Positions 1-64,000 of a stretch of DNA of 64,000 nucleotides are shown one piece after another. The DNA lies in the sequence record OQ067374.1. The stretch is one strand, 5' to 3'. The notes beneath the pieces were generated by a model that was given only the letters and a program-made list of their open reading frames with translations, did no database searches and had not been told where the DNA came from. The translations under genes were made by a program, and so were the position numbers. How positions within the stretch are numbered: position 1 is the stretch's first letter; the number at the start of each line of letters is the position of its first letter. This stretch comes from Escherichia phage a20.

Positions 1-225
1 GTTCAACGTGATAAGAAAATTCATGAACTCTATAAATTATTCAGTGTTTTAAGTTCTCTTATTGACGCAGAGGTTGCTAATAGAGAAGAAAAACGAAAAT
101 TTAAAGAGCTCAAAAAATTCTTTGCTCTTTTAGAAAAACATGAACATCTTGGCGGCGAATTCCCTAAATTCCCTGACCTTGAAAACAAATCTATTGTCAA
201 AGCGATTATAAATATCTTTAAGTAA
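1..225 (+). CDS. 3' end of an upstream late gene, 5'-truncated by the window edge; position immediately upstream of holin t matches gene 38 (distal tail-fibre assembly/adhesin) in T4 synteny
   Basis: Open frame from nt 1 to TAA at 223-225 (...LGGEFPKFPDLENKSIVKAIINIFK*); synteny only, no motif recognised. Confidence 0.4.
   Translation, partial: VQRDKKIHELYKLFSVLSSLIDAEVANREEKRKFKELKKFFALLEKHEHLGGEFPKFPDLENKSIVKAIINIFK
207..214 (+). promoter_or_regulatory. T4-type late promoter box TATAAATA upstream of holin t
   Basis: Exact TATAAATA on plus strand about 20 nt upstream of the SD (AAGGAGG) and ATG at 235; t is a late gene in T4. Confidence 0.55.
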
Positions 226-234
226 GGAGGTATT

Positions 235-894
235 ATGGCAACACCAAAAGTGTCATTTTCGCCTAGTGATATTCTATTTGGGTTGCTAGATCGTATTTTC
301 AAAGATAACGCTACTGGAAAGGTTTTAATGTCCCGAGTAGCGGTAATTATTCTTTTGTTCCTAATGGCACTAATATGGTACAAAGGAAGTATTTTGCTGG
401 ATTATTATGTAAGAGCTAAGTATGATACTTATACTGAAATAATCCAAAAAGAACGAGCTTTACGTTTTGAATCTGCGGCTCTAGAACAACTGCAAATAGT
501 TCATATCTCATCTGGTGCAGATTTTAGTGCTGTGTATTCTTTCAGACCTAAAAACTTAAATTATTTTGTCGACCTTATAGCTTATGAAGGCAAACTACCT
601 AGCACAATTTCTGAAAAGTCCCTTGGCGGATTCCCGGTGGATAAAACGGCCGATGAATATATAATTCATTTAAGCGGCCGTCATTTCTCATCTAAATCAG
701 AATTTGCATTTTTGCCTACAAAATCTAAGACTGCCGAACTTTCTTATATGTATAGCTGTCCATACTTTAATTTGGATAACATCTATGCCGGAACTGTGAC
801 GATGTATTGGTATAAGGGGAATAATATACTTGAGGAGGACCGCTTAGCGGCTATATGCAACCAAGCGGTCCGAATACTAGGAAGGGCTAAATAA
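235..894 (+). CDS. t: holin (lysis timing protein T)
   Basis: 219 aa; MATPKVSFSPSDILFGLLDRIFKDNATGKVL... with single TM segment VAVIILLFLMALIWY and large periplasmic domain; strong SD; recognised as T4 t-type holin. Confidence 0.9.
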   Translation: MATPKVSFSPSDILFGLLDRIFKDNATGKVLMSRVAVIILLFLMALIWYKGSILLDYYVRAKYDTYTEIIQKERALRFESAALEQLQIVHISSGADFSAVYSFRPKNLNYFVDLIAYEGKLPSTISEKSLGGFPVDKTADEYIIHLSGRHFSSKSEFAFLPTKSKTAELSYMYSCPYFNLDNIYAGTVTMYWYKGNNILEEDRLAAICNQAVRILGRAK

Positions 895-1167
895 TTAGTT
901 GTTAGAATACATCGCTAAATGACGATAAATATTTTCAAAACCTTCATTGAATTCACTAATCAGTGTTTTCTTTTCTTCGGCAGTTAAATTTGTAATTAGT
1001 TTTCTAAAAGAATTCTGATTTAGCTGCCGACCATCTTTTTTAATTCCAATCTCATTCAAGAATCCGATGAAACTTGCTCGGTCTTCAACAATATCTTCCC
1101 TAGAGAATTTAATCAAAATAGAAGCAATAGTAATAATTTCACGTACGATTTCAATGTCTTTATTCAT
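895..1167 (-). CDS. asiA: anti-sigma70 factor AsiA
   Basis: 90 aa; MNKDIEIVREIITIASILIKFSREDIVEDRASF...EFNEGFENIYRHLAMY; length and sequence match T4 AsiA; adjacent to t as in T4. Confidence 0.9.
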   Translation of the reverse strand: MNKDIEIVREIITIASILIKFSREDIVEDRASFIGFLNEIGIKKDGRQLNQNSFRKLITNLTAEEKKTLISEFNEGFENIYRHLAMYSNN

Positions 1168-1213
1168 AACGTTTTATTCATTCCACTTAGTTGATATGGA
1201 TATAGTACCATTA

Positions 1214-1429
1214 TCAGTGTTGATTGTAAACGGCTTTTTCTACGCTTTTAACGTAATCAATGTAGTCTTCCTGTTCGTACGAGTTTAAGGCTAAGAACGA
1301 GGCTAATAGTTCATTATAGACTAAAGCCTCACGCTCACGTTCGGCCTCTACTACGTTCTGAAGATTATGACTCATATTGTTCCTTATAACTATCAATGTA
1401 ATCCTGTATGTCAAAGAATGACATTTCAT
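1214..1429 (-). CDS. hypothetical small protein (arn region); true start may be the internal ATG near 1375
   Basis: ORF track; acidic C-terminal half; overlaps next gene by 65 nt if the longest start is used. Confidence 0.4.
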   Translation of the reverse strand: MKCHSLTYRITLIVIRNNMSHNLQNVVEAEREREALVYNELLASFLALNSYEQEDYIDYVKSVEKAVYNQH

Positions 1430-1751
1430 ATTCTAGGACATTAAGAGCCCGTTCTTCAGTATAGTCAGAACCAAAGACGATAGTGATTTCACCAGGCTTC
1501 ATATGATTGAAATCGACACTAAAAGGAATACGAGAACATACTTCGTCTGCCATATCTACGATAACACTACGACACACTTCTCGGTTAACCTGATAAAGCT
1601 CTGCAAGTTCTTCACATCGAATAACAAGTTCAGTGGCAGGATTTTCTTTGATTTTAGTAAGCATAGTCTTTACCCTTATGTTTTTGTTTACGTTTAGATT
1701 GAAGTTCTGATTTCTTTTTGTCCTTATGGACGGAAGCCTTATTGAAATCAT
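1365..1751 (-). CDS. hypothetical protein
   Basis: ORF track, 128 aa; ATGA-type overlap with upstream gene; N-terminal 29 aa basic/low complexity so start uncertain. Confidence 0.45.
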   Translation of the reverse strand: MISIRLPSIRTKRNQNFNLNVNKNIRVKTMLTKIKENPATELVIRCEELAELYQVNREVCRSVIVDMADEVCSRIPFSVDFNHMKPGEITIVFGSDYTEERALNVLEYEMSFFDIQDYIDSYKEQYES

Positions 1752-1966
1752 GTTTTGCTACAAGATTGTTCATAATGCTTTATAACCTCGTTTAAACATT
1801 TACTAGTGAAAGAAAACTTTTTAGCCACAGAACATTCGATAATGTGCTCTTTCAAATCTTTAGAGTCAGTATAACCCATCTCAGTAATAAAGTGGCGAAT
1901 TAAAGCTTTATTCTTATCATTAACAGAATTAAAATAATCTGCTTTAGAATCAATTATTCTCATCAT
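1748..1966 (-). CDS. hypothetical protein
   Basis: ORF track, 72 aa, tightly packed between neighbours. Confidence 0.45.
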   Translation of the reverse strand: MMRIIDSKADYFNSVNDKNKALIRHFITEMGYTDSKDLKEHIIECSVAKKFSFTSKCLNEVIKHYEQSCSKT

Positions 1967-2231
1967 CTAATTTCCTTAATTGATATTGCAACGAGCTAAT
2001 AATTTCTTCATTCATTTTAATATACATGTCGCGCAAGAAAGGTTTTAACCCATCACGAATAATTGCTAACGTATCACCTTTACATAAATTAACCAAATAA
2101 GGATGGTCTAAAGCATCCCAACCAGGCTGATTAGCATACATACCATAATTTTCTTCCATCATAGCATTCAGGCGTTTGATATGATTAATGTGGGCTTCAA
2201 TAGCATCAATCTGGAGTTGTTTAAGATTCAT
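1950..2231 (-). CDS. hypothetical protein
   Basis: ORF track, 93 aa. Confidence 0.45.
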   Translation of the reverse strand: MNLKQLQIDAIEAHINHIKRLNAMMEENYGMYANQPGWDALDHPYLVNLCKGDTLAIIRDGLKPFLRDMYIKMNEEIISSLQYQLRKLDDENN

Positions 2232-2692
2232 TAGTAAAGGTCCTCAGAGTAAAGTTCTTTTTCATTACCGCCACGTTCAATACGTACCTGTCCAGCATAC
2301 GTTGCAATAATCATTGCTTCTTCACGAGTCCAGTAATTAGAGTATTGATCAATAAAGCCTTGGTCGTCGCCACAAACTTGCTGCGAGACTAATTGAGGAC
2401 CAACTATATCAAGTACTTCAGCCATATCTTTAGAGTAATGACGAGCACCTGGAATAATAAGAGTTCGTCCATCTTTTAATTTAAAACGGTTGGCTGCACA
2501 GACAATTCGTCGTTGGTACTTTTGGTTTTCATCCCAATACAGAGTCTGCCAACATATTTCAGGAACTTCATCTAAAACATTTTGTTCTGTATATTCACCG
2601 CCGTAAGAAGCTAATTTAGCAGCCAGACTTTCCGGAGTCTCACGAGATAAAGCTTTATCTAACAGAGCTAAACGTTCTTTAAAAGTTTTCAT
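2231..2692 (-). CDS. hypothetical protein
   Basis: ORF track, 153 aa; 1-nt overlap with downstream gene. Confidence 0.5.
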
Positions 2693-3018
2693 TTAAACCA
2701 TCCTTTAATACGTTGCCAAATAGATTTTTGTGCTTGTTTATTTACACCAAACGAACGAATAACCGGTTGTGACTGCTGATATTCTTTATAATCTTCTTTA
2801 TAGATTTCGTAAGCTGCATCAACAAATGAACTGATCGCTGCCATGTAGTTTTTACGAAGGCCAAATGGCGCGTCATTATTTTCACGAATAACCGTATATT
2901 GGCCTGCTTTAATCTTTACAATTGTCCCTAAATAAGCCCCGTGGTACCAAATATCCCATCCTTCCTGAGTAGGTTCTGCACATTTACGAAGTTCGTTAAT
3001 AATATTCAGCTTATTCAT
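2689..3018 (-). CDS. hypothetical protein
   Basis: ORF track, 109 aa; ATGA overlap with upstream gene. Confidence 0.5.
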
Positions 3019-3028
3019 TATGTATTCC

Positions 3029-3661
3029 TCACAGTACGTTAGTTACAAGGGTAATGATTTCTTTGGACACATTAGGGAAGTCAATGTAAGTATATTTACC
3101 ACCGATCTTAATCTTAACATCATTTTCAAGAGAAGTAAACAGCTTTGATTCAGTTTCTGACATGTTGTATGCAAAGATTCTAAGAGCGCCATCTCGACGA
3201 ATTTCGATCTGACGAATACCTAGAACTCGTTTTGCAAATCGAACTTCCAAGTTACTACGGTTTTCACCAATTTCTTTAACTTCAACTTTATCTTTAATAT
3301 TTTCAAAAACAAAGTTTGCTAGTTCATGCATTTCAGGAGTAACTCCACGTGCTTTTCTAGTGTTACGTTTCTGAAGAAGTTCTGGAGCATTTTCTTGGGC
3401 AAAGAGGTCTGCAGCTTTTTGGATAATATCCATTGCTTCGCCTGTTGCTATAAGTCCATCACCGGATTTTTCGACTAAACCTTTCTTAATCAATACACCA
3501 ATGTTAGAGTTAACAACCGATGCATTGTATTCCGCTTCTAGAGCTTCACGGACATTGGCAGCAGTGGTGAAGTTGTTCTTAATGATATAAACCATTATTG
3601 CAGCAGTTTTTTCATTCAGAGCGTTTTCAGAAGCTTTGATGATGTAAGTAACTTTAGACAT
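3029..3661 (-). CDS. motA: middle-transcription activator MotA
   Basis: 210 aa; MSKVTYIIKASENALNEKTAAIMVYIIKNNFTTAANVRE...NSNIGVLIKKGLVEKSGDGLI; T4 MotA is 211 aa with the same N-terminus; synteny between asiA and gene 52. Confidence 0.85.
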   Translation of the reverse strand: MSKVTYIIKASENALNEKTAAIMVYIIKNNFTTAANVREALEAEYNASVVNSNIGVLIKKGLVEKSGDGLIATGEAMDIIQKAADLFAQENAPELLQKRNTRKARGVTPEMHELANFVFENIKDKVEVKEIGENRSNLEVRFAKRVLGIRQIEIRRDGALRIFAYNMSETESKLFTSLENDVKIKIGGKYTYIDFPNVSKEIITLVTNVL

Positions 3662-3698
3662 TTTATTTCTCCAATTTGGTTGTTTTGTTTTGATAGGT

Positions 3699-3730
3699 CT
3701 ATAATATCATGTTTGAAGCATATGTAAACT
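3699..3730 (-). promoter_or_regulatory. sigma70-type early promoter for motA (-35 GTTTAC, ~17 nt spacer, -10 TATTAT read on minus strand)
   Basis: Plus-strand text ...ataggtctATAATAtcatgtttgaagcatatGTAAACt...; approx coordinates. Confidence 0.6.
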
Positions 3731-3737
3731 GTTTTGT

Positions 3738-3772
3738 GAGAAAAAAATGCACAAAAGGGAGCCGAAGCTCCC
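3738..3772 (-). terminator. rho-independent terminator after gene 52 (GC stem, UUCG loop, U-tract)
   Basis: gggagc-cgaa-gctccc hairpin preceded on plus strand by A-run (U-tract on minus-strand RNA). Confidence 0.7.
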
Positions 3773-3848
3773 TAATCATGTTTGTCTAACCAATACAGCC
3801 AAATCACTAGTACAGCTATTGCACCGAGAAATCCTAAGGCTAGGGCAC

Positions 3849-5174
3849 TCAAAGTGCCTCCAAGTCTTTAGTGTACTCTGTCACAACATCAGTAGACTTC
3901 CAATACTCATTTTCTTCTTTCTTAGCTTTAGCTTCTTCTGCTAGTTTACGTGCTTCGTCGGAAGTGATATGGAAGATGTTAAGACCTACCAGTTTATCGA
4001 CATGTTCTTTATACATTTCGATTTGTGCTAGCTCTTCAGTCAAAGCTTTACGAGTCTTGTCCTGAATCACAATTTCACCACTGATAACTTTTTTGATGAA
4101 GTGTGCCTTAGCAAAAGCAAGTTTAAATGCTTTTTCAGATTCAAGGATTTTGTTGTCAATACGTTTCTGAACGTAAGTCTTACGGACTTCAACAAAATCT
4201 TTGATTAAGTCCACTACGTTATCGTAGACAGCTAATTTACCCTTTTCATTAATCACTGTGATGTTTTGTGAACGACGTTCGATGAGACTAAAATCTTTCA
4301 TGATTTTTTCATGACGTAGCTCTTCATCATCAGGAAGCGAGTACTCTTTACGGAACTTCACCTTAAACCCAAAGCCGTGTTCACCACAATCATCTTCCCA
4401 AGAGATTAGACCTTTGTCTTCCAACGGGTCAAGAACCTTACTCACATACGTTTCACGGTCGAATTTATATGGGATTTCAGTTATCTGCATTTGAGTGCGA
4501 GATGTGAACTTATATGTTCCGTGAATCTCATAACGCCCATCAACTTCATGTACTTCGCCACGGAATTCCGGGAATTCAACTTTTGGCTTAGTGACATTTT
4601 TACCTTGAAGAGCTTGTAATACAGCCTTTTTTACCGATTTAAAACTATGAGGCAGAATATTTGTTGCGTAACCGGTTGCAATACCAGAAACACCATTCAA
4701 AAGAACTGTCGGAATAATAGGAAGATAGAATTTTGGTGGAATGTGTTCTTTATCTTCATGAGCTGGAGCATATTCAGTATCTTTATATACGTTATAGAAA
4801 TTTTTACTTACACGAGCAAAAATATAACGAGATGCTGCAGCTTTTTGGACTGTTCTAGAACCAAAGTTGCCCTGGCCATCTAACAGTGGATAGTTGTTGT
4901 TCCATGTGTTAGCCATTAATGCACCTGCATCTTGTGCAGAAGATTCACCGTGGTGATAACCTAAATCTGCAACACCGCCTGCAATTGACGCAAGTTTATG
5001 AAATTTTTCTTTATTACCACGAGCCAAATCTAATGCACGATGAACCACAAAACGTTGAACCGGTTTAAATCCATCAATCATGTTTGGGATTGCACGGTTT
5101 TCAACGGTGTACATCGCATATGCTAAGGCTTCGTTATCAATAATACTTTTTAGATTACGAGAATTCAATTGCAT
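3849..5174 (-). CDS. 52: DNA topoisomerase II medium subunit (GyrA-like, gp52)
   Basis: 441 aa; ...AYAMYTVENRAIPNMIDGFKPVQRFVVHRAL...; catalytic-Tyr region typical of type IIA topoisomerase A subunit; T4 gp52 is 442 aa. Confidence 0.93.
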   Translation of the reverse strand: MQLNSRNLKSIIDNEALAYAMYTVENRAIPNMIDGFKPVQRFVVHRALDLARGNKEKFHKLASIAGGVADLGYHHGESSAQDAGALMANTWNNNYPLLDGQGNFGSRTVQKAAASRYIFARVSKNFYNVYKDTEYAPAHEDKEHIPPKFYLPIIPTVLLNGVSGIATGYATNILPHSFKSVKKAVLQALQGKNVTKPKVEFPEFRGEVHEVDGRYEIHGTYKFTSRTQMQITEIPYKFDRETYVSKVLDPLEDKGLISWEDDCGEHGFGFKVKFRKEYSLPDDEELRHEKIMKDFSLIERRSQNITVINEKGKLAVYDNVVDLIKDFVEVRKTYVQKRIDNKILESEKAFKLAFAKAHFIKKVISGEIVIQDKTRKALTEELAQIEMYKEHVDKLVGLNIFHITSDEARKLAEEAKAKKEENEYWKSTDVVTEYTKDLEAL

Positions 5175-5178
5175 ATTT

Positions 5179-5319
5179 TCACCATATTAATGAACGAATA
5201 ATCATTATAACATCTGAAATGAAAAGCACTACTTGGATTAGTCCAAACATCACACCATAGTACAGAACCGTAAGCAACAACAAGAGCCCGAAGGCTCCTG
5301 CTAAGATTTTCTTAATCAT
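5179..5319 (-). CDS. small hydrophobic membrane peptide (46 aa), immediately upstream of gene 52
   Basis: Hand-translated MIKKILAGAFGLLLLLTVLYYGVMFGLIQVVLFISDVIMIIRSLIW; TAATG overlap with upstream peptide; below the 60-aa ORF-track cutoff. Confidence 0.4.
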   Translation of the reverse strand: MIKKILAGAFGLLLLLTVLYYGVMFGLIQVVLFISDVIMIIRSLIW

Positions 5320-5465
5320 TACTCGCCTTTTAATACGTTAAGAAGCGCTAAGACCGCTAAGGTACCTTGTGATACGGCCTGTTGAAATACTGTTGTTTCG
5401 CCTGTAACTAAAGTGCTAACGAATAAAAACGACCAACACAGCAATGCAATAATCCATGCTACCAT
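5319..5465 (-). CDS. small hydrophobic membrane peptide (48 aa; ac/stp-region)
   Basis: Hand-translated MVAWIIALLCWSFLFVSTLVTGETTVFQQAVSQGTLAVLALLNVLKGE; SD GAGGT 9 nt upstream. Confidence 0.4.
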   Translation of the reverse strand: MVAWIIALLCWSFLFVSTLVTGETTVFQQAVSQGTLAVLALLNVLKGE

Positions 5466-5474
5466 TTTAATTAC

Positions 5475-5510
5475 CTCAAAAATAAATTAAAGGCCTATTA
5501 AGCTAGGCCT
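5475..5510 (-). terminator. terminator-like hairpin after ndd
   Basis: aggccta-ttaagc-taggcct hairpin with U-rich tract on minus-strand RNA; approx coordinates. Confidence 0.5.
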
Positions 5511-5517
5511 ATATAAA

Positions 5518-5964
5518 TTAGTAACTCTGCAGAATGAATTTGAAATTATCTGCCAGAAGACGGTTCATTTCAGTGAGTGTTTGATATTCTGATGTATGGT
5601 TGCGAGTGAATGCCAGAGCCAATTGTCCTTTACCGTAACCAGTGGTCAGTGGTTTCATGTTCTTAGCTGCAACAAAGATTACATCATATTCAATATTGTT
5701 AGTGCCCATAGTACGGGCTAGTTGCGAACGGCCTTGACGAATGTGAGAAAGAATTGCATCCAACCCTTGTTTAGAACGTTGACGTCCTACAAAGAATCGT
5801 GCTGCAACTTGACGCCAGTCAGATGAACCTTTAACAAAGAAGTAAAAACCTTCACGAGAACGAAACTCTTTAGAAACTTCAGAACCGTATTCGCCATTAC
5901 GAACTACTGCAACAACTTCACCGCCAACTGCCAGAAGGTCTTTACGAGTTAAATATTTGGACAT
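5518..5964 (-). CDS. ndd: nucleoid disruption protein Ndd
   Basis: 148 aa; ...[29 protein letters not shown]...[45 protein letters not shown]; recognised as T4 Ndd (151 aa). Confidence 0.85.
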
Positions 5965-6006
5965 GCTAATTTCCTCAATTGATTAATGTTTTTGTAATCC
6001 ATGAGA

Positions 6007-6040
6007 GCATTATACTCTGCTCTCAAGAGTTTGTACAATT
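6007..6040 (-). promoter_or_regulatory. early promoter for ndd (-35 TGTACA, 17 nt, -10 TATAAT) with -10 inside a short inverted repeat gagagc...gctctc
   Basis: Plus text gagagcATTATActctgctctcaagagtttGTACAatt. Confidence 0.6.
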
Positions 6041-6241
6041 TTATTCGGTTATATCAGAACGTTCAAAAAGCTCTTCAACAGTTAAACATTCGGTGTCATC
6101 CTCAATAAAGAATCGGGTCCAATACGTTGGGGCGATGCAGTTATGAGTTTGTCCGGCTATAGAAGCTACACGAATAAGCTGCTGACCATTATTCAGGACA
6201 AATTTTTCACCAATTTCAACATCTTTAAAAAGCTTAGCCAT
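6041..6241 (-). CDS. hypothetical small protein (ndd.x)
   Basis: ORF track, 66 aa; own promoter upstream. Confidence 0.5.
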   Translation of the reverse strand: MAKLFKDVEIGEKFVLNNGQQLIRVASIAGQTHNCIAPTYWTRFFIEDDTECLTVEELFERSDITE

Positions 6242-6267
6242 TTTGTGTTCCTCATATTTTGATAGGA

Positions 6268-6300
6268 CTACTATACCATAATCCTACCTTGTTGTAAACA
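6268..6300 (-). promoter_or_regulatory. early promoter (-35 GTTTAC, -10 TATAGT)
   Basis: Plus text gataggactACTATAccataatcctaccttgttGTAAAC. Confidence 0.55.
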
Positions 6301-6491
6301 ATTAAATTACATTAAAATATGTTAAAGCCAACCATGTTCCAGTGAACGAACATGCGATGTAAAAACCCGTATCACAAATTGTTCTTAGTACAATAAGAAG
6401 TGCATTTTTCATAAGTACCTCAATGCAATTGAAAATATTATACAAATCATAGGGATACTAAGCAACCATATTCCAATCCACATTTTAGAGC

Positions 6492-6755
6492 TCATATCTC
6501 AACTTCCGCGAGTTCCATATATCCTTTGTTGATAACCTCTTTAAGGTCTTTAGAAAGAATAACACCAAAATGGTCGTTCATATGTCCGTTAACTAAACGA
6601 GTTATTTCGGCTTCAGATGACATATAAGGCACGTCCGAGTCCCAGTGAGATAGGCCTAAATGGGTATAAATCATCCCTTCGTCATCTGCAGTGTTGTACA
6701 TTGAAACAAATTCGCCTGTTACTTTATGTTTTGCGTAGAAAAATTTAAATTTCAT
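6492..6755 (-). CDS. hypothetical small protein
   Basis: ORF track, 87 aa; own promoter upstream. Confidence 0.5.
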   Translation of the reverse strand: MKFKFFYAKHKVTGEFVSMYNTADDEGMIYTHLGLSHWDSDVPYMSSEAEITRLVNGHMNDHFGVILSKDLKEVINKGYMELAEVEI

Positions 6756-6779
6756 GATGTTATCCTCTTTTAGATAGGA

Positions 6780-6812
6780 CTACTATATCATAGTCCTACT
6801 TAGTTGTAAACA
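6780..6812 (-). promoter_or_regulatory. early promoter (-35 GTTTAC, -10 TATAGT)
   Basis: Plus text tagataggactACTATAtcatagtcctacttagttGTAAAC. Confidence 0.55.
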
Positions 6813-6823
6813 CTTTTATGAAA

Positions 6824-7381
6824 TTAAAGATGAAGATACCACCCGTTGTAGTTGCTCTTGCGGACGATTTTCTTTAGGTCTTCATGGTCTCCCACGAACT
6901 TTATAGAATAAGAGAAGACGTCAGGTGAGGTTTCTTTGACATCTAATATAATAATGCAATCTGCGACTCGATGGTTCAAGAAGGGCCCTATATTGATTCC
7001 ATTACCACCCGGATAATCACCACTGTATCCTGTGGTAACCGAAATCCATTTCGAATCCATCTGATGGGTCTTTACTTCTACGCGTAGACCACAGTACTTA
7101 GGATGAGCTAAAACGTCCCATGCATACGTGTAAGGGTCTTCTACGTCTTCATTACCTTTATTAACATATCCGTCTAGCCAATTTGCTACTACATACTCTG
7201 CAAAGACTGCAACCTTACAACGTCGAACAACGTCTTCTTTTATTTGACCTGGATCTTGTTTCAACGAGTACCGAGCAGTATCAGCGATCTTAACCTTCAT
7301 TTCGCTAGTCAAAAACTCATTCGACAGGATAAATGTCGGAAGACTCTTCAGCCTCAACAGCCCCAAGTTCGTCTTTACCAT
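6824..7381 (-). CDS. candidate endonuclease IV (DenB) by position and size; start chosen at internal ATG with SD GAGG (185 aa), longest ORF would extend to 7444
   Basis: Between ndd and rIIB as in T4; 185 aa matches T4 DenB length; no catalytic motif verified. Confidence 0.4.
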   Translation of the reverse strand: MVKTNLGLLRLKSLPTFILSNEFLTSEMKVKIADTARYSLKQDPGQIKEDVVRRCKVAVFAEYVVANWLDGYVNKGNEDVEDPYTYAWDVLAHPKYCGLRVEVKTHQMDSKWISVTTGYSGDYPGGNGINIGPFLNHRVADCIIILDVKETSPDVFSYSIKFVGDHEDLKKIVRKSNYNGWYLHL

Positions 7382-7604
7382 AGATACCTCTGATGTGTAG
7401 TTCGCCAAAATAAATGCGGTCACCTTCTTCAAGATATTCTGCATCTACAGGCGGAATTTCAATAACAACTTCGTCGCATTCTAACCAGCCGTAGTGTGCA
7501 TCGCCAGGATGTTTTACCAATTTAGCGCAATACACTGATTTACATTTATGATGGCCACGAAGATTAGCGATTTTGGATTCTGATACGTCAAATGGATGAA
7601 TCAT
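7317..7604 (-). CDS. hypothetical acidic protein immediately downstream of rIIB terminator
   Basis: ORF track, 95 aa (...CDEVVIEIPPVDAEYLEEGDRIYFGELH...); overlaps the denB candidate start by about 65 nt. Confidence 0.45.
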   Translation of the reverse strand: MIHPFDVSESKIANLRGHHKCKSVYCAKLVKHPGDAHYGWLECDEVVIEIPPVDAEYLEEGDRIYFGELHIRGIYGKDELGAVEAEESSDIYPVE

Positions 7605-7611
7605 AATTACC

Positions 7612-7640
7612 CCTAAAGAAAAAAGGGGACCGAAGTCCCC
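7612..7640 (-). terminator. rho-independent terminator after rIIB (UUCG-loop hairpin)
   Basis: ggggac-cgaa-gtcccc flanked by A-run on plus strand. Confidence 0.7.
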
Positions 7641-7645
7641 AATTA

Positions 7646-8593
7646 TTATTCTGCAAATAATTCAGTAACGTCTGAAATTACTTCATAACGACATGTACGC
7701 ATCTTAGCATCACCATAGTCAACCGGGATGGATACAACATCACGTGGATGAACTTTAACTTTCACAACTTTATCTGAGCTTGAACCAAAGTGGCGAATAT
7801 AAGATTTAGCACAAACGTGGAGACCGCGAGAACAGGTTTGAGTATCATCGTCGTTAACTCGAGTACGAGGCATTGAAACAACTTTACCAGGCGAGTTATC
7901 AAATGTACCACTATAACAGTCTAAATAGTCCTTACGAACTACTTTCCATGCATAGAAATGTCCGTCTTCAGTGATTTCAATATCATTTGCAACCAAGAAG
8001 TCGAATAAACGTTGTACAGCTTTTTCGCTCGGGTTTTCTAACAGGTTTTCAAGGAACGGCAGATAGAATTTAAAGTCTTCACCTTTTTCCATTGAATCAA
8101 TAATACGGTTAACCAGCCCTGAACGAATCTCTATACCTTGATAAAATAAACTACCACCTTCAATAGTAACATTACCATCAACAAACTTAGTAATAGCTTT
8201 CTTGATGTTAATAAGTTCGACAGCTTTACTAAGGTTTCCTGCGACCAGATTAGCTTTAATTTCTTCAAAATTTGCATGACTTGATGGAGTCGCATTGTAT
8301 GCTACGCGTCCTTCAATAATTGAAATAAATTTAGATGACGCGTTCCATACGATTTCAGGACGATGTCCGCCGATAATAGGTTCATCATTTTCTGGAACTT
8401 CTTCGATTACATAAGAGGCATCGTTTGCTTCAGGGACAACGCCTTCCGCTTTAAAATTCTTAACAATCTTACGAAGAGTATCTGTTGAAATGTCGAAGTA
8501 ATCGGCAATTTCTTTACGGGTCCATTTGCCTGATTCAACCAGGCCGTAAGCTTCTAACTGTTCTTCTTGGGACAAGCATTTGATATTATACAT
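7646..8593 (-). CDS. rIIB: rIIB membrane-associated lysis-inhibition protein
   Basis: 315 aa; MYNIKCLSQEEQ...GSLFYQGIEIRSGLVNRIIDSMEKGEDFKFYLPFLENLLENPSEKAVQRLFDFLVANDIEITEDGHFYAWKVV...; recognised as T4 rIIB (312 aa). Confidence 0.9.
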   Translation of the reverse strand: MYNIKCLSQEEQLEAYGLVESGKWTRKEIADYFDISTDTLRKIVKNFKAEGVVPEANDASYVIEEVPENDEPIIGGHRPEIVWNASSKFISIIEGRVAYNATPSSHANFEEIKANLVAGNLSKAVELINIKKAITKFVDGNVTIEGGSLFYQGIEIRSGLVNRIIDSMEKGEDFKFYLPFLENLLENPSEKAVQRLFDFLVANDIEITEDGHFYAWKVVRKDYLDCYSGTFDNSPGKVVSMPRTRVNDDDTQTCSRGLHVCAKSYIRHFGSSSDKVVKVKVHPRDVVSIPVDYGDAKMRTCRYEVISDVTELFAE

Positions 8594-8602
8594 AATGTTT
8601 CC

Positions 8603-10816
8603 TTATTTGGCCGCTTCCACGGCCTTCATGAATTTAACGATTTGAGCGACCTGTTCTTTTGAAAGAGTACCACGTCGTCCCATGTATTCTGACACAATAT
8701 GATAATTGGTTTCGAATTCAATAACCATTTTATCATCATTATCGTAAGCATTATCTTTAAGCTTATCGAAAATTTTAGCACACAATTCTAACTTCTTATT
8801 CAGTTCTCTGTTAGTAGCACCTGAGAATCGATTCCATCCCCAACGATTATTTACTGTTGAAAGTTTTGCAAAATCTTTACTGATTTCTTTGTTCTTAGAG
8901 CTAAAATACTTACTAAGGAAGTTAAGCTCTTCATTACGAGTAATATGATTCAAATAAGGCTGTGCTCTACGACTTGGTGATACATACTCATCATAATCCA
9001 CTTTATCAATTAGCGTAATATAGTCATTAATTGATTTTTCGAACAAGCATTCTACTTCACCAAGTTTACGAACTTTCTTAGCAATCTGTGGACGGACTAC
9101 AGTGAACTCTTTAATACCTGACAAATCAGCAATACGAGTCAAGAAATTAGAATCATAGTTCAACCAACCTTTATCTGCGTCAAGACATTCAGCGTTAGAA
9201 CGATTACGAATTACAACATAACCTTGAATCTCATCAGCTTTACCGGCCGGAATAAAGAGATCTTCTGATACCCAAACATCGTTTTCATTCTTAAAGAACC
9301 GATGAGCACTTGGGGATTTAGGACGAGGCTGCGATGAACGTTCTTTAACTTCAATCCATGGTTTAACTAATGCAAGAATTTCAGAGGTCTTATAAAATTT
9401 AAGGCTATCACCAGCGAAAATAACCTTTAATCGTTCCAGAAGTTTCATTGCAACTTCATCTTCCGGGTTAATGAATAATACGCTACTACCCCGTCCGGAA
9501 GGAACCTTATCAACGAGTGTTGATGCATCGGTGGAAGTCAAAGCATCGTTCAGAGCACGCATCATTGGTACGCGGCCTTTCACATCGTCAATAACAATAT
9601 CAATATGCTTACGACTAATACCTAGCAGGCTATTAATTGAAATAGTTGCAGACGAGCTTCCGCTTTCACGAATACGACGAAGTCGTGGATCTGAAACGAT
9701 ATCATATACAACGCCAAGGTTGCACCATTCAGGTCCCATTTTAAAACGTTTGTACAACTCAGAATAAGTTAGTTGTTCTTTAGAATATTTCAGTGATTCA
9801 ATATTAGAACCGGCTTTTTCCATGTATTTACGAGCAGAGTAACCAAGAGAATCGATTTCACGGAATACATGACGTGGATATTCACAATCAATCCATTTCT
9901 TAGAATCTTCAGCAAATAATTTTGCATCAATTTCTGCAACACGTTTATGAATATTTGCTACTGTACGTTTATCAAATGACAATGCTTCACGAGACGGGGC
10001 TACATCTAGTTCACCCATAGGGAATTTGATATAAGCTGTAGTGCATCGCGTCATCATCCATGTTTGTTCTTTAATAACACTTCCGATTGGATATACAATA
10101 CCACCATAAACAGCCATGATATTACCACGTTCACCCCATGGAGCTTCCTTGGCCAAATATACATCGTCAAATTCAGGAAAGTATTTAATATCTTTAACAC
10201 CACGAACTTCTGCAATATCGCCGAGAGGACGCATAACATAAGCAATTTCGGATGCGAACTTTTCAAAATCTTCTGGGTTAACCGGTACAACTACTTCTAC
10301 ACCCGTACGGTCATCGGGGCCCATCTTATCTACAAAGGTTGGCTTAATTTGTGGACCTGTGTCATCTTGGTAGATTACGTAACCACGAACTTCACCGTTG
10401 TGATAAGACGTAAGGTTAAACGTATCGGTATATGCTAGTGGAGCTTTAGAGCCGAGTCCGAATCCACCAATGAAATCGTTACTCGATGTTTTAGTTGAAG
10501 CAAAATACGAGTTATAGATTCCTGGCTCTTCGTCATTACCTCGAATGGTGAAATCACTCATACCAGGACCAAAGTCTCGAACTACAAAACGCGGGTCTAA
10601 ACGACCTGGAGCCTGAACAATAAACTTATCAGTGCAACCATTAAGAATTTGTCCATCGATACAGTTTGTGATTAATTCACGTACACAAGCCAATTCTTTG
10701 TTTGTATAAAGGTCATTAGACAAAATCTTATAAACTTTACTATTGCCTTGAATAGTGAATGCTGTGCTCTTACCGCCTGAACCAATAATCGTTTCTTTAG
10801 CCGTTTCAATAATCAT
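8603..10816 (-). CDS. rIIA: rIIA protein (GHKL ATPase-like N-terminal domain)
   Basis: 737 aa; N-terminus ...ELACVRELITNCIDGQ...VVRDFGPGMS...GGFGLGSKAP (histidine-kinase-like ATPase motifs); T4 rIIA is 725 aa; adjacent to rIIB. Confidence 0.9.
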   Translation of the reverse strand: MIIETAKETIIGSGGKSTAFTIQGNSKVYKILSNDLYTNKELACVRELITNCIDGQILNGCTDKFIVQAPGRLDPRFVVRDFGPGMSDFTIRGNDEEPGIYNSYFASTKTSSNDFIGGFGLGSKAPLAYTDTFNLTSYHNGEVRGYVIYQDDTGPQIKPTFVDKMGPDDRTGVEVVVPVNPEDFEKFASEIAYVMRPLGDIAEVRGVKDIKYFPEFDDVYLAKEAPWGERGNIMAVYGGIVYPIGSVIKEQTWMMTRCTTAYIKFPMGELDVAPSREALSFDKRTVANIHKRVAEIDAKLFAEDSKKWIDCEYPRHVFREIDSLGYSARKYMEKAGSNIESLKYSKEQLTYSELYKRFKMGPEWCNLGVVYDIVSDPRLRRIRESGSSSATISINSLLGISRKHIDIVIDDVKGRVPMMRALNDALTSTDASTLVDKVPSGRGSSVLFINPEDEVAMKLLERLKVIFAGDSLKFYKTSEILALVKPWIEVKERSSQPRPKSPSAHRFFKNENDVWVSEDLFIPAGKADEIQGYVVIRNRSNAECLDADKGWLNYDSNFLTRIADLSGIKEFTVVRPQIAKKVRKLGEVECLFEKSINDYITLIDKVDYDEYVSPSRRAQPYLNHITRNEELNFLSKYFSSKNKEISKDFAKLSTVNNRWGWNRFSGATNRELNKKLELCAKIFDKLKDNAYDNDDKMVIEFETNYHIVSEYMGRRGTLSKEQVAQIVKFMKAVEAAK

Positions 10817-10828
10817 ATTTTTCTCTCA

Positions 10829-11029
10829 TCACAAGTTACGTTTAAAAATTTCTGCTACTTCAAGAAGTTCTTCTTTAGTAGCTGTATCGGTTTGTATTTT
10901 ATATCGAATTTCTTTAAAGCGTTCTTTAAAGGACTCTGCCGACTCGATATCAAAAAATCTTTGGATAAGCCGGAATTCCCGGAGCACTGCTTTATCAAAA
11001 AGTTCCAAGTCCACGTTATATGTTCTCAT
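10829..11029 (-). CDS. rIIA.1: small protein in rIIA.1 position
   Basis: ORF track, 66 aa; synteny only. Confidence 0.55.
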   Translation of the reverse strand: MRTYNVDLELFDKAVLREFRLIQRFFDIESAESFKERFKEIRYKIQTDTATKEELLEVAEIFKRNL

Positions 11030-11050
11030 AATATTCTCTTCAGTAGATTC

Positions 11051-11106
11051 CTAGGGCACTATTACTAAAGACCATATAATCTATCATCTTATGTGTAATA
11101 GTGCCT
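11051..11106. repeat. long imperfect inverted repeat (about 14-16 bp arms, ~29-nt AT-rich loop containing TATAAT) between glycosyltransferase gene and rIIA.1
   Basis: cctagggcactattac ... gtaatagtgcctcagg. Confidence 0.6.
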
Positions 11107-11121
11107 CAGGCTATTCAGGAT

Positions 11122-12222
11122 TTACGCTGTGAAGATTTTATCCCACATCGCAACAACTGCATCTCGGTTATACTTCTTCCATACTGCTTCAGCACGTTTA
11201 ACTCGAGCTTCGTATGTGTCAGTGAATTCTAATACAGCTTTTGTGTAAAGCGCAACTACTTCTTTCTTAGGAGTAGAGGAATCAATTTCTACACGCACAG
11301 TATCTGGGTCGTATTCGAATGTCGCATGAGGATAATCCTTAAAAACTAACTGGATTACAGGGACACCTTTAGAGATGGCTTCAATAGAACTATTCTCTAC
11401 CGTACCTGTGTCAGGACACGTATTAATAAGTGCTTTAGCCGTTTTAAGACGTTCCATGATTTCACTGTGTGGAGCATCAATAATAACAGGATATTTAGCT
11501 GGTGGTGCCCATTTACTAGGACAGTATCCTACACCATTTTCGCCTAGTGCTTTAATCGCTTCAAGAGCAACATCAGTACGACGCATTTTAGTGTCATAAC
11601 GTTGTGCACTAATAATCAGATCAGTCGCCGGAAGAACTTCAGGTTTCTCATTCAAACAAATAACCGGATAATCTTCGGCTTCAAACAACGGATTTGCTCG
11701 CCAATAATCATAATCGATTTTGTCAGTCAGACCTGAAGTCATATAACAATATTTGCGTTCAAATTCACGGAAGGCTTTAGTAGGAGCATAACTCTTACCG
11801 CCATTCTTATGAATTTGAATAGTCTGGTCCCAAATTTGAACAATGCCACGAGATACTGGTTCAAATGGTGTTGCCATAAAATTCTTATGAACTTTAGAGA
11901 GACCTGCGTCTTTAATTGCCTGAACGGTTAGTTTAGTCGGTTCCATAGTAACAACAAAATCGTATTCATGGATGCCGGCTAGTTCAACAATCTTACGAGC
12001 CATAGTATAACTCATACCTAGACTGAATTTAGTCAGATGACCAACAGGATGGTGTGTAACTTTCCAGTCACCAAACATGTCATTATCAAAGCCGATATAA
12101 TCAATATCGGCACCGATAGAAACTAAATATTTCAACACGTTCAAATGAACCGCTTCAAGACCACCTTGTACACGGTCAGGATTAAATGGGACTGCACGAG
12201 ATGGGATAAACATAACTTTCAT
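11122..12222 (-). CDS. putative GT-B fold glycosyltransferase (candidate DNA hmC sugar transferase)
   Basis: 366 aa; N-terminal MKVMFIP...GGLEAV...LVSIG and C-terminal ...ENSSIEAISKGVPVIQ motif typical of GT-B (GT4-like) enzymes; sits between rIIA.1 and gene 39 where T4 has gene 60/mobA. Confidence 0.55.
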   Translation of the reverse strand: MKVMFIPSRAVPFNPDRVQGGLEAVHLNVLKYLVSIGADIDYIGFDNDMFGDWKVTHHPVGHLTKFSLGMSYTMARKIVELAGIHEYDFVVTMEPTKLTVQAIKDAGLSKVHKNFMATPFEPVSRGIVQIWDQTIQIHKNGGKSYAPTKAFREFERKYCYMTSGLTDKIDYDYWRANPLFEAEDYPVICLNEKPEVLPATDLIISAQRYDTKMRRTDVALEAIKALGENGVGYCPSKWAPPAKYPVIIDAPHSEIMERLKTAKALINTCPDTGTVENSSIEAISKGVPVIQLVFKDYPHATFEYDPDTVRVEIDSSTPKKEVVALYTKAVLEFTDTYEARVKRAEAVWKKYNRDAVVAMWDKIFTA

Positions 12223-12235
12223 AATTAAGCCTTAT

Positions 12236-12266
12236 TAAAATTAAAATGAAGCTCCCGAAGGAGCTT
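12236..12266 (-). terminator. terminator-like hairpin overlapping the stop of the HNH gene
   Basis: aagctcc-cgaa-ggagctt with downstream U-rich tract on minus-strand RNA. Confidence 0.55.
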
Positions 12267-13062
12267 AGGACATCCAACACATTTTATAACCTTTGCAGGT
12301 TCTGTTAGGATTATTTAATGCTTTCAATATATTAGAAGACCCTATATCTAAATACTCTCTTAATTCATAAAGATAGTTAAAATCAATAGTTTCACCTGTT
12401 TTTACACTTGTGATTCTTATAGGCCTTCTTTCATATTTAGATTTATACAACTCTCTAGTCTTAGCTTTAGTTTCTTCCGACCTAGGAGTGTATGGTTTAA
12501 ATCCTTTTGTTTTAAATGTTTCCATTCTTGATTTAGTTATTTTATCCTGGTGTTCTTTTGTTTTTACAGGTGCTTTTCGCCCATTCTCCCAAGATAACTT
12601 GTTGGCCTGTATTATTTTATCTATTGCTTCTTGCGTATGAGTTTTACCATAAAATGGATTTAATTCGCCTATACGTTGTGAAGCAATATGTGACATTAAT
12701 TCTCTTGTTGCTTTAGTATGTTTTTTACCTTTAAATGGGTTGCCGTTTTTAGCAATCCATTCTTTCATAAATCTAGAGTGCTCTTTAGAGAATTCTTGTT
12801 TAAGCCAATCATAATCTCTAGAATTTCTAGCTCCCATGTAAAAAGCTCTAATAGCCATAAGCATAGAACGGTTCTTATGAATTTTATAAAGCAATAAATG
12901 GGCGATAAAATGCTCTCTAGGGGTCATTTTAACTAGATTTGATTTATCATTACTCCCACCCATAGATTTTGGCAATATATGATGTGTCTCAGTATAATTA
13001 GGAATAATGCTGCGGTTTTTAGCCGCAGCGATAAGTTTATCATAAATTTTACGATAATTCAT
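12265..13062 (-). CDS. HNH-family homing endonuclease (Mob-like) with NUMOD3-type repeats
   Basis: ...ETHHILPKSMGGSNDKSNLVKMTPREHFIAHLLLYKIH... plus repeated NPF(Y/K)GK(T/K)HT; start taken at MNYRKIY giving TAATG overlap with gene 39 stop. Confidence 0.8.
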   Translation of the reverse strand: MNYRKIYDKLIAAAKNRSIIPNYTETHHILPKSMGGSNDKSNLVKMTPREHFIAHLLLYKIHKNRSMLMAIRAFYMGARNSRDYDWLKQEFSKEHSRFMKEWIAKNGNPFKGKKHTKATRELMSHIASQRIGELNPFYGKTHTQEAIDKIIQANKLSWENGRKAPVKTKEHQDKITKSRMETFKTKGFKPYTPRSEETKAKTRELYKSKYERRPIRITSVKTGETIDFNYLYELREYLDIGSSNILKALNNPNRTCKGYKMCWMS

Positions 13063-14882
13063 TATCCTAGCATCCAATCTTTACGGAGTTCAGGGTCGTT
13101 ACCCATGAGCATTTCAAATAGTTCTTTCCAATTTTCAGGAAGTTTAACTACGTCGTACACAGGGTTTTGAATCATTTCTTTATATTCATCTCGCTGAAGT
13201 GAGCCCAATCCCTTGATGTATCGAATACTATGCTTAGGCAGTGTATCTTTAGCTTCTTCATACTCAGCTACAGTATAAAACCATTTTTGAGTTTTGCCAA
13301 TTTGTGCAATAATTACAGGCGTTTTAACAAAGCGAATACGTCCTTGTTCAAACAATTCAGGCCAATTACTAAAGAAAGCAAGCAAAGCTGGATAGATACT
13401 TCCAAGACCGTCATGATCGGCATCGGTCATAATTGCAATATTACGATAGTTCGTATTCTCTGCCTTTTCACCAAGAATAAGACCTGTGATAGCACAGATA
13501 TCAAAGAGCTCTTTGTTCTTCATCATATCAGCATATGACATACCCCAGCTATTCATCACCTTACCACGTAATGGGAATCCGCCGTGTAGTTCACGGTCAC
13601 GAACATCAATGAGATAACCAATTGCCGAATCACCTTCTGTTAAAAACAATGTCGTATCTGCATCTTTACCACATTGGTTAGCTTTAATATGCTTATGAAC
13701 CTTAGCTTTAGTTGCCTTTTTAGCTGCTTTAGTTTCTGCAGCCTTTTCTGCCGCCAATTTACGAGCTAATGCTGCTTCAACAATAGGCATAATCAAGGCT
13801 TCGTTTTTAAGAAGTGCCTGAGCAATTTTCTTAGCATCTAATTGGATATGATTACGAATATCACCATACGTTGACGTTAAACGTTCTTTAGTCTGAGAAT
13901 CAAAACGCATGTTGCTCATGTCTCTAATAAACATCAACATTGTGAGACATTCTTTAACACGAGCTTTAGTGACTTCAATACCCTTATATTTCTTTTTAAT
14001 ACCCGGCAAAAGATGTTCACAGATATCATCCATTACACATTCAACATGATGACCACCGTTTTTAGTATGGATGTTATTCACATAAGTTAAATGACGGAAG
14101 CCATCTGGTGATGTTGTGAATGCTATAGAGACTTTATCATTTTCTTGAATGATGTTATCTTCACCAAATTGTTTAGCAAATCGTTTAAAATTACCATCAA
14201 CCTTTTTACCATTAAATGTGAACTTGATATCAGGATAAACGACTGCCAATGTTTGAAGTCGGTCTAAAGTAATATCTAAATAAATTTGAGATAAATTATG
14301 CTCTTCAAATGAAGAGAAATCAGGAGTGAAGATTACTTTAGTGCCTTTACCTTTAGATTTCTTAGAAGACCATGATTTGTTTTCCATTCCGTTTGAACAG
14401 TTAACAGTGATTTCATTTTCGCCATCTGACGTGATGCCTGTAAACAACGTAGAGAAGATATTAGTTAAACTACTCCCGACGCCGTTCATACCACCAGTCT
14501 TGCGTTCAGAGTCATCACCAAAGTTACCACCAGCCTTTGGAATAGTCCAGGCTGCTACAGGCCCAGGAATTTGTTCACCTGTTTGGTCGGTAACTAAACC
14601 TTGAGGAATACCACGTCCGTTATCTTCCACCGAAACTTGATTATTTTTAATTTGCACATCAATTTTATTTGCAAACTTAAATGATGTACGAATAGCTTCA
14701 TCAACCGAGTTGTCAATAATCTCATCGATTAATTTAACCAGACCAGGAACATATTCAACTTGTTGATATTTACCAAACAAAAAACGCTCGTGTGCTTCTT
14801 TAGCCGAAGAACCAATATACATACCACTACGTTTCTTAATATGTTCTACATCTGACAATACCTTAATTTCATTTTTAATCAT
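13062..14882 (-). CDS. 39: DNA topoisomerase II large subunit, unsplit (gp39 fused with gp60-equivalent C-terminus)
   Basis: 606 aa; GyrB-like ATPase motifs (EIIDNSVDEA, VEDNGRGIP, GGxxGxG region) then TOPRIM region LFLTEGDSA...MTDADHDGLGS; one continuous ORF, no gene 60 split. Confidence 0.92.
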   Translation of the reverse strand: MIKNEIKVLSDVEHIKKRSGMYIGSSAKEAHERFLFGKYQQVEYVPGLVKLIDEIIDNSVDEAIRTSFKFANKIDVQIKNNQVSVEDNGRGIPQGLVTDQTGEQIPGPVAAWTIPKAGGNFGDDSERKTGGMNGVGSSLTNIFSTLFTGITSDGENEITVNCSNGMENKSWSSKKSKGKGTKVIFTPDFSSFEEHNLSQIYLDITLDRLQTLAVVYPDIKFTFNGKKVDGNFKRFAKQFGEDNIIQENDKVSIAFTTSPDGFRHLTYVNNIHTKNGGHHVECVMDDICEHLLPGIKKKYKGIEVTKARVKECLTMLMFIRDMSNMRFDSQTKERLTSTYGDIRNHIQLDAKKIAQALLKNEALIMPIVEAALARKLAAEKAAETKAAKKATKAKVHKHIKANQCGKDADTTLFLTEGDSAIGYLIDVRDRELHGGFPLRGKVMNSWGMSYADMMKNKELFDICAITGLILGEKAENTNYRNIAIMTDADHDGLGSIYPALLAFFSNWPELFEQGRIRFVKTPVIIAQIGKTQKWFYTVAEYEEAKDTLPKHSIRYIKGLGSLQRDEYKEMIQNPVYDVVKLPENWKELFEMLMGNDPELRKDWMLG

Positions 14883-14914
14883 GTTGTCTCCTCGTTATGA
14901 AGGTATTCTATCAT

Positions 14915-14947
14915 CCGAAATCTAAAGCAAAAAGGGCCGAAGCCCTT
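14915..14947 (-). terminator. UUCG-loop hairpin terminator upstream of gene 39 (overlaps stop of preceding gene)
   Basis: aagggc-cgaa-gccctt with A-run on plus strand. Confidence 0.6.
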
Positions 14948-15368
14948 ATTTAAATTTAATTTTCTGAAGTGCATCAATTGCAGCCAAACGCCCTTGTTCA
15001 CTTTTAACTGTAATGACCACATCGCCTGATACGATCACCGAACCATCAACAAATTCTATAGAGCCTTTTTTGAAATCGACAGCTGTATCTGGTTCCGGAA
15101 CTTCTTCAAAGAATTTAAATTCTGCACCATAAAGCAGAATATCACCTTGCATACTAATGATTGTACGTCCAGGTCCATCGGTTTCAGCGGCAATCATTGA
15201 AACACCATAACCAATCATCTCTTCTACAATAAAATCTCTTGATAATAAAACTGTATGCAGAGTAGTGTTAAGACGTTTACCAGTCGTATTAAGAATTCTC
15301 AAGAAATTATCTTCCTGTCCTTTGATAATACGATATTTCTTACCAACTTCAAAACCTTTAAAAGCCAT
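14946..15368 (-). CDS. hypothetical protein (goF/39.x position)
   Basis: ORF track, 140 aa; ...MIGYGVSMIAAETDGPGRTIISMQGDILLYGAEFK... Confidence 0.5.
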   Translation of the reverse strand: MAFKGFEVGKKYRIIKGQEDNFLRILNTTGKRLNTTLHTVLLSRDFIVEEMIGYGVSMIAAETDGPGRTIISMQGDILLYGAEFKFFEEVPEPDTAVDFKKGSIEFVDGSVIVSGDVVITVKSEQGRLAAIDALQKIKFK

Positions 15369-15370
15369 AA

Positions 15371-15550
15371 TTAACCCTTCTTAAGTAAGTCGTAAAAACC
15401 ACCGTTCACATGTTTAGGAGCAGAAACCCGACGAGTAGACAGACGATGACATTCAGGGCAAACATCGTTTTCTCGTTCAGAAATTCTTTTAATTTTTTCA
15501 TATTCATGACCACAATCTTCAGATTGACATTTATAGTCGTATAACGGCAT
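15371..15550 (-). CDS. small zinc-ribbon protein (59 aa)
   Basis: Hand-translated [37 protein letters not shown]...; C-x4-C ... C-x2-C; TAATG overlap with upstream gene; fits exactly between neighbours. Confidence 0.5.
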   Translation of the reverse strand: MPLYDYKCQSEDCGHEYEKIKRISERENDVCPECHRLSTRRVSAPKHVNGGFYDLLKKG

Positions 15551-15981
15551 TATTGTTCCTTAAAGTGAGCTTTCAACATTTGATACAAAGACCATGCCTG
15601 GTCATTATTTTCGATAGTAATAGTCATCACAGGAAATTCAGACAATTCATCAAGTTCACCAGAATCTTGCTCTTCGGACGCTTGATACGGATTTCCAACT
15701 TCGTCAAAGAACTCTGCTTCATTCGTGGAGAGCCAGATAAAGTTTTCATCAAGGATATCACCGCCTGTTGCGTATCCAACCGTGCCAGTAGATGTCACAA
15801 TTTTAGTAGGACGACCAAGATGGTCAACATCTAATACTTTAAATGGTTCCATGCCAAGACGTCGTGCATAAATCCCATTATCAGTGTGGTCTTTAATAAA
15901 CTCTTCTTGGGCACGTTTATCTTTAAATTGGTACCATGAGTTAACGCGGAATTTATTAGCCATTAGTAAGTTTCCTTCCAA
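15550..15981 (-). CDS. hypothetical protein
   Basis: ORF track, 143 aa. Confidence 0.55.
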
Positions 15982-16190
15982 TAAGTTGTACCGTTTTCAG
16001 TGATTTCACGGAAGATACCATAGATAGGCATTTCATCGCCGAGTTTTTCGTAAACGTAAACCACTTCAGTGTAGCATAAAAATTCGGTCCAGTTTTTCTG
16101 TACAACAACTAAATCAGGATTAAACAGAACATCTTCAAACTCATCGATGTTTGAATCAGTAGTTACGTTTTTAATGATTTGACGTTTCAT
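15963..16190 (-). CDS. hypothetical small protein; start moved to internal ATG with SD AGAGGAG because the longer ORF start lies inside the promoter
   Basis: ORF track 15963..16235 trimmed to MKRQIIKNV... (75 aa). Confidence 0.5.
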
Positions 16191-16216
16191 AATATTCTCC
16201 TCTTGTTTTGATAGGT

Positions 16217-16249
16217 CTATAGTATCATAGACCATAGTTGTTGTACATC
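16217..16249 (-). promoter_or_regulatory. early promoter (-35 TGTACA, 17 nt, -10 TACTAT) with -10 embedded in inverted repeat ggtctat...atagacc
   Basis: Plus text gataggtctATAGTAtcatagaccatagttgtTGTACA. Confidence 0.55.
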
Positions 16250-16772
16250 ATTTTAGCAAAATAAAATCAACTTGTTCTGCCAATGAACGTCTAAACATTA
16301 ATTGACAACTTCCGAGGATGAAATCAGGTGCTTCATAGACCGCGATGTAGTATCCTTTAGCTTTCAAGAGTTCAACATCCACCTGGTCATCAAACCATGC
16401 ATAAACCGCGTCAACACTTTCAAATCCAAAATAGAACCCTTGAGCCCAATCTTCACTCAATTCAAATGTGTGCTCAATTCTATAGTATCTTAAGATATTT
16501 TGTTCAAGGAGTTTGTCTTCATTTACTGTAGGACGATTAGGGACATTATAGTTGTCGCCGTGATGGTAGAAGTTACCTGAGAGTATTCCATGCTTATCAA
16601 GGAACTCCCATGTTTCTTCAGAGTTGTCGGTGCCCGACCAACCGTATGGCGAACGAGGTTCTTTATTCCAAGAGGTTTCCCAAATTCTGACGGCTTTACC
16701 GTCTTCGATAGCAATTCCCGGTAATGATTCACGTTGAGTACAAAAACTACGTTCTACGCGGTAAACTAACAT
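16248..16772 (-). CDS. hypothetical protein
   Basis: ORF track, 174 aa; strong SD GAGGAG. Confidence 0.55.
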   Translation of the reverse strand: MLVYRVERSFCTQRESLPGIAIEDGKAVRIWETSWNKEPRSPYGWSGTDNSEETWEFLDKHGILSGNFYHHGDNYNVPNRPTVNEDKLLEQNILRYYRIEHTFELSEDWAQGFYFGFESVDAVYAWFDDQVDVELLKAKGYYIAVYEAPDFILGSCQLMFRRSLAEQVDFILLK

Positions 16773-16796
16773 ATTATTCTCCTCTGGTTGATATGG

Positions 16797-16829
16797 TTAT
16801 AATACCAAAACCAGAGGAGAAGTAAACAA
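16797..16829 (-). promoter_or_regulatory. early promoter (-35 GTTTAC, 17 nt, -10 TATTAT) lying in the loop of an 11-bp perfect inverted repeat that includes the SD of the downstream gene
   Basis: ctcctctggtt gatatggttATAATAcca aaccagaggag aaGTAAAC. Confidence 0.55.
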
Positions 16830-16831
16830 CT

Positions 16832-17251
16832 TTATGCGAAAGCAGCTGGGCTATATTTTTTAATTTGGAATTCAGGAACTACCATGAACTGTCCAGCGAA
16901 AACGATGTTATAAAGCTTAACACCATCTTCTACCCAACGGTCGCTAATAAATCCGGCGATTTGCTTAGTTTTCCACGGTGTTCCATCAGTTGCCGCAGCA
17001 ATAGTGAATTCATGGTCTTTTTCAACAGAAACTGATCTGCATAGTCCCCATTTGAACGCTTTTTCTTCTGGTTCAATGAATTGGCTTTTAACGTAACCAA
17101 TGTTACCATCAGCGTCACGAACTTTAACTTCATTACGTCCAAAAACCGGATCGCTCACAGAAAGAACTTCAACCAACTTCCCGGCAACTTTAGAGCGAGA
17201 AGCAACAGATACATATACGTAATCACCTGTAGAGAGATTTACAATATTCAT
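16832..17251 (-). CDS. paralog A of a three-member tandem family (MotB-position)
   Basis: 139 aa; shares VSVASRSKVAGKLVEV, KAFKWGLC and GFISDRWVEDGVKLYNIVFAGQF with next gene. Confidence 0.6.
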   Translation of the reverse strand: MNIVNLSTGDYVYVSVASRSKVAGKLVEVLSVSDPVFGRNEVKVRDADGNIGYVKSQFIEPEEKAFKWGLCRSVSVEKDHEFTIAAATDGTPWKTKQIAGFISDRWVEDGVKLYNIVFAGQFMVVPEFQIKKYSPAAFA

Positions 17252-17260
17252 AATAATTCC

Positions 17261-17734
17261 TTAAGCTTTACGAGGAGACACATAGCGAGTGATTTCAGAT
17301 TCTTTAACAACTCGGAAGTCACCTAAGAATACGATATTGTATAACTTTTCACCATCTTCAACCCATTGGTCACTAATGAAGCCACACATAGTATCAGTTT
17401 TGCTTGGATAACCGTATTCGTCGATGAAATCAAATTCTTTATCAGTCTGGAATTCAACACCTTTACACAAGGCCCATTTGAACTGTACATTAGGCTCTGT
17501 GGATTCAACTTTTTCTCTTGAAGCAAGAGCACCACTCACAGGAGTTTCCAAAAATTTAGGACTTACGTAAGCGTACTGAGTTTCAGTTTTTCCAGAACTA
17601 GGAATGATTCGAACTTTAACTTCTTTAACACGACCAGTACCATTAGTACGAAGTCCTACCACTTCAACTAGACGACCTGCAGCTTTAGAACGAGATGCAG
17701 ACGATACACGCTTAATTTCACCAATAGTAATCAT
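17261..17734 (-). CDS. paralog B of tandem family (MotB-position)
   Basis: 157 aa; VSSASRSKAAGRLVEV...FKWALC...GFISDQWVEDGEKLYNIVFLGDF. Confidence 0.6.
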   Translation of the reverse strand: MITIGEIKRVSSASRSKAAGRLVEVVGLRTNGTGRVKEVKVRIIPSSGKTETQYAYVSPKFLETPVSGALASREKVESTEPNVQFKWALCKGVEFQTDKEFDFIDEYGYPSKTDTMCGFISDQWVEDGEKLYNIVFLGDFRVVKESEITRYVSPRKA

Positions 17735-17761
17735 AATTTCTCTCTTTGTTTAAATTGAATT

Positions 17762-17792
17762 CACTATACTCCATCCATCCTTGGATGTACAA
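17762..17792 (-). promoter_or_regulatory. early promoter (-35 TGTACA, 17 nt, -10 TATAGT)
   Basis: Plus text tcACTATActccatccatccttggaTGTACAac. Confidence 0.6.
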
Positions 17793-17794
17793 CA

Positions 17795-18289
17795 TTAATT
17801 AAGGATATTAACCACAGCACTACGTGGAACTACACTAAAATCACCTGCATGAACAACGTTCAGAAGTTCAACACCATTTTCAATCCATTGGTCAGTTACC
17901 CATCCATTTACTGGACCGGCGAACGGTCGACGAATTGAAACATATTTACACAACAAATCAGTAGGCTCAATAGGCTTAATCAGAGTACCGTACATACAAG
18001 CGATATCCATATCAATACAGATGTCTTTAACGGGTTCTACTTCTTCAATCAACAGTTCAAAGTCGGTGCTTGGAAGGGCGGTAGTAGAAATTGTACCGTA
18101 TGAATTTTTAATTTCTAAGAATAACCAAGGGCCTTCAGCTTGTTTGATAAAGTTAACAATAGTGAAACTATTACCTTGAGTGGCACCTAAAATTTCACAA
18201 AACTTTTCATAAGCTCGCACTGAAGCACCGTACCAGTTGATTTGTTTTTCGTCTTTCAGGATGTAAGTAGCCGTAGTATTGATATTCAT
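17795..18289 (-). CDS. paralog C of tandem family (shares C-terminal module only)
   Basis: 164 aa; ...GWVTDQWIENGVELLNVVHAGDFSVVPRS. Confidence 0.55.
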   Translation of the reverse strand: MNINTTATYILKDEKQINWYGASVRAYEKFCEILGATQGNSFTIVNFIKQAEGPWLFLEIKNSYGTISTTALPSTDFELLIEEVEPVKDICIDMDIACMYGTLIKPIEPTDLLCKYVSIRRPFAGPVNGWVTDQWIENGVELLNVVHAGDFSVVPRSAVVNILN

Positions 18290-18318
18290 AATGTTTTTCC
18301 TGTTTGGTTAAGATAGAA

Positions 18319-18351
18319 AGATTATACTCCAACCATCCTTGGTTGTAAACT
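18319..18351 (-). promoter_or_regulatory. early promoter; 30-mer attatactccaaccatccttggttgtaaac repeated near-identically at ~60483 and ~61503
   Basis: Plus text gATTATActccaaccatccttggttGTAAAC. Confidence 0.6.
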
Positions 18352-18355
18352 GGTT

Positions 18356-19033
18356 TTATCGCTGTTTTACACTTAACGGGTCAGGATTCTCAGGGACATC
18401 TTCAAGGCCAAGCGCATAACGCTGAGCATATTTTAACATCAAAATATCTTTAGCACAATCATGAATACTATCATGGGCAACGAATCCTTTTAGCGTACCC
18501 ATCGGTAATGGACACATACTTAATCCTCGTGTCAAAGAGTAAGCTTCGATTGCCGTACGAATATCACGTTGAGCCCAGAATTTAACAGGTTCTAATTTAT
18601 CAGTATCAATATCTGGTTCAAGAACACCTTCATCACGATAGAGGTCACGAATCAAATCGACCAAGATCGGGAAGTCAAAGCTCATACCACGGCACCACAT
18701 CTGTGATTTCCATTGGTCAACTTTATTAGCTCGGCAATAGTCTAAAAAGATTTTAATGCCTTCAAGCGTAGTGACATCGTCTTCAGACGGAGCCAAGTTT
18801 TTACGCGCTTCAACCGATTGTTCTTTCCACCATTTCATAGTTGATTTAGCGAAAACTCGCTTCCCTTTCTGAGAAGCTAAATTAAATTTAATTCGCTTAC
18901 CTCGTTGAACAAGTTCTTCAAATGATTCAACAACTTCAGGGTCGGAATTATATGCAATAACCGCAAGGTCAATAACAGCCGCTTTTGATGTATTGCCGAA
19001 TGTTTCAAAGTCTATAATAACATCAGTGCTCAT
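18356..19033 (-). CDS. dexA: exonuclease A (DEDDh 3'-5' exonuclease)
   Basis: 225 aa; VIIDFETFG (Exo I motif) and ...HDSIHDCAKD; T4 DexA 227 aa; synteny next to dda. Confidence 0.85.
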   Translation of the reverse strand: MSTDVIIDFETFGNTSKAAVIDLAVIAYNSDPEVVESFEELVQRGKRIKFNLASQKGKRVFAKSTMKWWKEQSVEARKNLAPSEDDVTTLEGIKIFLDYCRANKVDQWKSQMWCRGMSFDFPILVDLIRDLYRDEGVLEPDIDTDKLEPVKFWAQRDIRTAIEAYSLTRGLSMCPLPMGTLKGFVAHDSIHDCAKDILMLKYAQRYALGLEDVPENPDPLSVKQR

Positions 19034-19042
19034 AATTTTCTC

Positions 19043-20356
19043 TCAAATAAAATGGACGTCAAAACGACCACGAGTCGTGCCGACATACAATAACTGTTTA
19101 GCTAATTCTGAATCAGCATAATGGATACACGGTGTATAAACAAAGGCCGTGTCAACAGACATACCCTGGGCCTTATGGAAGGTTGATACTGGTAGTGCCT
19201 TCACCTTAGTGAACATACGTTTAGCATCCCAGAATTCGCTCCATGGAGCTTTACCACCTTTATTCCAGAATTTGTATGTTTCTGCAGTCTTAGCCAAAAA
19301 CAAATTGAATTTATAAAGCTCTTCTTCAGAAGAAATAACCTTTATATCTTCGCGGATATATTCTTCATCATCCCCATATGTTTCTACTGTAAGATTCCAG
19401 TATCGTATCATATATTCGCCTGAAACACCACGTGCTTTAACGAATGTAGACGTTTCTACAGCATCTCGAATACGAACGAATTGCCCGTTATTGAAAAGCA
19501 TTTCGGTCATATTTTTACCATCTAGCTTATATGTCTTAGTAAATGGCTCTTGTAGAACAATGACTTCGTCTTTAATAAATGGTTTTTCTGTTTCAAGAAG
19601 TTTTCGGCGAATAATTGAATTTAACTTGTCCACCGACTTATTTGTGAATGCCATCATTCGATTTTCGAAAAGGTCTTCAGGAGTTTTAACGACGTTAAAA
19701 TAGTTCATCATATACGATTTAAGGTCTGTATATCCATGAACACCGTGTCCATCAACTACTTTATCGTAAATCCATTTGCCATTACGAATATCAGTCGCAA
19801 CATCAATAATTGGTGCATTGCTACGTTTAACTTCTGTAAGGTTGCATTGCACGAAGTCTTTGTGAGTGAAGAAAGGACTTAGATACGCAGTTGATTCGCC
19901 TGGGTCTACCGGACGAATCTGGCATCGGTCGCCGATTCCAATTACTGTACACCATTTAGGGATACTAGCTAACATTATTTTAAACAGAGAACGGTCACAC
20001 ATTGACGCTTCATCAAATAACAGTACACGGCACAAGGCTAAGTCGGGAACCTTTTTCTGTTCAAACAATACGTTTTCTTCGTATGTAGTTGGGTTGATTT
20101 TAAGAATGCTATGAATAGTCGATGCTTCTTGACCTGCAAGTTTGCTTAGAACCTTTTTAGCAGCATGTGTAGGGGCTGCTAAAATAATACCTGATTCTCC
20201 AGAAGAAATAAGGGCTTCAACGATGAATCTAGTAAGGGTTGTTTTACCTGTACCAGCAGGCCCATTAATAGTTACGTGATGTTTCTTTTCTTTAATAGCG
20301 TTCATAACAACGTTGAAGGCGTTTTTCTGGCCTTCAGTCAAATCATCAAATGTCAT
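19043..20356 (-). CDS. dda: Dda DNA helicase (SF1B)
   Basis: 437 aa; Walker A GPAGTGKTT, ...LLFDEASM (Walker B); T4 Dda 439 aa. Confidence 0.9.
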   Translation of the reverse strand: MTFDDLTEGQKNAFNVVMNAIKEKKHHVTINGPAGTGKTTLTRFIVEALISSGESGIILAAPTHAAKKVLSKLAGQEASTIHSILKINPTTYEENVLFEQKKVPDLALCRVLLFDEASMCDRSLFKIMLASIPKWCTVIGIGDRCQIRPVDPGESTAYLSPFFTHKDFVQCNLTEVKRSNAPIIDVATDIRNGKWIYDKVVDGHGVHGYTDLKSYMMNYFNVVKTPEDLFENRMMAFTNKSVDKLNSIIRRKLLETEKPFIKDEVIVLQEPFTKTYKLDGKNMTEMLFNNGQFVRIRDAVETSTFVKARGVSGEYMIRYWNLTVETYGDDEEYIREDIKVISSEEELYKFNLFLAKTAETYKFWNKGGKAPWSEFWDAKRMFTKVKALPVSTFHKAQGMSVDTAFVYTPCIHYADSELAKQLLYVGTTRGRFDVHFI

Positions 20357-20664
20357 CGTAAAGTCCCTGCAATTGGAATACTAACAATACGGCCTGTGTC
20401 CAGGATTCGTTGATACAATCTTTGCGTCTCCGCATCTAGTTTAACGTGTTTCATTTCAAGCTTATTAAACCAGAACTTACGCGGAGTTTCGACCATTCTT
20501 AGAACTCCCATTTTTAAATCTGTTTTATACTGTGTTTTCAAAGTATCGAAAACTTTATCTGCAATATCCTTTCTAAAAAATACTGCAGGACGATGCTCAT
20601 CAAGTGGAACCGGGACAGTAAATCCTTCCATATCTCGATAAACTATTGCATATACATAAACCAT
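20353..20664 (-). CDS. hypothetical protein (dda.1 position)
   Basis: ORF track, 103 aa; ATGA overlap with dda. Confidence 0.55.
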   Translation of the reverse strand: MVYVYAIVYRDMEGFTVPVPLDEHRPAVFFRKDIADKVFDTLKTQYKTDLKMGVLRMVETPRKFWFNKLEMKHVKLDAETQRLYQRILDTGRIVSIPIAGTLR

Positions 20665-20666
20665 AA

Positions 20667-21413
20667 TTAACCTTTAATCAGTTGGAATAATGATGCGCTA
20701 AGTGGTAAGCCACGTTTCAATTTTAATTTACCAATGAAACCAATCTTTTCAAAACGTTGCAGACCTTGGATAACTTTATCATATGTATCGAAAAGCGATT
20801 CAGCGTCAGTTAATTTAGTTTTAGTTTTCCAGTCAGAGCCTTTAAGAAGAACGTTGAGTTTAGTAAGTTCATGGCCTTCTGCTTGATGTGAGCCATTAAT
20901 GCGTGCTTTCAAAGCAACAATTCTAAGTTTAGATTCGTTAGATAAAGGTTGATTTTTCATCATGTTCGCCATATGCTTAACACGATTTTCACGTTTTGCT
21001 CGGATTTTTAAAATAGTACCATAAACATTTTTAATTTGGGCCCATTTCTTCTCGTCGAGATTAAGTTTCTCTACTTTACGGGCAGAAGGATTAGCAATAC
21101 GTCTTGCAACAGCGTCACGTTTCTCAATAAGTTCTTCTAGTGTTAAATCAGAACGAGCCGTGTTATATTTTTTCTTAACTGGGATAACATTACCTTTAAT
21201 GTAGCCTATATCATTATTAAAACGTTCTAAGGATAATTTCTCACCTTCAACAGAGTTATTAAAAGATTCACCTGAGTAAGCGCAGACCTTTTGATCAAGA
21301 ATGTTTTTAAGGTAATTAAAGTCTAAGTTAAAATCCTTGGAGCGTCTCTTCGCAGAAGCTCTGGTGTGGTCAAGACGACGATTGATTTTGTTAATTTTAT
21401 TATTTGATAACAT
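20667..21413 (-). CDS. basic protein in srd position (sigma-related/transcription modifier candidate)
   Basis: ORF track, 248 aa, Lys/Arg-rich; synteny between dda.1 and modA; no motif verified. Confidence 0.45.
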   Translation of the reverse strand: MLSNNKINKINRRLDHTRASAKRRSKDFNLDFNYLKNILDQKVCAYSGESFNNSVEGEKLSLERFNNDIGYIKGNVIPVKKKYNTARSDLTLEELIEKRDAVARRIANPSARKVEKLNLDEKKWAQIKNVYGTILKIRAKRENRVKHMANMMKNQPLSNESKLRIVALKARINGSHQAEGHELTKLNVLLKGSDWKTKTKLTDAESLFDTYDKVIQGLQRFEKIGFIGKLKLKRGLPLSASLFQLIKG

Positions 21414-21459
21414 AATATTTTCCTCTGTCTTACGGACGTTAAGGTCATTTAGCTGATAA

Positions 21460-21492
21460 GTCTATAATATCATGCCCTCAGGTAGTGTACAC
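21460..21492 (-). promoter_or_regulatory. early promoter (-35 TGTACA, -10 TATTAT/ATTATA)
   Basis: Plus text gataagtctATAATATcatgccctcaggtagTGTACAc. Confidence 0.5.
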
Positions 21493-21566
21493 TCTTTTTT
21501 CGTAAAATGCTTTAATTTTTTATGTGTTATAATGGTTCTGAGTTCCATCCGGTTATTCCAATTCAG

Positions 21567-22175
21567 TCAGTAACTGACAATAGACAGATTCCAGATTGTA
21601 TAACGTCCATCTTGAATAATAGAATCTACACGCAGTGTAGTCCCTATAGGGAGCATAAATTCACATTCGTCAGATATAAGTCTAGCATTAGACCGTCTTG
21701 TCGCTTCAGGGAAAGCTCCATTGAACTCACAAGATGGCGCAGCCAGAATCATGTTAAGCATATGTTCGCGGAAGTTGAAAGCAAATGGTGCATCTTTGAT
21801 GCAGAACATATTAAATGTTCCGTAAAAATTATACGAAGCAAAGTTACGTGCTACACCGAACACTGGGCTGAAGCTCATTACTCTGTCAAATTTAATAATA
21901 CTACCAATGCCTTTATCATCGAGTGTGGCCATAGTTTTCTTAGAGATTCCACGATACATTGTCTCAGGAACAGAAGACGACCAATTTCTACGAACAATTG
22001 CACTTAAATCTTGTTGGATGCTATCGGGCTTGTTTTCCATACACTGCCACAGTACACTTTGTTCAATGTCGCTGAATTGCTCATCGATTTTGTACTGAAG
22101 CATATCTTGATAATCTGGACATTGAGCACGACGAACCATTTCTTCAATTTCACACTCGTTATACGGCATAAACAT
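21567..22175 (-). CDS. modA: ADP-ribosyltransferase ModA-like
   Basis: 202 aa; ...YRGISKKTMATL...SFSPVFGVARNF...; R / S-x-S / E-type layout shared with next gene; T4 ModA 200 aa. Confidence 0.7.
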   Translation of the reverse strand: MFMPYNECEIEEMVRRAQCPDYQDMLQYKIDEQFSDIEQSVLWQCMENKPDSIQQDLSAIVRRNWSSSVPETMYRGISKKTMATLDDKGIGSIIKFDRVMSFSPVFGVARNFASYNFYGTFNMFCIKDAPFAFNFREHMLNMILAAPSCEFNGAFPEATRRSNARLISDECEFMLPIGTTLRVDSIIQDGRYTIWNLSIVSY

Positions 22176-22202
22176 TTAGGTTTCTCCTGTGGTTGATAAA
22201 GG

Positions 22203-22233
22203 TATAGTATCATCGTCTGTAGAGTTTGTACAC
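22203..22233 (-). promoter_or_regulatory. early promoter upstream of modA (-35 TGTACA, -10 TACTAT)
   Basis: Plus text ggtATAGTAtcatcgtctgtagagttTGTACAc. Confidence 0.5.
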
Positions 22234-22814
22234 TAAAAATTCAACATTTTCAAATGAATGATTTTGTATAATCGAGATAAAGGGTCATATTCTAAGTCTT
22301 CAATTTCCACAATCTCAAATCTAGAGATACCTGAGACCATGTACTCTCGTTCAGATTCAATCATATCTAGGACGTCAACACGCTTTTCTTCCATAACATG
22401 CTTAGGGTTCTTTCCGGCGAGTACAATGTTAATCATGTTTTGGTAGTAATCAAAAATGAATGGAGCATTCCTGAGACTAAGAATAGTGTACGTCTGATAT
22501 TCCCATCTCCCGGAGAATTGACGAGCTGTACTGAAATCAGTTGTGAATGATGTTACTCGTCCAGGAGACCAATGGCATCCAACAGAAAGAAGGGAAAGAC
22601 GTTCTACTTCTTCTGGAGTTACACCACGGTAGAGTTCTACTGGTACTGTAGAAGTCATATGCTTACGAACAAGATGGTCTAATTCATAGTGGAAATCCGG
22701 GTCTTCCTTAGAATCAGTGCAAGCCCAGAGAATGTTTTGTTCTTGGCGGGTGAATTTGCTATCAATCAGATTTGTTAGGTATTCACGTTCTTGAAGTTCA
22801 GATTGACATGTCAT
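22233..22814 (-). CDS. modB: ADP-ribosyltransferase ModB-like (paralog of modA)
   Basis: 193 aa; ...YRGVTPEEVERL...HWSPGRVTSFTTDFSTARQF...ESEREYMVS. Confidence 0.7.
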   Translation of the reverse strand: MTCQSELQEREYLTNLIDSKFTRQEQNILWACTDSKEDPDFHYELDHLVRKHMTSTVPVELYRGVTPEEVERLSLLSVGCHWSPGRVTSFTTDFSTARQFSGRWEYQTYTILSLRNAPFIFDYYQNMINIVLAGKNPKHVMEEKRVDVLDMIESEREYMVSGISRFEIVEIEDLEYDPLSRLYKIIHLKMLNF

Positions 22815-22869
22815 GATAGACCTCCATTTAAAGATAAGCCTATCATAACACGAGAGGAGGGAATGTAAA

Positions 22870-23037
22870 CTACTTTTTAAGCTTTCCTACTAAAGGTCCA
22901 TCAGGACCAGGTTGTTCTAACATGAATAAGGACGCTTTAAAAAGCAATGTCAACCCTTTCACCATTCGATACCATGTCTCGAAGTCTTTTTCCTTGATTT
23001 CTAGTAAGAATTTCTCTTTCATTTCCAAGGACTCCAT
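22870..23037 (-). CDS. possible small ORF (55 aa)
   Basis: Hand-translated MESLEMKEKFLLEIKEKDFETWYRMVKGLTLLFKASLFMLEQPGPDGPLVGKLKK; approx coordinates. Confidence 0.3.
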   Translation of the reverse strand: MESLEMKEKFLLEIKEKDFETWYRMVKGLTLLFKASLFMLEQPGPDGPLVGKLKK

Positions 23038-23207
23038 GGTGGAGGGTCATCATAATAAGAGGCAAGGTCTTTCAGGGCTTCAACAGGTAAACTAAAGCCG
23101 TGTCGTTGTATAATACTATCTAGTTCATCAACAAGTTCACTACGATGCACTTTAGGAGCCTCAACTTCAGGCTCGTCAAACATACTCATAAGGTCCATAT
23201 TATTCAC
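23019..23207 (-). CDS. hypothetical small acidic protein
   Basis: ORF track, 62 aa. Confidence 0.45.
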   Translation of the reverse strand: MNNMDLMSMFDEPEVEAPKVHRSELVDELDSIIQRHGFSLPVEALKDLASYYDDPPPWSPWK

Positions 23208-23664
23208 CTAAATAAAAACTAGGCTGCTCGGAGAATGTTTCTAGTGCTACACCTTTTGTCTTAAAAAATTTCCAAATGGCTCGTTGCAAATGGATTAAAT
23301 CTGCTAATGATGTAATAAAGTATTTTTTGGCAAAATACTTATGGTCTCGCTTTTCAAACAAGTCTAAACGCTTTTCAGGATTCACATAAACTGCATTTTC
23401 CGTAGATTCATACCCTAAGTCCTTTATGCCTTCTTCAAGACTAAACGGAGAATTTTTAGAATGAGTAATAGCTCCAACTCGCTCTACACGAATTTTGTAA
23501 CCTTTAGGAATCTGCAATTTGCAGAATTCTTCTACGATATATTGCGGATTATTTAGACTTTTGTTAATGAGAATAGCTATTTCTAGTGGAGTCTTATCTT
23601 CCACTGGTATATGTTTAAATGACTTGGCTTCAAGCAAATACATTTTAAATAACATAGCATCCAT
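23200..23664 (-). CDS. hypothetical protein (mrh position)
   Basis: ORF track, 154 aa. Confidence 0.5.
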   Translation of the reverse strand: MDAMLFKMYLLEAKSFKHIPVEDKTPLEIAILINKSLNNPQYIVEEFCKLQIPKGYKIRVERVGAITHSKNSPFSLEEGIKDLGYESTENAVYVNPEKRLDLFEKRDHKYFAKKYFITSLADLIHLQRAIWKFFKTKGVALETFSEQPSFYLGE

Positions 23665-23870
23665 TATAATTTCCTCGATGGTTCACCCATATAAAGTTTT
23701 ACAATACGTTCGCCTTCATCTTCGACGAGCTTTTCTTCATGTTTCTGGAATTCTTTAGCCATATTCTCTTCAAGAACATCCAGCCAATCTTCTGGACCGA
23801 CACCATCGTCCCAGCTTTTAAACCATTTAACTATCTTGTTCATTCGCAGCTCCCTGAGCTTGAACCACAA
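23664..23870 (-). CDS. hypothetical small protein (srh position)
   Basis: ORF track, 68 aa. Confidence 0.45.
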   Translation of the reverse strand: MWFKLRELRMNKIVKWFKSWDDGVGPEDWLDVLEENMAKEFQKHEEKLVEDEGERIVKLYMGEPSRKL

Positions 23871-24088
23871 TCAGAATAACTTGACCCAGAATCACCAGGC
23901 CAAGACGATACGTATGAATGATTATAACTTGAAGAGCTTGAAGCATTAACATGTTTTGTTTTTGGACGAACAACTTCTTCTATCATGCCGTCACCAATGT
24001 ATTCCCAAGCCTTTTCATGTGTATCAGGAATAGGCATCATACCTTCGCCTGGTTTAACAGCAAACAACTTCTTCAGCATCGTAAGCAT
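23840..24088 (-). CDS. hypothetical Ser-rich small protein; start placed at internal ATG with SD GAGGA
   Basis: ORF track 23840..24160 trimmed; C-terminus ...SSSSSYNHSYVSSWPGDSGSSYSDCGSSSGSCE. Confidence 0.4.
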   Translation of the reverse strand: MLTMLKKLFAVKPGEGMMPIPDTHEKAWEYIGDGMIEEVVRPKTKHVNASSSSSYNHSYVSSWPGDSGSSYSDCGSSSGSCE

Positions 24089-24281
24089 TAATTGTTCCTC
24101 GAACAAAACGAACACCACCATCATCCCAACGGATTTCGGCATTAAATTTGATGTCTTCACCGTCCATCATGAATGAGTGTACGACTACGTCGTCATAATA
24201 TCCAAGACCGTACTTTAATGAAACTTCTTGAGCAATCAAAGCACCTAATGTGTTATTAGGTTTAATCCAACGATTTAACAT
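24054..24281 (-). CDS. hypothetical small protein; start placed at internal ATG with strong SD AGGAG
   Basis: ORF track 24054..24350 trimmed to MLNRWIKPNNTLGALIAQEV... (75 aa). Confidence 0.45.
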   Translation of the reverse strand: MLNRWIKPNNTLGALIAQEVSLKYGLGYYDDVVVHSFMMDGEDIKFNAEIRWDDGGVRFVRGTINAYDAEEVVCC

Positions 24282-24343
24282 ATTGTTCTCCTCTTGAGTA
24301 AGTAAGAATATCTTAACACAGTTTTTAGTGGTTGTAAACTGTA

Positions 24344-24376
24344 GAAACAAAAAAAGGAATCCCGAAGGATTCCTTA
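24344..24376 (-). terminator. rho-independent terminator after soc (UUCG-type loop, long U-tract)
   Basis: ggaatcc-cgaa-ggattcc preceded on plus strand by aaaaaaa. Confidence 0.7.
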
Positions 24377-24382
24377 AATTAT

Positions 24383-24619
24383 TTAACCGCTTACTGGTGT
24401 AGGGGTAAACATTGCAGCGTTCTTAGTTTTCCAAGTTGCTGCATCAGAAACGACATCAGAATAAGCTGCCTTTTCTGATGGAAAGATTTGGTAATGAGAA
24501 TCTGCAATCCGATGTTCGTTTGAATAAATCTCAAACGGTACAGAAACTTCCATACCTTTAACTTCTTTGCCTTCACCAGCCGGATGTGTAAAGGTTTTGA
24601 TATTAACGTAACCACCCAT
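24383..24619 (-). CDS. soc: small outer capsid protein Soc
   Basis: 78 aa; MGGYVNIKTF...HYQIFPSEKAAYS...; recognised as T4 Soc (80 aa). Confidence 0.9.
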   Translation of the reverse strand: MGGYVNIKTFTHPAGEGKEVKGMEVSVPFEIYSNEHRIADSHYQIFPSEKAAYSDVVSDAATWKTKNAAMFTPTPVSG

Positions 24620-24650
24620 AATTAACTCCTTTGTTGTTTAATTACAGGTG

Positions 24651-24658
24651 TATTTATA
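24651..24658 (-). promoter_or_regulatory. late promoter box TATAAATA upstream of soc
   Basis: Plus-strand tatttata about 30 nt upstream of soc ATG; leader contains AAGGAG inside a taattaa...ttaatta inverted repeat; approx coordinates. Confidence 0.5.
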
Positions 24659-24664
24659 ACTTAA

Positions 24665-25186
24665 TCAGTAACCATTATCCTGACGTTCAAAGTTGTGTTG
24701 GTTTTTCAAGTAGTAAAGTTTAAAGATTTCTTCAGCGGAAAGACCCAGACCTTGGAACATATTCAGAACAAAGTGGAGGATATCAATCATCTCGAATTTA
24801 ATTTCAAGCTGGTCTTCAGGAGACAGTTCATCGATACGACGATTTCGATATTCAGCATGTTGTGCTTTCCATGGCTTCCATACAGAGCTAGCGGTTTTCT
24901 CACCATTGCTCATACCACCAAGTGAAGTCAGCAGTTCACGGAATTCATCATCAATATAATCTTTCTGATTACGCAGCCAATCAACAACATCACCAGCAGT
25001 GGCCAATTCATCAGGATGTTTGTTATGTTCAGGCTTGTCATTTGCCAGACGAACCTGTAAAGATTTCTGCATATCAAGCATTACCTGCAGTGGGTCTTTA
25101 TCTTCGTGAATCAGAGCATTAAAATAAGCTTCTTCTGCTTTATCAACACCAGAAATAAGTTGTGAACATTCGTTAAAGTGTGCCAT
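24665..25186 (-). CDS. 56: dCTP/dUTP pyrophosphatase (MazG-like dCTPase, gp56)
   Basis: 173 aa from MAHFNECSQLISGVDKAEEAYF...; longest ORF begins with a non-ATG codon 15 nt upstream; T4 gp56 171 aa. Confidence 0.85.
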   Translation of the reverse strand: MAHFNECSQLISGVDKAEEAYFNALIHEDKDPLQVMLDMQKSLQVRLANDKPEHNKHPDELATAGDVVDWLRNQKDYIDDEFRELLTSLGGMSNGEKTASSVWKPWKAQHAEYRNRRIDELSPEDQLEIKFEMIDILHFVLNMFQGLGLSAEEIFKLYYLKNQHNFERQDNGY

Positions 25187-25274
25187 TATTTTTCCTTTCA
25201 ATTCAGTATAAGAGAGTTAATTCTAACATTAATTTTATAAAGCGTAATAAATAATAGGTAACTAAGGAGATATT

Positions 25275-25463
25275 ATGTTTAAACTTCCATCGTTAATCAA
25301 CGCTATTAAAGGCAATAAAAAGAAAACTGCAATAGTTGTAGGTGGCATTATTTCATGGAACTTCGGGATTGCACCGTTGTTAGTTGCCCATGGTGTTATG
25401 GTTCCTTCTGTTCCATTGGATACTGTAGTTGATTTGGCCTTTGCTATTATAGGGCTTGTTTAA
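25275..25463 (+). CDS. small hydrophobic protein on the plus strand
   Basis: 62 aa; strong SD TAAGGAG 7 nt upstream; two predicted TM segments (AIVVGGIISWNFGIAPLLVAHGV / VDLAFAIIGLV). Confidence 0.55.
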   Translation: MFKLPSLINAIKGNKKKTAIVVGGIISWNFGIAPLLVAHGVMVPSVPLDTVVDLAFAIIGLV

Positions 25464-26482
25464 ATCTTCGAATAACGAGATAATCTCATTTTAGCATGCA
25501 ACCCACTTGAAATATTCTGTTTCATATATTCTAAAATTTCTTGTGGTGTTGCATTTTCTTTCATTACCATATCATTCACATCCTTTGATCTCCATGGAGC
25601 TCGGTCCCAGAACATGACACGTTCGTCTGCATCAACTAATCGCTTCATGCGAGCTATAGTATCCGGATGCCTAGGTTCATTATCCATTACCCATACCCGA
25701 CGTTCTTTAAATGGTACCACATCTAAATCTATTGAGCCGCCTGTAATAGCGATTGCATTGGGTATGAATAAACTATCAATAGGGCCTTCCATTACCCAGA
25801 CGTCTCCTTCCTTAACACGTTCAACACCATAAATTTTTGTTGCAGACTCAAACGCTTTAATAGTGATATATTTCTGAGGAGCATCTTTACGAAGTGCACG
25901 TCCTTGGAATGACTCAGCCTTCCCATCTTTATTAAAAATAGGAATCACTAAACGTGGTTCGTGGATCTCTTTCTTATACGTACCAGGTTGAATCTTGTTG
26001 ACCAATTTGGGCCATTCTAATGTGAACCATAATCTGTTCCATGATTCTTTAGGAATACACCGAGACTTAACATATTTCACAATAGGATGCTCTTCAGGCA
26101 ACTTGTCCAGACGAGAACAAGACGGCAAAGAATTTATAGTCTTTTTCTCTGGCTCCGGCTTAGCTTCAGGAACCTTTTCAATCTTTGGTTCCATTCTAGC
26201 TTTTTCTTTACGAACTTCCATTAGATATTCGCGATAAAGCTCTTCATCATACTCTTTTAAGTATCCGGAAATTGTATTGTGGTATTGACAGTTATAGCAA
26301 TGTACATTACCAGGAGTACCGCCATAATACCAACCGCGAGCTTTCATTGCATCTGTCTGAGAGTCGCCACAAACTGGACAACGAAACGTTAATTTAAATG
26401 TGCTTGAATTATTGATTTGTCTAAAACGAGGGAGGTGAGAAAACGCACGATAAGCAAATTCATTATCTATCCATTCAGCCAT
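25460..26482 (-). CDS. 61: DNA primase (gp61)
   Basis: 340 aa; N-terminal zinc ribbon CPVCGDSQTD...HCYNCQYH followed by TOPRIM-like region; T4 gp61 342 aa. Confidence 0.9.
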   Translation of the reverse strand: MAEWIDNEFAYRAFSHLPRFRQINNSSTFKLTFRCPVCGDSQTDAMKARGWYYGGTPGNVHCYNCQYHNTISGYLKEYDEELYREYLMEVRKEKARMEPKIEKVPEAKPEPEKKTINSLPSCSRLDKLPEEHPIVKYVKSRCIPKESWNRLWFTLEWPKLVNKIQPGTYKKEIHEPRLVIPIFNKDGKAESFQGRALRKDAPQKYITIKAFESATKIYGVERVKEGDVWVMEGPIDSLFIPNAIAITGGSIDLDVVPFKERRVWVMDNEPRHPDTIARMKRLVDADERVMFWDRAPWRSKDVNDMVMKENATPQEILEYMKQNISSGLHAKMRLSRYSKI

Positions 26483-26523
26483 AGTATTCTCCAGAGGCCT
26501 TAAATTAATTTAAGGCCATCATA

Positions 26524-27018
26524 TCACAACTTATTAATATTTACTTTAATTCGCTTTCTTTTCTTGGAAGGAATTTGGTCTGGACCTTTATTTACGACTG
26601 CACCTGTAGTTGTTCCTGATGCAATAGCTTGAGGACTGCCGCCTGAATCACCAGCAACCATATCCTCAAATAAAGGGAGTTCTTTAAATATTTCTTTCTG
26701 TTGTTCTTCCGTAATGTTATAGCGTGAAGCTACAGCACTCCAGGCAGACATCATTGAGGCCATTCCATTAAGACCCGGAACAGTGCTCATCATTCGCTTC
26801 ATTGAACGAACTGAAGCATGAAAAGGTGTATAAGCCGCTTTCTCTTCGGGAGTAGAAGGACGTTTAAGAACACTTCCACGTTCATCGATGATTTTGGCTT
26901 CGTATGCTTTCCATTCGGTAAAAGGTTTTTGCATTAGTCGAATAAACTTATATGCGTAAACAGAATCTATTGCAGTGTTAATAATACCCATAGGTACCTC
27001 CTGAGTATATTTAATCAA
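26524..27018 (-). CDS. hypothetical protein (61.1 position)
   Basis: ORF track, 164 aa. Confidence 0.5.
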   Translation of the reverse strand: MIKYTQEVPMGIINTAIDSVYAYKFIRLMQKPFTEWKAYEAKIIDERGSVLKRPSTPEEKAAYTPFHASVRSMKRMMSTVPGLNGMASMMSAWSAVASRYNITEEQQKEIFKELPLFEDMVAGDSGGSPQAIASGTTTGAVVNKGPDQIPSKKRKRIKVNINKL

Positions 27019-27208
27019 TTACAAAGATTGCTTTGTCACCATTTATATCTGTGACTTCATATGTAGTGCCTTCATACCGTGGAATATTCCAAATTACACC
27101 GTCATTAGCTTTTACGCTAATATGGCATTGGTGTTTTGAAACAACTTCATAATCTTCAAAACTTGTAAAAACACTAATTTTAGAACCAGTGCAAATTGCA
27201 GTAGTCAT
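27011..27208 (-). CDS. hypothetical small protein
   Basis: ORF track, 65 aa. Confidence 0.45.
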   Translation of the reverse strand: MTTAICTGSKISVFTSFEDYEVVSKHQCHISVKANDGVIWNIPRYEGTTYEVTDINGDKAIFVID

Positions 27209-27209
27209 T

Positions 27210-27869
27210 TTAACCTCGATTCATAAATGCATTAAATATTTGGTCATCAACAGAAATTTCTAATTCGACTTCAATTGCTTCGGCCTTTTCTTCAGGTGGT
27301 AATTCGTATCCACACACTACAATTTTTTCATCGATATCAAAATATACAGAAGCAATACGATTAATGTTATTTTCAGTTAAGTCTAAATCAACATCAACAT
27401 CTTTTTGACCTACACTTAAAGGATAACTAATACGGGTTATTTTATTATCTTTAACAAAGAGTCCACCAACATACTCTGTACTACGTTTGAAGTTTACACG
27501 TTTCCGAATTGAAAGATATGATGCATCTTTACCGTGAGCTCGGCTCATAGGACATAATGAATAGCTAGAATAAGAGATGTCAAATCCTACACCTTCAATA
27601 TGAGCCAACGTGTCATGATTAAACCAATTATAATCATATGCCAAATCCATTATATTGTAATATGTGAAAGGCACAGGATTAACATCATATGTTGTACCTT
27701 TAAAATCTGCCCAGGCAACGATTTCGTTATCTTTAACAATTACAAAAATTACACCGAGATGGTATCCGTTATTATTTTCATTCGGCGTTATATTATAACA
27801 TTGTGCATTAGGAAATTTACCATATTTAAATGGCGCATTTTTGTGCATATAATAAATCATATTATTCAC
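27210..27869 (-). CDS. hypothetical protein
   Basis: ORF track, 219 aa. Confidence 0.5.
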   Translation of the reverse strand: MNNMIYYMHKNAPFKYGKFPNAQCYNITPNENNNGYHLGVIFVIVKDNEIVAWADFKGTTYDVNPVPFTYYNIMDLAYDYNWFNHDTLAHIEGVGFDISYSSYSLCPMSRAHGKDASYLSIRKRVNFKRSTEYVGGLFVKDNKITRISYPLSVGQKDVDVDLDLTENNINRIASVYFDIDEKIVVCGYELPPEEKAEAIEVELEISVDDQIFNAFMNRG

Positions 27870-28155
27870 CTGTGATTTCGGTTACGATATCTTTGTTATC
27901 GAAATTAGGGTCACAATACAAAACATAGTTGTACTGCATGATACCGCCAGACTTAAGTTGTTCAACAACTTTATTAACCATATTAGGACGGTCTCGTTTA
28001 GTGATGTTCATGATATCAGAGAAGATTTGTTGTTCAACATCTTCTTGATTTGCAGTCATTGACCACTCACAGAGGTCTTTATCATAACCTGCCGTAACTG
28101 GAGCCGGTGCACATGATACTGCAAGTAAGATTGCTGCCAATGATAACTTTTTCAT
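27862..28155 (-). CDS. sp: periplasmic spackle protein (lysozyme inhibitor / superinfection exclusion)
   Basis: 97 aa; signal peptide MKKLSLAAILLAVSCAPAPVTAGYDKDLCEWSMTA...SGGIMQYNYVLYCD; recognised as T4 Sp (97 aa). Confidence 0.8.
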   Translation of the reverse strand: MKKLSLAAILLAVSCAPAPVTAGYDKDLCEWSMTANQEDVEQQIFSDIMNITKRDRPNMVNKVVEQLKSGGIMQYNYVLYCDPNFDNKDIVTEITGE

Positions 28156-28183
28156 TTTAACTCCTTAGTTGATTTGATAGGAC

Positions 28184-28214
28184 TACTATACTATAGTACA
28201 TCTATAATGTAAAC
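28184..28214 (-). promoter_or_regulatory. early promoter upstream of sp (-35 GTTTAC, -10 TATAGT)
   Basis: Plus text gactACTATActatagtacatctataatGTAAAC. Confidence 0.55.
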
Positions 28215-28218
28215 AAGT

Positions 28219-28467
28219 TTATTCTTTTTCGCGAATAATAATTACTTGTTGAGGCTGCTGAGCAGATTTCTTTTCGGCAACGATAGACCAAATTAAAGTT
28301 CCAATCCAACCAACCATCGTCCAGTTAAAGAGTAAAGATACAAAGAAGATTGCTGTTGTGCTTTTTGTGCCACGAATAAGTGCGATTACCCAAGGCAACA
28401 TGTAAATGATGATTGAACCAATACCTGCGATTAAAACTGCTACTGAACTAGCCACGAGTAATTCCAT
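28219..28467 (-). CDS. small inner-membrane protein (two TM segments)
   Basis: ORF track trimmed to MELLVASSVAVLIAGIGSIIIYMLPWVIALI... (82 aa) with SD AGAGGA. Confidence 0.5.
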   Translation of the reverse strand: MELLVASSVAVLIAGIGSIIIYMLPWVIALIRGTKSTTAIFFVSLLFNWTMVGWIGTLIWSIVAEKKSAQQPQQVIIIREKE

Positions 28468-28493
28468 GTTAATTTCCTCTTGATTTGTTATGT

Positions 28494-28526
28494 TTATAGT
28501 ATCTTGTTTTAACTTTGGTGTAACCA
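28494..28526 (-). promoter_or_regulatory. early promoter (-35 GTTACA, -10 TACTAT)
   Basis: Plus text tgtttATAGTAtcttgttttaactttggTGTAAC. Confidence 0.45.
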
Positions 28527-28527
28527 A

Positions 28528-28896
28528 TTAATTAAATTTGTTTAAACGTTCAATACACTGGACGTAGTTATTCGCGATTTGTTTCTGGGTAGGCTCTTTA
28601 CCAGTTGTTTCAACATAGCGAATGAATGCGATTTCAGTAGCCTGTAAGCAATGTTCTTTAACGCGTTGTTCTTTTGACAATGCTACAGTATCAGAGTCAC
28701 GATAACGTTGAGCATGGGCATCAGCTTGAATCATTCGATTACCTACAGTAACCGGGTCTTCCACTTCAACTTTAGGTTGGTCGTACTGTTTAACATTCGG
28801 ATTGTAAATCAGTTGGCCAACGTTATTAGGGATAAAGCCATGGGCACCACATCCTGTTAATCCAAATACCATTGCTAAAGCGATTAATTTTTTCAT
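28528..28896 (-). CDS. predicted lipoprotein
   Basis: 122 aa; MKKLIALAMVFGLTGCGAHG (signal peptide with lipobox LTGC). Confidence 0.6.
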   Translation of the reverse strand: MKKLIALAMVFGLTGCGAHGFIPNNVGQLIYNPNVKQYDQPKVEVEDPVTVGNRMIQADAHAQRYRDSDTVALSKEQRVKEHCLQATEIAFIRYVETTGKEPTQKQIANNYVQCIERLNKFN

Positions 28897-28922
28897 TTCA
28901 ATTTCCTCTGTAGTTGATAGAA

Positions 28923-28955
28923 AGATAGTAACACAGTATGTGGGGCTTGTAAACA
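28923..28955 (-). promoter_or_regulatory. early promoter upstream of lipoprotein gene
   Basis: Plus text aaagATAGTAacacagtatgtggggcttGTAAAC; approx coordinates. Confidence 0.5.
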
Positions 28956-28967
28956 GTTATTTTAAAA

Positions 28968-29156
28968 TTATCGAAAATCTGCTTCGAAAACTTTCTCGTC
29001 ATTAACAAATGCTTTAACTAATGCTTTGTTCACTTCAGCAAGTTGTACCGTAACCCACTCGATTTCTTCGCGATCACCTGATAACATCATATCTTTAGTG
29101 AACATCTCACCGCTTTTAAACCAACCGATAAAAGTAACTTTAGTTAATTTGCTCAT
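28968..29156 (-). CDS. dmd: Dmd-like antitoxin (discriminator of mRNA degradation; inhibits host RnlA/LsoA-type toxins)
   Basis: 62 aa from MSKLTKVTFIGWFKSGEMFTKDMM...AEVNKALVKAFVNDEKVFEADFR; recognised from T4 Dmd (60 aa); ATGA overlap with upstream gene. Confidence 0.65.
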   Translation of the reverse strand: MSKLTKVTFIGWFKSGEMFTKDMMLSGDREEIEWVTVQLAEVNKALVKAFVNDEKVFEADFR

Positions 29157-29470
29157 ATTTCCTCGCAAAATGCCCATTCAGCGTGATAAACTGTAGCGCC
29201 TTTAGTATCATTCATTTGAACTACATCTACCGGAGAAATTACTCGGTAGAGACGTGGTTCACCTCCATAAGAGCGTGCTGCTCGTCCTGCATAAATCTTT
29301 GCTAAACCGATATCTTCAGTAAAGAATACACGATCCAAGTTTTTCTTACGTCCAGTTTCAGACAGAACTCCTGTTTCTTCAGGAGGACAAAGCATGTTTT
29401 CGATGTTAGCTGAACTACTTGAACCGTGATAAAAAATCTTAAATTCTGCTTTACAATCGATGGTTTTCAT
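29153..29470 (-). CDS. hypothetical protein
   Basis: ORF track, 105 aa. Confidence 0.5.
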   Translation of the reverse strand: MKTIDCKAEFKIFYHGSSSSANIENMLCPPEETGVLSETGRKKNLDRVFFTEDIGLAKIYAGRAARSYGGEPRLYRVISPVDVVQMNDTKGATVYHAEWAFCEEI

Positions 29471-29494
29471 TTTGTTCTCCAGTAGTTGATAGGT

Positions 29495-29526
29495 CTATAA
29501 TAACACAACTACTGGAGAAGTAAACT
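29495..29526 (-). promoter_or_regulatory. early promoter (-35 GTTTAC, 17 nt, -10 TATTAT) within the loop of a 12-bp perfect inverted repeat that contains the downstream SD
   Basis: ctccagtagttg ataggtctATAATAaca caactactggag aaGTAAAC. Confidence 0.6.
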
Positions 29527-29900
29527 TAAAAACGTAATTTAGATATATCTGCGTTGATTTCGTTTTGGTTTGCGTCGTATGCAATTAAACGAACCGCTTT
29601 AGATGGGTCATTCAATGCATAGAAATGATGGAACATTGCTCGAACGATATCACCATTTACGAGTTCTACCTGGATAGGAGAACCTTTTTCGAGTTGGAAA
29701 TGTTCATAAGCTTTGATGGTTCGTAGATAATCAAGTTTTTGATTTCCGGCTCCAACTATTTGTACGATACGTTTGCCCATATTTTCCATACGAGATACAA
29801 TAGTTTTAGGAGCAAGAATAACGTAGGTTGCCAGTGGAGAAACTACTTCAACAGTTGTGTTTTCGGTGATTGCAGTAAAAATTGCTTGAGACATATTCAT
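29526..29900 (-). CDS. hypothetical protein
   Basis: ORF track, 124 aa. Confidence 0.5.
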   Translation of the reverse strand: MNMSQAIFTAITENTTVEVVSPLATYVILAPKTIVSRMENMGKRIVQIVGAGNQKLDYLRTIKAYEHFQLEKGSPIQVELVNGDIVRAMFHHFYALNDPSKAVRLIAYDANQNEINADISKLRF

Positions 29901-29959
29901 AATGTTTTCCTCTTGGTTGGTGTAAGTACATCATATCATGCCTAGAGGAAGATGTAAAC

Positions 29960-29990
29960 CCCGAAAGGAGACCGAAGTCTCCTTTTTATT
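29960..29990. terminator. stable hairpin immediately after gene 41 stop; U-tract is better on the plus-strand side, so orientation is ambiguous
   Basis: aggagac-cgaa-gtctcct followed by ttttt on plus strand. Confidence 0.5.
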
Positions 29991-31431
29991 AAAATTTTAA
30001 CTCATTGGCTAAGCTATCTAGGTCAGCACGTGTTGCTTTGGCTTTACCTACGCGTTCCGTACGATTCACCTCTGCCTGACGCATCTGAGCACCTGCGTTT
30101 TCATTTACTGTGTTAGGTGTGTTCATGCCTTCTTGCTCAATCTCAATCCATTTCTGGTTGCCTTTACGTACACCCATCAGGAATTTATTCCACTTATTCT
30201 TATCACCATATCGTGATTTGATTTGTTTGATAAGTTGTTGTTCAGCTTGTGCAAGTTCTTCGGTTTCAATTACGGCCAACATGAAATCTGCCGTTGCTGG
30301 TAAACCTGCTGATTCTGCAATATCGCTCATGTTCATATCCGAAGCATCCCATGCTGCACGTCCTACTTGAGCTGCAGTCCATAGAACTGTTTCAGATTCT
30401 ACTGCTAATGCACGAAGTTCTTCTGCGATAGCTTTAACTAATGTGTAGCTATTTTCAGTGTAAACTCTGATACGACAAGACCCACAAATACCTAAGTAAT
30501 CAACCATGATTACAGATGGCACAAAGTTCTTCTTAAGTTTTAACTCATTAAGCAATGCACGAAATGTATTAGCATTAGCTCCACCGGTAGGATACTGTTT
30601 AACTACTAAACGTCCTAATGTGGATTTTGAACGCCATTTTTCCATCTTGGCTTTATATTCAGCATAAGATACGTTACCATCATCGATATCATCAAGTGAT
30701 ACGTCAAGCATGTTTGCATCTATACGCTTAGCGCAAACTTCTTCAGCCATTTCCATGGAAATATAAAGAACATTATGACCTGTTTGAAGATAATCTGCAG
30801 CAAGTGAACAAAGGCCTAAAGATTTACCAACGTTAACACCGGCCATTAAAACATTCAGTGTACCGGTTTCAGCACCACCTTTAGTGATTTTATTCAGAAT
30901 GTTTAATTTGAACGGGACCTTACGTGCTTTATTTAGATAAGAAAGCCAGCGTGCTTCGTAGTCTTCCATCCAGTCATGTCCAACATAACTATCAAACGAA
31001 ATTGAAAGTGCTTGACGCATAATATCAGGAATAGCTCCTACATCAGGCATTTTCTTGTTACGTTGTTCTGGAGGTAGTTCAGCATTAGACTGAATCTCAA
31101 TGATTTTGGATGTAGCATTATACATCGCTTTTTGCTGGACATATTTCTCAGTTTCTTTAACCAACCATTCGTGGTCTTCAGGAGTATCAGCCAATTTTTC
31201 AATTAGGTCTGAAGTTCCTTTATATTCGGCTTCAGTTAAAGAACTGTTATCTAAAGCCACCTTTAATGCATTGATAGATGGCATTGCATTATATTCGTTA
31301 ACGTGGCTCTTTATAATTTTAAAGACATTTTTTGCCGGTCCACGCTCAAAATACTCAGAATCCATATAAGGCCAGACCTTAGAAAAATAAGCCTGGTCGT
31401 ATACTAGATGAGACAAAATAATTTCTACCAC
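29989..31431 (-). CDS. 41: replicative DNA helicase (DnaB-like, gp41); GTG start
   Basis: 480 aa; MVEIILSHLVYDQAYFSKVWPYMDSEYF...; Walker A GVNVGKS; T4 gp41 475 aa. Confidence 0.92.
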   Translation of the reverse strand: MVEIILSHLVYDQAYFSKVWPYMDSEYFERGPAKNVFKIIKSHVNEYNAMPSINALKVALDNSSLTEAEYKGTSDLIEKLADTPEDHEWLVKETEKYVQQKAMYNATSKIIEIQSNAELPPEQRNKKMPDVGAIPDIMRQALSISFDSYVGHDWMEDYEARWLSYLNKARKVPFKLNILNKITKGGAETGTLNVLMAGVNVGKSLGLCSLAADYLQTGHNVLYISMEMAEEVCAKRIDANMLDVSLDDIDDGNVSYAEYKAKMEKWRSKSTLGRLVVKQYPTGGANANTFRALLNELKLKKNFVPSVIMVDYLGICGSCRIRVYTENSYTLVKAIAEELRALAVESETVLWTAAQVGRAAWDASDMNMSDIAESAGLPATADFMLAVIETEELAQAEQQLIKQIKSRYGDKNKWNKFLMGVRKGNQKWIEIEQEGMNTPNTVNENAGAQMRQAEVNRTERVGKAKATRADLDSLANELKF

Positions 31432-31440
31432 GATAACTCC

Positions 31441-31803
31441 TTAAAAGAATTTAAATTTTTTCTTGGTTCGTTCATTAAAAGCTTGTTGTACTTGCATTGT
31501 AACACATTTTTCAACATGTGGTGCAAGTTCTGCTTTTCTGTCCTGGTCAAGAACTGCAAAGTCCATTACGATTTTACCATCAACCCAGTCTAGTTTTGTA
31601 ATATAGACTATATGATGGGAACCGTCTTCAAGTGTAATCAGAATCTCTTGAATGACATTTTCCATTGCTGAACGGATAATTTTAAGAGATTCATTAAACA
31701 CTCGTTCTTTGCGAATGTCTTCCCCTTCCGAAGAAGGGGATTCATCAACGATTTCTAGATTTAAATCATCGAGATTATTCATCGAAATCTTCCATTTCGT
31801 CAA
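31441..31803 (-). CDS. 40: gp40-position protein (head vertex assembly chaperone in T4)
   Basis: 120 aa; synteny between uvsX and 41; no motif verified. Confidence 0.55.
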   Translation of the reverse strand: MTKWKISMNNLDDLNLEIVDESPSSEGEDIRKERVFNESLKIIRSAMENVIQEILITLEDGSHHIVYITKLDWVDGKIVMDFAVLDQDRKAELAPHVEKCVTMQVQQAFNERTKKKFKFF

Positions 31804-32947
31804 GGTCGTTTTCTATATCTGCTGCAGACGGAGCATCAGAAGTTTTAACCGGAACTTTAGTTGTTGCTTTGCAATTAATAAGGTCATTAACAGCGTCATC
31901 AACTTCTTTAATAGAAGAGATAGCACCTAGTTTATATTTAGTTTCAATTGCATCTCGGAAAGGTTTGTGTTTAAACAAAGGTCCCCAGAATTCTACACAA
32001 TCAGTAGCTTTAGCACGCCATGATTTCTCTTCACGAATCATTTCACCTGTTTCTTCGTCAAGGAATTCGCGAGCATACCAACCGGCTTTAGGCTTAACTA
32101 CAAAACCAATTTCAGTTGCCATTTCTAACAAGCCACTGAATGGGTCAATACCGCCATCAAAATTAACCGTGATCGGGAAAGTAGATTTCTCTTTAACTGT
32201 GCGAGATTTTTCTGCTTTCAACGTGAAGTCATAACCGGTCAATTCTGTACCTTCTTTAACCTGACGTTTAGAGATAAAAAATACCGTGTTGGCAGAATAA
32301 AGAATACCTGTACCACCGCCCATAATCTCTTTAGGATACAATCCGCCAATTTCCATTGCTGTATGGTTAATTGCAACACACGGAATATCTTTAATAGTCA
32401 GATACGGGGTCACAATGCGGAACAGAGATTTAAGTGCCTTAGCACGAGACATATCACCTACAACTTTCTCGTTCAATGCATCTTCGGTTTCTTTCTTAGA
32501 TGCAGTATTACCAATCGAGTCAATAAAGATAATAACTTTATCACCGCGTTCAATAGCGTCAAGCTGATTAGTCATATCGACTTTAAGTTGTTCGACAGAT
32601 TGAATCGGAGTATGAACTACACGGTCTAAATCAACACCCATTGAACGAAAATAAGATTCTGAAGCACCGAATTCTGAGTCATAAAACAAACAGATTGCAT
32701 CTTTATATTTCTTCATATACGCTGCAACCATAGTCAGCCCAAACAACGTTTTAAAGTGTTTAGAAGGAGCAGCAAAAATAGTTAAGCCTGATTGCAACCC
32801 TGCATTCAGTGCACCACCTAATGCAATATTCAACATCGGAATACGAGTAGGGACTTCATCACGATTATTAAACAGCTTAGACTTAGTCAAGTCTGCAGTC
32901 ATTTTAGAAGTAGAAGCTTTAATCAGACGAGATTTTAAATCAGACAT
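31775..32947 (-). CDS. uvsX: UvsX recombinase (RecA/Rad51 family)
   Basis: 390 aa; ...GLTIFAAPSKHFKT (Walker A-like) ...; T4 UvsX 391 aa. Confidence 0.92.
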   Translation of the reverse strand: MSDLKSRLIKASTSKMTADLTKSKLFNNRDEVPTRIPMLNIALGGALNAGLQSGLTIFAAPSKHFKTLFGLTMVAAYMKKYKDAICLFYDSEFGASESYFRSMGVDLDRVVHTPIQSVEQLKVDMTNQLDAIERGDKVIIFIDSIGNTASKKETEDALNEKVVGDMSRAKALKSLFRIVTPYLTIKDIPCVAINHTAMEIGGLYPKEIMGGGTGILYSANTVFFISKRQVKEGTELTGYDFTLKAEKSRTVKEKSTFPITVNFDGGIDPFSGLLEMATEIGFVVKPKAGWYAREFLDEETGEMIREEKSWRAKATDCVEFWGPLFKHKPFRDAIETKYKLGAISSIKEVDDAVNDLINCKATTKVPVKTSDAPSAADIENDLDEMEDFDE

Positions 32948-32998
32948 TGTATTTTTCCATAGGCATCATTATATTTTACTCATGTTTAAAAGATAAGA

Positions 32999-33030
32999 TG
33001 ATTATATACTAAGGGTTATACAGCATTTAA
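32999..33030 (-). promoter_or_regulatory. MotA-dependent middle promoter candidate for uvsX (MotA box TGCTGTA, 12-nt spacer, -10 TATAAT)
   Basis: Plus text ATTATAtactaagggttaTACAGCAttt; uvsX is a middle gene in T4. Confidence 0.5.
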
Positions 33031-33045
33031 AACTTTAAATGGCTC

Positions 33046-33594
33046 TTAACGAGCCCATTTGATGATTTCTGTAATCAAAACATTACGTTCGCTTGCATTA
33101 AATCCTATAACTTTGTTAGCACCATCATGATTAAGTAATTGATACGTTTGGATTTTGTTATGAATTGCAAACTCTTCAAAATGTGAAATGACTGTATTAA
33201 AACCGAATGAAGACAAAGTAATAAGGTCGTCTTCAAAACTTTCAGTCATTTCGTTACGTGTTAAAATAATTGTGAACACATCATGGTTTTGGCAAAGACG
33301 AACATAATCCTGTTCATAAACGTCAAGAACCGAGTCCGCATCTTGTCGAATACGTCCATAAACCCAGTTACTAATATATCCACGGTCTAACAGATAAATC
33401 TTAGTAGGGTCTAAATAATTCAACATCGTTTCGAAACAGCCAACTTCATTTCGAGACTTAACATCGAAACGTCCATCAACTGTTCGTTTAGGGAAATCAA
33501 TCTTTACATATCTTTCACTAATTTCCATTATGTCATTAATGAAAGTTGTTTTACCAGCATTATCCGGGCCATCTACTAAAATAATTTTAGCCAT
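33046..33594 (-). CDS. P-loop nucleotide/nucleoside monophosphate kinase-like protein (thymidylate-kinase-like)
   Basis: 182 aa; Walker A LVDGPDNAGKTT and LLDRGYIS (DR-Y motif) as in dNMP/thymidylate kinases. Confidence 0.55.
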   Translation of the reverse strand: MAKIILVDGPDNAGKTTFINDIMEISERYVKIDFPKRTVDGRFDVKSRNEVGCFETMLNYLDPTKIYLLDRGYISNWVYGRIRQDADSVLDVYEQDYVRLCQNHDVFTIILTRNEMTESFEDDLITLSSFGFNTVISHFEEFAIHNKIQTYQLLNHDGANKVIGFNASERNVLITEIIKWAR

Positions 33595-33595
33595 T

Positions 33596-34495
33596 TTATT
33601 CCTCGATTACGACATCTTCATATTTAGGTATATTATACGGTGAAGAAATTAAAGCATTAAAGTAGATGAACTCACCAAGACCTGGATGAAATACTTCTTC
33701 AGGATTTTCGAAATATTGAATCTTCGGACGTCCTTTAAGAATTTGATAGTATTCAGTTTTAGTTGGTTTAAAAATTCGAATCAACGCTTCTTCAGGATAC
33801 TTATTTCTGTCGAAGCTATTATTTGGATCGGTTATATAAAGCGGTTGGCCTAATTGAATTGCACATTCAACCACTTGTTCAAAACGATAGCATGGGTCAC
33901 TAATTCGAAATGGATGAAAAATACCATCTAGATGAATAGGAGCCAAATCACCTACAAGACGCTGCATGATGGAAGGACGTATAACTTTCTGCGTTACGAT
34001 AATCTTATTACCATCTGCACCTGCGTTAACCAGCACTTCTTTTTGACGTTCATTCAACACAGTAGTTTGAAGTGAACGATTAACCGACAACATATCGGTT
34101 TTTAAGAATTCGTCAATATAAAAACGTGGTTTATTAGGGTCTGCAGTGATATTGAAATTGAATTCTACATCAAAAGCGCCGTCATATCCGGTGATATCTG
34201 TGATTAGAAAATCACAATCATAATAAGCAATTAATGAATCAACCACAAATTCATTTTCAGTCCAGAAATATTTACGAGTGTTATACGCGTTATCTTTATA
34301 CCATAATGGAACAAACTTAAATTCTGGGAAAAGACGTTCACATTCTTTAATATCAGATGCATTACGTGGATATGTAATCACATCACCTGGATTAGCACGG
34401 TGCAAATGAAGTTGGAAGTTGCCATCCTTAAGGATAGCATACTGCCCAGTTTCATAAGACCGCATACTCAAAATAGGTACGCGGAAAATAGCCAT
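33596..34495 (-). CDS. protein of unassigned family occupying the T4 beta-glucosyltransferase position (candidate DNA-modifying transferase)
   Basis: 299 aa; no motif recognised; adjacent to the hydroxymethylase; T4 has bgt between uvsX and 42. Confidence 0.5.
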   Translation of the reverse strand: MAIFRVPILSMRSYETGQYAILKDGNFQLHLHRANPGDVITYPRNASDIKECERLFPEFKFVPLWYKDNAYNTRKYFWTENEFVVDSLIAYYDCDFLITDITGYDGAFDVEFNFNITADPNKPRFYIDEFLKTDMLSVNRSLQTTVLNERQKEVLVNAGADGNKIIVTQKVIRPSIMQRLVGDLAPIHLDGIFHPFRISDPCYRFEQVVECAIQLGQPLYITDPNNSFDRNKYPEEALIRIFKPTKTEYYQILKGRPKIQYFENPEEVFHPGLGEFIYFNALISSPYNIPKYEDVVIEE

Positions 34496-35211
34496 TAGTC
34501 AAGGAATCCTTTAACATAATCAAAATCACGTTCAAACACATGGGCACTTACCATGGTATGAGTATAATCACCAACTTCTACACCACATTCGTTAGCGATA
34601 TAATGAAGTAATTTTCCTTGGAGATAAAAATCCAACTGCATAACAACAGCACAGTTCTGAGAACGCATATGACAGTGGGTATAAAGCTTACCATCACGAA
34701 TATAATAAGTCACTGAGTCAGTACATGGATATTCAAGAGTTTCGTCCGAATCAAGCAAAGCCTGATCAGAACTTTCTAGAATTTGGAACACAACTCTTCG
34801 AGAGTTAGGCTTCTCTTTAAGTTCTTTTAGAAGAGCTGGTAATTGGGCCGCAATGCGAGGACCATAGAAAGTGTTGAAGTTCGCCGGCAAAACATCTGAT
34901 TTTGGTTTAGAAATAAATTTAGCGACATTAGGATATGCCTTAAACGCTTCTTCTGCGTTGGTACCACCAGAAATCATAAACTTCCAGAAGTCTTCGGCAT
35001 ATTCATAAGAGATGCGGTTAATACGTGGGTCAGTCATTTTGAATGATGATGGAGTGTCAACAACTACTGTCATAGACCCAATTTCATTACAACGTCCAAT
35101 ACGAGAATCAGTTACGAATTCCGGGTTTTCTAAAATTTCACGATTGACTGCTTTAAATGCGGTTTGAAAATCTGCGGCTTTGATATATTTCATTGTGTTA
35201 TGTTTTCCCAT
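34495..35211 (-). CDS. 42: thymidylate-synthase-superfamily pyrimidine hydroxymethylase (gp42-like, divergent)
   Basis: 238 aa; ...KPNSRRVVFQI...EYPCTDSVTYYIRDGKLYTHCHMRSQN... (catalytic Cys context and R-S-x-N/D region of TS/dCMP-HMase fold); position of T4 gene 42. Confidence 0.7.
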   Translation of the reverse strand: MGKHNTMKYIKAADFQTAFKAVNREILENPEFVTDSRIGRCNEIGSMTVVVDTPSSFKMTDPRINRISYEYAEDFWKFMISGGTNAEEAFKAYPNVAKFISKPKSDVLPANFNTFYGPRIAAQLPALLKELKEKPNSRRVVFQILESSDQALLDSDETLEYPCTDSVTYYIRDGKLYTHCHMRSQNCAVVMQLDFYLQGKLLHYIANECGVEVGDYTHTMVSAHVFERDFDYVKGFLD

Positions 35212-35253
35212 GTTTACCTCAATACAATTTATTATATACTCAATTCATAAAGC

Positions 35254-35493
35254 TTATTTGAATTTCTTAGCGATGTTGATATAACGTAAAGCTTCAGCAT
35301 CGATACTTCCAAGAACACTATGAAGAAATGCATCAGCGTAGTATTCCAATTGAACAGGTTCTTTAATCACTTTAGCCGCTTTGGTTCCAAACAGGCCCAT
35401 AAGGGCCTTTTTAAGAATTTGTTCATTAGTGTTCAGTTTCATAGTCAAAATCTCTTCATTAAGTTGGTGGTTAAAAGTTTTTCTAGAAATCAT
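35254..35493 (-). CDS. hypothetical small protein
   Basis: ORF track, 79 aa. Confidence 0.45.
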   Translation of the reverse strand: MISRKTFNHQLNEEILTMKLNTNEQILKKALMGLFGTKAAKVIKEPVQLEYYADAFLHSVLGSIDAEALRYINIAKKFK

Positions 35494-36650
35494 TCTGGGT
35501 ACCTCAAAGCGTCATCAGAGTTAGTTATATCAATAATAGATATAGAATTTTCTGATAACCCATTTTTAGATAACTGACGTTTATAATATCTTTCACAATA
35601 TGTACACGTCGTCCCGCAGATTTCATTAGCACAATCGAAATCTGGATGTCTGAACCACCTTTTTTCTAAAAAGCCATCTAACAAAGAGGTTTCAATATTT
35701 ACTGTATGTGAAAACTCAGTTTCGTTTTCAAGAGTGAAAATAGTCTCTAAAGGCTTCCACAGTTCTAACAAATTACCTTCAAACTTTTCAGAAGCGTATG
35801 CTTCAAGAACTTTCAAAATGTAGTCTGTGCTACCTGTACGTCCTGAAACTTTGAATTGAGTGATACCAATATCATTATAAAGTTTCAAATCTTGAGGACG
35901 AACAAAACGAGTTCTCAACCAGTTAAATGGGTCTGTATCACGAGCTTTAATGCAGTGTTGCATTGGATATCCGTTTAAGGATTTAGCATCATCAGCTGTA
36001 ACATCAGTACTATGGAAAATATAGCAAGAGTCACGATAGCTACAATGTGTTGTATACCCTTTACCAGCATTAGAACAGAACTCATTTACAAGAACTTCAA
36101 ATATTATATTGTTCTTATTGCAAAACTCTGCTGCACGCTTCAGGAAAGAAACTGAACGGTTCTTATGAATTCCACAGCAGACCTTTTTGATATTATATTG
36201 GTCATGCAAGTATTTGATTTGAGTTACAGCATCGACATGTAGAATTGTTGAAACTTCAATCTCAATGTCTTTATTGACTTCACGAACAATTTCCATAACA
36301 ACAGGGTTAGCGATAGTAATACGCCATACGCCTATTGACCAAAGATACTGAACATAATCCTGAATAGCTTTCTTCTTCCACTCAACTAGTTCTCTTTTTG
36401 AACCAGGATTTATCGTGTTGAGTGTATAGTTAAAGCAAATACCTAATTCGTTACAACGTTTAACGTAATCTTCTAACATCTTTTTGTCAACGTCAGGAAG
36501 CCTAAAATCAGGTCTGGCTGCTACAAAAGCCATTTCTCTTGTAGAGCCGTATACTTCGTTTATCAAGCTATTAGGATAAGTTTTATTGAGCTCTACGATT
36601 TTATCAAGAAGAGCTAAATCAAAATTCGTTCCAATTTTAAAAGTATTCAT
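35490..36650 (-). CDS. Cys-rich putative Fe-S enzyme of unassigned family
   Basis: 386 aa; clusters KKVCCGIH, EFCSNAGKGYTTHCSYRDSCY and C-terminal DCANEICGTTCTYCERYY (contains a CxxxCxxC spacing). Confidence 0.5.
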   Translation of the reverse strand: MNTFKIGTNFDLALLDKIVELNKTYPNSLINEVYGSTREMAFVAARPDFRLPDVDKKMLEDYVKRCNELGICFNYTLNTINPGSKRELVEWKKKAIQDYVQYLWSIGVWRITIANPVVMEIVREVNKDIEIEVSTILHVDAVTQIKYLHDQYNIKKVCCGIHKNRSVSFLKRAAEFCNKNNIIFEVLVNEFCSNAGKGYTTHCSYRDSCYIFHSTDVTADDAKSLNGYPMQHCIKARDTDPFNWLRTRFVRPQDLKLYNDIGITQFKVSGRTGSTDYILKVLEAYASEKFEGNLLELWKPLETIFTLENETEFSHTVNIETSLLDGFLEKRWFRHPDFDCANEICGTTCTYCERYYKRQLSKNGLSENSISIIDITNSDDALRYPE

Positions 36651-36707
36651 TTTTTTTGCATCTCACGTTAATTGATGCGATGGTTTTTGCAGGTCTTACT
36701 TAAATTA

Positions 36708-37097
36708 TTATAGATTCGGTTTATATGATTTAAATGTTTCGAATTCGCCTTTATTCATAAGAGCTTTGAATTCGTCAGGACGCATAGCTTTGTCGTCGAT
36801 AATCCAATCATATACTGGTTTATGTGTTAGCAAATTATGGTACTTCAAACCAATGTTTTCCAAGTTCTGAATCAGACTTGGGAGAATGTCAATTGCTATA
36901 CGTCCAGGACCTACTGACTTCATACCGCGAGCAGTGTAAAGCGTTATGGTATGCCCTGCATCATACAGAGCATTAATAGCAGTCACCATTTCGACGTCTG
37001 GTTTGAAGTTCACGTAATCACGATTGTTATTCCACTCTGTTATACAATCATCGACGTCCACGCAAAGATGTAATGGTTTCATAGCAATATCCTTCAA
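36708..37097 (-). CDS. small HAD-superfamily phosphatase
   Basis: 129 aa; motif I LCVDVDDCIT (DxDx[T/V]), ITLYTAR, and K...IIDD; start may be the ATG 15 nt downstream. Confidence 0.6.
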   Translation of the reverse strand: MKDIAMKPLHLCVDVDDCITEWNNNRDYVNFKPDVEMVTAINALYDAGHTITLYTARGMKSVGPGRIAIDILPSLIQNLENIGLKYHNLLTHKPVYDWIIDDKAMRPDEFKALMNKGEFETFKSYKPNL

Positions 37098-37809
37098 TAG
37101 AATTTTTAATATTATCAGCTATACGCTTTCTAGGAATACCCGTTTTCTTTTCAGCTATCCTAAGAGATTCATAGTAATTTTCGTTTATTTTAACAAATTT
37201 TTGAGACTTGTGAGCATTTTTGCTTTCGTCCTGATATCGATAATTAAGATATTTAGGCGATTTTACTCTCTTTTGAATCGTGGCAGAAGATATACCCAAA
37301 TCTTTAGCCGCTTCCCGACAGGATTCATAATATTTGCCATCTACATTAATCTTTAGACCATGTAATGCAGGTTTACCATACCTCCTGTGCTTTTCTTTAC
37401 CCCTAGCTATAGATTCAGCTGACAAAGTTTTACCCCATCTTGGGTTTTTATCACCAACTAAACGTCCTTTATTTGCCTTAGAAATTTTATCCTTGGACCT
37501 TTGGGATAACCCGTCAGAACCGCCTTCGCCACCAGTTTTAAGATTGTAATAATTTGGGTCTTTAACTATGTCTAATGTTATTAGAGCCTTTTCAGCTATT
37601 TTTAATTCTTCTCTCGAGCTATGGTAGGAAATGATTTCTTTAAGAAAATTTTCCTTCCCGTATTTCCTTTCAGCCTTTTTATATAATTTACCAGAACCTT
37701 TATATAAATCTAAAGGCTCGGCTTCTTCAGCCGAGTGCATTCCTAAATAAACTTTACCGTTTATAAGATTAGTAGTTTTGTAGAGATAATGTATCAAATT
37801 CGTTCCCAT
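37048..37809 (-). CDS. GIY-YIG homing endonuclease (Seg-like)
   Basis: 253 aa; N-terminal HYLYKTTNLINGKVYLGMHS...YKGSG (GIY-YIG module), basic DNA-binding C-terminal region; overlaps both neighbours. Confidence 0.8.
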   Translation of the reverse strand: MGTNLIHYLYKTTNLINGKVYLGMHSAEEAEPLDLYKGSGKLYKKAERKYGKENFLKEIISYHSSREELKIAEKALITLDIVKDPNYYNLKTGGEGGSDGLSQRSKDKISKANKGRLVGDKNPRWGKTLSAESIARGKEKHRRYGKPALHGLKINVDGKYYESCREAAKDLGISSATIQKRVKSPKYLNYRYQDESKNAHKSQKFVKINENYYESLRIAEKKTGIPRKRIADNIKNSIEGYCYETITSLRGRR

Positions 37810-39479
37810 TGATGAGTGATATCGCCACCGATTGGACGATAGGAAACACCAGTTTCTTTATCAGTTAGTACCCATTTACCAGGATTTTTTGTAATCAGAG
37901 TAGCCGTTACAGGTTCTGCTACGTCATAACTAATAGAGCCGTCTTGAAGTACACGGCCCATATTACGTAATTGCTTAGTCAGAAGTTCCATACCTTTATA
38001 ATATGCGGCTACCGCTTTAAGTGGATTATTCTTGAAATAACCACCTAATGCAATCCAGATAATTGCCACTGCCAAATGATGATACTCGTTAAACGAACTC
38101 ATCTTTCCATATTTGTAAACTAATGGATTGATGTTAATAGTCACATTACAAGTTGTTTCATCAATAGTAAACTGTCCCCAGGTCGGATTAGCATTGAATT
38201 CATCATAACCTGAAACAGCATAAAGCACTTTAGCTTCATCATACAATTTTGGCCCGTAAATCTTGGTTTCGCCAAAATATCCACGAGGGTCGATAAACTT
38301 AACTTCGCCGTTATCAGTAATCATAGTATTACTGAAGTTCGGGTCACCATGAATAACAGAGTACTGTCCCTGAGAACGGTTATGATAACGAATAAGATGT
38401 TCTAAAGCTTGTTTCAGCATTGGCTTCAGACGTCCAATCTTAGTGTAGTTCACATGTGTGATTTTACCAAATGAATCAATCAATGGTTGAATGCTTTCAC
38501 AACGATCAATAACTTTCGTATAGAATTCTTTAGTGAAATCACGACGAACAGTTTCAGGACTTACAAAATAAGTGTCTGTGCTGAATTTCAGTGCATCTAA
38601 AATTGTATCAACAATTTGTGGACGAGCAAGACTTGATTTGGATTTAATATATTCAAATGCCGGCTTACCTTTAATGCGTTCCATTTCAAAGTTATTTTCA
38701 TTAACAGAAACTAACTGAGGGACTGAATCTGATTTCACTTTCAAATACCACGAAATCTCATCTTTCTGAAGAGCTCGGCCCTGTTCGGTTAATGCGAATT
38801 TAGTTACAGTTTCTTCACCGATTTCAACTGCATTAAAACTACGATTAAGTTCACGAACTTCATGAGCTTTTTCAAGTTTAGGCATATCACCTAAATCAAT
38901 TAGATTCATAAGCTCTGATTTATTGAATGCGCCGCTGTAAAGGAATTCTACGAAATCACGTCCTTTGCAGTATTCATGAATTTCTTCATCAGTAGAACCC
39001 ATATAGAATTCCCAGTCTTTGAACTGATAAATTCCTACAACATTACCACCTGTTGAACCTACGTTAGTGATATTTTCACCGTCGAAATTATATCGACATT
39101 CGTCGCCCTTAACATAGATTGCGTTAACATTCCAAGACCATGAACCAAAATCGGGAATAATATCACACCAGTTAACAATTACATTATGGCCGTCTAAATC
39201 TTTGTGTAATTTAGCAAGAGCATAAGCAGATCCATACGCTTCATCAACTGTACGAATAGTCACATTGAACCCTTCTTGCTCACAATAAGCTCGAACAGTT
39301 TCAGCAAATTTTGAATGAACTACTACAATAATTTCATCTGCGCCTAGGTCAGAATAAATTGTATACAAATTGCTCAGAATAGTGTCTTGTTTATAGTTAA
39401 CAAGCACCTTAGGAATATGGTGAGTAATTGGATATAAACGAGTTGCCAGTCCAGCACCAAGAATAACAGCTTTTTTCAT
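37794..39479 (-). CDS. bifunctional sugar-1-phosphate nucleotidyltransferase (N-terminal) / APH-ChoK-type kinase (C-terminal)
   Basis: 561 aa; N-term MKKAVILGAGLATRLYPIT...PKVLV (G-x-G-x-x-R-L nucleotidyltransferase signature, LicC/RmlA-like); C-term HGDPNFSNTMIT...VKFIDPRGY (Brenner HxDxxxxN and DxxG of aminoglycoside/choline kinase fold). Confidence 0.7.
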   Translation of the reverse strand: MKKAVILGAGLATRLYPITHHIPKVLVNYKQDTILSNLYTIYSDLGADEIIVVVHSKFAETVRAYCEQEGFNVTIRTVDEAYGSAYALAKLHKDLDGHNVIVNWCDIIPDFGSWSWNVNAIYVKGDECRYNFDGENITNVGSTGGNVVGIYQFKDWEFYMGSTDEEIHEYCKGRDFVEFLYSGAFNKSELMNLIDLGDMPKLEKAHEVRELNRSFNAVEIGEETVTKFALTEQGRALQKDEISWYLKVKSDSVPQLVSVNENNFEMERIKGKPAFEYIKSKSSLARPQIVDTILDALKFSTDTYFVSPETVRRDFTKEFYTKVIDRCESIQPLIDSFGKITHVNYTKIGRLKPMLKQALEHLIRYHNRSQGQYSVIHGDPNFSNTMITDNGEVKFIDPRGYFGETKIYGPKLYDEAKVLYAVSGYDEFNANPTWGQFTIDETTCNVTININPLVYKYGKMSSFNEYHHLAVAIIWIALGGYFKNNPLKAVAAYYKGMELLTKQLRNMGRVLQDGSISYDVAEPVTATLITKNPGKWVLTDKETGVSYRPIGGDITHQWERI

Positions 39480-39520
39480 GTTGTGGTCCTCATTGGTAAG
39501 TAGGAGTATTGTACACTATT

Positions 39521-39664
39521 CTAGTTAAAGCATTCATACTTTGCTTGTAGTCCAATCATAATCCATCCAATTACAAGTGTTGGAATCATTACCGGAGCCG
39601 TTAAGCTCCAGTAGATAGTCATGACAAGCATCAATAGTAAAAGTCCTATTGCTATTGCTTTCAT
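39521..39664 (-). CDS. small hydrophobic membrane peptide (47 aa) between the sugar-isomerase gene and the fused kinase gene
   Basis: Hand-translated MKAIAIGLLLLMLVMTIYWSLTAPVMIPTLVIGWIMIGLQAKYECFN; TAATG overlap with SIS gene stop; imm-like position. Confidence 0.4.
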   Translation of the reverse strand: MKAIAIGLLLLMLVMTIYWSLTAPVMIPTLVIGWIMIGLQAKYECFN

Positions 39665-40296
39665 TATTCGCCTCGTAACATGGCACCTAGTGCACCACCA
39701 GGGTGGAACTTAAGGAAATCATTAGAGGTAAATCCACGTTCAGACGAAAGGTTGATAGCAAACGTATCGATAAGCGCTAACAACAATGTAGTGGACATAG
39801 TCGGAGCCAGAGAATTCTCATCAACCTCTACTGCGATGCCTGTACAGAAAGAGTAATCAAAAAGGGCTTCATTTTCTTGTGGAATGTCTGGGTTACAATG
39901 CAACAGAATCTGTTTGACGTTCGGACGAATCATTTTAAGATGCTTAGCCACGCCTATCATTTCTTCAGTTTTACCAGAACGACTAATATGAATCAACACA
40001 TCATTAGGCGCAATGAATCCTGCATCACCGTGAGAATAATGCCCAGTGTTCAAGTACATACTCGGGATACCTAGTGAAGCAAAAGTCTCGGAAGCTTTAG
40101 TTGCGATATTAGCATTCTTACCAACACCTGTAATAATTACTCGGCTTTCATAATTACTAAGTCCCGGGCGTCGAAGAGTTTCTAGAATAGCATTATAACG
40201 AGCAGGGTTTTGACTAATTACTTTGGCCATAGCGGCCAAAGAAGAAGCTTGTTTTATGATTGCGTCAATAGCGATAGTAATAGGAGTAGTTTTCAT
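39664..40296 (-). CDS. single-domain SIS sugar-phosphate isomerase, KdsD/GutQ-type (arabinose-5-phosphate isomerase-like)
   Basis: 210 aa; VIITGVGKNANIATKASETFASLGIPSMYLN...SHGDAGFIAPNDVLIHISRSGKTEE...LAPTMSTTLLLAL...GFTSNDFLKFHPGGALG closely parallels KdsD core motifs; lacks CBS domains. Confidence 0.8.
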   Translation of the reverse strand: MKTTPITIAIDAIIKQASSLAAMAKVISQNPARYNAILETLRRPGLSNYESRVIITGVGKNANIATKASETFASLGIPSMYLNTGHYSHGDAGFIAPNDVLIHISRSGKTEEMIGVAKHLKMIRPNVKQILLHCNPDIPQENEALFDYSFCTGIAVEVDENSLAPTMSTTLLLALIDTFAINLSSERGFTSNDFLKFHPGGALGAMLRGE

Positions 40297-40336
40297 ATTT
40301 CTCTCATTTAATTAGTTTACCGTCCATGGCATTATA

Positions 40337-43048
40337 TCAAAAATCGAACATATCGAACAGAGATGCTTTCTTCTCGTAATCGAGTTTCGCTGCTGATGTG
40401 AATCCTTCAAGTGGTTTAATAAATGTCTTCTCAAGGAGAACAGTGTAGTCCATCCAATGAAGTACGTCGTCTTTAATTAAATCTGTGATTTCAGTGCCAG
40501 AAGGCCATGCGATACATTTATCACCGAATGGGTTTCCTTCACGTAAAGGCAGAACATATACTTTTTCACCTTCTACAACTTGCGGTGCATCGATATTACC
40601 TTTGATAGCCCGGTTATATGTCAGAATTCCACGAATATGGAACGGACATTTGGGACCAGGGAATCCACCTACGTCATATTTAGCAATGTTATTCGCAGAA
40701 GATACCGACGCGATGCTAATATAATTCAATTGGCGGAATTCTTTTTCAAACTCTTTAAAATATTCTTGTAATGATTCTTCACCTTCTTGAAGCATACGAC
40801 GAATACATTCTTTAAGAGCTTTCTGTACTGCTTTAGGAGTCGAAGATTTCTGTGTTTCGAGACCCATGATTTTAAGCTTAGGTTCAGCGTATCTGGTTCC
40901 TTCCATATCCCACACGTTTAATGCATAACGTTTCTTACCAGTCCAGAATCCACCAATACCTTTAGAACCGAGCGGAGGACCAGCGATAGCTTCTCGGTCC
41001 ATGAACATCAAATGTTGCTTATTATTCATGTATTCGCACATTTCACGGAAACCTCTATCAATAGCAGGTTCCATACGTTCACGAGCGAACTTATCTAAGA
41101 AGTCTACCCAATGGTTGGTATCACGGAATTTAGATTCACCAACCTTATCGATAATTTTATCAGCAGATACGTAAATAGAGTCTGTATCACCATATAGAAC
41201 GAAAGCTTCACCTTCTGTACCACAAACTTCATTCAGATATTCATTAACTTTACGTTCAATCCACTGTAAAGCCATTTGACCAAATGTTGTGATTGCAGTA
41301 GCATTACGCAAATCATAATAACGGAACCAAACGTTGCCAAGTGCACCATAAAGTGAGTTGATAAGCAATTTACGGTTAATCTGTGCAGTCATACCTGCAA
41401 CTTCAGTACGTTGAGCTCTAAACAACATTTCATTAAGAGATTTAGCAGACAACTTTTTAATCTTTTCTTTAATCTCATCACTGAAGTCGAAACGATAATC
41501 AACATCTAATGGTTCGTCAACAGAAAGATTAGGATTATGCAATGCCTCTTTAATTATTTCACCATTACGTTGAGCTGCAAGCATGTAACCTTTATGTTCT
41601 TTACGTTGATTAAAGACCTTAGTGATTTCAGTTGGAACTACACCATCACGGTCTTTATAATACATCATGCCGTTAGGAGAGCAACTGTACACATCTGAAG
41701 GACGTTCAGCGATTGCGTTAATATAATCATGCAGTGGAGCTACTTTAAACGTTCCTGCTATTGTTTCCGGGCTAATATTCACTTGGCGAATAATACTTGG
41801 ATACAGAGATGTAAGGTCGAAACTCATTACATATTTGTATCGATTTGGAATAGGTTCCTTAACAAAAGCGCCAGGATAAGGTTGAACCGGGTGAGAACGA
41901 CCTTGTGGAATCACCTTGTTCTGCTCTTTAAGGCTATTAAAAATAATAGCATCCCATGTTTTAATTGGACTGAACACAGATTGAATCTGAATTTTAGCAT
42001 AATAACCCATGTCCAAGCTCAAGTTAATGAACTGGCGTTTAGCATCAATTTGCAATACACGATATACGTCGATGATGTTATAGCTTATATATCGTTGATG
42101 ATTACTTTCGCGAAGTTTAGAAATAGGACCGTCATATTTCAGTTTACCAACGTTCAATTCAAATTCTGAAATGTAATCCAGAGAATACGACGGTTGATTG
42201 GTAAAAGAGAATTTTTTGTAAAGGTCAATGTAATCAAGAACAGAGATACCGAACAATGTAATGATTTCACGAGAACCATACATGTTTTCGATAACTTTAA
42301 CACGAGTTTTACGATGCGGTGATAAACGTTTCGCAGTAGATTCGCCAAAAATATTCTTGATTCGGTTATACACATATGGAATATCAAATGACTCAACGTT
42401 CCATCCAGTCAAAATGACAGGAGTTTTCTGTTGCCAGAAGTTGAGATATTCCATCAACAATTCTTTTTCGTTATCGAACGGCATATAAATGATTTTATCG
42501 ATAATTTCAGATGGAACTTCATCACCGCCTTGTTCTTGAAGCTTAGCAGCGATTTCAATAGACCATTCTTCTACATTACCATACGGAGAATTCAATAGAT
42601 CAAATACGTAGAACCTGTCGTCAATTGAGTCATAATGGGTGATAGCATCAATCGGATGTTTTGCTTGTGACGGCTCAGGGAACCCATCCGGAGATGTTAC
42701 TTCGATGTCGAAGTTAGCCACACGAATTTTTGTATGGTCGTATTTGATTTCATAGTTATAAGTGTCAGACAAATACGCCAATTTGAAATCGTCCATGCCA
42801 AGTGCTTCAAGTCCGATATCTTCCATGCGTTTAATCCATTGGGAGGCATCACGCATATTAGCGAACAACTTACGAGTACACGGTTTACCGTAGATATCGA
42901 AATATTTCGTAGCCTGACTTTCTGGACAATGAGCAAACAGTGATGGTTTATATTCTACTTCACGAGTACGTTCACGGCCATTAGAATCGATGTAACGTTC
43001 AAAAATTGAATCACCAATCTGTTCAACCGTTAAGTAAAATTCTTTCAT
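40337..43048 (-). CDS. 43: family-B DNA polymerase with 3'-5' exonuclease (gp43), RB69-type
   Basis: 903 aa; exo motifs FDIEV / YNIIDV, polymerase motifs DxxSLYPS, K(x3)NSxYG, YGDTDS; N-terminus MKEFYLTVEQIGDSIFERYIDSNGRERTREV. Confidence 0.97.
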   Translation of the reverse strand: MKEFYLTVEQIGDSIFERYIDSNGRERTREVEYKPSLFAHCPESQATKYFDIYGKPCTRKLFANMRDASQWIKRMEDIGLEALGMDDFKLAYLSDTYNYEIKYDHTKIRVANFDIEVTSPDGFPEPSQAKHPIDAITHYDSIDDRFYVFDLLNSPYGNVEEWSIEIAAKLQEQGGDEVPSEIIDKIIYMPFDNEKELLMEYLNFWQQKTPVILTGWNVESFDIPYVYNRIKNIFGESTAKRLSPHRKTRVKVIENMYGSREIITLFGISVLDYIDLYKKFSFTNQPSYSLDYISEFELNVGKLKYDGPISKLRESNHQRYISYNIIDVYRVLQIDAKRQFINLSLDMGYYAKIQIQSVFSPIKTWDAIIFNSLKEQNKVIPQGRSHPVQPYPGAFVKEPIPNRYKYVMSFDLTSLYPSIIRQVNISPETIAGTFKVAPLHDYINAIAERPSDVYSCSPNGMMYYKDRDGVVPTEITKVFNQRKEHKGYMLAAQRNGEIIKEALHNPNLSVDEPLDVDYRFDFSDEIKEKIKKLSAKSLNEMLFRAQRTEVAGMTAQINRKLLINSLYGALGNVWFRYYDLRNATAITTFGQMALQWIERKVNEYLNEVCGTEGEAFVLYGDTDSIYVSADKIIDKVGESKFRDTNHWVDFLDKFARERMEPAIDRGFREMCEYMNNKQHLMFMDREAIAGPPLGSKGIGGFWTGKKRYALNVWDMEGTRYAEPKLKIMGLETQKSSTPKAVQKALKECIRRMLQEGEESLQEYFKEFEKEFRQLNYISIASVSSANNIAKYDVGGFPGPKCPFHIRGILTYNRAIKGNIDAPQVVEGEKVYVLPLREGNPFGDKCIAWPSGTEITDLIKDDVLHWMDYTVLLEKTFIKPLEGFTSAAKLDYEKKASLFDMFDF

Positions 43049-43078
43049 TTAATTTCCTTTAGACGAGTTATTGTCTTT
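43049..43078 (-). promoter_or_regulatory. candidate gp43 translational operator: small hairpin with 8-nt loop AAUAACUC immediately 5' of the gene 43 SD
   Basis: mRNA sense agac-aauaacuc-gucu then aaaGGAaauuaa AUG; T4-type gp43 autogenously represses translation via such a hairpin. Confidence 0.5.
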
Positions 43079-43094
43079 TGTTTGTTGATGAACT

Positions 43095-43125
43095 TATTAT
43101 ACTCCAAATGGGACCGAAGTCCCAT
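43095..43125 (-). terminator. UUCG-loop hairpin between regA and gene 43, overlapping a TATAAT -10-like element
   Basis: atgggac-cgaa-gtcccat; adjacent plus-strand attata. Confidence 0.5.
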
Positions 43126-43129
43126 TGCT

Positions 43130-43498
43130 TTAATTACCAATTGTATATTTTGCTTTCAAAGTCCAGTCATCTTTCTGTTTAAAAGAGATAACACGAAAGT
43201 TATTAGTCAGGCCAAACAGATCTTCACGAGCAGAGTCTTCAATAACAATCAAGCCCCAGTCTTCAAGCAACTGGGCAATCGAATCACGTCGCTGATAGTC
43301 TTCACCGTCAATATCAACCTGACGTCCATCCATACGCAACATTTCTTTAAAGTGGACGATGTAATATTTACCTTGCTTTTGGAGTATATGACAGGACTGA
43401 TAAAGGACTTTATCCTTGTTATTAGCGATGCCCATACGGGTCAAAGTCTCTTTGACTTTCAGAAAATCTTCAGGGTTCTTCAATTTAATTTCGATCAT
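43130..43498 (-). CDS. regA: translational repressor RegA
   Basis: 122 aa from MIEIKLKNPEDFLKVKETLTRMGIANNKDKVLYQSCHILQKQGKYYIVHFKEMLRMDGRQV...; recognised as T4 RegA. Confidence 0.9.
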   Translation of the reverse strand: MIEIKLKNPEDFLKVKETLTRMGIANNKDKVLYQSCHILQKQGKYYIVHFKEMLRMDGRQVDIDGEDYQRRDSIAQLLEDWGLIVIEDSAREDLFGLTNNFRVISFKQKDDWTLKAKYTIGN

Positions 43499-43500
43499 TT

Positions 43501-44064
43501 TTACCATTCCAATGCTAATTTTTTAAATTGTTTTTGTTCTTTCACATTTTTTGTAACTTCTTTGAGAAACTCATCAGTGACCATGGCCTTCAGTTCTTTA
43601 AGGACTATTGGCAACTTGTTATTTTTTTCAAGGAGCCGCTTATACTCGGTAGCATCATTCATGTTGATTGTGTAATGTTTCATCAACAGTTTGATAACTA
43701 GTAACTCTGAAGTGTCTTCAACTAGTTTAGCCCATTTAGAGAATCGACGACCACGCGGAATTGCCGCCATCATATAGTTGAAGTGTGCTTCATCACTTAA
43801 TTCAGAACCGACTAAGTTCATCATGTAAACAGCTGGCATACATTCCGGGAACTGGGATAATGAGTTCTCAACCATAAATTTTGAGTAGTCGACCTGAGCA
43901 ATTGACATAGATTTCTTTTCATTAATAGCATTAATGATTTTAAAGAATTCATTCTCAGGTTTTTCTTTAAACATATCAGCACATTTTTGAATCGCATCAG
44001 CGTCATTAGACTTCCATGCAATTTGGTGCTCGTTAAGCCGGACGTCATCATCGAATAAGTTCAT
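43501..44064 (-). CDS. 62: clamp-loader small subunit (gp62)
   Basis: 187 aa, same length as T4 gp62; synteny between regA and 44. Confidence 0.8.
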
Positions 44065-44065
44065 A

Positions 44066-45028
44066 TTATTTCCAAGTCAGTTCACAAGTCAATTGAAGAA
44101 GCATATACATAACATGTAATTCAATATTACTAGCTAGTCCATGAAACTTATTATTTTCGCCTGCAATTTCGTAAAGCGAAATAATACTTTTACCAGGTGC
44201 AACTTGGTCATAACATTCTGAAACTAATTTATCGATGAACCATGAATAATCTGCAGCATATTTTGGAGCTAATGCACGAAGTTGTTTGATATCTTTGTTC
44301 TTCATTGCTTCGATAACATCAGAGACTGTGCCACGGTCATTAGTTACGATAGACAGAATACCTGCATCGAGAACACCTTTAGACGAGTACTGGTCTAATT
44401 GTCCAATTGTACGACGAAAGTCCGGGAAGTTCTTTTTAACCAGAGCTGCAACAACTTTCATATCAGCGATTTCGATATTTTCGTTCTTACAGATTTCAAC
44501 CATACGATGAATCATTTTCTTCATCATCGAGATTTTATCTTCTTCGGTTGGACGTCCGAATTCGATAACTCGACAACGACTACGTAATGGTTCAATAATT
44601 CCATCGATGTTGTTAGCAGTAATAATAATAGAACAGTTACTAGAGAATTCTTCCATGAATGTACGAAGGTGCCGTTGTGATTCAGCAAGGCCACTACGGT
44701 CAAATTCATCGATAACGATAACTTTCGGCTTGCCTTCCATTGAGACTGAACGAGCGAATGCAGTTAACGGACCACGCACAAAATCAATCTTACAATCAGA
44801 ACCGTTGACGAACATCATTTCAGCGTTGATATCGTTACATAATGCTTTTGCTACGGTTGTTTTACCTGTACCAGGAGAAGGAGAGTGCAAAATAATATGA
44901 GGAAGTTTTCCTTTAGATACTAAAGACTTGAATGTTTCATGGTCATACGCAGGCAGAATACATTCGTCAATGGAAGAAGGACGATATTTCTGTTCTAGAA
45001 TGTGTTCTTTGGAATTGATAGTAATCAT
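44066..45028 (-). CDS. 44: clamp-loader ATPase subunit (gp44, AAA+)
   Basis: 320 aa; Walker [11 protein letters not shown], Walker [12 protein letters not shown] motif (LRSRC). Confidence 0.92.
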
Positions 45029-45103
45029 GTAATTTTCCTCATTATCATTAAACTGGAGGATTTCTCCTCCATAATCGTACTACATTAAACGTAAAGCTTT
45101 GAC

Positions 45104-45790
45104 TTAGAAGTCGTGAGTAGAATCGGCTTCCATCGCAATAACATAACTTACTTGAGAGCTTTCAAACTTGGCTGCAACTTTATCACCAGCTCCCCACAAC
45201 ATTACTTTATAGTTACCTGGCTGGATTTTCATATTAGCCATATTGATTACGAAGTTAAAGTTGTTAGAACCATCATAATCGGTAAGAGTCAAAGAATACT
45301 TAGGACGAGTTAGTCCAGAATCTTCAACTTTATTATAGCCGTTGATAACAATTTTACCATCTTTATTTGTAATAGCAATTGTATCAATCTGAAGACCACG
45401 TGAAACTCGAAGCAATTGTTGAAGGTCTTCGGCTTTAATTTCAGTAATCACAGAAGCCACTGGGAATTGAATTGGCTTATTAGGAAAAACAATGGTGCTC
45501 TTGTCAGCGGCAGGCCAATAAACTGTGGAACGTGTGTCTGCAATTTTAATATTGCCATCAGTGTGCATTGAAATTTCAGCATCATCAGACACTAGACTCA
45601 AAATGCTTAAGAAGCTATTCAAATCATAAAGTGCTACGTCAAAATCAATTTCATCGGAGATATTTGCTTCCGCATAAGTGGTGCCATTAACTGCACGAGT
45701 CATAATAAATTTACCTTGACTCAGCAGAATGCCGGAGTTAATAGAGGCAAAGTTTTTCAGAATAGCGATAGTATCTTTAGACAGTTTCAT
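45104..45790 (-). CDS. 45: sliding clamp (gp45)
   Basis: 228 aa from MKLSKDTIAILKNFASINSGILLSQGKFIMTRAVNGTTYAEANISDEIDFDVALYDLN...; recognised as T4/RB69 gp45. Confidence 0.92.
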   Translation of the reverse strand: MKLSKDTIAILKNFASINSGILLSQGKFIMTRAVNGTTYAEANISDEIDFDVALYDLNSFLSILSLVSDDAEISMHTDGNIKIADTRSTVYWPAADKSTIVFPNKPIQFPVASVITEIKAEDLQQLLRVSRGLQIDTIAITNKDGKIVINGYNKVEDSGLTRPKYSLTLTDYDGSNNFNFVINMANMKIQPGNYKVMLWGAGDKVAAKFESSQVSYVIAMEADSTHDF

Positions 45791-45832
45791 TTTATTTCCT
45801 TTCAAGACAATTCAAAGTTTATAACAAATTTA

Positions 45833-46249
45833 TTATGCAGCAACCATCTGCTTTTTAATAGCTTCAGGCAGTGATTCAATATATTCTGGAATTTTAGAAG
45901 CAACAATTTCGCCAGCTGCAATTAGTTGTTCGTCGGCATCAACACAATAGAAATCTTCCAGACGCTCAGAACCGTCTTTATCAAGAACGATTTTTCCGCC
46001 AGCTTCAATAGAATCTTTATAGTGCTTACGCATCAGATGAATCCACATATCAGATACATCGTTATCAATAAAACCATAAATCATAAAACGAGTTTCTTGT
46101 GGCAAAGATTGGAGTTTTTTAGCACTTGCGTCATCACAATGCAGGACCCATGCTTTACGAACACGATTATGGTTATGTGGGTTAGCGTCAGTACGGATAG
46201 AAGTAACTTTCAGATCAGCAGCAGTGAAACCTTTAGCAGTAGTAAACAT
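45833..46249 (-). CDS. rpbA: RNA polymerase-binding protein RpbA-position protein
   Basis: 138 aa; synteny immediately downstream of gene 45. Confidence 0.5.
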   Translation of the reverse strand: MFTTAKGFTAADLKVTSIRTDANPHNHNRVRKAWVLHCDDASAKKLQSLPQETRFMIYGFIDNDVSDMWIHLMRKHYKDSIEAGGKIVLDKDGSERLEDFYCVDADEQLIAAGEIVASKIPEYIESLPEAIKKQMVAA

Positions 46250-46261
46250 ATTATTTCTCTC

Positions 46262-46453
46262 TTATTCGTAGAAGTCGGTAACTGTCCATGCGGAATTGCG
46301 ATTAGACATTATTTTATTATACTCATCTTTAAAAGCAGATTTGAGCATTTGTTCAGTAACAATATGTTCTTCACCTGAAAACGTATTGGTCAAAACATAT
46401 CTTTTAATTTCAGGGACAACGAGAAGATGTTGTCCGGTTGAATACTCCGCCAT
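46262..46453 (-). CDS. hypothetical small protein (45.2 position)
   Basis: ORF track, 63 aa. Confidence 0.45.
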   Translation of the reverse strand: MAEYSTGQHLLVVPEIKRYVLTNTFSGEEHIVTEQMLKSAFKDEYNKIMSNRNSAWTVTDFYE

Positions 46454-46530
46454 TATAAATCTCCGTGATTAAAGCAATATAAATAGGTTTATCAATTTAT
46501 CTGTTGCTGTATCAAATAAGGATTTAGTAA

Positions 46531-47247
46531 ATGAATTATAACTCAATATACGAAAAGCTTATCACCAATGCTAAATCAAGAAGTTTAGATGGTTATACAG
46601 AACGTCATCACATTATACCACAATGTTTAGGTGGAAGTGATGATGCTTTAAACTTAGTAGACTTAACACCGGAAGAACATTATTTGGCACATCAACTGTT
46701 GGTAAAAATCCATCCAGATAATGCCTCTTTAATATATGCCGCTCGTATGATGACCATATCATCTCCTAAAGCAGATAGAAGCAAAAACAAATTATTTGGA
46801 TGGCTTCGACGTAAGAATCAAGAAGTTCAAAAGAATAAAGAATTCACTGCTGAAACCCGTAAGAAAATGTCCGAGTCTGCAAAAAATAAACCAAAGATTA
46901 CCTGTCCACATTGTGGTTTAACTGGAACTGAAGGAAACATGCGACGTTGGCATTTTGATAATTGTAAACAAGGTCCAACGCCTAAAATAGTAAAACTTGA
47001 TCAAGAAACAAAAGATAAAATAATTAAAACCATGGCCACGAAAATTTGGAAAGAAGATTCTTGCCCGTTTTGTGGCTTAACTACTAAGTTATCGGCGTTA
47101 AAGCCACATATAAAATTCTGTAAATCAAATCCTAACAGAAAGAAAAAAGAGGACAAGAAAATTAAATGTCCTCATTGCGATAAAATAGGGATCCCTGCTA
47201 ATATGCATCGTTGGCATTTCGATAATTGTAAATATAAGCCTCATTAA
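46531..47247 (+). CDS. HNH-family homing endonuclease with three C-terminal CxxC...C zinc-finger repeats, plus strand
   Basis: 238 aa; ...YTERHHIIPQCLGGSDDALNLVDLTPEEHYLAHQLLVKIH...; repeats CPHCGLTGTEGNMRRWHFDNCK / CPFCGLTTK / CPHCDKIGIPANMHRWHFDNCK; SD AAGGA; convergent with gene 46. Confidence 0.8.
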   Translation: MNYNSIYEKLITNAKSRSLDGYTERHHIIPQCLGGSDDALNLVDLTPEEHYLAHQLLVKIHPDNASLIYAARMMTISSPKADRSKNKLFGWLRRKNQEVQKNKEFTAETRKKMSESAKNKPKITCPHCGLTGTEGNMRRWHFDNCKQGPTPKIVKLDQETKDKIIKTMATKIWKEDSCPFCGLTTKLSALKPHIKFCKSNPNRKKKEDKKIKCPHCDKIGIPANMHRWHFDNCKYKPH

Positions 47248-48932
47248 GAGGCTTTCATTACAGTAAATCGTCCAACTTTGCTCATTTGAAGATGTTGTCC
47301 ATAAGCTTGTGGGTCATGGTCTCTGTGACTAATTATAAACACGTTTGCATCGGTTAGAGAGTTAAGAATTGTTGAAATAGCTTTAATACCTTCAGAATCA
47401 GTCGCGGAATCCATGACTTCGTCCATAATTAATGTATTGATTCTAACGCCAGAGACCTTTTCAGCGATATCTCGCCATGTAAACAACAATGCGATATCGA
47501 TACGTGCCTTTTCACCTTGACTAAACGAAGCATAACTGAATTCTTCACGTCCACGTGATTTTATAGATTCATTGAATTCTTCGTCAATAGAAAACACATA
47601 ATCAGCTTCCATGATTTTAAGATAATGGTTAATCTGCTTGTTGAACAGAGGCACATATTTTTTAATGATAGCACCTTTAATACCAGAATCTTTTAACATA
47701 TCTGTGATAATACCGCGATGGTATTTTTCAAGAACGATATCCGATTTTGTTTTAATGATTTTATCAAGTTCTTTTTGAAGCAAAGCTATCTCATCGGCAT
47801 GGTCGATAAATTCCGCCGAGGCTTGTTCTATTGCAGCTTTAACTTTCTTAGCTTTATCAATAGTGGCAATCATTGCTTGTTTCTTGGTACGAATATCAGA
47901 TGCAAGGTCCTGTTTAGTCTTAACATTAGCTCTATATTCGTCCACTAGGACACTCAGATTATCTCTGTGACATGTAAGTTGCTCGAATGAGTGATTACAT
48001 TCGTGAAGCTTATCGGTAATCTTAGAGACAATAGGATCACCCTGGTGCAACTGTGATGCACAAGTAGGACATGTACCGCCATCATGATACATCTTAATAA
48101 CTTTGTTATATGAGTCAATTTTAGATTTAATCAAGAATGCTTCTTGTCCTATCTTGTTGAATGCCTCAGTAGGGTCTTCGTCAAGAACGATATTAAGTAG
48201 ACGCTCGTTAGCTTCTTCGATTTCTGCTTTTAATGAACGAGCTTCTTTGGCTAGGTCGTCATACATATTCTGTAGACGCGCTACATTATCACCAGATAAT
48301 TTCTTTTGGCGTTCGATATTCTCGTTATAAATCTTAATTTGTTGGATAACACCATCTTTCTTGGCATCGAGAACTTGTCCCTGGGAATTAAGTTCTCGAA
48401 CTTGAGACTTATTGATTTTATCCATTTCAGCGAGTGTGCCGACTTCTAAAAGGTCTTCGACAAGTTTTCTACGAGCAGGGGTGCTAAGAGCCATGAAAGG
48501 GGTATACCCTGCCGTCCCAAGCACAACGATTTGTTTAAAAGACGCGTATGACATTCCGATGCTACGTTCAAATTCTTCTTGGAAGTCACGACTGCTGGCA
48601 GATTCATCAAGACGAACACCGTCAACGGAGATTTCGAAAATATTGGGCTTTTGGCCACGTCTAATGAAGTATTTTTTATCATCGAATTCCATCCAAAGCT
48701 CAACTAAGAGCTCTTTCTTGTTCGTGCTATTAATGATTTGTCCTTTCTTAACATCACGAAATGGTTTACCGAAAAGTCCGAAAGTAATGGCTTCTAACAT
48801 CGTAGATTTACCACCGCCATTTTTACCAGTGATTAATGTCTTTTGGACTTTATCTAATTGGATATCAATAGGATTCCCACCTACCGACATGATGTTTTGA
48901 TAACGAACACGATTTAATTTAAATGATTTCAT
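47244..48932 (-). CDS. 46: recombination endonuclease subunit gp46 (Rad50/SbcC-like ATPase)
   Basis: 562 aa; Walker A GKNGGGKST, long coiled-coil middle, zinc hook CPTC, signature SGGE-like and Walker B LIMDEV. Confidence 0.9.
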   Translation of the reverse strand: MKSFKLNRVRYQNIMSVGGNPIDIQLDKVQKTLITGKNGGGKSTMLEAITFGLFGKPFRDVKKGQIINSTNKKELLVELWMEFDDKKYFIRRGQKPNIFEISVDGVRLDESASSRDFQEEFERSIGMSYASFKQIVVLGTAGYTPFMALSTPARRKLVEDLLEVGTLAEMDKINKSQVRELNSQGQVLDAKKDGVIQQIKIYNENIERQKKLSGDNVARLQNMYDDLAKEARSLKAEIEEANERLLNIVLDEDPTEAFNKIGQEAFLIKSKIDSYNKVIKMYHDGGTCPTCASQLHQGDPIVSKITDKLHECNHSFEQLTCHRDNLSVLVDEYRANVKTKQDLASDIRTKKQAMIATIDKAKKVKAAIEQASAEFIDHADEIALLQKELDKIIKTKSDIVLEKYHRGIITDMLKDSGIKGAIIKKYVPLFNKQINHYLKIMEADYVFSIDEEFNESIKSRGREEFSYASFSQGEKARIDIALLFTWRDIAEKVSGVRINTLIMDEVMDSATDSEGIKAISTILNSLTDANVFIISHRDHDPQAYGQHLQMSKVGRFTVMKAS

Positions 48933-49183
48933 ATGTATTCTCTTCGAATGAAGTCCTCTACATATTTTAACATGTCATCCCTATCAGCAAAATATTCATC
49001 TAGTTCTGCATACATAACAACACCTGGTGCGTACTCACAGGTAACATACATTGTTCCAAAGAAACGAGGAGTTGATTCCTCGTAATTCTCAGTCCATTCA
49101 ACGATACCAATATAACCGTCACCAATACTAAATTCATGACGATGGATTTCATAATCAGTCTTCGTCATTATACGCATCCTCAA
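48929..49183 (-). CDS. hypothetical small protein (46.1)
   Basis: ORF track, 84 aa. Confidence 0.45.
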   Translation of the reverse strand: MRMRIMTKTDYEIHRHEFSIGDGYIGIVEWTENYEESTPRFFGTMYVTCEYAPGVVMYAELDEYFADRDDMLKYVEDFIRREYI

Positions 49184-49412
49184 TACACGCTTCAGCCATT
49201 TTAAGAATAGAGCCAGGAGTATCGTTGTCCATTATATTAAAGCTAAATTCAATAGCCCAGTCGGTGCAGACATGAACTGCTTTAACTTCATTGCCTTCAA
49301 CGCGTAATGGCTCAATCCAATACTTGATAGTGTTCTCGAATCCATCATCATCTTTAACGTCCATTTCAACTTCAAGCCTGAGTCCAGCATTGTTAAATTC
49401 ATCTAAAGTCAT
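49155..49412 (-). CDS. hypothetical small protein (46.2)
   Basis: ORF track, 85 aa. Confidence 0.45.
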   Translation of the reverse strand: MTLDEFNNAGLRLEVEMDVKDDDGFENTIKYWIEPLRVEGNEVKAVHVCTDWAIEFSFNIMDNDTPGSILKMAEACIEDAYNDED

Positions 49413-50428
49413 TGTGTTGCCTCAATATAAAGTTCGTTGGAATATTTGACCAGCGCTTCTCTGTCTTCGTCTGAGATATCTGGAATCGCGTCAATATATT
49501 CTTTAATGATATCTTGAAGTGATTTAATCTCGATTTCCTGGTCGTCATCAGATTCAACACTGTTATCAACTTTAGAAACCATACGAAGAGAGTGAACTAC
49601 TTTTTCAAGTTCAGATTCAAACTTAGTCAACTCTGAATCAATTTCTGATACTATAACACGTACAGCTAGATTAGTATAATCAGAATAATTGATTTTGCCT
49701 TTAAACGGATAAGTGATTCGTCGATGCCATGTTGTTTCATTAGGAATAAATTCCATACGTTCAACATCAGTGTCAAATACCCAGAATCCGCGCGGGTCGT
49801 TCTCATCACCTGCAGTAAGGGTCCATGGTGTCCCAATATATTTGACGTTAGCAGCTTCAGAGATTGTGTGGAAGTGGCCAGACCAGACTTGTTTATAAGT
49901 CTTTAAGAAATCAGGTTCAAGCCCATGAGACTTCATCCCTTTATAGAAATAAAAGCCATTCAGTTCCCAGTGCCCAACACAATACGCTGCAGAAGAAGTC
50001 TTGATGTGCTCTAAGATTTCACCTGTATTTTCTTCACACATCCATGGAACGATATCAATCAGACATCCGTCAAAATCTACAGTAGTTGGATGCTCGTAAA
50101 TAGTAAAGTTTTCAAATTGAGTTAACAATTCAGAAACAGTGTTAGGTGTTATTGTATTCTTAAACGCCATGTCATGGTTTCCTATCGTGACATGAACGTG
50201 AATGCCTGCTTTAGAAATCATATCAACGATTTCACGATTGAATTCCATTGTACGATGTGTTATTGCTTTACGGACGTCGAACCAATCACCGTACTGAATC
50301 CAAGTTTTAATCCCGTGTTTCTTAGAGTATTCAATTGCTTGACGAATACCATCACGTTGAATATCTTGAACCCATGGGTCGTCTTGTTTGACTCCGATAT
50401 GGAAGTCGCCTAAGTGCAAAATTTTCAT
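49409..50428 (-). CDS. 47: recombination nuclease subunit gp47 (Mre11/SbcD-like phosphoesterase)
   Basis: 339 aa; MKILHLGDFHIG..., GDWFD, GNHD, calcineurin-like phosphoesterase motifs. Confidence 0.9.
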   Translation of the reverse strand: MKILHLGDFHIGVKQDDPWVQDIQRDGIRQAIEYSKKHGIKTWIQYGDWFDVRKAITHRTMEFNREIVDMISKAGIHVHVTIGNHDMAFKNTITPNTVSELLTQFENFTIYEHPTTVDFDGCLIDIVPWMCEENTGEILEHIKTSSAAYCVGHWELNGFYFYKGMKSHGLEPDFLKTYKQVWSGHFHTISEAANVKYIGTPWTLTAGDENDPRGFWVFDTDVERMEFIPNETTWHRRITYPFKGKINYSDYTNLAVRVIVSEIDSELTKFESELEKVVHSLRMVSKVDNSVESDDDQEIEIKSLQDIIKEYIDAIPDISDEDREALVKYSNELYIEATQ

Positions 50429-50466
50429 ATTATTTCCTCATTAGTTAATTCATTTTATCATCCGTT

Positions 50467-50499
50467 TATAAAGCAAAAAAGGAACTCCGAAGAGTTCCT
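50467..50499 (-). terminator. rho-independent terminator upstream of gene 47
   Basis: aggaactc-cgaa-gagttcct with aaaaaa on plus strand (U-tract on RNA). Confidence 0.65.
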
Positions 50500-50671
50500 A
50501 TCCACATAGTACACCGTACAGAGGCTCATTTGAACTTTTAAATCGAATGGGCTTGTACGTAATAGTTCCTTCGGCTTTAGCTTTATCATAAGACTCTTTA
50601 AAACGTCTCGTTCTTTCTGCTTTGCCTTTACGGATTTTATCGAAATTTTCAGAAGTCGGGATGTTCGTCAT
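50498..50671 (-). CDS. possible small basic protein (57 aa)
   Basis: Hand-translated MTNIPTSENFDKIRKGKAERTRRFKESYDKAKAEG...; SD GAGAGGTG; approx coordinates. Confidence 0.35.
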   Translation of the reverse strand: MTNIPTSENFDKIRKGKAERTRRFKESYDKAKAEGTITYKPIRFKSSNEPLYGVLCG

Positions 50672-50710
50672 GCATAAGCACCTCTCAGAAAATGCCTAAA
50701 TCAATTTCTC

Positions 50711-50932
50711 TCATCGTTTCCACCATTTCTTAACTTGAAATGAATCGACCCACACGAGTTGTTTTGGGTCTGCCTTTACAATAGGCGGACAAATTTCTGT
50801 AATAGAACCGTCGTGATATTCCTTTTCAGAAATTTTAACACAAAGAGGACCTCCCAATTTAAGGGTGAACCCTGCGTTCAGCTTCAGACGTTTAAACTTT
50901 GTTTGAACTAGCGCCATTAATGATGTCCTCAA
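50711..50932 (-). CDS. hypothetical small protein
   Basis: ORF track, 73 aa. Confidence 0.45.
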   Translation of the reverse strand: MRTSLMALVQTKFKRLKLNAGFTLKLGGPLCVKISEKEYHDGSITEICPPIVKADPKQLVWVDSFQVKKWWKR

Positions 50933-51215
50933 TAGCCTGACGAGTAGTAACCCACTGGATTTTAATTAACTTGTCATTATATGGTTGTCGTAGAATATCC
51001 CGAGATTTCTTAATAGCATATTCGTAAGCTTCGAAGTTGTTTTGAATTGCTGCTTCTTGAGCATGAGCATAAAGACGGTTTAGTTCAAAACGATTCTTTT
51101 TAAGAATCTTTTCGGATTTTTTACGTGCTTCAGCTTCATTTTTCTTTTGGATTTCTTGTAGCATTTTAGCTACTGCATCTTCTGCTTCTTTATTTTCAAT
51201 AATCTCGGTAGTCAT
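50892..51215 (-). CDS. hypothetical protein (coiled-coil, Lys/Glu-rich)
   Basis: ORF track, 107 aa. Confidence 0.45.
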   Translation of the reverse strand: MTTEIIENKEAEDAVAKMLQEIQKKNEAEARKKSEKILKKNRFELNRLYAHAQEAAIQNNFEAYEYAIKKSRDILRQPYNDKLIKIQWVTTRQAIEDIINGASSNKV

Positions 51216-51216
51216 A

Positions 51217-51510
51217 TTATCTCATTAAATTAAAATAAAAACGTCCATCCTCTTCAATACAGAACTCATACTCAACCGGAGTCCCATTTATCGAAAATGA
51301 CACGTCATGTGGGTTCAAAGGGTCGATGTCAAAATTAATTTTAAATTCACGACCCAACAGTTTTACCAAATAAGGGATTGCTTCGTCAAAAGGTTCTTCT
51401 AAGTAGTTAGAGATGTCAATTGTCATCCTCATATAAAAAATCCAAACTAGGCGAATCGCTAACAACTTCCTTCTTTTCAGCCCCAGGAGCTTTATAAGCG
51501 GATTCTTCAT
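51217..51510 (-). CDS. hypothetical small protein; start uncertain, overlaps 3' end of gene 55 in every candidate frame start
   Basis: ORF track, 97 aa; internal ATGs at about 51432/51426. Confidence 0.35.
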
Positions 51511-51973
51511 AATGCGTCATTTTATCGTAGATGTCTTGAATAAACGTTTCATCTACCAACGCTACCATATCATCGTCATGACTGTCGTAGACATTATGAA
51601 CGAAGTAACTATATTTCTTTGCAACTTCCTTACGTTCTTTTTTGATACGTTGGACAAAAGCATTAAAACAAGCTCGAGTTATGTATGCATGTGGGTTATT
51701 GTACTTAGTTTCGTCGAAATTATGAAGTCCCTTAATAGAGGCTTCAATCCCATCTGCAATCATCTCCTGCTTCCAAGACTGGGTATATCCTGAAAAGTTG
51801 AAACGTTTGGACAGGCCTTCGGCGATAAGCATAATTGCTAAACCGATGGTATCATTCTGACGAATAATTTTGTTTGGGTCTTTATTATTTAAGAGCTCCT
51901 TTTTCCACTCGATTATAGCGGCGAGAAGCTCTTTATTATTCACATAGTTATTTTTAGGTTTTTGTTCAGTCAT
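51416..51973 (-). CDS. 55: late-transcription sigma factor gp55
   Basis: 185 aa; [26 protein letters not shown]...; same length as T4 gp55; strong SD. Confidence 0.9.
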
Positions 51974-52045
51974 AAGTACCTCTTAGCTCAATTCATAGGT
52001 CTATTATATCATAATATTTAGAGACCTATCTTAAAGCACGAGATA

Positions 52046-52315
52046 CTATCGGAGCAAACAATAAGCCTGAAACACTTTTTCCATTAAACGTTTGAACTCA
52101 TGGATATCGATATAAAGCTCAGTAAGACCGGCATTATAAAGAAAATCTAAAAAGTTCTCATGTGTTTCGTTATAGTCGCCTTCGTTTAATTGAGATACAT
52201 GAGTTTCCCAAAAACCAACACCTTTAACGAATGGAAAATACGTGACTTTCATGTATTCGTCAACATAAAATTCGCCCAGCTTTTCTTCAGTTATACTGAT
52301 TCGAGTTAATTTCAT
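52046..52315 (-). CDS. hypothetical protein
   Basis: ORF track, 89 aa. Confidence 0.45.
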   Translation of the reverse strand: MKLTRISITEEKLGEFYVDEYMKVTYFPFVKGVGFWETHVSQLNEGDYNETHENFLDFLYNAGLTELYIDIHEFKRLMEKVFQAYCLLR

Positions 52316-52539
52316 TCTAGTTCCTTTGCTGCTTCAAGAGCAGCATCCAGCGAATCAAATTGGTCAACGAAATCAATATTCAACGCATCGTCAACCGTAG
52401 CATATAACCACCATTGTTTGAATTCATATTCTAGGATAAATCCAGGCCCTTCAATCTGAGGAAGACCTAGGCTATTTGTACCAACTTCGTAACCAGCTAG
52501 ACGCAGGTCATTAATCAAAGTTTCTGTTAATACGCTCAT
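52312..52539 (-). CDS. hypothetical protein
   Basis: ORF track, 75 aa; ATGA overlaps on both sides. Confidence 0.45.
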   Translation of the reverse strand: MSVLTETLINDLRLAGYEVGTNSLGLPQIEGPGFILEYEFKQWWLYATVDDALNIDFVDQFDSLDAALEAAKELE

Positions 52540-52868
52540 TTTACCGCCTTAACAATTTTCAGGTCAACGAATTTTTTCTTACGTTGATTTTTCATACGAC
52601 GGATAGTCTTTTCAGAGATTTCATGTTTCTGATAAGCTTTAGATTCAACACCAAATGCAGTAACGTCAAATTCAGAAAGAATATATTGTACTAGAATTTC
52701 ACGAATAGAATTACGTCCAATTTTCTGGTCGTGTTTTTGCATGATTTCATAAAGACGGAATTCCCACGCGTCAAGAACTTGAGGAGTAACAATATTGCCG
52801 GATTCCAGAAGAGCAACAACTTTATCGAAAGCGAAAGAATTAACTACGTTTTTGATTTTAGTAGACAT
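52536..52868 (-). CDS. hypothetical protein; start moved to internal ATG with SD GAGGA because longer start lies inside the promoter
   Basis: ORF track 52536..52916 trimmed to MSTKIKNVVNSF... (110 aa). Confidence 0.45.
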   Translation of the reverse strand: MSTKIKNVVNSFAFDKVVALLESGNIVTPQVLDAWEFRLYEIMQKHDQKIGRNSIREILVQYILSEFDVTAFGVESKAYQKHEISEKTIRRMKNQRKKKFVDLKIVKAVK

Positions 52869-52903
52869 ATTATTTTCCTCGGTTATTTTATTATCCAACG
52901 AGA

Positions 52904-52936
52904 GAATTATACTCATCTCTCAAGAGTTTGTATACT
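52904..52936 (-). promoter_or_regulatory. early promoter (-35 TATACA/TGTATA, 17 nt, -10 TATAAT) with -10 inside inverted repeat gagag...ctctc
   Basis: Plus text gagagaATTATActcatctctcaagagttTGTATAc. Confidence 0.5.
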
Positions 52937-53174
52937 ATTTTTTAAGCATGAAAAGTAAGTAATTTGTATCACGTGGAGTAATATCAACACCCATATCAAA
53001 GATGCCTTTATAGATTGGGTATTTGTTTTCGGTTGTATCGAAGCTGAAACTATTTCCATCACAACTAACAGTAATAGCATCTGTTAAAATGTCATACTCA
53101 ATCCTAACAATTGAATCCCCAATTTTAACGTCGAGGTGTTTTTTGAATTTGATAAAATCTAATTCTTGGGCCAT
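52935..53174 (-). CDS. hypothetical protein
   Basis: ORF track, 79 aa. Confidence 0.45.
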   Translation of the reverse strand: MAQELDFIKFKKHLDVKIGDSIVRIEYDILTDAITVSCDGNSFSFDTTENKYPIYKGIFDMGVDITPRDTNYLLFMLKK

Positions 53175-53203
53175 GATATTTTCCTCATTTTAAGACGATA
53201 GGA

Positions 53204-53236
53204 AGATAATAACATGACTTCCTATCGTTGTACATT
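53204..53236 (-). promoter_or_regulatory. early promoter (-35 TGTACA, 17 nt, -10 TATTAT) inside inverted repeat gataggaag...cttcctatc
   Basis: Plus text gataggaagATAATAacatgacttcctatcgtTGTACA. Confidence 0.55.
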
Positions 53237-53237
53237 A

Positions 53238-53438
53238 TTAACCGAACTTTTTAGCGCCTTTCCAGCCTTCGTACATAACTGCACAAGTCAGTAGTACAGC
53301 GTGCTGGCATTCTTTGTATTTGTAAATCCAGAACCAGCGTAAGAAGTCTTCATCCTCAACGCCGTTGAGTTTCATATTGGCAAAGAATTCGGCACGTTCT
53401 TCACGAAGTTTTTGAGATAACATAGATTCAGGATTCAT
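53238..53438 (-). CDS. hypothetical small protein
   Basis: ORF track, 66 aa. Confidence 0.45.
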   Translation of the reverse strand: MNPESMLSQKLREERAEFFANMKLNGVEDEDFLRWFWIYKYKECQHAVLLTCAVMYEGWKGAKKFG

Positions 53439-53569
53439 TTTATATTCCAGACCCCATTTTCATCGATGAACTTAATCCAGTCATTTACAGACCATTTAGT
53501 TGTATCACCCTTTGGATTAACATTTAAAGTGTAGAACCCTTGCTTAAAAAGCCAGCGTTTGATATTCAT
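53435..53569 (-). CDS. hypothetical small protein; start moved to internal ATG with strong SD GAGGA
   Basis: ORF track 53435..53662 trimmed to MNIKRWLFKQGFYTLNVNPKGD... (44 aa). Confidence 0.35.
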   Translation of the reverse strand: MNIKRWLFKQGFYTLNVNPKGDTTKWSVNDWIKFIDENGVWNIK

Positions 53570-53576
53570 AATTTCC

Positions 53577-53897
53577 TCAACTGTAACGATAACATTCGTT
53601 AGCTTTACGTTTGGCTTCAGTATGAGAAGTATTATAATCATAATCTTCTTTACTGTAAACATCTTTTTTCAACTTACGAACTTCTTTGCGGAGTTGTCGA
53701 TTCATTTCATTCTTGACTTCAGAATCAACGCCTTTCATACGTTTCCATTTATCTGAGCGGAAAATGTTTTCAACCATGTCTTTGTGGCTAACACCGTCAG
53801 GAGCTTTACGCTTACCAAAATAGTCGTAATCGCGAACTTTCAAATCTTTACGACGATATGTTTTACCCATAAGTACCTCAGAGGTTGATTGATACAA
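53577..53897 (-). CDS. hypothetical basic protein
   Basis: ORF track, 106 aa, Lys/Arg-rich. Confidence 0.45.
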   Translation of the reverse strand: MYQSTSEVLMGKTYRRKDLKVRDYDYFGKRKAPDGVSHKDMVENIFRSDKWKRMKGVDSEVKNEMNRQLRKEVRKLKKDVYSKEDYDYNTSHTEAKRKANECYRYS

Positions 53898-54126
53898 TGC
53901 GTTTGATAAAATTCACTTCACTTACTGAAAGGTCTTTAAGGCCAATTGCTTCTAAACGCTGAGTAAGCGTCAACATCGGGATATAATCCCATTGAGTTTT
54001 ATTTGCTTGATAAGTACGAACGCCATTAGCAATTTCAACATGCAAATCGGAAATGGTAACGAATACCGGTCGCTCGTCATTAACTTTAAGGGTTAGAACA
54101 ACTTTCTTTGAATCTAAACTAATCAT
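53878..54126 (-). CDS. hypothetical protein
   Basis: ORF track, 82 aa. Confidence 0.45.
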   Translation of the reverse strand: MISLDSKKVVLTLKVNDERPVFVTISDLHVEIANGVRTYQANKTQWDYIPMLTLTQRLEAIGLKDLSVSEVNFIKRIVSINL

Positions 54127-54305
54127 GGCTTAATTTCCTTCGCAATTGAACAGAAGATACCACGGTCACAAAGCATTTCGCCAATTTCTGGATATTTGAT
54201 TGAACGGTACCAAACATCCAGGCTTGAAACTCTGGTTATCTGTACTGCATTACCGTTGACGGAATAGTACTGGTCAACCTTAATTTCTTTATCTTCAATT
54301 GTCAT
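54123..54305 (-). CDS. hypothetical small protein; start moved to internal ATG with strong SD AGAGGAAA
   Basis: ORF track 54123..54425 trimmed to MTIEDKEIKVDQYYSVNGNAVQ... (60 aa). Confidence 0.4.
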   Translation of the reverse strand: MTIEDKEIKVDQYYSVNGNAVQITRVSSLDVWYRSIKYPEIGEMLCDRGIFCSIAKEIKP

Positions 54306-54470
54306 TTTATTTTCCTCTATAGTAGATGGTTTAATCTTAACACGTCTATTGAGGATGTAAACTGTTTTATGAAAATATTTTCGATTTGAGAGGGGCACAA
54401 GGAGATAGTGAAGTGAAGATTCCAATGGATTATATTAGAAATGAGATAAAGAAGACCAGGCGGCACCTGG

Positions 54471-54779
54471 TCAATCTTCTATGATATCAGAGTCATATCC
54501 TAATGAAATCAAGGACTTTTTAAACTCTGCAATATTCTTTTGTTTCTTATCATTTAAAAATATGACAGGATAACGAATATTAAGTGAAGTGAATCCTGCA
54601 CGTTTAGCAAGAGATACGATTAAAGGACGGTCATATTCAATCTTACCATTATTAGTGAGGACTTTATAAAATGTATAAGGAGCATTGAGCTCCTTTAAAA
54701 GTTTTGTAACAGTATAACATCCTGGACAACGTCCTACTTCTTCAGGGATGCCATAAATTTCAATCTTGTTGTGTTCCAC
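54471..54779 (-). CDS. nrdH: glutaredoxin-like protein NrdH
   Basis: 102 aa; redox motif CPGC near N-terminus; adjacent to nrdG/nrdD. Confidence 0.75.
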   Translation of the reverse strand: MEHNKIEIYGIPEEVGRCPGCYTVTKLLKELNAPYTFYKVLTNNGKIEYDRPLIVSLAKRAGFTSLNIRYPVIFLNDKKQKNIAEFKKSLISLGYDSDIIED

Positions 54780-54781
54780 AA

Positions 54782-54994
54782 TTATTCCTTGCCAAGAACA
54801 GAATTCAGTTTATTAGTAATTTTGTCCAAACGTTCATTGAATTCGCTGGAGGATAAACCCTTTTCCGGAGAAATTAAACTAATCACGAAAAATACAACAG
54901 TAAAAGGAATAAGAAAAATAGCTCCAACTGCCATAAACAAAAAGAATGTTACAGTTGTAAGAAAATCAGCTAAACCTTTACGAAATTTATACAT
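54782..54994 (-). CDS. small membrane protein
   Basis: ORF track, 70 aa; two hydrophobic segments. Confidence 0.45.
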   Translation of the reverse strand: MYKFRKGLADFLTTVTFFLFMAVGAIFLIPFTVVFFVISLISPEKGLSSSEFNERLDKITNKLNSVLGKE

Positions 54995-55104
54995 ATTTAC
55001 CCTTAATTAACTAAGCATTGATAAGCACTAAACTATATTGGGAATAAAATTCTGGACCAAAATGAAAAATCATATCATTTATAGTATCCATAATATAATT
55101 CAAT

Positions 55105-55575
55105 TTAATCATGTTTCCACACCCCATCGGTATTTGTCCAAAGTCGCTGATTATCTGATCCTCGCCACAGCTTTTTAGTCGGAAGATTTTTCTCATACTT
55201 CCCATCAATAATAACATCAACATATTTAAGCATTTCTAGCTGTTTAATATCTTCAAACTTATATCCTGTCCACAACCAAATGCTTTTATTTGGATAAAGA
55301 TTTTTTACTGTTTGAGCAATGCAATGAATAACATCTCGATTGTCAGGATAGAGAGGGTCTCCTCCAGTTATAGTCAATCCTTCTATATAATCATTATTCA
55401 AACATTCAATTAATTGTTCTAGTGTTTCACCGGTGAATGGAATACCATTTCTAGCATTCCATGTTGATTTATTATAACACCCTTCGCATTTATGCAAACA
55501 ACCTGTAACGAAAAGAACGACCCTGCAACCAGGGCCATTCACAAAATCGCAAGGATAAAATCTATCATAATTCAT
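55105..55575 (-). CDS. nrdG: anaerobic ribonucleotide reductase activating protein (radical SAM)
   Basis: 156 aa; CDFVNGPGCRVVLFVTGCLHKCEGCYN (radical-SAM-type Cys cluster of NrdG); ATGA overlap with nrdD. Confidence 0.9.
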   Translation of the reverse strand: MNYDRFYPCDFVNGPGCRVVLFVTGCLHKCEGCYNKSTWNARNGIPFTGETLEQLIECLNNDYIEGLTITGGDPLYPDNRDVIHCIAQTVKNLYPNKSIWLWTGYKFEDIKQLEMLKYVDVIIDGKYEKNLPTKKLWRGSDNQRLWTNTDGVWKHD

Positions 55576-57389
55576 TGGTGTTTAACCCTATGCATGATTT
55601 CTTTATTTTTGCCTAGATTAAATCCGCGTTCGTTCGGATTTCCAAGATAACCGCATGTTCTTCTTATGGTGTTCATCTTTTTAGGATCAGTTTCTCCACA
55701 AACTGAACAAACAAATCCGTTTTCAGTAGGAGTCATTTCATGGGTACTTCCGCATGTAAAACATTTATCTACTGGCATATTAACACCAAAATAATCTAAA
55801 TGTTGTGCAGCATAATCCCATACAGCCTCAAGTCCTTTTAAGTTATTTTTCATATCAGGAAGTTCAACATAAGAAATATGACCGCCGGTCGCTATGAAAT
55901 GATATGGCGCTTCACGAGAAATCTTTTCAAACGGAGTAATATTTTCTTCTACTGAAACATGGAAACTATTAGTGTACCAGCCTTTATCAGTGACATCCTT
56001 TACACTTCCATATTTTTCTGTGTCGAGTTTACAGAAACGATAACACAAGTTTTCGGCAGGAGTAGAATATAAACTAAAAGCAAAACCGGTTCTTTCGGTC
56101 CACTGCTTAAGACGAGCATTCATTTTAGTTAAAATTTCCTGTCCAATATCACGACCGACAAGAATATTCAATTCGTGAATACCAATGTATCCTAGGGACA
56201 CTGAACTTCTACCGTTTTTAAATAACTCAATTATATCGTCATCAGGTTTAAGACGAACCCCGAATGCACCTTCTTGGTAAAGAATAGGAGCAACAGTCGC
56301 TTTAACTCCTTTTAAGGAACTAATTCTACACATCAAGGCTTCAAAACACAGGTCCATTCGTTCGTTAAATAGCTCAACAAATTTCTGTTCATTGAACTGT
56401 GTTCCAATATAAGAATCTAATGCTATACGAGGAAGATTCAGTGTTACAACGCCAAGATTATTACGACCGTCAAGAATTTCATTTCCAGTTGAATCTTTCC
56501 ATACACTCAAGAAACTACGGCAGCCCATTGGAGAAACAGGAACAGATGAACCGGTAATAGCTTTATTATTCTTAACCGAAATAACGTCAGGATACATTCT
56601 TTTGCTTGCACATTCTAACGCAAGTTGTTTAATATCATAGTTTGGATCGTCTTTATAAAGATTAACACCTTCTTCAATGAACATAACAAGCTTAGGGAAA
56701 ATAGGAGTTATCCCATCACGACCAAGACCTTTAATACGATTTTTCAGAATTGCTTTCTGAATCATTCGTTCAGTCCAGTCAGTTCCCGTACCAAATGTAA
56801 TTGTTACAAAAGGCGTTTGTCCGTTTGAACTAAAGAGAGTGTTTACTTCATATTCATAAGCTTGGAATGCGTCATAGACATCTTTTTCTGTTTTGGATTG
56901 AGCATAATTCAACGCATCAGCGATTTGCCATTTTTCTGCATCTTCAATATGTTTTGCATAGGTGCGTTTAACATAAGGAGAAAGTACTTTATCTACATTA
57001 GCAAAAGTCGTTCCGCCGTATTGGTGAGAAGCAACCTGTGCAGTAATTTGTGCCATAATTGCAGTAGCAACGCCAATTGATTTAGGAGTTTCAATCTGCG
57101 CATTACCTAGCTTAAATCCGTTTTCAAGCATTCCTTTTAAATCTACTAAACAACAATTAGTAAATGGAAGAGCAGGGGAATAATCAATATCATGGAAATG
57201 GATAATTCCGCTTTCATGTGCTTTCATAATAAAAGACGGGACCATATTTTTGGCAATGTGTTTAGACACAATACCAGCCATAAGGTCCCGTTGAGTTGGA
57301 AAAACACGAGAATCTTTATTAGCATTCTCGTTTAAAAGGTCTTTATTAGTTTTATGAATCAATCCTTCAATTTCTTTTTCAATTGTCAT
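55572..57389 (-). CDS. nrdD: anaerobic ribonucleoside-triphosphate reductase (glycyl radical enzyme), uninterrupted
   Basis: 605 aa; C-terminal Zn site CxxC...CxxC and glycyl-radical motif RTCGYLG; no intron. Confidence 0.95.
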   Translation of the reverse strand: MTIEKEIEGLIHKTNKDLLNENANKDSRVFPTQRDLMAGIVSKHIAKNMVPSFIMKAHESGIIHFHDIDYSPALPFTNCCLVDLKGMLENGFKLGNAQIETPKSIGVATAIMAQITAQVASHQYGGTTFANVDKVLSPYVKRTYAKHIEDAEKWQIADALNYAQSKTEKDVYDAFQAYEYEVNTLFSSNGQTPFVTITFGTGTDWTERMIQKAILKNRIKGLGRDGITPIFPKLVMFIEEGVNLYKDDPNYDIKQLALECASKRMYPDVISVKNNKAITGSSVPVSPMGCRSFLSVWKDSTGNEILDGRNNLGVVTLNLPRIALDSYIGTQFNEQKFVELFNERMDLCFEALMCRISSLKGVKATVAPILYQEGAFGVRLKPDDDIIELFKNGRSSVSLGYIGIHELNILVGRDIGQEILTKMNARLKQWTERTGFAFSLYSTPAENLCYRFCKLDTEKYGSVKDVTDKGWYTNSFHVSVEENITPFEKISREAPYHFIATGGHISYVELPDMKNNLKGLEAVWDYAAQHLDYFGVNMPVDKCFTCGSTHEMTPTENGFVCSVCGETDPKKMNTIRRTCGYLGNPNERGFNLGKNKEIMHRVKHQ

Positions 57390-57859
57390 TTTAAACTCTT
57401 TCTAAGTTGCTTCTTAAATGAAGCTATTAACTGTGTTTTGGTGTCAGATTCATTATATTCAAATCCTCTTTGAAGCATCTCAGCCATCATTTCCTCTTTA
57501 CCTAGTCTTGAGAACTCTTTAGTTTTGTCTGGAACAAAATTAGGATGGATATTATTATAAGAATAATCTTGTTTCAAATAAGCAAGAAGAGCTTCAAGCC
57601 ATTCGAGGTAGTCAACATCACGTCCTTTAAGACCGGAACGGTTGAACTTATGCTTCATTTGACCTTCTGCTGCGTTGCACAGATTACAGAGTAATCCACG
57701 AACTCTACCGGCTTTTGGCCCGTTTAATTCGTGGTCGTGGTCAAGATGGTTACCTTGAACATCAGGGTCTAATTCACGGTGGCAAATAGGACACTTACCA
57801 TTCTGTGCATCATAAAATTTTTGTTTTTCTTCTTTATATTTTGCGCCTGATAATAACAT
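57386..57859 (-). CDS. 49: endonuclease VII (Holliday junction resolvase, gp49)
   Basis: 157 aa; ...KFYDAQNGKCPICHRELDPDVQGNHLDHDHELNGPKAGRVRGLLCNLCNAAEGQ...; recognised as T4 EndoVII. Confidence 0.92.
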   Translation of the reverse strand: MLLSGAKYKEEKQKFYDAQNGKCPICHRELDPDVQGNHLDHDHELNGPKAGRVRGLLCNLCNAAEGQMKHKFNRSGLKGRDVDYLEWLEALLAYLKQDYSYNNIHPNFVPDKTKEFSRLGKEEMMAEMLQRGFEYNESDTKTQLIASFKKQLRKSLK

Positions 57860-57888
57860 GATAAACCCTTACCTTAAATAGATAAGGG

Positions 57889-57896
57889 TATTTATA
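57889..57896 (-). promoter_or_regulatory. late promoter box TATAAATA upstream of gene 49, positioned at the 5' arm of a hairpin that contains the gene 49 SD
   Basis: Plus-strand tatttata; hairpin accctta-(11 nt)-taagggt between box and ATG. Confidence 0.55.
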
Positions 57897-57898
57897 AT

Positions 57899-58069
57899 TT
57901 AGTAAACGTTATAAAAGTTACGATGAGAACGTTTAGCTTTGCGAAGCTGACGTTTAGTAGGACGAACTGTAAATGGTTGTCCGGAGAAAAAATTCGGATC
58001 GGTTTTAATAAGCAAATACCAATCATGCTTGCCATTTTTTAATAAACGGTACAATAATTTAACTTGCAT
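57899..58069 (-). CDS. possible small basic protein (56 aa)
   Basis: Hand-translated MQVKLLYRLLKNGKHDWYLLIKTDPNFFSGQPFTVRPTKRQLRKAKRSHRNFYNVY. Confidence 0.3.
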   Translation of the reverse strand: MQVKLLYRLLKNGKHDWYLLIKTDPNFFSGQPFTVRPTKRQLRKAKRSHRNFYNVY

Positions 58070-58197
58070 AATAATCTCTTCCCATTTCCATATTAATTAA
58101 TTCATTTATTGAAGGTTCATCATAACACGTTTCTTCGTCGTTGTAAACTGTTTCGACGTCTGGCTCGACTGTCTCCCATCGAGCCGAATACCACGGT

Positions 58198-58533
58198 TTA
58201 ACCGCGGAGCTTATCGAGCTCTTCATAATCAATCCAGGATTCTAGTCCGGACGGCAAATCAGATTCAACATTCCACAGAAGCTCTTCGATGGCTTGTAGG
58301 CGATTATATTCTTCAACAGTAATAGTAACCATTGTTTCAGGCTTTTTAACCATCATGTCATTCATCAGAATGTACAGGTCTTCACAAACAGCTGGGTCGT
58401 CCCATGTCCATATTTCAGCATCTCGAACCAATGAAGCCGGAATCAAATTTAAAACTTCAAGCTTAGTAGGAGCGTCAGGGCCGAGAAGAGTTGCTACAAA
58501 TTTATATGCTTTGGCGAAATCAATATTGTTCAT
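58198..58533 (-). CDS. hypothetical acidic protein
   Basis: ORF track, 111 aa. Confidence 0.45.
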   Translation of the reverse strand: MNNIDFAKAYKFVATLLGPDAPTKLEVLNLIPASLVRDAEIWTWDDPAVCEDLYILMNDMMVKKPETMVTITVEEYNRLQAIEELLWNVESDLPSGLESWIDYEELDKLRG

Positions 58534-58793
58534 TTAAAATATTCTCGCAGTTGGTCAAATCCACCAATGTGACTTCCGTCAGGAGCAAACACTTGAGGCA
58601 TAGTCAATCCGACTTGTGATTCACGACCAAGCTTAACCAGAAGCTCAGCAATTTTCTCATCATCGAACACACCTTTTTCTGGCATAACATTAATGAATTC
58701 GAATGGCTGTTTCTTAACAGTCAGCAATCTTTTCGCATTATCACAGAAAACACAACGGTGAATAGTAGAGTCATACCCGTACACTTTAAACAT
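58530..58793 (-). CDS. nrdC: thioredoxin/glutaredoxin NrdC
   Basis: 87 aa from MFKVYGYDSTIHRCVFCDNAKRLLTVKKQPFEFINVMPEKGVFDDEKIAELL...; CxxC active site; recognised as T4 NrdC. Confidence 0.88.
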   Translation of the reverse strand: MFKVYGYDSTIHRCVFCDNAKRLLTVKKQPFEFINVMPEKGVFDDEKIAELLVKLGRESQVGLTMPQVFAPDGSHIGGFDQLREYFK

Positions 58794-59199
58794 TATTTTT
58801 CCTTTCATCGATTAAATATGCAACACCAAATACAATACATGTAATAAAACCTGTGATACCGATAGAGAACATCAACACTGTACCAAAGAACCAAATCAGG
58901 TTATCTTTAGTAGTTTGTTTGATATCCATCTCACGAATTTCTATAGCTATCGTATCACCTTTATTCAGAAGCGTATAAAACGACGGTGATACACGCCTGT
59001 CAAAAACTCGTCCTTGCTCATCTTTATAGACGGCAATAAATTCTAATTTAGAATATTTTCCTGTAGATTGACCTGAAATTAATTCCACTACCTCCACAGG
59101 AATTACTTTAGTTTCCATGTAAGTATTCTGGCTGTTCCAAATGAATGGAATGATGGCAAAAACTAAAGCTGCAATAAAACAACGAAGGCTATATCTCAT
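58786..59199 (-). CDS. membrane protein (N-terminal and C-terminal TM segments)
   Basis: ORF track, 137 aa. Confidence 0.5.
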   Translation of the reverse strand: MRYSLRCFIAALVFAIIPFIWNSQNTYMETKVIPVEVVELISGQSTGKYSKLEFIAVYKDEQGRVFDRRVSPSFYTLLNKGDTIAIEIREMDIKQTTKDNLIWFFGTVLMFSIGITGFITCIVFGVAYLIDERKNNV

Positions 59200-59504
59200 T
59201 ATAATGTTCTCTCAAATTTGTGGAAGCATTTACGGCATTTCAATTTCAAGTTATCAGTGGTCCAGTTAACCAGTTGGACTTGGATAGTTCCACATTCTGG
59301 GCATGGATGTTTTGCTGCCGATTTGGCAGCATTTTCACGTCGTTCAACCATTTTCATGATTTCGTTCCATGCCGGAGGAACGAACTCTTCTTCACCGTGG
59401 ATTTTATCTCGCTGAACAAATTCAATCTTTGAACTATCATCAATAAACTTAACCAAGTCATGATTAGTGCTCATATCAATATCCTCTAAAAGACGTAGTT
59501 TCAT
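59199..59504 (-). CDS. zinc-ribbon protein
   Basis: 101 aa; CPECG...CRKC. Confidence 0.5.
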   Translation of the reverse strand: MKLRLLEDIDMSTNHDLVKFIDDSSKIEFVQRDKIHGEEEFVPPAWNEIMKMVERRENAAKSAAKHPCPECGTIQVQLVNWTTDNLKLKCRKCFHKFERTL

Positions 59505-60454
59505 TATAAAACCTCAATGGCATTTCGTAAACCATCCGCTTTCGCATTCAGAGCTTTTAACGATTTAGTTTGTTCTGCAATCTGGGCTTCGACTTCTTTC
59601 AGACGAGATTTGAGATATTCGCGTTCTTCTCTTAAGTTATCAACTTTTTCTGCTTTAGGCTCTTTAATAGGCTTAGGTTTATACGTATTAGGGTTCTTCA
59701 GTTTAATTTGAATTCGAGAACTGAATAACATTGAACCGTTATCTTCGGTTTCACTGTGTATTTCTACCACGTCCATGATTCTTAACATCATGCGAAGTTT
59801 ATAAGACAGCGAACGAACGGTTTTATTGTGCTTCTTAATTTCTTCAGCTTTCATGGTGCCGAGATTACGTGAGTAGTAATAAGGAACCTGAATATCAATT
59901 GATAATGATGCGGTACCATTACCGGTTGGTTTGAACACTGCAGTAACCCAATCTTTAGCATGAACTGTATTTGTACGATCATCGCCGCCTGTGAATAATT
60001 TACGAGAATGTTTAAAAAGCATATTCACTTGGTTATTGAATTCACAAGCAAATTTATCAGCAAATTTAGTTTCAGGAATGGTAGTTAACCAATCAGCCAA
60101 ATGAGTCTTTTTAACATCATTAACAATAGTGAATTCAACCAAATCGGTTTTAGATGTCACAGATTTAATAAAGCTCGGCTTCATAAAGTTTTTAATGTTA
60201 TCGCGAGCTACAGTAGAAGATAATAAACGAGAACGTTTGAACCATTGAAGCAACGTCCCTAACGAATGAGAATACGCATTTTGAGTATCTTTACAGATAT
60301 GATTTTCTTGGCCTATGTATGTACCAAAATCGCGAAGAATACCACTTACTACATCTCGGTGTGGAACATCAAATCCTAGTGCACCAGAAGCACGTTGGGC
60401 ATGAACGTTAGCGATAAGACCTGCAAAGTATTCAATGTAATGTGAACGTGTCAT
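59504..60454 (-). CDS. hypothetical protein with C-terminal coiled-coil (member 1 of three adjacent ~320-aa proteins)
   Basis: 316 aa; C-terminus ...EEREYLKSRLKEVEAQIAEQTKSLKALNAKADGLRNAIEVL. Confidence 0.55.
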   Translation of the reverse strand: MTRSHYIEYFAGLIANVHAQRASGALGFDVPHRDVVSGILRDFGTYIGQENHICKDTQNAYSHSLGTLLQWFKRSRLLSSTVARDNIKNFMKPSFIKSVTSKTDLVEFTIVNDVKKTHLADWLTTIPETKFADKFACEFNNQVNMLFKHSRKLFTGGDDRTNTVHAKDWVTAVFKPTGNGTASLSIDIQVPYYYSRNLGTMKAEEIKKHNKTVRSLSYKLRMMLRIMDVVEIHSETEDNGSMLFSSRIQIKLKNPNTYKPKPIKEPKAEKVDNLREEREYLKSRLKEVEAQIAEQTKSLKALNAKADGLRNAIEVL

Positions 60455-60480
60455 AATATTTTCCTCTCGTTAAGATAGAT

Positions 60481-60513
60481 TCATTATACTCCAACCATCC
60501 TTGGTTGTAAACT
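60481..60513 (-). promoter_or_regulatory. early promoter; near-identical copy of the 18319 promoter 30-mer
   Basis: Plus text tcATTATActccaaccatccttggttGTAAAC. Confidence 0.6.
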
Positions 60514-60516
60514 ATT

Positions 60517-61476
60517 TTATGATTTTAACGCATTCATTGCGTTAAAAAGTTTAGAATACTGCAACTGGAGATTCGTTACAACACTTTGAGCATCACGAAG
60601 CTTAGCTTGTGCTTTGTCAAGTTCAACAGACAGTTGGTCCATAGTGGCCTTGATTTGATTGTAACGGTAATCTTCGGCCGGAAGAAGGTCATTAGAAACA
60701 TTTAGTTTTACTGCAGACAGTTTGCACACATTTGGCAAACCTTTAAACATTGATTTACCCGAAGTAGAATAAGCACTTAGGACTTCGGCCTGTTCAATTG
60801 GGGTCCCAGTAAGCGATGCTTCAAACAATGCATTTTCCTTTTTAAGATTTTGATAATATTCGGAGTCTTTGTGCCACCATGGCGCAGGAACCTTTTTACC
60901 AATAGATACACGAGCCTGGATAGCGATATGGCCCTTATTCTTGATAGGGTCGATAATATTAAGCTCACGAGAATAAATTGCTTTAATCTGGTGGATATTA
61001 TCACCTAAAACTTCCAACGCTTGGTGGAATACACGAGCAACGTTATCATTCTTAGGTTTATACGTAAGAGTGAACTCGTTCTCACTGATAACCATGATTT
61101 CTAACTTATCGTAAGTATATTTCAAATGTTTCATGTTAATTGCTTGAGGACGAATACGAGAAGCAATGGCCATCAGATTGTTAAGGTTATTCCGGAACTG
61201 CTTAGCGAAATATTGTCCTTCACCACCAATACAAAAATTACGAAGTTTCTGTTTGGCTAATAAACGGCTGAACTCACCATTTTTAATGAACTCTTTAACG
61301 GGTGTGTTAGTAACGCATTCAAATTGAGTAAACTTACGAGAAGTAATCCCATAATATGAACAGATTTCCTCAATCTCTTCAGGAGTCTTTACAGGCATAC
61401 GGATAGGATTAGGTCCTGGAGTATATGCGTTCGAGGTAAATTCTTTGATAAGTTCTCTACGTGTAATAAAAGCCAT
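60517..61476 (-). CDS. hypothetical protein with C-terminal coiled-coil (member 2)
   Basis: 319 aa; C-terminus ...MDQLSVELDKAQAKLRDAQSVVTNLQLQYSKLFNAMNALKS. Confidence 0.55.
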   Translation of the reverse strand: MAFITRRELIKEFTSNAYTPGPNPIRMPVKTPEEIEEICSYYGITSRKFTQFECVTNTPVKEFIKNGEFSRLLAKQKLRNFCIGGEGQYFAKQFRNNLNNLMAIASRIRPQAINMKHLKYTYDKLEIMVISENEFTLTYKPKNDNVARVFHQALEVLGDNIHQIKAIYSRELNIIDPIKNKGHIAIQARVSIGKKVPAPWWHKDSEYYQNLKKENALFEASLTGTPIEQAEVLSAYSTSGKSMFKGLPNVCKLSAVKLNVSNDLLPAEDYRYNQIKATMDQLSVELDKAQAKLRDAQSVVTNLQLQYSKLFNAMNALKS

Positions 61477-61500
61477 TTTATATTCCTCATGTTGAAAAAT

Positions 61501-61533
61501 TTATTATACTCCAACCATCCTTGGTTGTACATC
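61501..61533 (-). promoter_or_regulatory. early promoter; third copy of the repeated promoter (one substitution in -35: TGTACA)
   Basis: Plus text ttATTATActccaaccatccttggttGTACAtc. Confidence 0.6.
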
Positions 61534-62527
61534 ATTCCTTAAGAAGTTTTACTACTTGAATAAGATTAGCTCGTTCTGTTTTATTTTTACCGTTTAAGCC
61601 TGCTAATCGTGAGATTTCATCGTCAGTCTGTTGAATAGTTACATTAAGTTCGTTAATCAAAGCTTCAAAGTATTTGATTTGCTCAGCATGTTTTGATTCA
61701 AATTTCTGAACCGGAATAACGTCTTGATTCAGTTCATCAATAAGGTCTTTAAGAGCATCTTCTTGGTTGATATCATATTCAACTTCTTTTATTTCTTCAA
61801 CGAGCTCGTCTTTATATCTAACGTCTTTTAGTCCTGGAGCTGGTCCTAAAATCTCTTCTTTAAGAGTACAAACATATCCAATACGATATCCAGTGCCGTC
61901 TCGCTTGATATCAACTTCGTCGATAAATCCACAATGTTTAAGACCAGAGCCGATTAGGTTAAAATATCCTTGACGTCGTCCTTCAAACGTTACACGAACT
62001 ACTAAGACGGTTTTGCCACTGACCTTTTGAAGCTCACATTTATAAAAGTCTGTTGAACCTGAATAACATGGATGAGTTTTAAAGTTCATCTGACGATCTA
62101 GACCCATTTGTAAGCGTGCTGATACGGCCATAAAACGTGTTTGGTTCTCGTTAAGATGAGCAACAATCCATTTCAAAGGCATTTTACACTGTTCACGACC
62201 GAACAAATCAGTACGTCCTAGATTACGCAGGATGTTGTTAGAGTTAATCATCGACAGAACGTTAAGTTTATTCAGCGCGCTGAAGATTCCATCAGCCATT
62301 GATTTTCCGTAACCTTTACACGCTTTAATAAGCGCTCGCGGCAGATTAGTATAGATTTCAGACGGCATATGAAAATCAAATTTACTAGTCAGTAATTGAT
62401 GAACTTGGATAGCAATTTGCTCATAATTAAGTGCTCTGCGATCATTATGGTCTTTAAACCACACTTTAATCTGTGAAGCACATAAACCGTTAATTTCATG
62501 TTTTACCGCATCAGATGTAATGCTCAT
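61532..62527 (-). CDS. hypothetical protein with C-terminal coiled-coil (member 3)
   Basis: 331 aa; C-terminus ...EALINELNVTIQQTDDEISRLAGLNGKNKTERANLIQVVKLLKE. Confidence 0.55.
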   Translation of the reverse strand: MSITSDAVKHEINGLCASQIKVWFKDHNDRRALNYEQIAIQVHQLLTSKFDFHMPSEIYTNLPRALIKACKGYGKSMADGIFSALNKLNVLSMINSNNILRNLGRTDLFGREQCKMPLKWIVAHLNENQTRFMAVSARLQMGLDRQMNFKTHPCYSGSTDFYKCELQKVSGKTVLVVRVTFEGRRQGYFNLIGSGLKHCGFIDEVDIKRDGTGYRIGYVCTLKEEILGPAPGLKDVRYKDELVEEIKEVEYDINQEDALKDLIDELNQDVIPVQKFESKHAEQIKYFEALINELNVTIQQTDDEISRLAGLNGKNKTERANLIQVVKLLKE

Positions 62528-62589
62528 AACTATTTCCTCAGATTGAATTGGAACTCAAAACCATTATAACCCGTCCTTGGGTAAAGCGT

Positions 62590-63117
62590 TTATGCGTGAA
62601 CCGTCTTTAAACGTTCTTCAAATTTCCGAAGAGTACTAATACGTTCTGCTTTCTGTTTTGTATAGTTTGCAATACGTTCTGAAGTGAGAGCGTATCGTTC
62701 GTTTACTGTTTCTTTCATGAAGTCAGGGATTTCACGAGAAGCTTTAATTTCATCAAACTTATCGAGTACTGCCTGGTCTTCAGCGATTAAATTTTCGTAC
62801 ATCTCGATATCTTTCTTGATAAACTCGATATCTTCCTGGGTTACTTTGGATAAACGAGACGCTTTATCCTTTTTGTACTGCTCGTTAGTTTCACGAGACC
62901 AGAATAATGTACGTTTTTTGTTAGTGTTTTTGTAGACTTCCACAATTCCAACTGAATCGATGATAGCAATCCAATTCCAGCGAGATTTGAAAATCTGACC
63001 TCCATCCACGGTAATCTCGTTACCATAAGCAACGTCATTAAAGAACTTGCTTTGTGCTTCAGATTTAAATTTACCGTCGTTATAATTTACCAGGTTGAAA
63101 ATATCTTTAGCGTTCAT
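62590..63117 (-). CDS. hypothetical protein
   Basis: ORF track, 175 aa; SD GGAGGT. Confidence 0.5.
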   Translation of the reverse strand: MNAKDIFNLVNYNDGKFKSEAQSKFFNDVAYGNEITVDGGQIFKSRWNWIAIIDSVGIVEVYKNTNKKRTLFWSRETNEQYKKDKASRLSKVTQEDIEFIKKDIEMYENLIAEDQAVLDKFDEIKASREIPDFMKETVNERYALTSERIANYTKQKAERISTLRKFEERLKTVHA

Positions 63118-63142
63118 GTTTTACCTCCAGTAGTTGATAGGT

Positions 63143-63174
63143 CTATAATAACATAACCATAGACCTTGTAAACA
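63143..63174 (-). promoter_or_regulatory. early promoter (-35 GTTTAC, 17 nt, -10 TATTAT); 5' leader shares ~27 nt with the 29495 promoter region
   Basis: Plus text ctccagtagttgataggtctATAATAacataaccatagaccttGTAAAC. Confidence 0.6.
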
Positions 63175-63175
63175 A

Positions 63176-63463
63176 CTAAAAGAAACTTTTTTCGGTATTT
63201 TTTCCACTGAACCAAACAGACTTCGGTATTTTTTGTAATTTTTCAGATTTAAGTTTCTCTTCCTGTTCTTTCTTATATGCATCCTTGTCGTACTGGAACA
63301 ACTCTAGGGCATTCTTTTGTAGACGGTCTAAGGTAATTAAGGCTTTAGTTTTTCCTTTCAAGGAAGAGTCCTGGCGAACCTCCTCGCTATATTGCATCGT
63401 AGAACTAACCATACGATGAGCATACAGTTCGACTGCGGCTTTAATTTTTTGCATAAAATCCAT
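63176..63463 (-). CDS. hypothetical Lys/Glu-rich protein
   Basis: ORF track, 95 aa; SD AGAGGA. Confidence 0.5.
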   Translation of the reverse strand: MDFMQKIKAAVELYAHRMVSSTMQYSEEVRQDSSLKGKTKALITLDRLQKNALELFQYDKDAYKKEQEEKLKSEKLQKIPKSVWFSGKNTEKSFF

Positions 63464-63601
63464 AACATATCCTCTTTGATTTGTACACCATTATTTTTAA
63501 ATATTTCTATGCCCTCAGTAAGTTCCTGGTGTCCTTCTTTGAGGTAAGCCATATGATTATTCATCTTTATGGCTTTTGTTACCTCAGAACTTCCTATAAG
63601 C

Positions 63602-64000
63602 TTATTTCAGTAAAGTTACTTCAGAGATTTCCTCCCAACCATCTTTATCAGTTGAAATAAAATCCGCTACATAAAGAGCCGTACGTAATGATACATTGCG
63701 AAGACGAGATACGTTAGCCTTCATCCAGGACAATGCTTTATACGTTTCTGCATCCGTCAGGCCACGTTTCTGCATCATGTCAGTAGATAATATTACATCT
63801 TCAACTCGAACCATAATCTCTTCATTAGAGTGTACTCCAAGGTCCAAATACACTGAACGAGATACTAAAGCTTGAAGGTGCGGAGCAAGTTTCGAACCGC
63901 GTTCTAACTCTTTATCGATATCAACGTTTGTAATGAAAACGATAGTACCTTCAAACTCAAATTCTTTATCAATACCCTTATCATCGAGATAAGATGACGC
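63602..64000 (-). CDS. 3' portion of a gene whose 5' end lies beyond the right window edge (hypothetical protein)
   Basis: Open frame continues in-frame from nt 64000 through the 63602..63853 ORF (...FEGTIVFITNVDIDKELERGSKLAPHLQALVSRSVYLDLGVHSNEE...); the ORF-track start at 63853 is an internal GTG. Confidence 0.55.
   Translation of the reverse strand, partial: ASSYLDDKGIDKEFEFEGTIVFITNVDIDKELERGSKLAPHLQALVSRSVYLDLGVHSNEEIMVRVEDVILSTDMMQKRGLTDAETYKALSWMKANVSRLRNVSLRTALYVADFISTDKDGWEEISEVTLLK

Follow-up and report, generated by a model that had tools for sequence, protein, structure and literature searches.

An open reading frame in the window, by which we mean the whole 64,000-nucleotide stretch of Escherichia phage a20 DNA that was analysed (OQ067374.1), is very probably the orthologue of AfhE from phage HY126. 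It is predicted to encode a bifunctional enzyme of a phage-encoded de novo pathway for UDP-D-arabinofuranose (UDP-Araf), a nucleotide sugar that E. coli does not make. What the analysis itself established is the reading frame with its two folds and conserved catalytic residues, its relation to the HY126 and RB69 genes as an orthologue, and the conserved gene neighbourhoods.

A single gene for a two-domain protein

The reading frame starts with ATG, with the Shine-Dalgarno sequence GAGG 8 nt 5' of it, and runs uninterrupted for 561 codons. With the base composition of the window, 561 stop-free codons would arise by chance with a probability of ~6e-19.

37794..39479, minus strand: afhE orthologue (RB69 ORF53_52c / gp52:53), 561 aa, TGA stop at 37794-37796 included

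The protein was matched over its full length by PHROG 4098 (E 8e-295), which is listed as 'unknown function'. The window is that of an RB69-like Mosigvirus, and megablast demonstrated that the region 35000-40400 is 98-99% identical in >150 Mosigvirus (RB69-like T-even) phages. The adjoining ORF, of 903 aa, is the T4-type DNA polymerase.

The RB69 reference record divides the gene into ORF053c and ORF052c. Alignment with the window sequence revealed one extra C in the RB69 record, the removal of which restored the 561-aa ORF, and the corrected protein was identical to the window protein at 557 of 561 positions. Thomas et al. 2018 had met the same error on re-sequencing the RB69 region and gave the single gene the name ORF53_52c (PMC6024577). 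The full-length two-domain ORF was present in 363 phage records, which together with the single-C cause of the RB69 split rules out an assembly artefact; the gene is therefore truly a fusion.

Nucleotidyltransferase and kinase domains

The protein was divided into two domains and a tail, with approximate boundaries:

38865..39479, minus strand: sugar-1-phosphate nucleotidyltransferase domain at the N-terminus, aa 1-205; the G-x-G-x-x-R motif lies at 39435-39458, and G10, R14, K24 and D106 are invariant
37950..38852, minus strand: C-terminal kinase domain of the APH/choline-kinase fold (eukaryotic-like), aa 210-510; HGDPNFSN (Brenner motif) lies at 38328-38351 and IDPRGY (Mg-binding) at 38277-38294
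37797..37949, minus strand: C-terminal tail of 51 residues, aa 511-561, small beta elements in the model, which is less confident here (pLDDT 72-86)

The original prediction of a nucleotidyltransferase fused to a kinase, with LicC/LicA-like folds, was borne out by Pfam, by the residues invariant among 39 homologues, by a profile search against the PDB and by an AlphaFold2 model. The three motifs on which it relied are all present, namely GAGLATRL (aa 8-15), HGDPNFSN (aa 377-384) and IDPRGY (aa 396-401). Pfam NTP_transferase matched aa 3-99 above the gathering score. The kinase half gave only sub-threshold kinase-superfamily matches when searched as a single sequence, which is a point against the AfhE assignment; Pfam APH was matched by 17 of the 39 family members. 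In the alignment of these homologues, with identity down to 29%, the nucleotidyltransferase signature and catalytic Asp (G10, R14, K24, D106) were invariant. So were five residues typical of eukaryotic-like kinases: K227 (beta3 Lys), E241 (alphaC Glu), D379 and N384 (Brenner catalytic Asp and Asn) and D397 (Mg-binding Asp). The defining elements of both folds are intact: G-x-G-x-x-R...K with a catalytic Asp in one, and H-G-D-x-x-x-x-N with a downstream Mg-binding Asp in the other. The profile search upheld the motif assignment, with HddC (heptose-1-phosphate guanylyltransferase) as the best match to the N-terminal domain (E 2.4e-14) and LicC next. The AlphaFold2 model, built from the 39-homologue alignment, reached a mean pLDDT of 92.9 and a pTM of 0.89; LicC was the top structural match, and LicA was matched too. 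Lee et al. NAR 2026 (PMC13326640) give RB69 gp52:53 the same domain make-up in their Table 1.

A DNA modification gene cluster

The genes surrounding the afhE orthologue include the following:

39664..40296, minus strand: SIS-domain D-arabinose-5-phosphate isomerase (RB69 gp55 orthologue), predicted to convert Ru5P to Araf5P; Pfam SIS E 1e-10
36708..37082, minus strand: HAD-type phosphatase (RB69 gp51 / HY126 AfhF orthologue); NCBIfam EcbF-BcbF capsule biosynthesis phosphatase E 9.5e-14, and alignment to RB69 and HY126
34495..35211, minus strand: thymidylate-synthase homologue (RB69 gp48 orthologue), flavin/O2-dependent dCMP to 5-hydroxy-dCMP synthase; predicted to supply the acceptor base; NCBIfam thymidylate synthase matches all sub-threshold, function from RB69 gp48 (PMC13326640)
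33596..34495, minus strand: glycosyltransferase (RB69 gp46:47 orthologue), single ORF of 299 aa; glycosyltransferase annotation in NRG-P0074
33046..33594, minus strand: thymidylate-kinase-like nucleotide kinase (RB69 gp45 orthologue); annotations of related records and PMC13326640 Table 1

The isomerase, the HAD phosphatase, the ThyA-like enzyme and the glycosyltransferase are thus all found between 33046 and 40296, in genomic association with the afhE orthologue. PHROG 5670, 'arabinose 5-phosphate isomerase', matched the isomerase ORF with E 9e-116, and the NCBIfam models KpsF/GutQ (E 2e-32) and KdsD (E 7e-31) matched it under their equivalog cutoffs. In RB69, the ThyA-like gp48 has been experimentally demonstrated to make 5-hydroxy-dCMP, gp46:47 is assigned in Table 1 as putative DNA arabinosyltransferase 1, a consumer of UDP-Araf, and the DNA carries mono- and poly-arabinosylated 5-hydroxycytosine (Lee et al. 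2026, PMC13326640). A literature search for U32 proteins tied to 5-hydroxycytosine in phages found nothing.

The SIS, nucleotidyltransferase-kinase, HAD and ThyA-like genes stay together in Acinetobacter phage Maestro (54% identity) and JS98 (43% identity), and the same linkage was observed on phage-like metagenomic contigs of 160-350 kb at ~35% identity. In relatives of ~900 aa, the HAD, SIS, nucleotidyltransferase and kinase domains are joined in one chain. TH1_060 of Shewanella phage Thanatos is 54% identical to the window protein; Thanatos cannot propagate without it, and xylose-1-P is not one of its substrates (PMC12838424).

Orthology to AfhE and the proposed pathway

A tblastn search located the HY126 counterpart at a single place, CDS XAN60479.1, a full-length orthologue with 96.4% identity at 100% coverage. 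We infer that XAN60479.1 is AfhE, as the HY126 cluster described in PMC13326640 has no other protein that joins a nucleotidyltransferase to a kinase. Both proteins have 561 aa, share the two domains and their order, and come from the same genus-level phage background. Both genes have the SIS isomerase upstream, the HAD phosphatase AfhF downstream, and the ThyA-like 5hodCMP synthase and glycosyltransferases as cluster members; the window protein differs by only ~20 substitutions. RB69 ORF53_52c (Thomas et al. 2018), or gp52:53, and Acinetobacter phage DLP3 gp82 (Lee et al. NAR 2026) are equivalents of HY126 AfhE.

The enzymatic activities, the substrate order and the UDP specificity are taken from the literature on this 96%-identical HY126 protein, in the form in which PMC13326640 reports it. 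According to that account of He et al., Nat Chem Biol 2026, AfhE converts Ara5P and ATP to Araf-1,5-P2 as well as Araf-1-P and UTP to UDP-Araf, and AfhF, a phosphatase dependent on Mg2+, turns Araf-1,5-bisphosphate into Araf-1-P. The original prediction had guessed at arabinose and at a donor role in DNA modification, and on both counts it was right. Its description of the synthesis as 'salvage-type' finds no support in the published biochemistry, in which the route is de novo, with a phosphatase step between the two reactions.

By analogy, the window pathway would begin with the adjacent SIS isomerase, which would turn host ribulose-5-P into D-arabinose-5-P, a sugar expected to be held in the furanose ring because its O5 is phosphorylated. 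The C-terminal APH-fold kinase domain would then transfer a phosphate from ATP to the anomeric O1 and so form Araf-1,5-bisphosphate, from which AfhF would strip the 5-phosphate. The resulting Araf-1-P would return to the N-terminal nucleotidyltransferase domain, which would condense it with UTP into UDP-Araf, releasing PPi. Phage glycosyltransferases may then move Araf from UDP-Araf to 5-hydroxycytosine in DNA. Kinase action on the 5-phosphate ester, and not on free arabinose, would fix the furanose form; the ester would lock the ring, and a pyranose-furanose mutase should therefore not be required.

Alternative readings

A different, salvage-like order of steps, as put forward in the original prediction, is unlikely, in which the HAD phosphatase would first convert Ara5P to free D-arabinose, the kinase would phosphorylate O1, and the N-terminal domain would activate Ara-1-P directly, so that the two domains acted consecutively. 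Free D-arabinose is mostly pyranose, and from sugar chemistry this order would not by itself be expected to give the furanose seen in DNA. Lee et al. 2026 do give this order in their Table 1, which keeps the older scheme of phosphatase first and kinase on free Ara and to that extent speaks against the AfhE reading (PMC13326640). The text of the same paper, however, cites in-vitro work on HY126 AfhE and AfhF in which, as reported there, the kinase substrate is Ara5P and the phosphatase substrate Araf-1,5-P2. The structural neighbour that it cites for the HAD enzyme is GmhB, the heptose-1,7-bisphosphate 7-phosphatase, which also argues against a phosphatase acting first.

It is very unlikely that the same chemistry would yield CDP-, GDP- or dTDP-arabinose instead of UDP-arabinose. 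The best sequence and profile matches of the N-terminal domain, LicC (a cytidylyltransferase) and HddC (a guanylyltransferase), would favour another carrier, and base specificity is not fixed by the fold alone.

A true LicCA-type choline or small-alcohol enzyme or aminoglycoside kinase unrelated to DNA modification, or a DNA glycosyltransferase as was early suspected for RB69 ORF053c and Thanatos TH1_060, can practically be dismissed, even with LicC and LicA among the structural matches and a CD-search tag of 'glycosyltransferase' on the N-terminal domain. The LicC match is confined to aa 3-96 (E 2e-5, ~20% identity), and Pfam Choline_kinase gave no match at E <= 0.01; the resemblance to LicC/LicA is one of fold and architecture only. 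Neither the choline transporter LicB nor the transferase LicD of a lic locus was found beside the gene, the neighbours of which are DNA polymerase, the SIS isomerase, the HAD phosphatase, the ThyA-like enzyme and GT-B transferases. In phages and fusion proteins, the gene is invariably linked to the SIS Ara5P isomerase, the HAD phosphatase and the 5hoC synthase. Against the NCBIfam equivalogs MurU, GlmU, RmlA, GalU and HddC, the best scores were 22-51 bits where the cutoffs lie at 250-600 bits (MurU, 24.8 against 250), so that by curated thresholds the protein belongs to none of the LicC, LicA, fused LicCA, GlmU, MurU, RmlA and HddC families; the labels 'bifunctional protein GlmU' and 'mannose-1-P guanyltransferase' on orthologues are therefore superfamily-level mislabels. 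A DNA glycosyltransferase is ruled out by the nucleotidyltransferase fold, which is neither GT-A nor GT-B, and by the negative assays on TH1_060, for which no transferase activity on DNA was found (PMC12838424). Both readings are further opposed by the activities published for the 96%-identical AfhE, as relayed in PMC13326640.

A homing endonuclease gene between afhE and afhF

The preferred AfhE reading has to accommodate one local rearrangement, as the afhE-afhF junction is broken by an additional gene, which could alter the stoichiometry or activity of the partner enzyme:

37048..37809, minus strand: GIY-YIG/NUMOD homing-endonuclease gene, 253 aa; Pfam I-TevI_DNA-bd, NUMOD1/3 and SegE_GIY-YIG

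In HY126 and RB69, afhE and afhF overlap by TAATG, whereas in the window the endonuclease gene sits between them, exactly at the junction of the afhE stop and the afhF start, with overlaps of 16 nt at the end of afhE and 35 nt at the beginning of afhF. RB69 and HY126 lack the endonuclease gene; NRG-P0074 and JM17 carry it. Alignment against RB69 and HY126 revealed that the first ~10 codons of AfhF were replaced via the insertion, from MHHVENMLNLCFDVDD to MKPLHLCVDVDD. The catalytic DVDD motif of AfhF was kept despite this N-terminal rewrite. The homing endonuclease itself is outside the arabinose pathway.

The C-terminal tail

The tail at aa 511-561 was kept in 20 of 20 closer homologues in the alignment (~73% down to ~36% identity to the query) and missing in 18 of 18 more distant two-domain homologues. 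It is conserved in the T4-like phage versions, and the four-domain relatives are also without it. Speculatively, and with low probability, the tail could serve to dock AfhE onto AfhF or onto the T4-type nucleotide-precursor complex. If it docks, Araf-1,5-P2 could be passed out and Araf-1-P returned without diffusing away, and the tail would be a functional stand-in for the covalent HAD-SIS-NT-kinase fusions of other relatives.

Relation to earlier work and significance

The fusion and a role in UDP-arabinose synthesis were already proposed by Thomas et al. 2018 (PMC6024577), and the gene, the fusion, the pathway role and the activities are known from Thomas 2018, He 2026 (HY126 orthologue) and Lee 2026 (RB69 copy). 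What the window contributes is therefore no more than a near-identical copy with an adjoining homing-endonuclease insertion. A supply of UDP-Araf would let the phage coat every cytosine with arabinose, and DNA arabinosylated in this way would shield the genome from restriction and CRISPR nucleases. This gives the enzyme biological importance and makes it interesting in practice, both for phage therapy and for the enzymatic production of UDP-Araf. The main practical value is in annotation, as the protein is still entered as 'hypothetical', 'GlmU' or 'dCMP deaminase' in public records and remains divided in two in the RB69 reference record.

Comparison with known systems

LicC and LicA of Streptococcus pneumoniae and the fused LicCA use choline as substrate and CTP, and carry out consecutive reactions without a partner isomerase or phosphatase; their sequence similarity to the window protein is at superfamily level only. 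In MurNAc recycling in Pseudomonas, AmgK and MurU, like the NahK-type anomeric sugar kinases, are separate proteins in a true salvage of free sugar. Fkp of Bacteroides and AFKP80 of Leishmania are bifunctional L-fucose/D-arabinose 1-kinases and GDP-sugar pyrophosphorylases. They resemble the window protein in having a sugar-1-kinase and a pyrophosphorylase in one chain, and AFKP80 activates D-arabinose too, but they differ in their GHMP-fold kinase, in the salvage of a free pyranose and in the GDP carrier.

Gram-negative bacteria make ADP-heptose by GmhA, HldE and GmhB, and GDP-heptose by HddA, GmhB and HddC. The logic of these routes is identical to that proposed for the phage, with a SIS isomerase, an anomeric kinase that yields a bisphosphate, removal of the distal phosphate by a HAD enzyme and a nucleotidyltransferase acting on the sugar-1-P. 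HldE also combines two non-consecutive activities in one polypeptide. The sugar, however, is a heptose and not a pentose, and the product goes to LPS or capsule and not to DNA. The kinases are likewise not of the APH fold: that of HldE belongs to the ribokinase fold and HddA to the GHMP fold. The transferase domain of HldE has a cytidylyltransferase fold.

Relatives of the afhE product

The afhE product, a fusion of a nucleotidyltransferase (NT) and an APH-fold kinase, ends in a separate element:
Window 37797-37949 (-): C-terminal element, last 51 residues of the afhE product

This tail was modelled with lower confidence (pLDDT 72-86). In the alignment it was conserved within the closer, T4-like phage clade (20/20 closer homologues) and absent from all of the more distant two-domain homologues (18/18). 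Two-domain homologues 35-36% identical to the query were located on phage-like metagenomic contigs of 160-350 kb, on which the module was kept:
L009 3368-9997: module with SIS isomerase, followed by NT-kinase, HAD phosphatase and ThyA-like genes
L011 3037-10081: module of the same make-up

In both loci, a Flavodoxin_2 gene (FMN-dependent NAD(P)H oxidoreductase-type) immediately adjoins the SIS gene, and its product could serve as a source of reduced flavin for the flavin-dependent 5-hydroxy-dCMP synthase.

The corresponding domains were also found combined in one polypeptide, P0084, which is 35% identical to the query:
L004 8001-10781 (GCA_013558355.1, contig JACCDH010973257.1): 926-aa HAD-SIS-nucleotidyltransferase-kinase fusion

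The four-domain fusion was also noted at two further loci, L005 and L006. P0084 is encoded beside RNA polymerase genes (Rpb2 and Rpb10), a MutS7-type MutS that carries an HNH domain, and a gene related to autophagy; the contig looks like that of a giant virus (Nucleocytoviricota). A protein resembling P0084 (P0091) derives from a eukaryotic transcriptome. The P0084 fusion suggests that an all-in-one NDP-arabinose-type pathway is present in viruses of eukaryotes.

A peptidase-U32 protein in the modification cluster

Hydroxylases that work independently of O2, namely RlhA (5-hydroxy-C in rRNA), TrhP (5-hydroxy-U in tRNA) and UbiU/UbiV, belong to the U32 family. One member is encoded within the modification cluster:
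Window 35490-36650 (-): 386-aa peptidase-U32-family protein (RB69 gp50)

An NCBIfam profile search gave a weak match to UbiU (E 9e-4). Because the phage 5-hydroxy-dCMP synthase requires O2, the U32 protein could represent an anaerobic route to 5-hydroxycytosine (5hoC). The gene is missing from the modification clusters of Maestro and JS98, and our literature search found no paper connecting U32 proteins with 5hoC in phages. RB69 gp50 is listed solely as a ‘sugar or heterocycle reductase’ by Lee et al. 2026 (PMC13326640).

Gene arrangement and public records

Public annotations of afhE orthologues vary between ‘dCMP deaminase’, ‘bifunctional protein GlmU’, ‘mannose-1-phosphate guanyltransferase’ and ‘hypothetical’, and ‘phosphoheptose isomerase’ is a widespread mislabel of the HAD phosphatase. 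In RB69 (NC_004928.1), our alignment placed a gene-splitting spurious C at about record position 29126; Thomas et al. 2018 give C-29116 (PMC6024577).

The SIS isomerase comprises 210 aa in the window versus 211 aa in RB69, NRG-P0074 and HY126, and its stop codon overlaps the start ATG (TAATG) of a small ORF with a counterpart in RB69 (ORF054c):
Window 39521-39664 (-): 47-aa strongly hydrophobic ORF (MKAIAIGLLLLMLVMTIYWSL...), between SIS isomerase and afhE

A further gene is inserted at the exact afhE/afhF junction:
Window 37048-37809 (-): GIY-YIG/NUMOD (seg-like) homing-endonuclease gene, between afhE and afhF

It shares 16 nt with the end of afhE and 35 nt with the start of afhF, and its insertion rewrote the first ~10 codons of AfhF, with the DVDD motif retained. 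Only a few Mosigvirus records carry it (e.g. BEU50, NRG-P0074 and JM17); most are without it, with a query coverage of only 87%. In RB69 and HY126, afhE and afhF are joined by a TAATG overlap, whereas in the window the endonuclease gene lies in between.

What the first reader, a model, noticed from the sequence alone, without database searches (positions are those of the whole stretch)
39664..40296. Host-like KdsD/GutQ-type SIS isomerase without CBS domains encoded by the phage
The motifs GVGKxxxIAxKxxxTxAS, SHGDxG, ISxSGxTxE, LAPTxSTT and HPGGALG align closely with bacterial arabinose-5-phosphate isomerases. Bacterial KdsD normally feeds Kdo/LPS synthesis; a truncated copy in a phage, directly upstream of a nucleotide-sugar-activating enzyme, suggests diversion of pentose-phosphate-pathway carbon into a phage-specific sugar donor.
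Basis: partly seen in the sequence, partly recalled or inferred. Interest (0 to 1): 0.7.

Follow-up and report, generated by a model that had tools for sequence, protein, structure and literature searches.

The report
Phage arabinose-5-phosphate isomerase for DNA arabinosylation

Summary
A 210-aa ORF on the minus strand at 39664..40296 carries all five quoted motifs. It is a single SIS domain with no CBS pair. Its best matches by sequence and by predicted fold are arabinose-5-phosphate isomerases: E. coli KdsD, E. coli CFT073 c3406 and the B. fragilis enzyme. No GmhA match appears.

The window is an RB69-like Mosigvirus. The protein equals RB69 gp55 (ORF055c) except for one missing C-terminal residue.

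The gene heads a conserved module: isomerase, bifunctional sugar kinase/nucleotidyltransferase (AfhE-like), HAD phosphatase (AfhF-like), ThyA-like 5-hydroxy-dCMP synthase, and glycosyltransferases. Published work (Thomas 2018; Lee et al., NAR 2026, which cites He 2026 and Mahler 2025) already assigns this gene to Ru5P-to-A5P conversion. That step feeds UDP-D-arabinofuranose, which arabinosylates 5-hydroxycytosine in the phage DNA.

Two corrections apply:
- The protein is not a "truncated host copy". It is only about 35% identical to KdsD, belongs to an old phage clade, and natural single-domain isomerases exist.
- Related phages (Dhakavirus, Marfavirus) run the same module without this gene, so it looks like a flux booster.

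Direct enzymology of the phage isomerase was not found in the papers I could read.

The parts
39664..40296 (-). Single-domain SIS arabinose-5-phosphate isomerase gene (210 aa; homolog of RB69 gp55/ORF055c). This is the finding itself.
   Evidence: ORF. Motifs. Pfam SIS. NCBIfam KpsF/GutQ/KdsD. PHROG 5670. PDB isomerase hits. AlphaFold model with pLDDT 95.8, whose top Foldseek hits are 2xhz, 5uqi and 3etn. Matches RB69p055 at every residue up to its end, where it stops one residue earlier; tblastn reports 100% identity over aa 18-210.
37794..39479 (-). Bifunctional sugar-1-phosphate nucleotidyltransferase (N-terminal) plus kinase-like (C-terminal) protein of 561 aa. Homolog of RB69 ORF53_52c and analogous to AfhE.
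   Evidence: Pfam NTP_transferase at aa 3-99, with weak kinase-family hits at aa 308-409. NCBIfam sugar-1-P nucleotidylyltransferases. PHROG 4098 over its full length. The literature assigns A5P 1-kinase plus UDP-arabinose pyrophosphorylase activity to AfhE of phage HY126, as cited in PMC13326640.
36708..37082 (-). HAD-type phosphatase of 124 aa counted from ATG 37082. Homolog of RB69 gp51 and analogous to AfhF.
   Evidence: NCBIfam TIGR01689 capsule biosynthesis phosphatase, 1e-13. PHROG 1238. 96.7% identical to RB69p051 from aa 8 onward. Role from PMC13326640.
35490..36650 (-). U32 'peptidase'-family protein of 386 aa, homolog of RB69 gp50. It sits in the module but its role is unknown.
   Evidence: Pfam Peptidase_U32, 7e-11. 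Weak UbiU hit. PHROG 5757. 99.5% identical to RB69p050. Present in Marfa but absent from the DLP3 cluster.
34495..35211 (-). Thymidylate-synthase homolog, the 5-hydroxy-dCMP synthase (homolog of RB69 gp48).
   Evidence: Pfam Thymidylat_synt, 2e-15. 99.2% identical to RB69p048. RB69p048 was shown experimentally to make 5hodCMP (PMC13326640).
33596..34495 (-). Candidate DNA arabinosyltransferase 1 (homolog of RB69 gp46:47).
   Evidence: PHROG 3891 over its full length. No Pfam hit. Annotated as a glycosyltransferase in NRG-P0074. Assignment from PMC13326640 Table 1.
33046..33594 (-). Thymidylate-kinase-like nucleotide kinase (homolog of RB69 gp45).
   Evidence: PHROG 761. 98.9% identical to RB69p045. 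PMC13326640 Table 1.
11122..12222 (-). Second candidate arabinosyltransferase (homolog of RB69 ORF003c/gp3), located apart from the main module.
   Evidence: tblastn with RB69p003: 98.9% identity over 366 aa at 12222..11125. Role proposed in PMC6024577 and PMC13326640.

Best explanation
The gene encodes a CBS-less, single-domain arabinose-5-phosphate isomerase. It converts host D-ribulose-5-phosphate from the pentose-phosphate pathway into D-arabinose-5-phosphate. With O5 phosphorylated, that sugar can cyclise only as a furanose.

The next steps are carried out by the neighbouring genes. The adjacent 561-aa bifunctional enzyme phosphorylates C1. The HAD phosphatase removes the 5-phosphate. The N-terminal nucleotidyltransferase domain of the bifunctional enzyme then makes UDP-D-arabinofuranose. 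Phage glycosyltransferases transfer one or two arabinofuranosyl units onto 5-hydroxycytosine, which is made as 5-hydroxy-dCMP by the neighbouring ThyA homolog and incorporated in place of cytosine. The modified DNA resists restriction enzymes.

The phage copy most likely boosts A5P supply and uncouples it from the small, Kdo-dedicated host pool, rather than being strictly required.

What is shown here: family, fold, conserved catalytic residues, synteny. What is shown in the literature: D-Araf on 5hoC in RB69 DNA, the 5hodCMP synthase activity, and AfhE/AfhF activities in a related phage. What is inferred: the isomerase activity of this phage protein and its flux-boosting role.
For: 1. Family. 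NCBIfam KpsF/GutQ 2e-32 and KdsD 7e-31; other SIS families score 1e-6 or worse. The PDB sequence search returns only isomerase-type chains. The AlphaFold model (pLDDT 95.8) matches 2xhz (KdsD SIS domain), 5uqi (c3406 with A5P bound), 3etn and 3fxa at E 1e-13 to 8e-11. Other SIS proteins start at 1e-7, and no GmhA appears in the top 50.

2. Active site. The alignment to 2xhz maps KdsD K59/H88/E111/E152/H193 onto K60/H89/E112/E157/H198. The functional role of those KdsD residues is from my own knowledge. All five are invariant in 118 phage-clade proteins and nearly invariant in 136 other representatives.

3. Context. The order isomerase, kinase/nucleotidyltransferase, HAD, ThyA-like, glycosyltransferase, kinase is conserved from this window to Acinetobacter phage DLP3, at 59% isomerase identity. 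In Sphingomonas phage PAU the isomerase lies three genes upstream of a 576-aa ORF (gp215). Thomas 2018 lists a 24%-identity ORF53_52c match in PAU.

4. Literature. RB69 gp55, identical to this protein, is proposed to convert Ru5P to Araf5P. The sugar on RB69 DNA is D-arabinofuranose on 5-hydroxycytosine. AfhE and AfhF of phage HY126 convert A5P to UDP-arabinose (PMC13326640; PMC6024577).

5. Demand (inference). The window has 37% GC, giving about 62,000 cytosines per 168-kb genome. Multiplied by one or two arabinoses and by the burst size, this is comparable to or larger than a host cell's whole Kdo requirement.
Against: No direct enzymatic assay of a phage-encoded isomerase was found in the papers I could read. 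PMC13326640 says 'we propose'. He et al. 2026 and Mahler et al. 2025 are not held in the library.

NCBIfam scores (113 bits) are below the curated full-length cut-offs (204-505 bits), because the CBS half of those models is missing.

The gene is not universal in the pathway. AfhE-like genes occur in 368 phage records and the isomerase in 275. Dhakavirus VR5 and Marfavirus Marfa carry the module between gene 43 and uvsX without any SIS gene. Host KdsD/GutQ can therefore evidently supply A5P.
Confidence: 0.87

Rival explanations
1. The protein is a SIS isomerase with a different substrate. It might be a GmhA-like sedoheptulose-7-phosphate isomerase, or an isomerase producing another pentose or hexose phosphate, so the module would make a sugar donor other than arabinose.
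For: The module's logic (SIS isomerase, bifunctional kinase/nucleotidyltransferase, HAD phosphatase) mirrors the GmhA-HldE-GmhB ADP-heptose route (own knowledge). Public annotations and PHROG 1238 call the neighbouring HAD protein 'phosphoheptose isomerase'. A related module in Shewanella phage Thanatos has been discussed in terms of xylose (PMC12838424).
Against: No GmhA family appears at E<=0.01 in NCBIfam, no GmhA chain at E<=0.001 in the PDB sequence search, and none in the top 50 fold matches. All five residues that align with the KdsD active site are conserved. Chemical analysis of RB69 DNA found D-arabinofuranose (PMC13326640).
Confidence: 0.05
2. The isomerase serves the host envelope rather than the DNA. 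It would feed Kdo/LPS or capsule synthesis during infection, as KdsD and KpsF do, for example to keep the envelope intact or to alter receptors.
For: All characterised bacterial members of the family feed Kdo or capsule pathways. The neighbouring HAD protein's best NCBIfam hit is a 'capsule biosynthesis phosphatase'.
Against: The window has no kdsA/kdsB/kdsC-like partners next to the gene. A true bacterial kdsD sits in a kdsD-kdsC-lptA-lptB neighbourhood, alongside an unnamed conserved gene that I take to be lptC. The phage gene instead sits in the DNA-modification module next to the ThyA-like 5hodCMP synthase and glycosyltransferases, a synteny conserved at 59% isomerase identity. It is placed in the replication gene cluster downstream of gene 43.
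Confidence: 0.04
3. The protein is a non-catalytic or vestigial SIS domain, acting as a sugar-phosphate sensor like RpiR/MurR-type domains. It would be redundant with host KdsD/GutQ and have no real metabolic role.
For: Related phage lineages do without it. SIS domains of regulators form the second tier of fold matches.
Against: Thirty-one columns are invariant across 44 proteins that go down to 41% identity, and they include all five residues that align with the KdsD active site. The gene is kept in 275 phage records across several genera. There is no DNA-binding domain.
Confidence: 0.03

Closest known systems
RB69 gp55 (RB69p055 / ORF055c), assigned as arabinose-5-phosphate isomerase in the arabinosyl-5-hydroxycytosine pathway (Thomas et al. 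2018, PMC6024577; Lee et al. 2026, PMC13326640)
   Same: The sequence matches residue for residue, and the position is the same: downstream of gene 43 and upstream of ORF53_52c. The proposed function is the same.
   Different: The window's copy lacks the last residue: Q211 is replaced by a stop codon, creating a TAATG overlap with the next small ORF. The window's module also carries a GIY-YIG homing endonuclease that RB69 lacks.
Bacterial single-domain arabinose-5-phosphate isomerases: E. coli CFT073 c3406 (PDB 5UQI, with A5P bound) and the Bacteroides fragilis enzyme (PDB 3ETN)
   Same: About 200 aa, SIS domain only, no CBS pair. Both are among the four PDB sequence hits (2.7e-25 and 4e-23) and among the top fold hits. 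The residues that align with the KdsD active site are shared.
   Different: Only 34-37% identity. The bacterial enzymes sit in capsule or pathogenicity-island contexts, whereas the phage enzyme sits in a DNA-modification module. Descent from this particular lineage could not be shown: NJ bootstrap support is below 15%.
E. coli KdsD / GutQ / KpsF (SIS + tandem CBS; Kdo and capsule biosynthesis)
   Same: Same catalytic domain and reaction. K59/H88/E111/E152/H193 align with K60/H89/E112/E157/H198. The fold match to 2xhz has E 1e-13 and TM 0.89 when normalised by target length.
   Different: No CBS pair, so curated full-length cut-offs are not reached. About 36% identity. The genomic context differs: a bacterial kdsD lies with kdsC and the lpt genes. 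The product feeds UDP-Araf rather than Kdo.
ADP-heptose pathway GmhA-HldE-GmhB (own knowledge)
   Same: Same pathway logic: a SIS ketose-phosphate isomerase, then a bifunctional anomeric kinase/nucleotidyltransferase, then a HAD phosphatase that removes the distal phosphate.
   Different: The isomerase here is KdsD-type, not GmhA-type. The substrate is a C5 sugar, not a C7 sugar. According to the literature the nucleotide is UDP.
T4 hydroxymethylcytosine glucosylation (alpha- and beta-glucosyltransferases using host UDP-glucose)
   Same: A T-even-type phage replaces cytosine with a hydroxylated derivative made by a ThyA homolog, then glycosylates it on the DNA to evade restriction.
   Different: T4 takes its sugar nucleotide from the host. 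This phage encodes its own sugar-nucleotide synthesis, starting with the isomerase. The base is 5-hydroxy-C rather than 5-hydroxymethyl-C (PMC13326640).

Membership tests
KpsF/GutQ/KdsD-type arabinose-5-phosphate isomerase (catalytic SIS domain) | SIS-domain fold | tested here: met
   Pfam PF01380, 1e-10, covering 6-130 of 131 model positions. AlphaFold model with pLDDT 95.8 and pTM 0.91. Foldseek match to 2xhz with TM 0.89 when normalised by target length.
KpsF/GutQ/KdsD-type arabinose-5-phosphate isomerase (catalytic SIS domain) | Closer to this isomerase family than to other SIS families (GmhA, GlmS, MurQ, RpiR/HexR, HxlB) | tested here: met
   NCBIfam: KpsF/GutQ 112.9 bits and KdsD 107.6 bits, against at most 27.5 bits for any other family. 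PDB sequence hits are isomerase-type only. In the fold search the isomerases score 1e-13 to 8e-11 and all other proteins 1e-7 or worse.
KpsF/GutQ/KdsD-type arabinose-5-phosphate isomerase (catalytic SIS domain) | Active-site residues equivalent to E. coli KdsD K59, H88, E111, E152 and H193 (their functional role is from my own knowledge of the KdsD mutagenesis and structure literature) | tested here: met
   The alignment to 2xhz and 5uqi gives K60, H89, E112, E157 and H198. All are invariant in 118 of 118 phage-clade proteins and in alignment A1.
KpsF/GutQ/KdsD-type arabinose-5-phosphate isomerase (catalytic SIS domain) | Ser/Thr-rich phosphate-binding segments (ISxSGxT and PTxSTT) | tested here: met
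   ISRSGKT at aa 104-110 and PTMSTT at aa 165-170. S105, S107 and T110 are invariant in the 118 phage-clade proteins, and T166, S168 and T169 are nearly so.
KpsF/GutQ/KdsD-type arabinose-5-phosphate isomerase (catalytic SIS domain) | Catalyses the interconversion of Ru5P and A5P | not testable with these tools
   This needs an enzyme assay or complementation of a kdsD gutQ mutant. No assay of a phage isomerase was found in the accessible papers.
Canonical full-length KdsD/GutQ (NCBIfam equivalogs NF008141 and NF008581; TIGR00393) | C-terminal tandem CBS domains, and a score above the curated cut-off | tested here: not met
   No CBS hit. The protein is 210 aa and matches only positions 2-153 of the 268-position TIGR00393 model. 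It scores 112.9 bits against a cut-off of 203.7, and 107.6 bits against 505. It is therefore not a KdsD or GutQ equivalog.
Single-domain (CBS-less) arabinose-5-phosphate isomerases such as c3406 and the B. fragilis enzyme | A SIS-only architecture of about 190-220 aa, with significant homology to c3406 and the B. fragilis enzyme | tested here: met
   210 aa. 3etn 2.7e-25 and 5uqi 4.1e-23. 5uqi fold match with TM 0.80/0.89. After the phage clade, the next six representatives by score are all 193-243 aa.
Single-domain (CBS-less) arabinose-5-phosphate isomerases such as c3406 and the B. fragilis enzyme | Common descent with that bacterial lineage rather than independent loss of CBS | tested here: inconclusive
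   In an NJ tree of 149 SIS domains with 200 bootstraps, nodes joining the phage core to any outside group have at most 15% support. Single-domain and CBS-bearing proteins are interleaved.
   No GmhA model at E<=0.01, no GmhA chain at E<=0.001, and none among the top 50 fold matches.
Phage arabinosyl-5-hydroxycytosine DNA hypermodification module (RB69/DLP3/HY126 type) | ThyA-homolog 5hodCMP synthase, AfhE-like kinase/nucleotidyltransferase, AfhF-like HAD phosphatase and DNA glycosyltransferases encoded together | tested here: met
   All are present at 33046..39479 and 11122..12222, at 96.7-99.5% identity to the RB69 proteins I compared (p003, p045, p048, p050, p051). ORF53_52c and gp46:47 were not compared at protein level; the 5-kb region holding ORF53_52c is 97.9% identical to RB69 in DNA. 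The same order occurs in DLP3.
Phage arabinosyl-5-hydroxycytosine DNA hypermodification module (RB69/DLP3/HY126 type) | Virion DNA actually carries arabinosylated 5-hydroxycytosine | not testable with these tools
   This was shown chemically for RB69 and DLP3 (PMC13326640) and for the Mosigvirus NP (PMC13390438). For this exact phage it is inferred from near-identity.

The most novel reading that the evidence does not exclude
The CBS-less phage isomerase may be a deregulated flux valve. On this reading it escapes the feedback and regulatory control that limits host KdsD. Its patchy distribution would then set how heavily the DNA is arabinosylated (mono- versus di- or tri-arabinose), or how independent the phage is of the host's kdsD/gutQ expression state. 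The gene is present in Mosigvirus, Karamvirus-like, Winklervirus-like and Acinetobacter T4-like phages. It is absent from Dhakavirus and Marfavirus, which otherwise carry the same module. If true, the gene would be a host-range or defence-evasion determinant rather than a redundant metabolic copy.
Probability: 0.25. Interest if true: 0.35.

Novelty: already known. Interest (0 to 1): 0.15.

Why it matters
Arabinosylated 5-hydroxycytosine completely replaces cytosine in these phages. It changes their sensitivity to restriction enzymes, CRISPR-Cas and type IV restriction systems, which matters for phage therapy and phage engineering. The isomerase is the entry point that couples host central carbon metabolism (the pentose-phosphate pathway) to this DNA modification. 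It is unusual for a phage to make its own sugar nucleotide instead of borrowing host UDP-glucose as T4 does. Since all of this has been recognised in print since 2018 and refined in 2025-2026, the finding adds no new biology. What remains open is the direct enzymology of the phage isomerase and why some lineages do without it.

Tried and rejected
1. Donor lineage. I searched 1.84 billion representatives, cut out the SIS regions of 148 hits and built an NJ tree with 200 bootstraps. The phage core groups loosely, with 23-41% support. Nothing outside it is resolved (15% or less), so no donor lineage can be named. The most that can be said is that the highest-scoring non-phage-clade relatives are single-domain in length.

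2. Rosetta-stone fusions. I looked at long hits for a SIS domain fused to pathway partners. P0126 and P0127 are SIS + GIY-YIG endonuclease fusions or read-throughs. P0262 and P0243 are SIS + CBS with N-terminal extensions. P0157 is a ROK-SIS-aldolase protein. None links SIS to the AfhE-like enzyme. The Butyrivibrio fusion reported by Thomas 2018 was not recovered among the top 150.

3. Dedicated promoter or terminator. The scan found 16 promoter-like sites against 19.9 expected by chance, and none placed upstream of the gene. Co-transcription with gene 43 is the default assumption and is untested.

4. GmhA rival: rejected.

5. Hidden or split CBS domain downstream: rejected. The gap holds only a 47-aa hydrophobic ORF.

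6. Primary biochemical papers. He et al. 2026 (Nat Chem Biol) is not held under its DOI, and searches did not bring up Mahler et al. 2025. A DOI I recalled for the B. fragilis structure paper was not held either, and searches for isomerase structure and active-site papers found none. The roles of the catalytic residues therefore rest on my own knowledge plus the conservation measured here.

7. PDB sequence search for the U32 protein: no hit at E<=0.01.
Full report
**What is there.** The window is a T4-like phage genome segment. Around the finding lie gene 43 DNA polymerase (40337..43048), regA, 62 and 44, all on the minus strand. Megablast of 35400..40400 finds 193 phage records. The best are Escherichia phages BEU50 and NRG-P0074 (99.0% identity, full length). 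RB69 matches at 97.9% over 85% of the query. NRG-P0074 and RB69 are classified in genus Mosigvirus.

**The observation.** The flagged ORF is real and sits exactly at 39664..40296 on the minus strand, 210 aa. The protein matches RB69p055 at every residue except that a TAA stop replaces the last codon (Q211); tblastn reports 100% identity over aa 18-210.

**Family assignment.**
- Pfam finds one SIS domain (1e-10) and nothing else.
- NCBIfam ranks KpsF/GutQ (2e-32, 112.9 bits), KdsD (7e-31) and GutQ (9e-23) far above any other SIS family, which score 27.5 bits or less. These scores are below the curated full-length cut-offs because only the SIS half of the models is matched.
- PHROGs has a dedicated family for this protein: phrog_5670 'arabinose 5-phosphate isomerase', 9e-116 over its full length.
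- The PDB sequence search returns only four chains, all isomerase-type: 3etn (B. fragilis, single domain, 2.7e-25), 5uqi (4e-23), 2xhz (E. coli KdsD SIS domain, 3.5e-19) and 3fxa.
- An AlphaFold2 model built from 44 homologs is confident (pLDDT 95.8, pTM 0.91). Foldseek against the PDB puts 2xhz, 5uqi ('E. coli CFT073 c3406 in complex with A5P'), 3etn and 3fxa first, at E 1e-13 to 8e-11. A clear gap follows before RpiR/NanR/MurR/MurQ-type SIS proteins at 1e-7 or worse.
- GmhA does not appear in any of these lists.

**Active site.** Using the alignment to 2xhz, the KdsD residues K59, H88, E111, E152 and H193 correspond to K60, H89, E112, E157 and H198. Their implication in catalysis comes from my own knowledge of the KdsD literature. 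All five are invariant in 118 phage-clade homologs and nearly invariant in 136 more distant representatives. They are among the 31 invariant columns of alignment A1, whose members go down to 41% identity. This argues against a degenerate or purely regulatory SIS domain.

**'Host-like' and 'truncated'.** Identity is 34-37% to the three best-matching solved isomerases and 37% to a genuine Acinetobacter chromosomal KdsD. That KdsD sits in a kdsD-kdsC-lptA-lptB neighbourhood, alongside an unnamed conserved gene that I take to be lptC.

The 120 closest proteins in a 5.8-billion-protein search are about 200-235 aa apart from a few fragments. Those that carry a source name come almost entirely from T4-like phages, and many of the rest lie on phage-sized contigs of about 165-175 kb. 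In the phage collection, 275 records carry a homolog: Mosigvirus at 94-100% identity, Enterobacter, Serratia, Yersinia, Erwinia and Pectobacterium phages at 70-75%, Acinetobacter phages at about 58-60%, and Sphingomonas phage PAU at 30%.

In the exhaustive representative search there are 14 hits below 1e-30. Twelve of them are full-length representatives that I take to be the phage clade. Then comes a drop to 118 bits or less. There the first six proteins are 193-243 aa, followed by a mix of single-domain and roughly 320-aa CBS-bearing proteins.

So this is an old phage lineage of naturally single-domain isomerases, not a recent truncation of a host kdsD. An NJ bootstrap analysis could not resolve the sister group (15% support or less).

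**Context and mechanism.** Reading downstream on the minus strand, the genes are:
- the isomerase (39664..40296);
- a 47-aa hydrophobic ORF (39521..39664);
- a 561-aa protein with an N-terminal sugar-1-phosphate nucleotidyltransferase domain and a C-terminal kinase-like domain (37794..39479);
- a GIY-YIG homing endonuclease (37048..37809);
- a HAD phosphatase (36708..37082);
- a U32-family protein (35490..36650);
- a 79-aa ORF;
- a thymidylate-synthase homolog (34495..35211);
- a glycosyltransferase candidate (33596..34495);
- a thymidylate-kinase-like protein (33046..33594);
- then uvsX.

A second glycosyltransferase, the RB69 ORF003c homolog, lies at 11122..12222. The order isomerase, kinase/nucleotidyltransferase, HAD, ThyA-like, glycosyltransferase, kinase recurs in Acinetobacter phage DLP3.

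**Published model.** The literature supplies the biochemistry.
- Thomas et al. 2018 found arabinose on RB69 DNA. They already singled out ORF055c and ORF53_52c as candidates for UDP-arabinose synthesis (PMC6024577).
- Lee et al. 2026 showed that the modified base is mono- or di-D-arabinofuranosyl-5-hydroxycytosine, and that the ThyA homolog makes 5-hydroxy-dCMP.
- They cite He et al. 2026 for AfhE (A5P 1-kinase plus UDP-arabinose pyrophosphorylase) and AfhF (Mg-dependent phosphatase) activities in phage HY126 (PMC13326640).

The D-configuration and furanose ring of the DNA-bound sugar are what an A5P origin predicts (inference). The pathway logic parallels GmhA-HldE-GmhB in ADP-heptose synthesis (own knowledge), although the isomerase itself is KdsD-type.

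AfhE-like proteins occur in 368 phage records, but the isomerase in only 275. All Escherichia, Shigella and Enterobacteria records with the isomerase fall in the >=80% identity bands, which I take to be Mosigvirus. The roughly 40 extra Escherichia records and at least 22 extra Klebsiella records with an AfhE-like gene have no isomerase hit. In Dhakavirus VR5 and Marfavirus Marfa, the gene 43 to uvsX interval contains the AfhE-like, small HAD-sized, P-loop kinase, ThyA-like and glycosyltransferase-sized genes (plus U32 in Marfa), but no SIS gene. The phage isomerase is therefore an accessory to the pathway.

The simplest reading is that it raises A5P supply and frees it from dependence on the host. 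At 37% GC, about 62,000 cytosines per genome must be arabinosylated. Over a whole burst this is of the order of a cell's entire Kdo requirement (inference).

**Verdict.** The identical protein is annotated as arabinose 5-phosphate isomerase in many GenBank records. It has its own PHROG family. It has been assigned this role in print since 2018, with the pathway refined in 2025-2026. What remains untested in the sources I could read is the enzymatic activity of the phage protein itself and the reason for its patchy distribution.

Noticed in passing
window 37048..37809 (-): A 253-aa GIY-YIG / I-TevI-like homing endonuclease (Pfam I-TevI_DNA-bd, NUMOD1, NUMOD3, SegE_GIY-YIG) is inserted between the AfhE-like and HAD phosphatase genes and overlaps both ends. 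It is absent from RB69 and most relatives (85% coverage in two pieces). It is present in NRG-P0074 and, judging by full-length coverage, in BEU50 and JM17. The first 7 residues of the HAD protein differ from RB69 at the insertion junction.
   Followed up: partly
P0126 (369 aa) and P0127 (274 aa): Two metagenomic members of the phage isomerase clade are called as SIS + SegE-type GIY-YIG endonuclease fusions. This suggests that homing endonucleases repeatedly land next to this gene. They could also be read-through gene calls.
   Followed up: partly
window 39521..39664 (-): A 47-aa strongly hydrophobic ORF (MKAIAIGLLLLMLVMTIYWSLTAPVMIPTLVIGWIMIGLQAKYECFN) starts in a TAATG overlap with the isomerase stop codon. 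It matches phrog_3610 over its full length (8e-27) and is annotated in NRG-P0074. RB69 annotates a shorter ORF054c here. Its function is unknown. Dhakavirus VR5 has the imm gene at the equivalent position.
   Followed up: partly
window 35490..36650 (-): The U32 'peptidase'-family protein (homolog of RB69 gp50) lies inside the modification module and has no assigned role; PMC13326640 lists it only as a putative 'sugar or heterocycle reductase'. From my own knowledge, the U32 family includes O2-independent hydroxylases: RlhA for 5-hydroxycytidine in 23S rRNA, TrhP, and UbiU/UbiV. A weak UbiU hit is seen. RB69's 5hodCMP synthase activity was probed with 18O2 labelling (PMC13326640), so I take it to be O2-dependent. 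An anaerobic route to 5-hydroxycytosine through this protein is therefore an untested idea. It is present in Marfa and absent from DLP3. There is no PDB sequence hit.
   Followed up: partly
L006 (Dhakavirus VR5) and L007 (Marfavirus Marfa), gene 43 to uvsX interval: These phages keep the AfhE-like, HAD-sized, P-loop kinase, ThyA-like and glycosyltransferase-sized genes but have no SIS isomerase. Across the collection, 368 records have the AfhE-like gene and 275 have the isomerase. Which sugar these phages put on their DNA, and whether they rely on host KdsD/GutQ, was not determined.
   Followed up: partly
public records matching window 36708..39479: Annotation errors propagate in relatives. 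The HAD phosphatase is widely named 'phosphoheptose isomerase', including by PHROG 1238. The AfhE-like enzyme is named 'dCMP deaminase' in NRG-P0074 and 'GlmU' elsewhere. The U32 protein is named 'peptidase' or 'collagenase-like protease'. RB69's own record still splits ORF052c/053c and ORF046c/047c because of sequencing errors.
   Followed up: no
L005 (CAKLQF020000001.1, 'Acinetobacter phage MD-2021a', 378,590 bp): This record in the phage collection looks like bacterial chromosome rather than phage. It carries cysS, tRNA-Gly, kdsD, kdsC, lptA, lptB and type I secretion genes. It was useful here as a genuine bacterial KdsD context.
   Followed up: no

Follow-up and report, generated by a model that had tools for sequence, protein, structure and literature searches.

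The 81-nt spacer between regA and gene 43 of Escherichia phage a20 is, with high probability, a compact control region in which a terminator-like hairpin, a promoter and an operator are lined up ahead of the DNA polymerase gene, all of them elements known from phages T4 and RB69. The window, i.e. the whole stretch of 64,000 nucleotides that was analysed (sequence record OQ067374.1), comes from a Mosigvirus, the region being placed by Megablast in this genus of RB69-like T4-type coliphages (98.4-99% identity among the matches listed). Read in mRNA sense from the regA stop codon onward, the region runs TAA-AGC-AAUGGGAC-[UUCG]-GUCCCAUU-U-GGAG-UAUAAU, and continues downstream of the hexamer as AAGUUCAUCAACAAACAAA-AGAC-AAUAACUC-GUCU-AA-AGGA-AAUUAA-AUG. 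The features are collected in Table 1.

The spacer is identical to that of RB69 at 81 of 81 nt. RegA agrees with its RB69 counterpart at 125 of 125 residues and gp43 at 902 of 903, the sole difference being V446I, and at the nucleotide level gene 43 differs from RB69 at 68 of 2712 positions and regA at 10 of 378 (2.5-2.6%). The a20 gp43 further matches RB69 polymerase chains in the PDB over its full length (e.g. 1CLQ, 1IG9 and 1WAF). An 87-nt stretch is present at 99% identity or more in 144 of the 157 phage records with a match, as against only 11 of 162 for the surrounding 701 nt; among these closely related records, the comparison is suggestive of a non-coding regA-43 spacer that is more conserved than its coding flanks.

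The control region of gene 43 is already known, and the gap is one of annotation rather than of knowledge. The gp43 operator is annotated in none of the GenBank records of RB69, T4, SA79RD, F2 and ESCO47, and neither promoters nor terminators are marked at the regA-43 region in the T4 record AF158101. The five phage records could each gain three features, namely the operator, a P43-type promoter and a C(UUCG)G terminator-like hairpin. In this case, a textbook regulatory RNA was correctly recognised from raw sequence alone.

Table 1. Coordinates of the features of the a20 window that are considered in the text
Feature	Position	Strand	Basis or remark
Gene 43, family B DNA polymerase gp43, 903 aa	40337-43048	minus	full-length match to RB69 polymerase
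regA CDS	43130-43507	minus	ORF list; stop TAA at 43132-43130
Gene 62	43501-44064	minus	ORF list
Gene 44	44066-45028	minus	ORF list
regA-43 spacer, 81 nt	43049-43129	minus (mRNA sense)	
C(UUCG)G hairpin AAUGGGAC-UUCG-GUCCCAUU, 8 bp	43126-43107	minus	fold, covariation, terminator annotation in a relative
GGAG, candidate RegB/S1 cleavage motif on read-through transcripts	43102-43105	minus	inferred
TATAAT, predicted -10 of a P43-type middle promoter	43101-43096	minus	homology to T4 P43, conservation
Predicted start of the gene 43 monocistronic mRNA	43089-43091	minus	homology with T4 P43
gp43 translational operator hairpin (by identity with RB69), 16 nt, 4-bp stem and 8-nt loop	43076-43061	minus	identical to RB69
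Operator, 5' arm AGAC	43076-43073	minus	
Operator, loop AAUAACUC	43072-43065	minus	
Operator, 3' arm GUCU	43064-43061	minus	
Operator, 3' single-stranded part (Shine-Dalgarno AGGA 43058-43055, ATG 43048-43046)	43046-43060	minus	sequence and fold
T holin	235-894	plus	
asiA, co-activator/anti-sigma factor	895-1167	minus	Pfam AsiA 2.4e-32
motA, middle-promoter activator	3029-3661	minus	Pfam MotA_activ 1.1e-39, MotCF 2.2e-8
Topoisomerase II subunit, gene 52-like	3849-5174	minus	DNA_topoisoIV domain

The operator hairpin in the gene 43 leader

Directly 5' to the gene 43 Shine-Dalgarno, where the initial annotation had pointed to an agac/gucu stem around an 8-nt loop and read it as a candidate gp43 operator, we found precisely this hairpin, and the reading itself also held. 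Two nucleotides (AA) separate the stem from the Shine-Dalgarno and 12 nt separate it from the AUG, and the Shine-Dalgarno/start segment is unpaired in the predicted fold of the leader alone. Folded by itself the hairpin reaches -3.2 kcal/mol (z = -5.7 against shuffles), and its stem, together with that of the hairpin further upstream, is contained in the minimum free energy structure of the whole region. The exact 10-mer CAATAACTCG occurs a single time in the 64 kb. An Rfam search of positions 42000-44500 at E<=10 returned only chance matches of snoRNA type and no family for the operator.

The gp43 proteins of T4 and RB69 are both autogenous translational repressors, whose RNA operator consists of a hairpin and of sequence overlapping the ribosome-binding site (PMC3014915). 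The hairpin measures 18 nt in T4 and 16 nt in RB69, and a loop with a -UAAC- core is common to both (PMC3014915; also PMC535899). The spacer of a20 is identical to that of RB69, for which the 16-nt operator and the repression exerted through it by RB69 gp43 have been published (reviewed in PMC3014915, citing Wang 1997 and Petrov & Karam 2002). Reading the a20 hairpin as an operator is accordingly correct: judged by this identity, it represents the translational operator of RB69 gene 43, an element already characterised. With the RNA sequence the same and the protein differing from its RB69 counterpart by one residue, gp43 would be expected to repress its own translation in a20 as well.

A 4-bp stem is by itself weak evidence for such an element, and the support comes from the unique 10-mer, the identity of the loop with those of T4 and RB69, and the covariation of the stem. 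For the last of these we used a comparative set of 80 loci with RegA homologues from IMG/VR, in 47 of which gene 43 lies downstream. Of the eight loop positions, 1-3 and 5-7 do not vary among 19 distinct hairpin sequences; C stands at position 8 with a single exception, and A, C or U occurs at position 4. The initial annotation had staked its reading on conservation of the loop in relatives, and conserved it is. The stem occurs in these sequences as AGAC/GUCU, AGUC/GACU, AGGC/GUCU, AGCCU/GGGCU, AGACU/GGUCU, AGUCC/GGACU and GGUCU/GGACC, with double changes at four of the five pairs. Stem cells are paired in 85% of cases against 18-44% in slid registers, double changes number 27 cells, and the observed values were reached by none of 500 shuffles. 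The same stem was recovered by RNAalifold from an independent MAFFT alignment. In the variant phages F2 and ESCO47, substitutions and indels are confined to the spacers, and both hairpins, the GGAG and the TATAAT are intact.

A covariance model (R1) was built to span the hairpin to the AUG. It has a single match in the 64-kb window, at 39.4 bits with the next best at 16.3, but because the a20 sequence is itself among the training sequences this top match is partly built in, and what counts as evidence is that off-target matches are lacking. Across 221 kb of related loci the model gave 42 matches, all of them at gene 43 leaders and ending at start codons. No match was obtained in L024, in L044-L047 or in 35 more distant RegA loci, an absence that agrees with the report that some T4-related polymerases have no autoregulation (PMC3014915).

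The combination of a near-invariant 8-nt loop with a covarying stem points to sequence-specific recognition rather than mere folding. It speaks directly to the alternative that the AGAC/GUCU hairpin folds by mere chance, or represents a generic structure near the ribosome-binding site that modulates translation but binds no protein, to which the short stem, its folding energy, a z of only -1.8 within the 46-nt leader and the lack of an Rfam match for the region would lend themselves. That alternative is, however, already contradicted by the comparative data, and we consider it extremely improbable: the loop is the T4/RB69 operator loop, the spacer is the experimentally studied RB69 spacer, and the element is confined to gene 43 leaders.

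The operators of the loci L004-L043 also display some natural diversity. Their loops are AAUAACUC, AAUCACUC, AAUUACUC and AAUAACUG, and none carries the SELEX 'major variant' loop AGCAACCU that was raised in the 2010 review. The operators fall into two classes, one with a 4-bp stem and the Shine-Dalgarno 1-5 nt downstream, the other with a 5-bp stem closed by U.G or C-G, which is followed by AUAAAC or AUAGGAAAAAC and then by the Shine-Dalgarno. The loop variants (AAU[A/C/U]ACUC and AAUAACUG) and the covarying stems constitute an unexploited natural data set on gp43-RNA specificity, and an Rfam family, none of which exists for the operator, could be built up from the more than 40 phages whose stems covary.

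The tetraloop hairpin behind regA

Three nucleotides past the regA stop codon lies a second hairpin with the core GGGAC-UUCG-GUCCC, which folds at -11.7 kcal/mol (z = -3.2) and has four G-C pairs in its stem. The initial annotation had noted a 7-bp UUCG hairpin about 30 nt upstream of the operator, overlapping a TATAAT element. Its presence and distance are borne out, with 30 nt between it and the operator stem. The stem, though, has eight pairs rather than seven, and the overlap does not exist, the hexamer beginning 5 nt downstream after an intervening U-GGAG.

In 44 of the 47 loci with gene 43 downstream, L043 among them with a weak version, a G+C-rich tetraloop hairpin comes after the stop codon of the upstream gene. 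The tetraloop is UUCG, UACG, GAAA, UUAC or UCCG, and what precedes the hairpin is either regA itself or, in many phages, a small additional ORF. Double changes occur at seven of the eight stem pairs; the hairpins of the relatives were chosen by a hairpin-finding script, by which the percentage paired is biased upward, and their position is fixed by the stop codon and the TATAAT. Just 5' of the hairpin lies a conserved (U)AAGCAA (AAGCAAU at 43124-43130, minus strand), which is kept at the equivalent place in most loci even where the upstream gene differs (regA or the inserted ORF).

In OL960576, from a near-identical phage, the homologous hairpin is annotated as a rho-independent terminator. 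The tail 3' of the a20 stem is UGGAGUAU, with at most three U after the G+C core and with AUUU at the base of the stem ahead of the GGAG; the tails of the relatives have 4-6 U. A terminator scan that called sites with at least five T in eight did not call the mRNA strand at 43107-43126. A call that it made on the plus strand was rejected as a by-product of the palindrome, no gene ending there. Work on T4 by RNA-seq describes one MotA-dependent region from 35,662 to 27,197, which includes genes 45, 44/62 and 43 and would fit with transcription reading through the homologous hairpin of T4. The a20 hairpin is thus probably a partial terminator and/or a 3' stabiliser of the 45-44-62-regA transcripts, with an efficiency of termination that is uncertain because the U-tract is short. 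Of the two roles that the initial annotation had offered for the hairpin, the termination of regA transcripts can be retained in the form of a terminator-like or stabilising element, given the OL960576 annotation and the short U-tract, while the definition of the gene 43 mRNA 5' end passes to the TATAAT promoter, as suggested by homology to T4 P43.

Hairpins of this type are a recurrent feature of the window. About nine strong C(UUCG)G hairpins occur on the coding strand, most of them just after stop codons and most with U runs (minus strand, 3773-3756, 5303-5278, 7640-7625, 12266-12249, 14947-14932, 24375-24354, 29985-29964, 43126-43107 and 50499-50480), and the long U runs downstream of the other copies set them apart from the regA-43 copy. 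The plus strand has two weak UUCG stems that lack the C-G closing pair. Counted over both strands, UUCG stems of at least five pairs number 13 as against 3.7 expected from mononucleotide shuffles. Two of the hairpins, 50499-50480 and 14947-14932, are followed by a U run and then by a consensus middle promoter GCTTTA-N-TAnAAT (50499-50452 and 14947-14905); these examples suggest that a hairpin followed by a middle promoter is a recurring cassette, of which the regA-43 copy would be a compressed version.

In many T4-type relatives a further small ORF of about 50-75 aa, in many cases with ...IEI* as its end, is inserted between regA and the hairpin (L005-L007, L009-L015, L019, L020, L023, L031, L035, L037-L042 and L068; L039 has two). 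It is translationally coupled to the regA stop through TAATATG or TAATG. RB69, T4 and a20 (43107-43132) have no such insertion. The module of hairpin, promoter and operator is in every case found next to gene 43, in the relatives with the inserted ORF too.

The TATAAT hexamer, the GGAG and the start of the gene 43 mRNA

The motif GTATAAT is invariant in a 12-phage MAFFT alignment spanning several genera, and its flanks vary. The T4 middle promoter P43 has its start at 29933 (Hinton 2010, PMC2988021, Table 1; Guild et al. 1988; Hsu & Karam 1990), which in the T4 record is a C that follows the homologous TATAAT at 5 nt and precedes the operator stem by 4 nt. This position of the mapped T4 start identifies the hexamer as the -10 element of P43. 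By the same homology, transcription in a20 is predicted to start 5-7 nt after the -10, with a 5' UTR of about 41-43 nt. The corresponding site of OL960576 is annotated as T4-middle-promoter-like, 'GCTT(N13-15)TATAAT with 1 mismatch'.

The genes for both MotA and AsiA are present in the window, and consensus middle-promoter motifs are about five-fold enriched in it (observed 18, expected 3.7; 15 of the 18 lie on the gene strand). A pattern search of the window for GCTT-N13-15-TAnAAT returned these 18 sites elsewhere and did not match the gene 43 promoter site. The best candidate for a MotA box there is GACTTCG, which has a 13-nt spacer and an ACTT core instead of GCTT and lies within the sequence of the tetraloop hairpin, whose DNA spans the -30 region of the promoter for gene 43. 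It agrees at 4 of 7 positions with the MotA box (a/t)(a/t)(a/t)TGCTT(t/c)A, whose consensus placement is 12 +/- 1 bp upstream of the -10. T4 P43 has 17 nt between GCTT and TATAAT, more than the usual 13-15, and in some relatives the hairpin loop is without any CTT.

An RNA-level alternative should be weighed here, namely that the TATAAT is no promoter element at all, gene 43 being expressed by read-through only and the hexamer being kept as part of a RegB/S1 or RegA site. The weak MotA box and the want of an acceptable sigma-70 -35 hexamer accord with it, as does the resemblance of the A/U-rich sequences to the RB69 RegA SELEX ligands AAUAAUAAUAA (PMC3014915). Against this, the T4 middle-promoter start is mapped 5 nt after the homologous hexamer, GTATAAT is invariant across genera amid variable flanks, the two activators are encoded in the window, and the stringent requirement of middle promoters is reported to be an excellent -10, with deviant MotA boxes, ACTT cores among them, being tolerated and functional (PMC2988021). 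We regard the read-through-only account as very unlikely and favour a P43-type middle promoter.

Other kinds of promoter were set aside. For a stand-alone sigma-70 promoter, the -35 candidates at 17-18 nt (TGGGAC or ATGGGA) match, by eye, at about 2 of 6 positions, and a sigma-70 promoter scan called none on the mRNA strand at the regA-43 spacer. The sequence around the hexamer is TATAATAA, which is unlike the T4 late promoter consensus TATAAATA, and a late promoter was likewise rejected. On the opposite strand, 43124-43149 (plus) reads ATTGCTTTA-N11-TATATT and resembles a middle promoter with a MotA box directed antisense into regA. Its TATATT corresponds, in reverse complement, to the conserved K-Y-T codons of regA and may be a coding coincidence; in T4 the spacing is shorter by one base.

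The GGAG that separates the tetraloop hairpin from the -10 makes RegB/S1 processing of read-through transcripts possible. Taken further, it allows the hairpin to be viewed mainly as an element of RNA processing and stability, with RegB/S1 cutting the GGAG, the stem-loop capping the 3' end of the regA mRNA, and the 5' end of the gene 43 mRNA falling about 13 nt upstream of the P43 start. The motif holds this place in about three-quarters of the relatives with the module, and GGAGUAUAAUA, the A/U-rich stretch that follows it, matches the RegB consensus GG*AGRAYARAA (taken from PMC3014915) at 5 of 7 positions. A U-tract too short for a strong intrinsic terminator, and T4 data compatible with transcription from upstream running through, fit the same picture. 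The remaining relatives, several lineages among them, nevertheless have GUAG, AGAG, GGGG, UGGG, GGAU or others in its stead, most middle transcripts with a GGAG resist RegB (PMC3014915), and our literature search turned up no report of cleavage at the regA-43 GGAG. On balance this processing account is conceivable but on the unlikely side, and we prefer the partial terminator followed by a promoter.

A rather unlikely fusion of these readings would give the hairpin module three roles: terminator or 3' cap as RNA, degenerate P43 MotA box as DNA by way of its (A/G)CTTC loop, and, through the GGAG, RegB/S1 site. Were this true, read-through and promoter-initiated gene 43 mRNAs would share nearly one and the same operator-bearing 5' leader.

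With the partial terminator, the middle promoter and the operator in place, the predicted course of events would be as follows. Transcripts from upstream promoters, which cover 45-44-62-regA, would meet the very stable C(UUCG)G hairpin 3 nt past the regA stop, which probably acts as a partial intrinsic terminator and/or as a barrier to exonucleases at their 3' end. RNA polymerase modified by AsiA and MotA would start the gene 43 mRNA about 5-7 nt after the TATAAT, as in T4 P43, and the resulting leader of about 42 nt would present AGAC-AAUAACUC-GUCU 2 nt before the Shine-Dalgarno. When in excess over its DNA substrates, gp43 would bind the hairpin along with the adjacent single-stranded segment of the ribosome-binding site, thereby occluding this site and repressing its own translation. 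Repression through the operator was shown experimentally for RB69, with an identical sequence and a near-identical protein (PMC3014915).

Comparison with known systems

The closest parallel is the RB69 gene 43 operator itself, with which a20 shares the 16-nt hairpin, the ribosome-binding site, the whole spacer and all but one residue of the repressor. Nothing in the element differs; a20 is merely a different Mosigvirus isolate, with flanking genes at about 97.5% nucleotide identity. The T4 gene 43 operator has the same loop AAUAACUC, the same position in the leader just 5' of the Shine-Dalgarno, along with the same mechanism of autogenous repression, if a20 gp43 acts as predicted, but its hairpin, AGCCU-AAUAACUC-GGGCU, has a 5-bp stem closed by U.G at 18 nt from the AUG, as against 4 bp and 12 nt in a20. 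This T4 operator was reportedly the subject of Andrake et al. (1988) and Tuerk et al. (1990), and is said to have been the target of the first SELEX experiment, that of Tuerk & Gold (1990). The T4 and RB69 gp43 proteins differ in RNA specificity (PMC535899).

The promoter compares with T4 P43 in its homologous GGAGTATAAT, placed at the same distance downstream from the hairpin and upstream from the operator, and in the presence of MotA and AsiA. It differs from it in that the core of the putative a20 MotA box is ACTT (as in T4 P46) with a spacing of N15, whereas T4 P43 has GCTT and N17, and in that the a20 start is placed by homology. The tetraloop hairpin, for its part, resembles the intercistronic C(UUCG)G hairpins of T4 in its tetraloop, its G+C-rich stem and its place directly behind a stop codon. 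Unlike these, the regA-43 copy of a20 combines a short U-tract with an overlap onto a promoter's -30 region. The T4 intercistronic hairpins were reportedly described by Tuerk et al. (1988).

A further precedent for the compact layout is offered by the PeSL cassettes of phages RB49 and phi1, which likewise bring together a stop codon, a stem-loop terminator, a promoter and a Shine-Dalgarno in an intergenic stretch (Arbiol et al. 2010, PMC2839356). The PeSL stem-loop may overlap the -35, and PeSL-like sequences are known from around gene 43 in some T4-type phages (PMC2839356). In the relatives with an inserted ORF we searched for a second copy of the hairpin after regA, as in the flanking repeats of PeSL type, and found none. 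The promoters of PeSLs are strong early ones of the sigma-70 type, and the cassettes lie beside variable ORFans (PMC2839356), whereas the regA-43 module, by homology, combines a middle-type promoter with a protein-binding operator and is situated in the conserved replication core.
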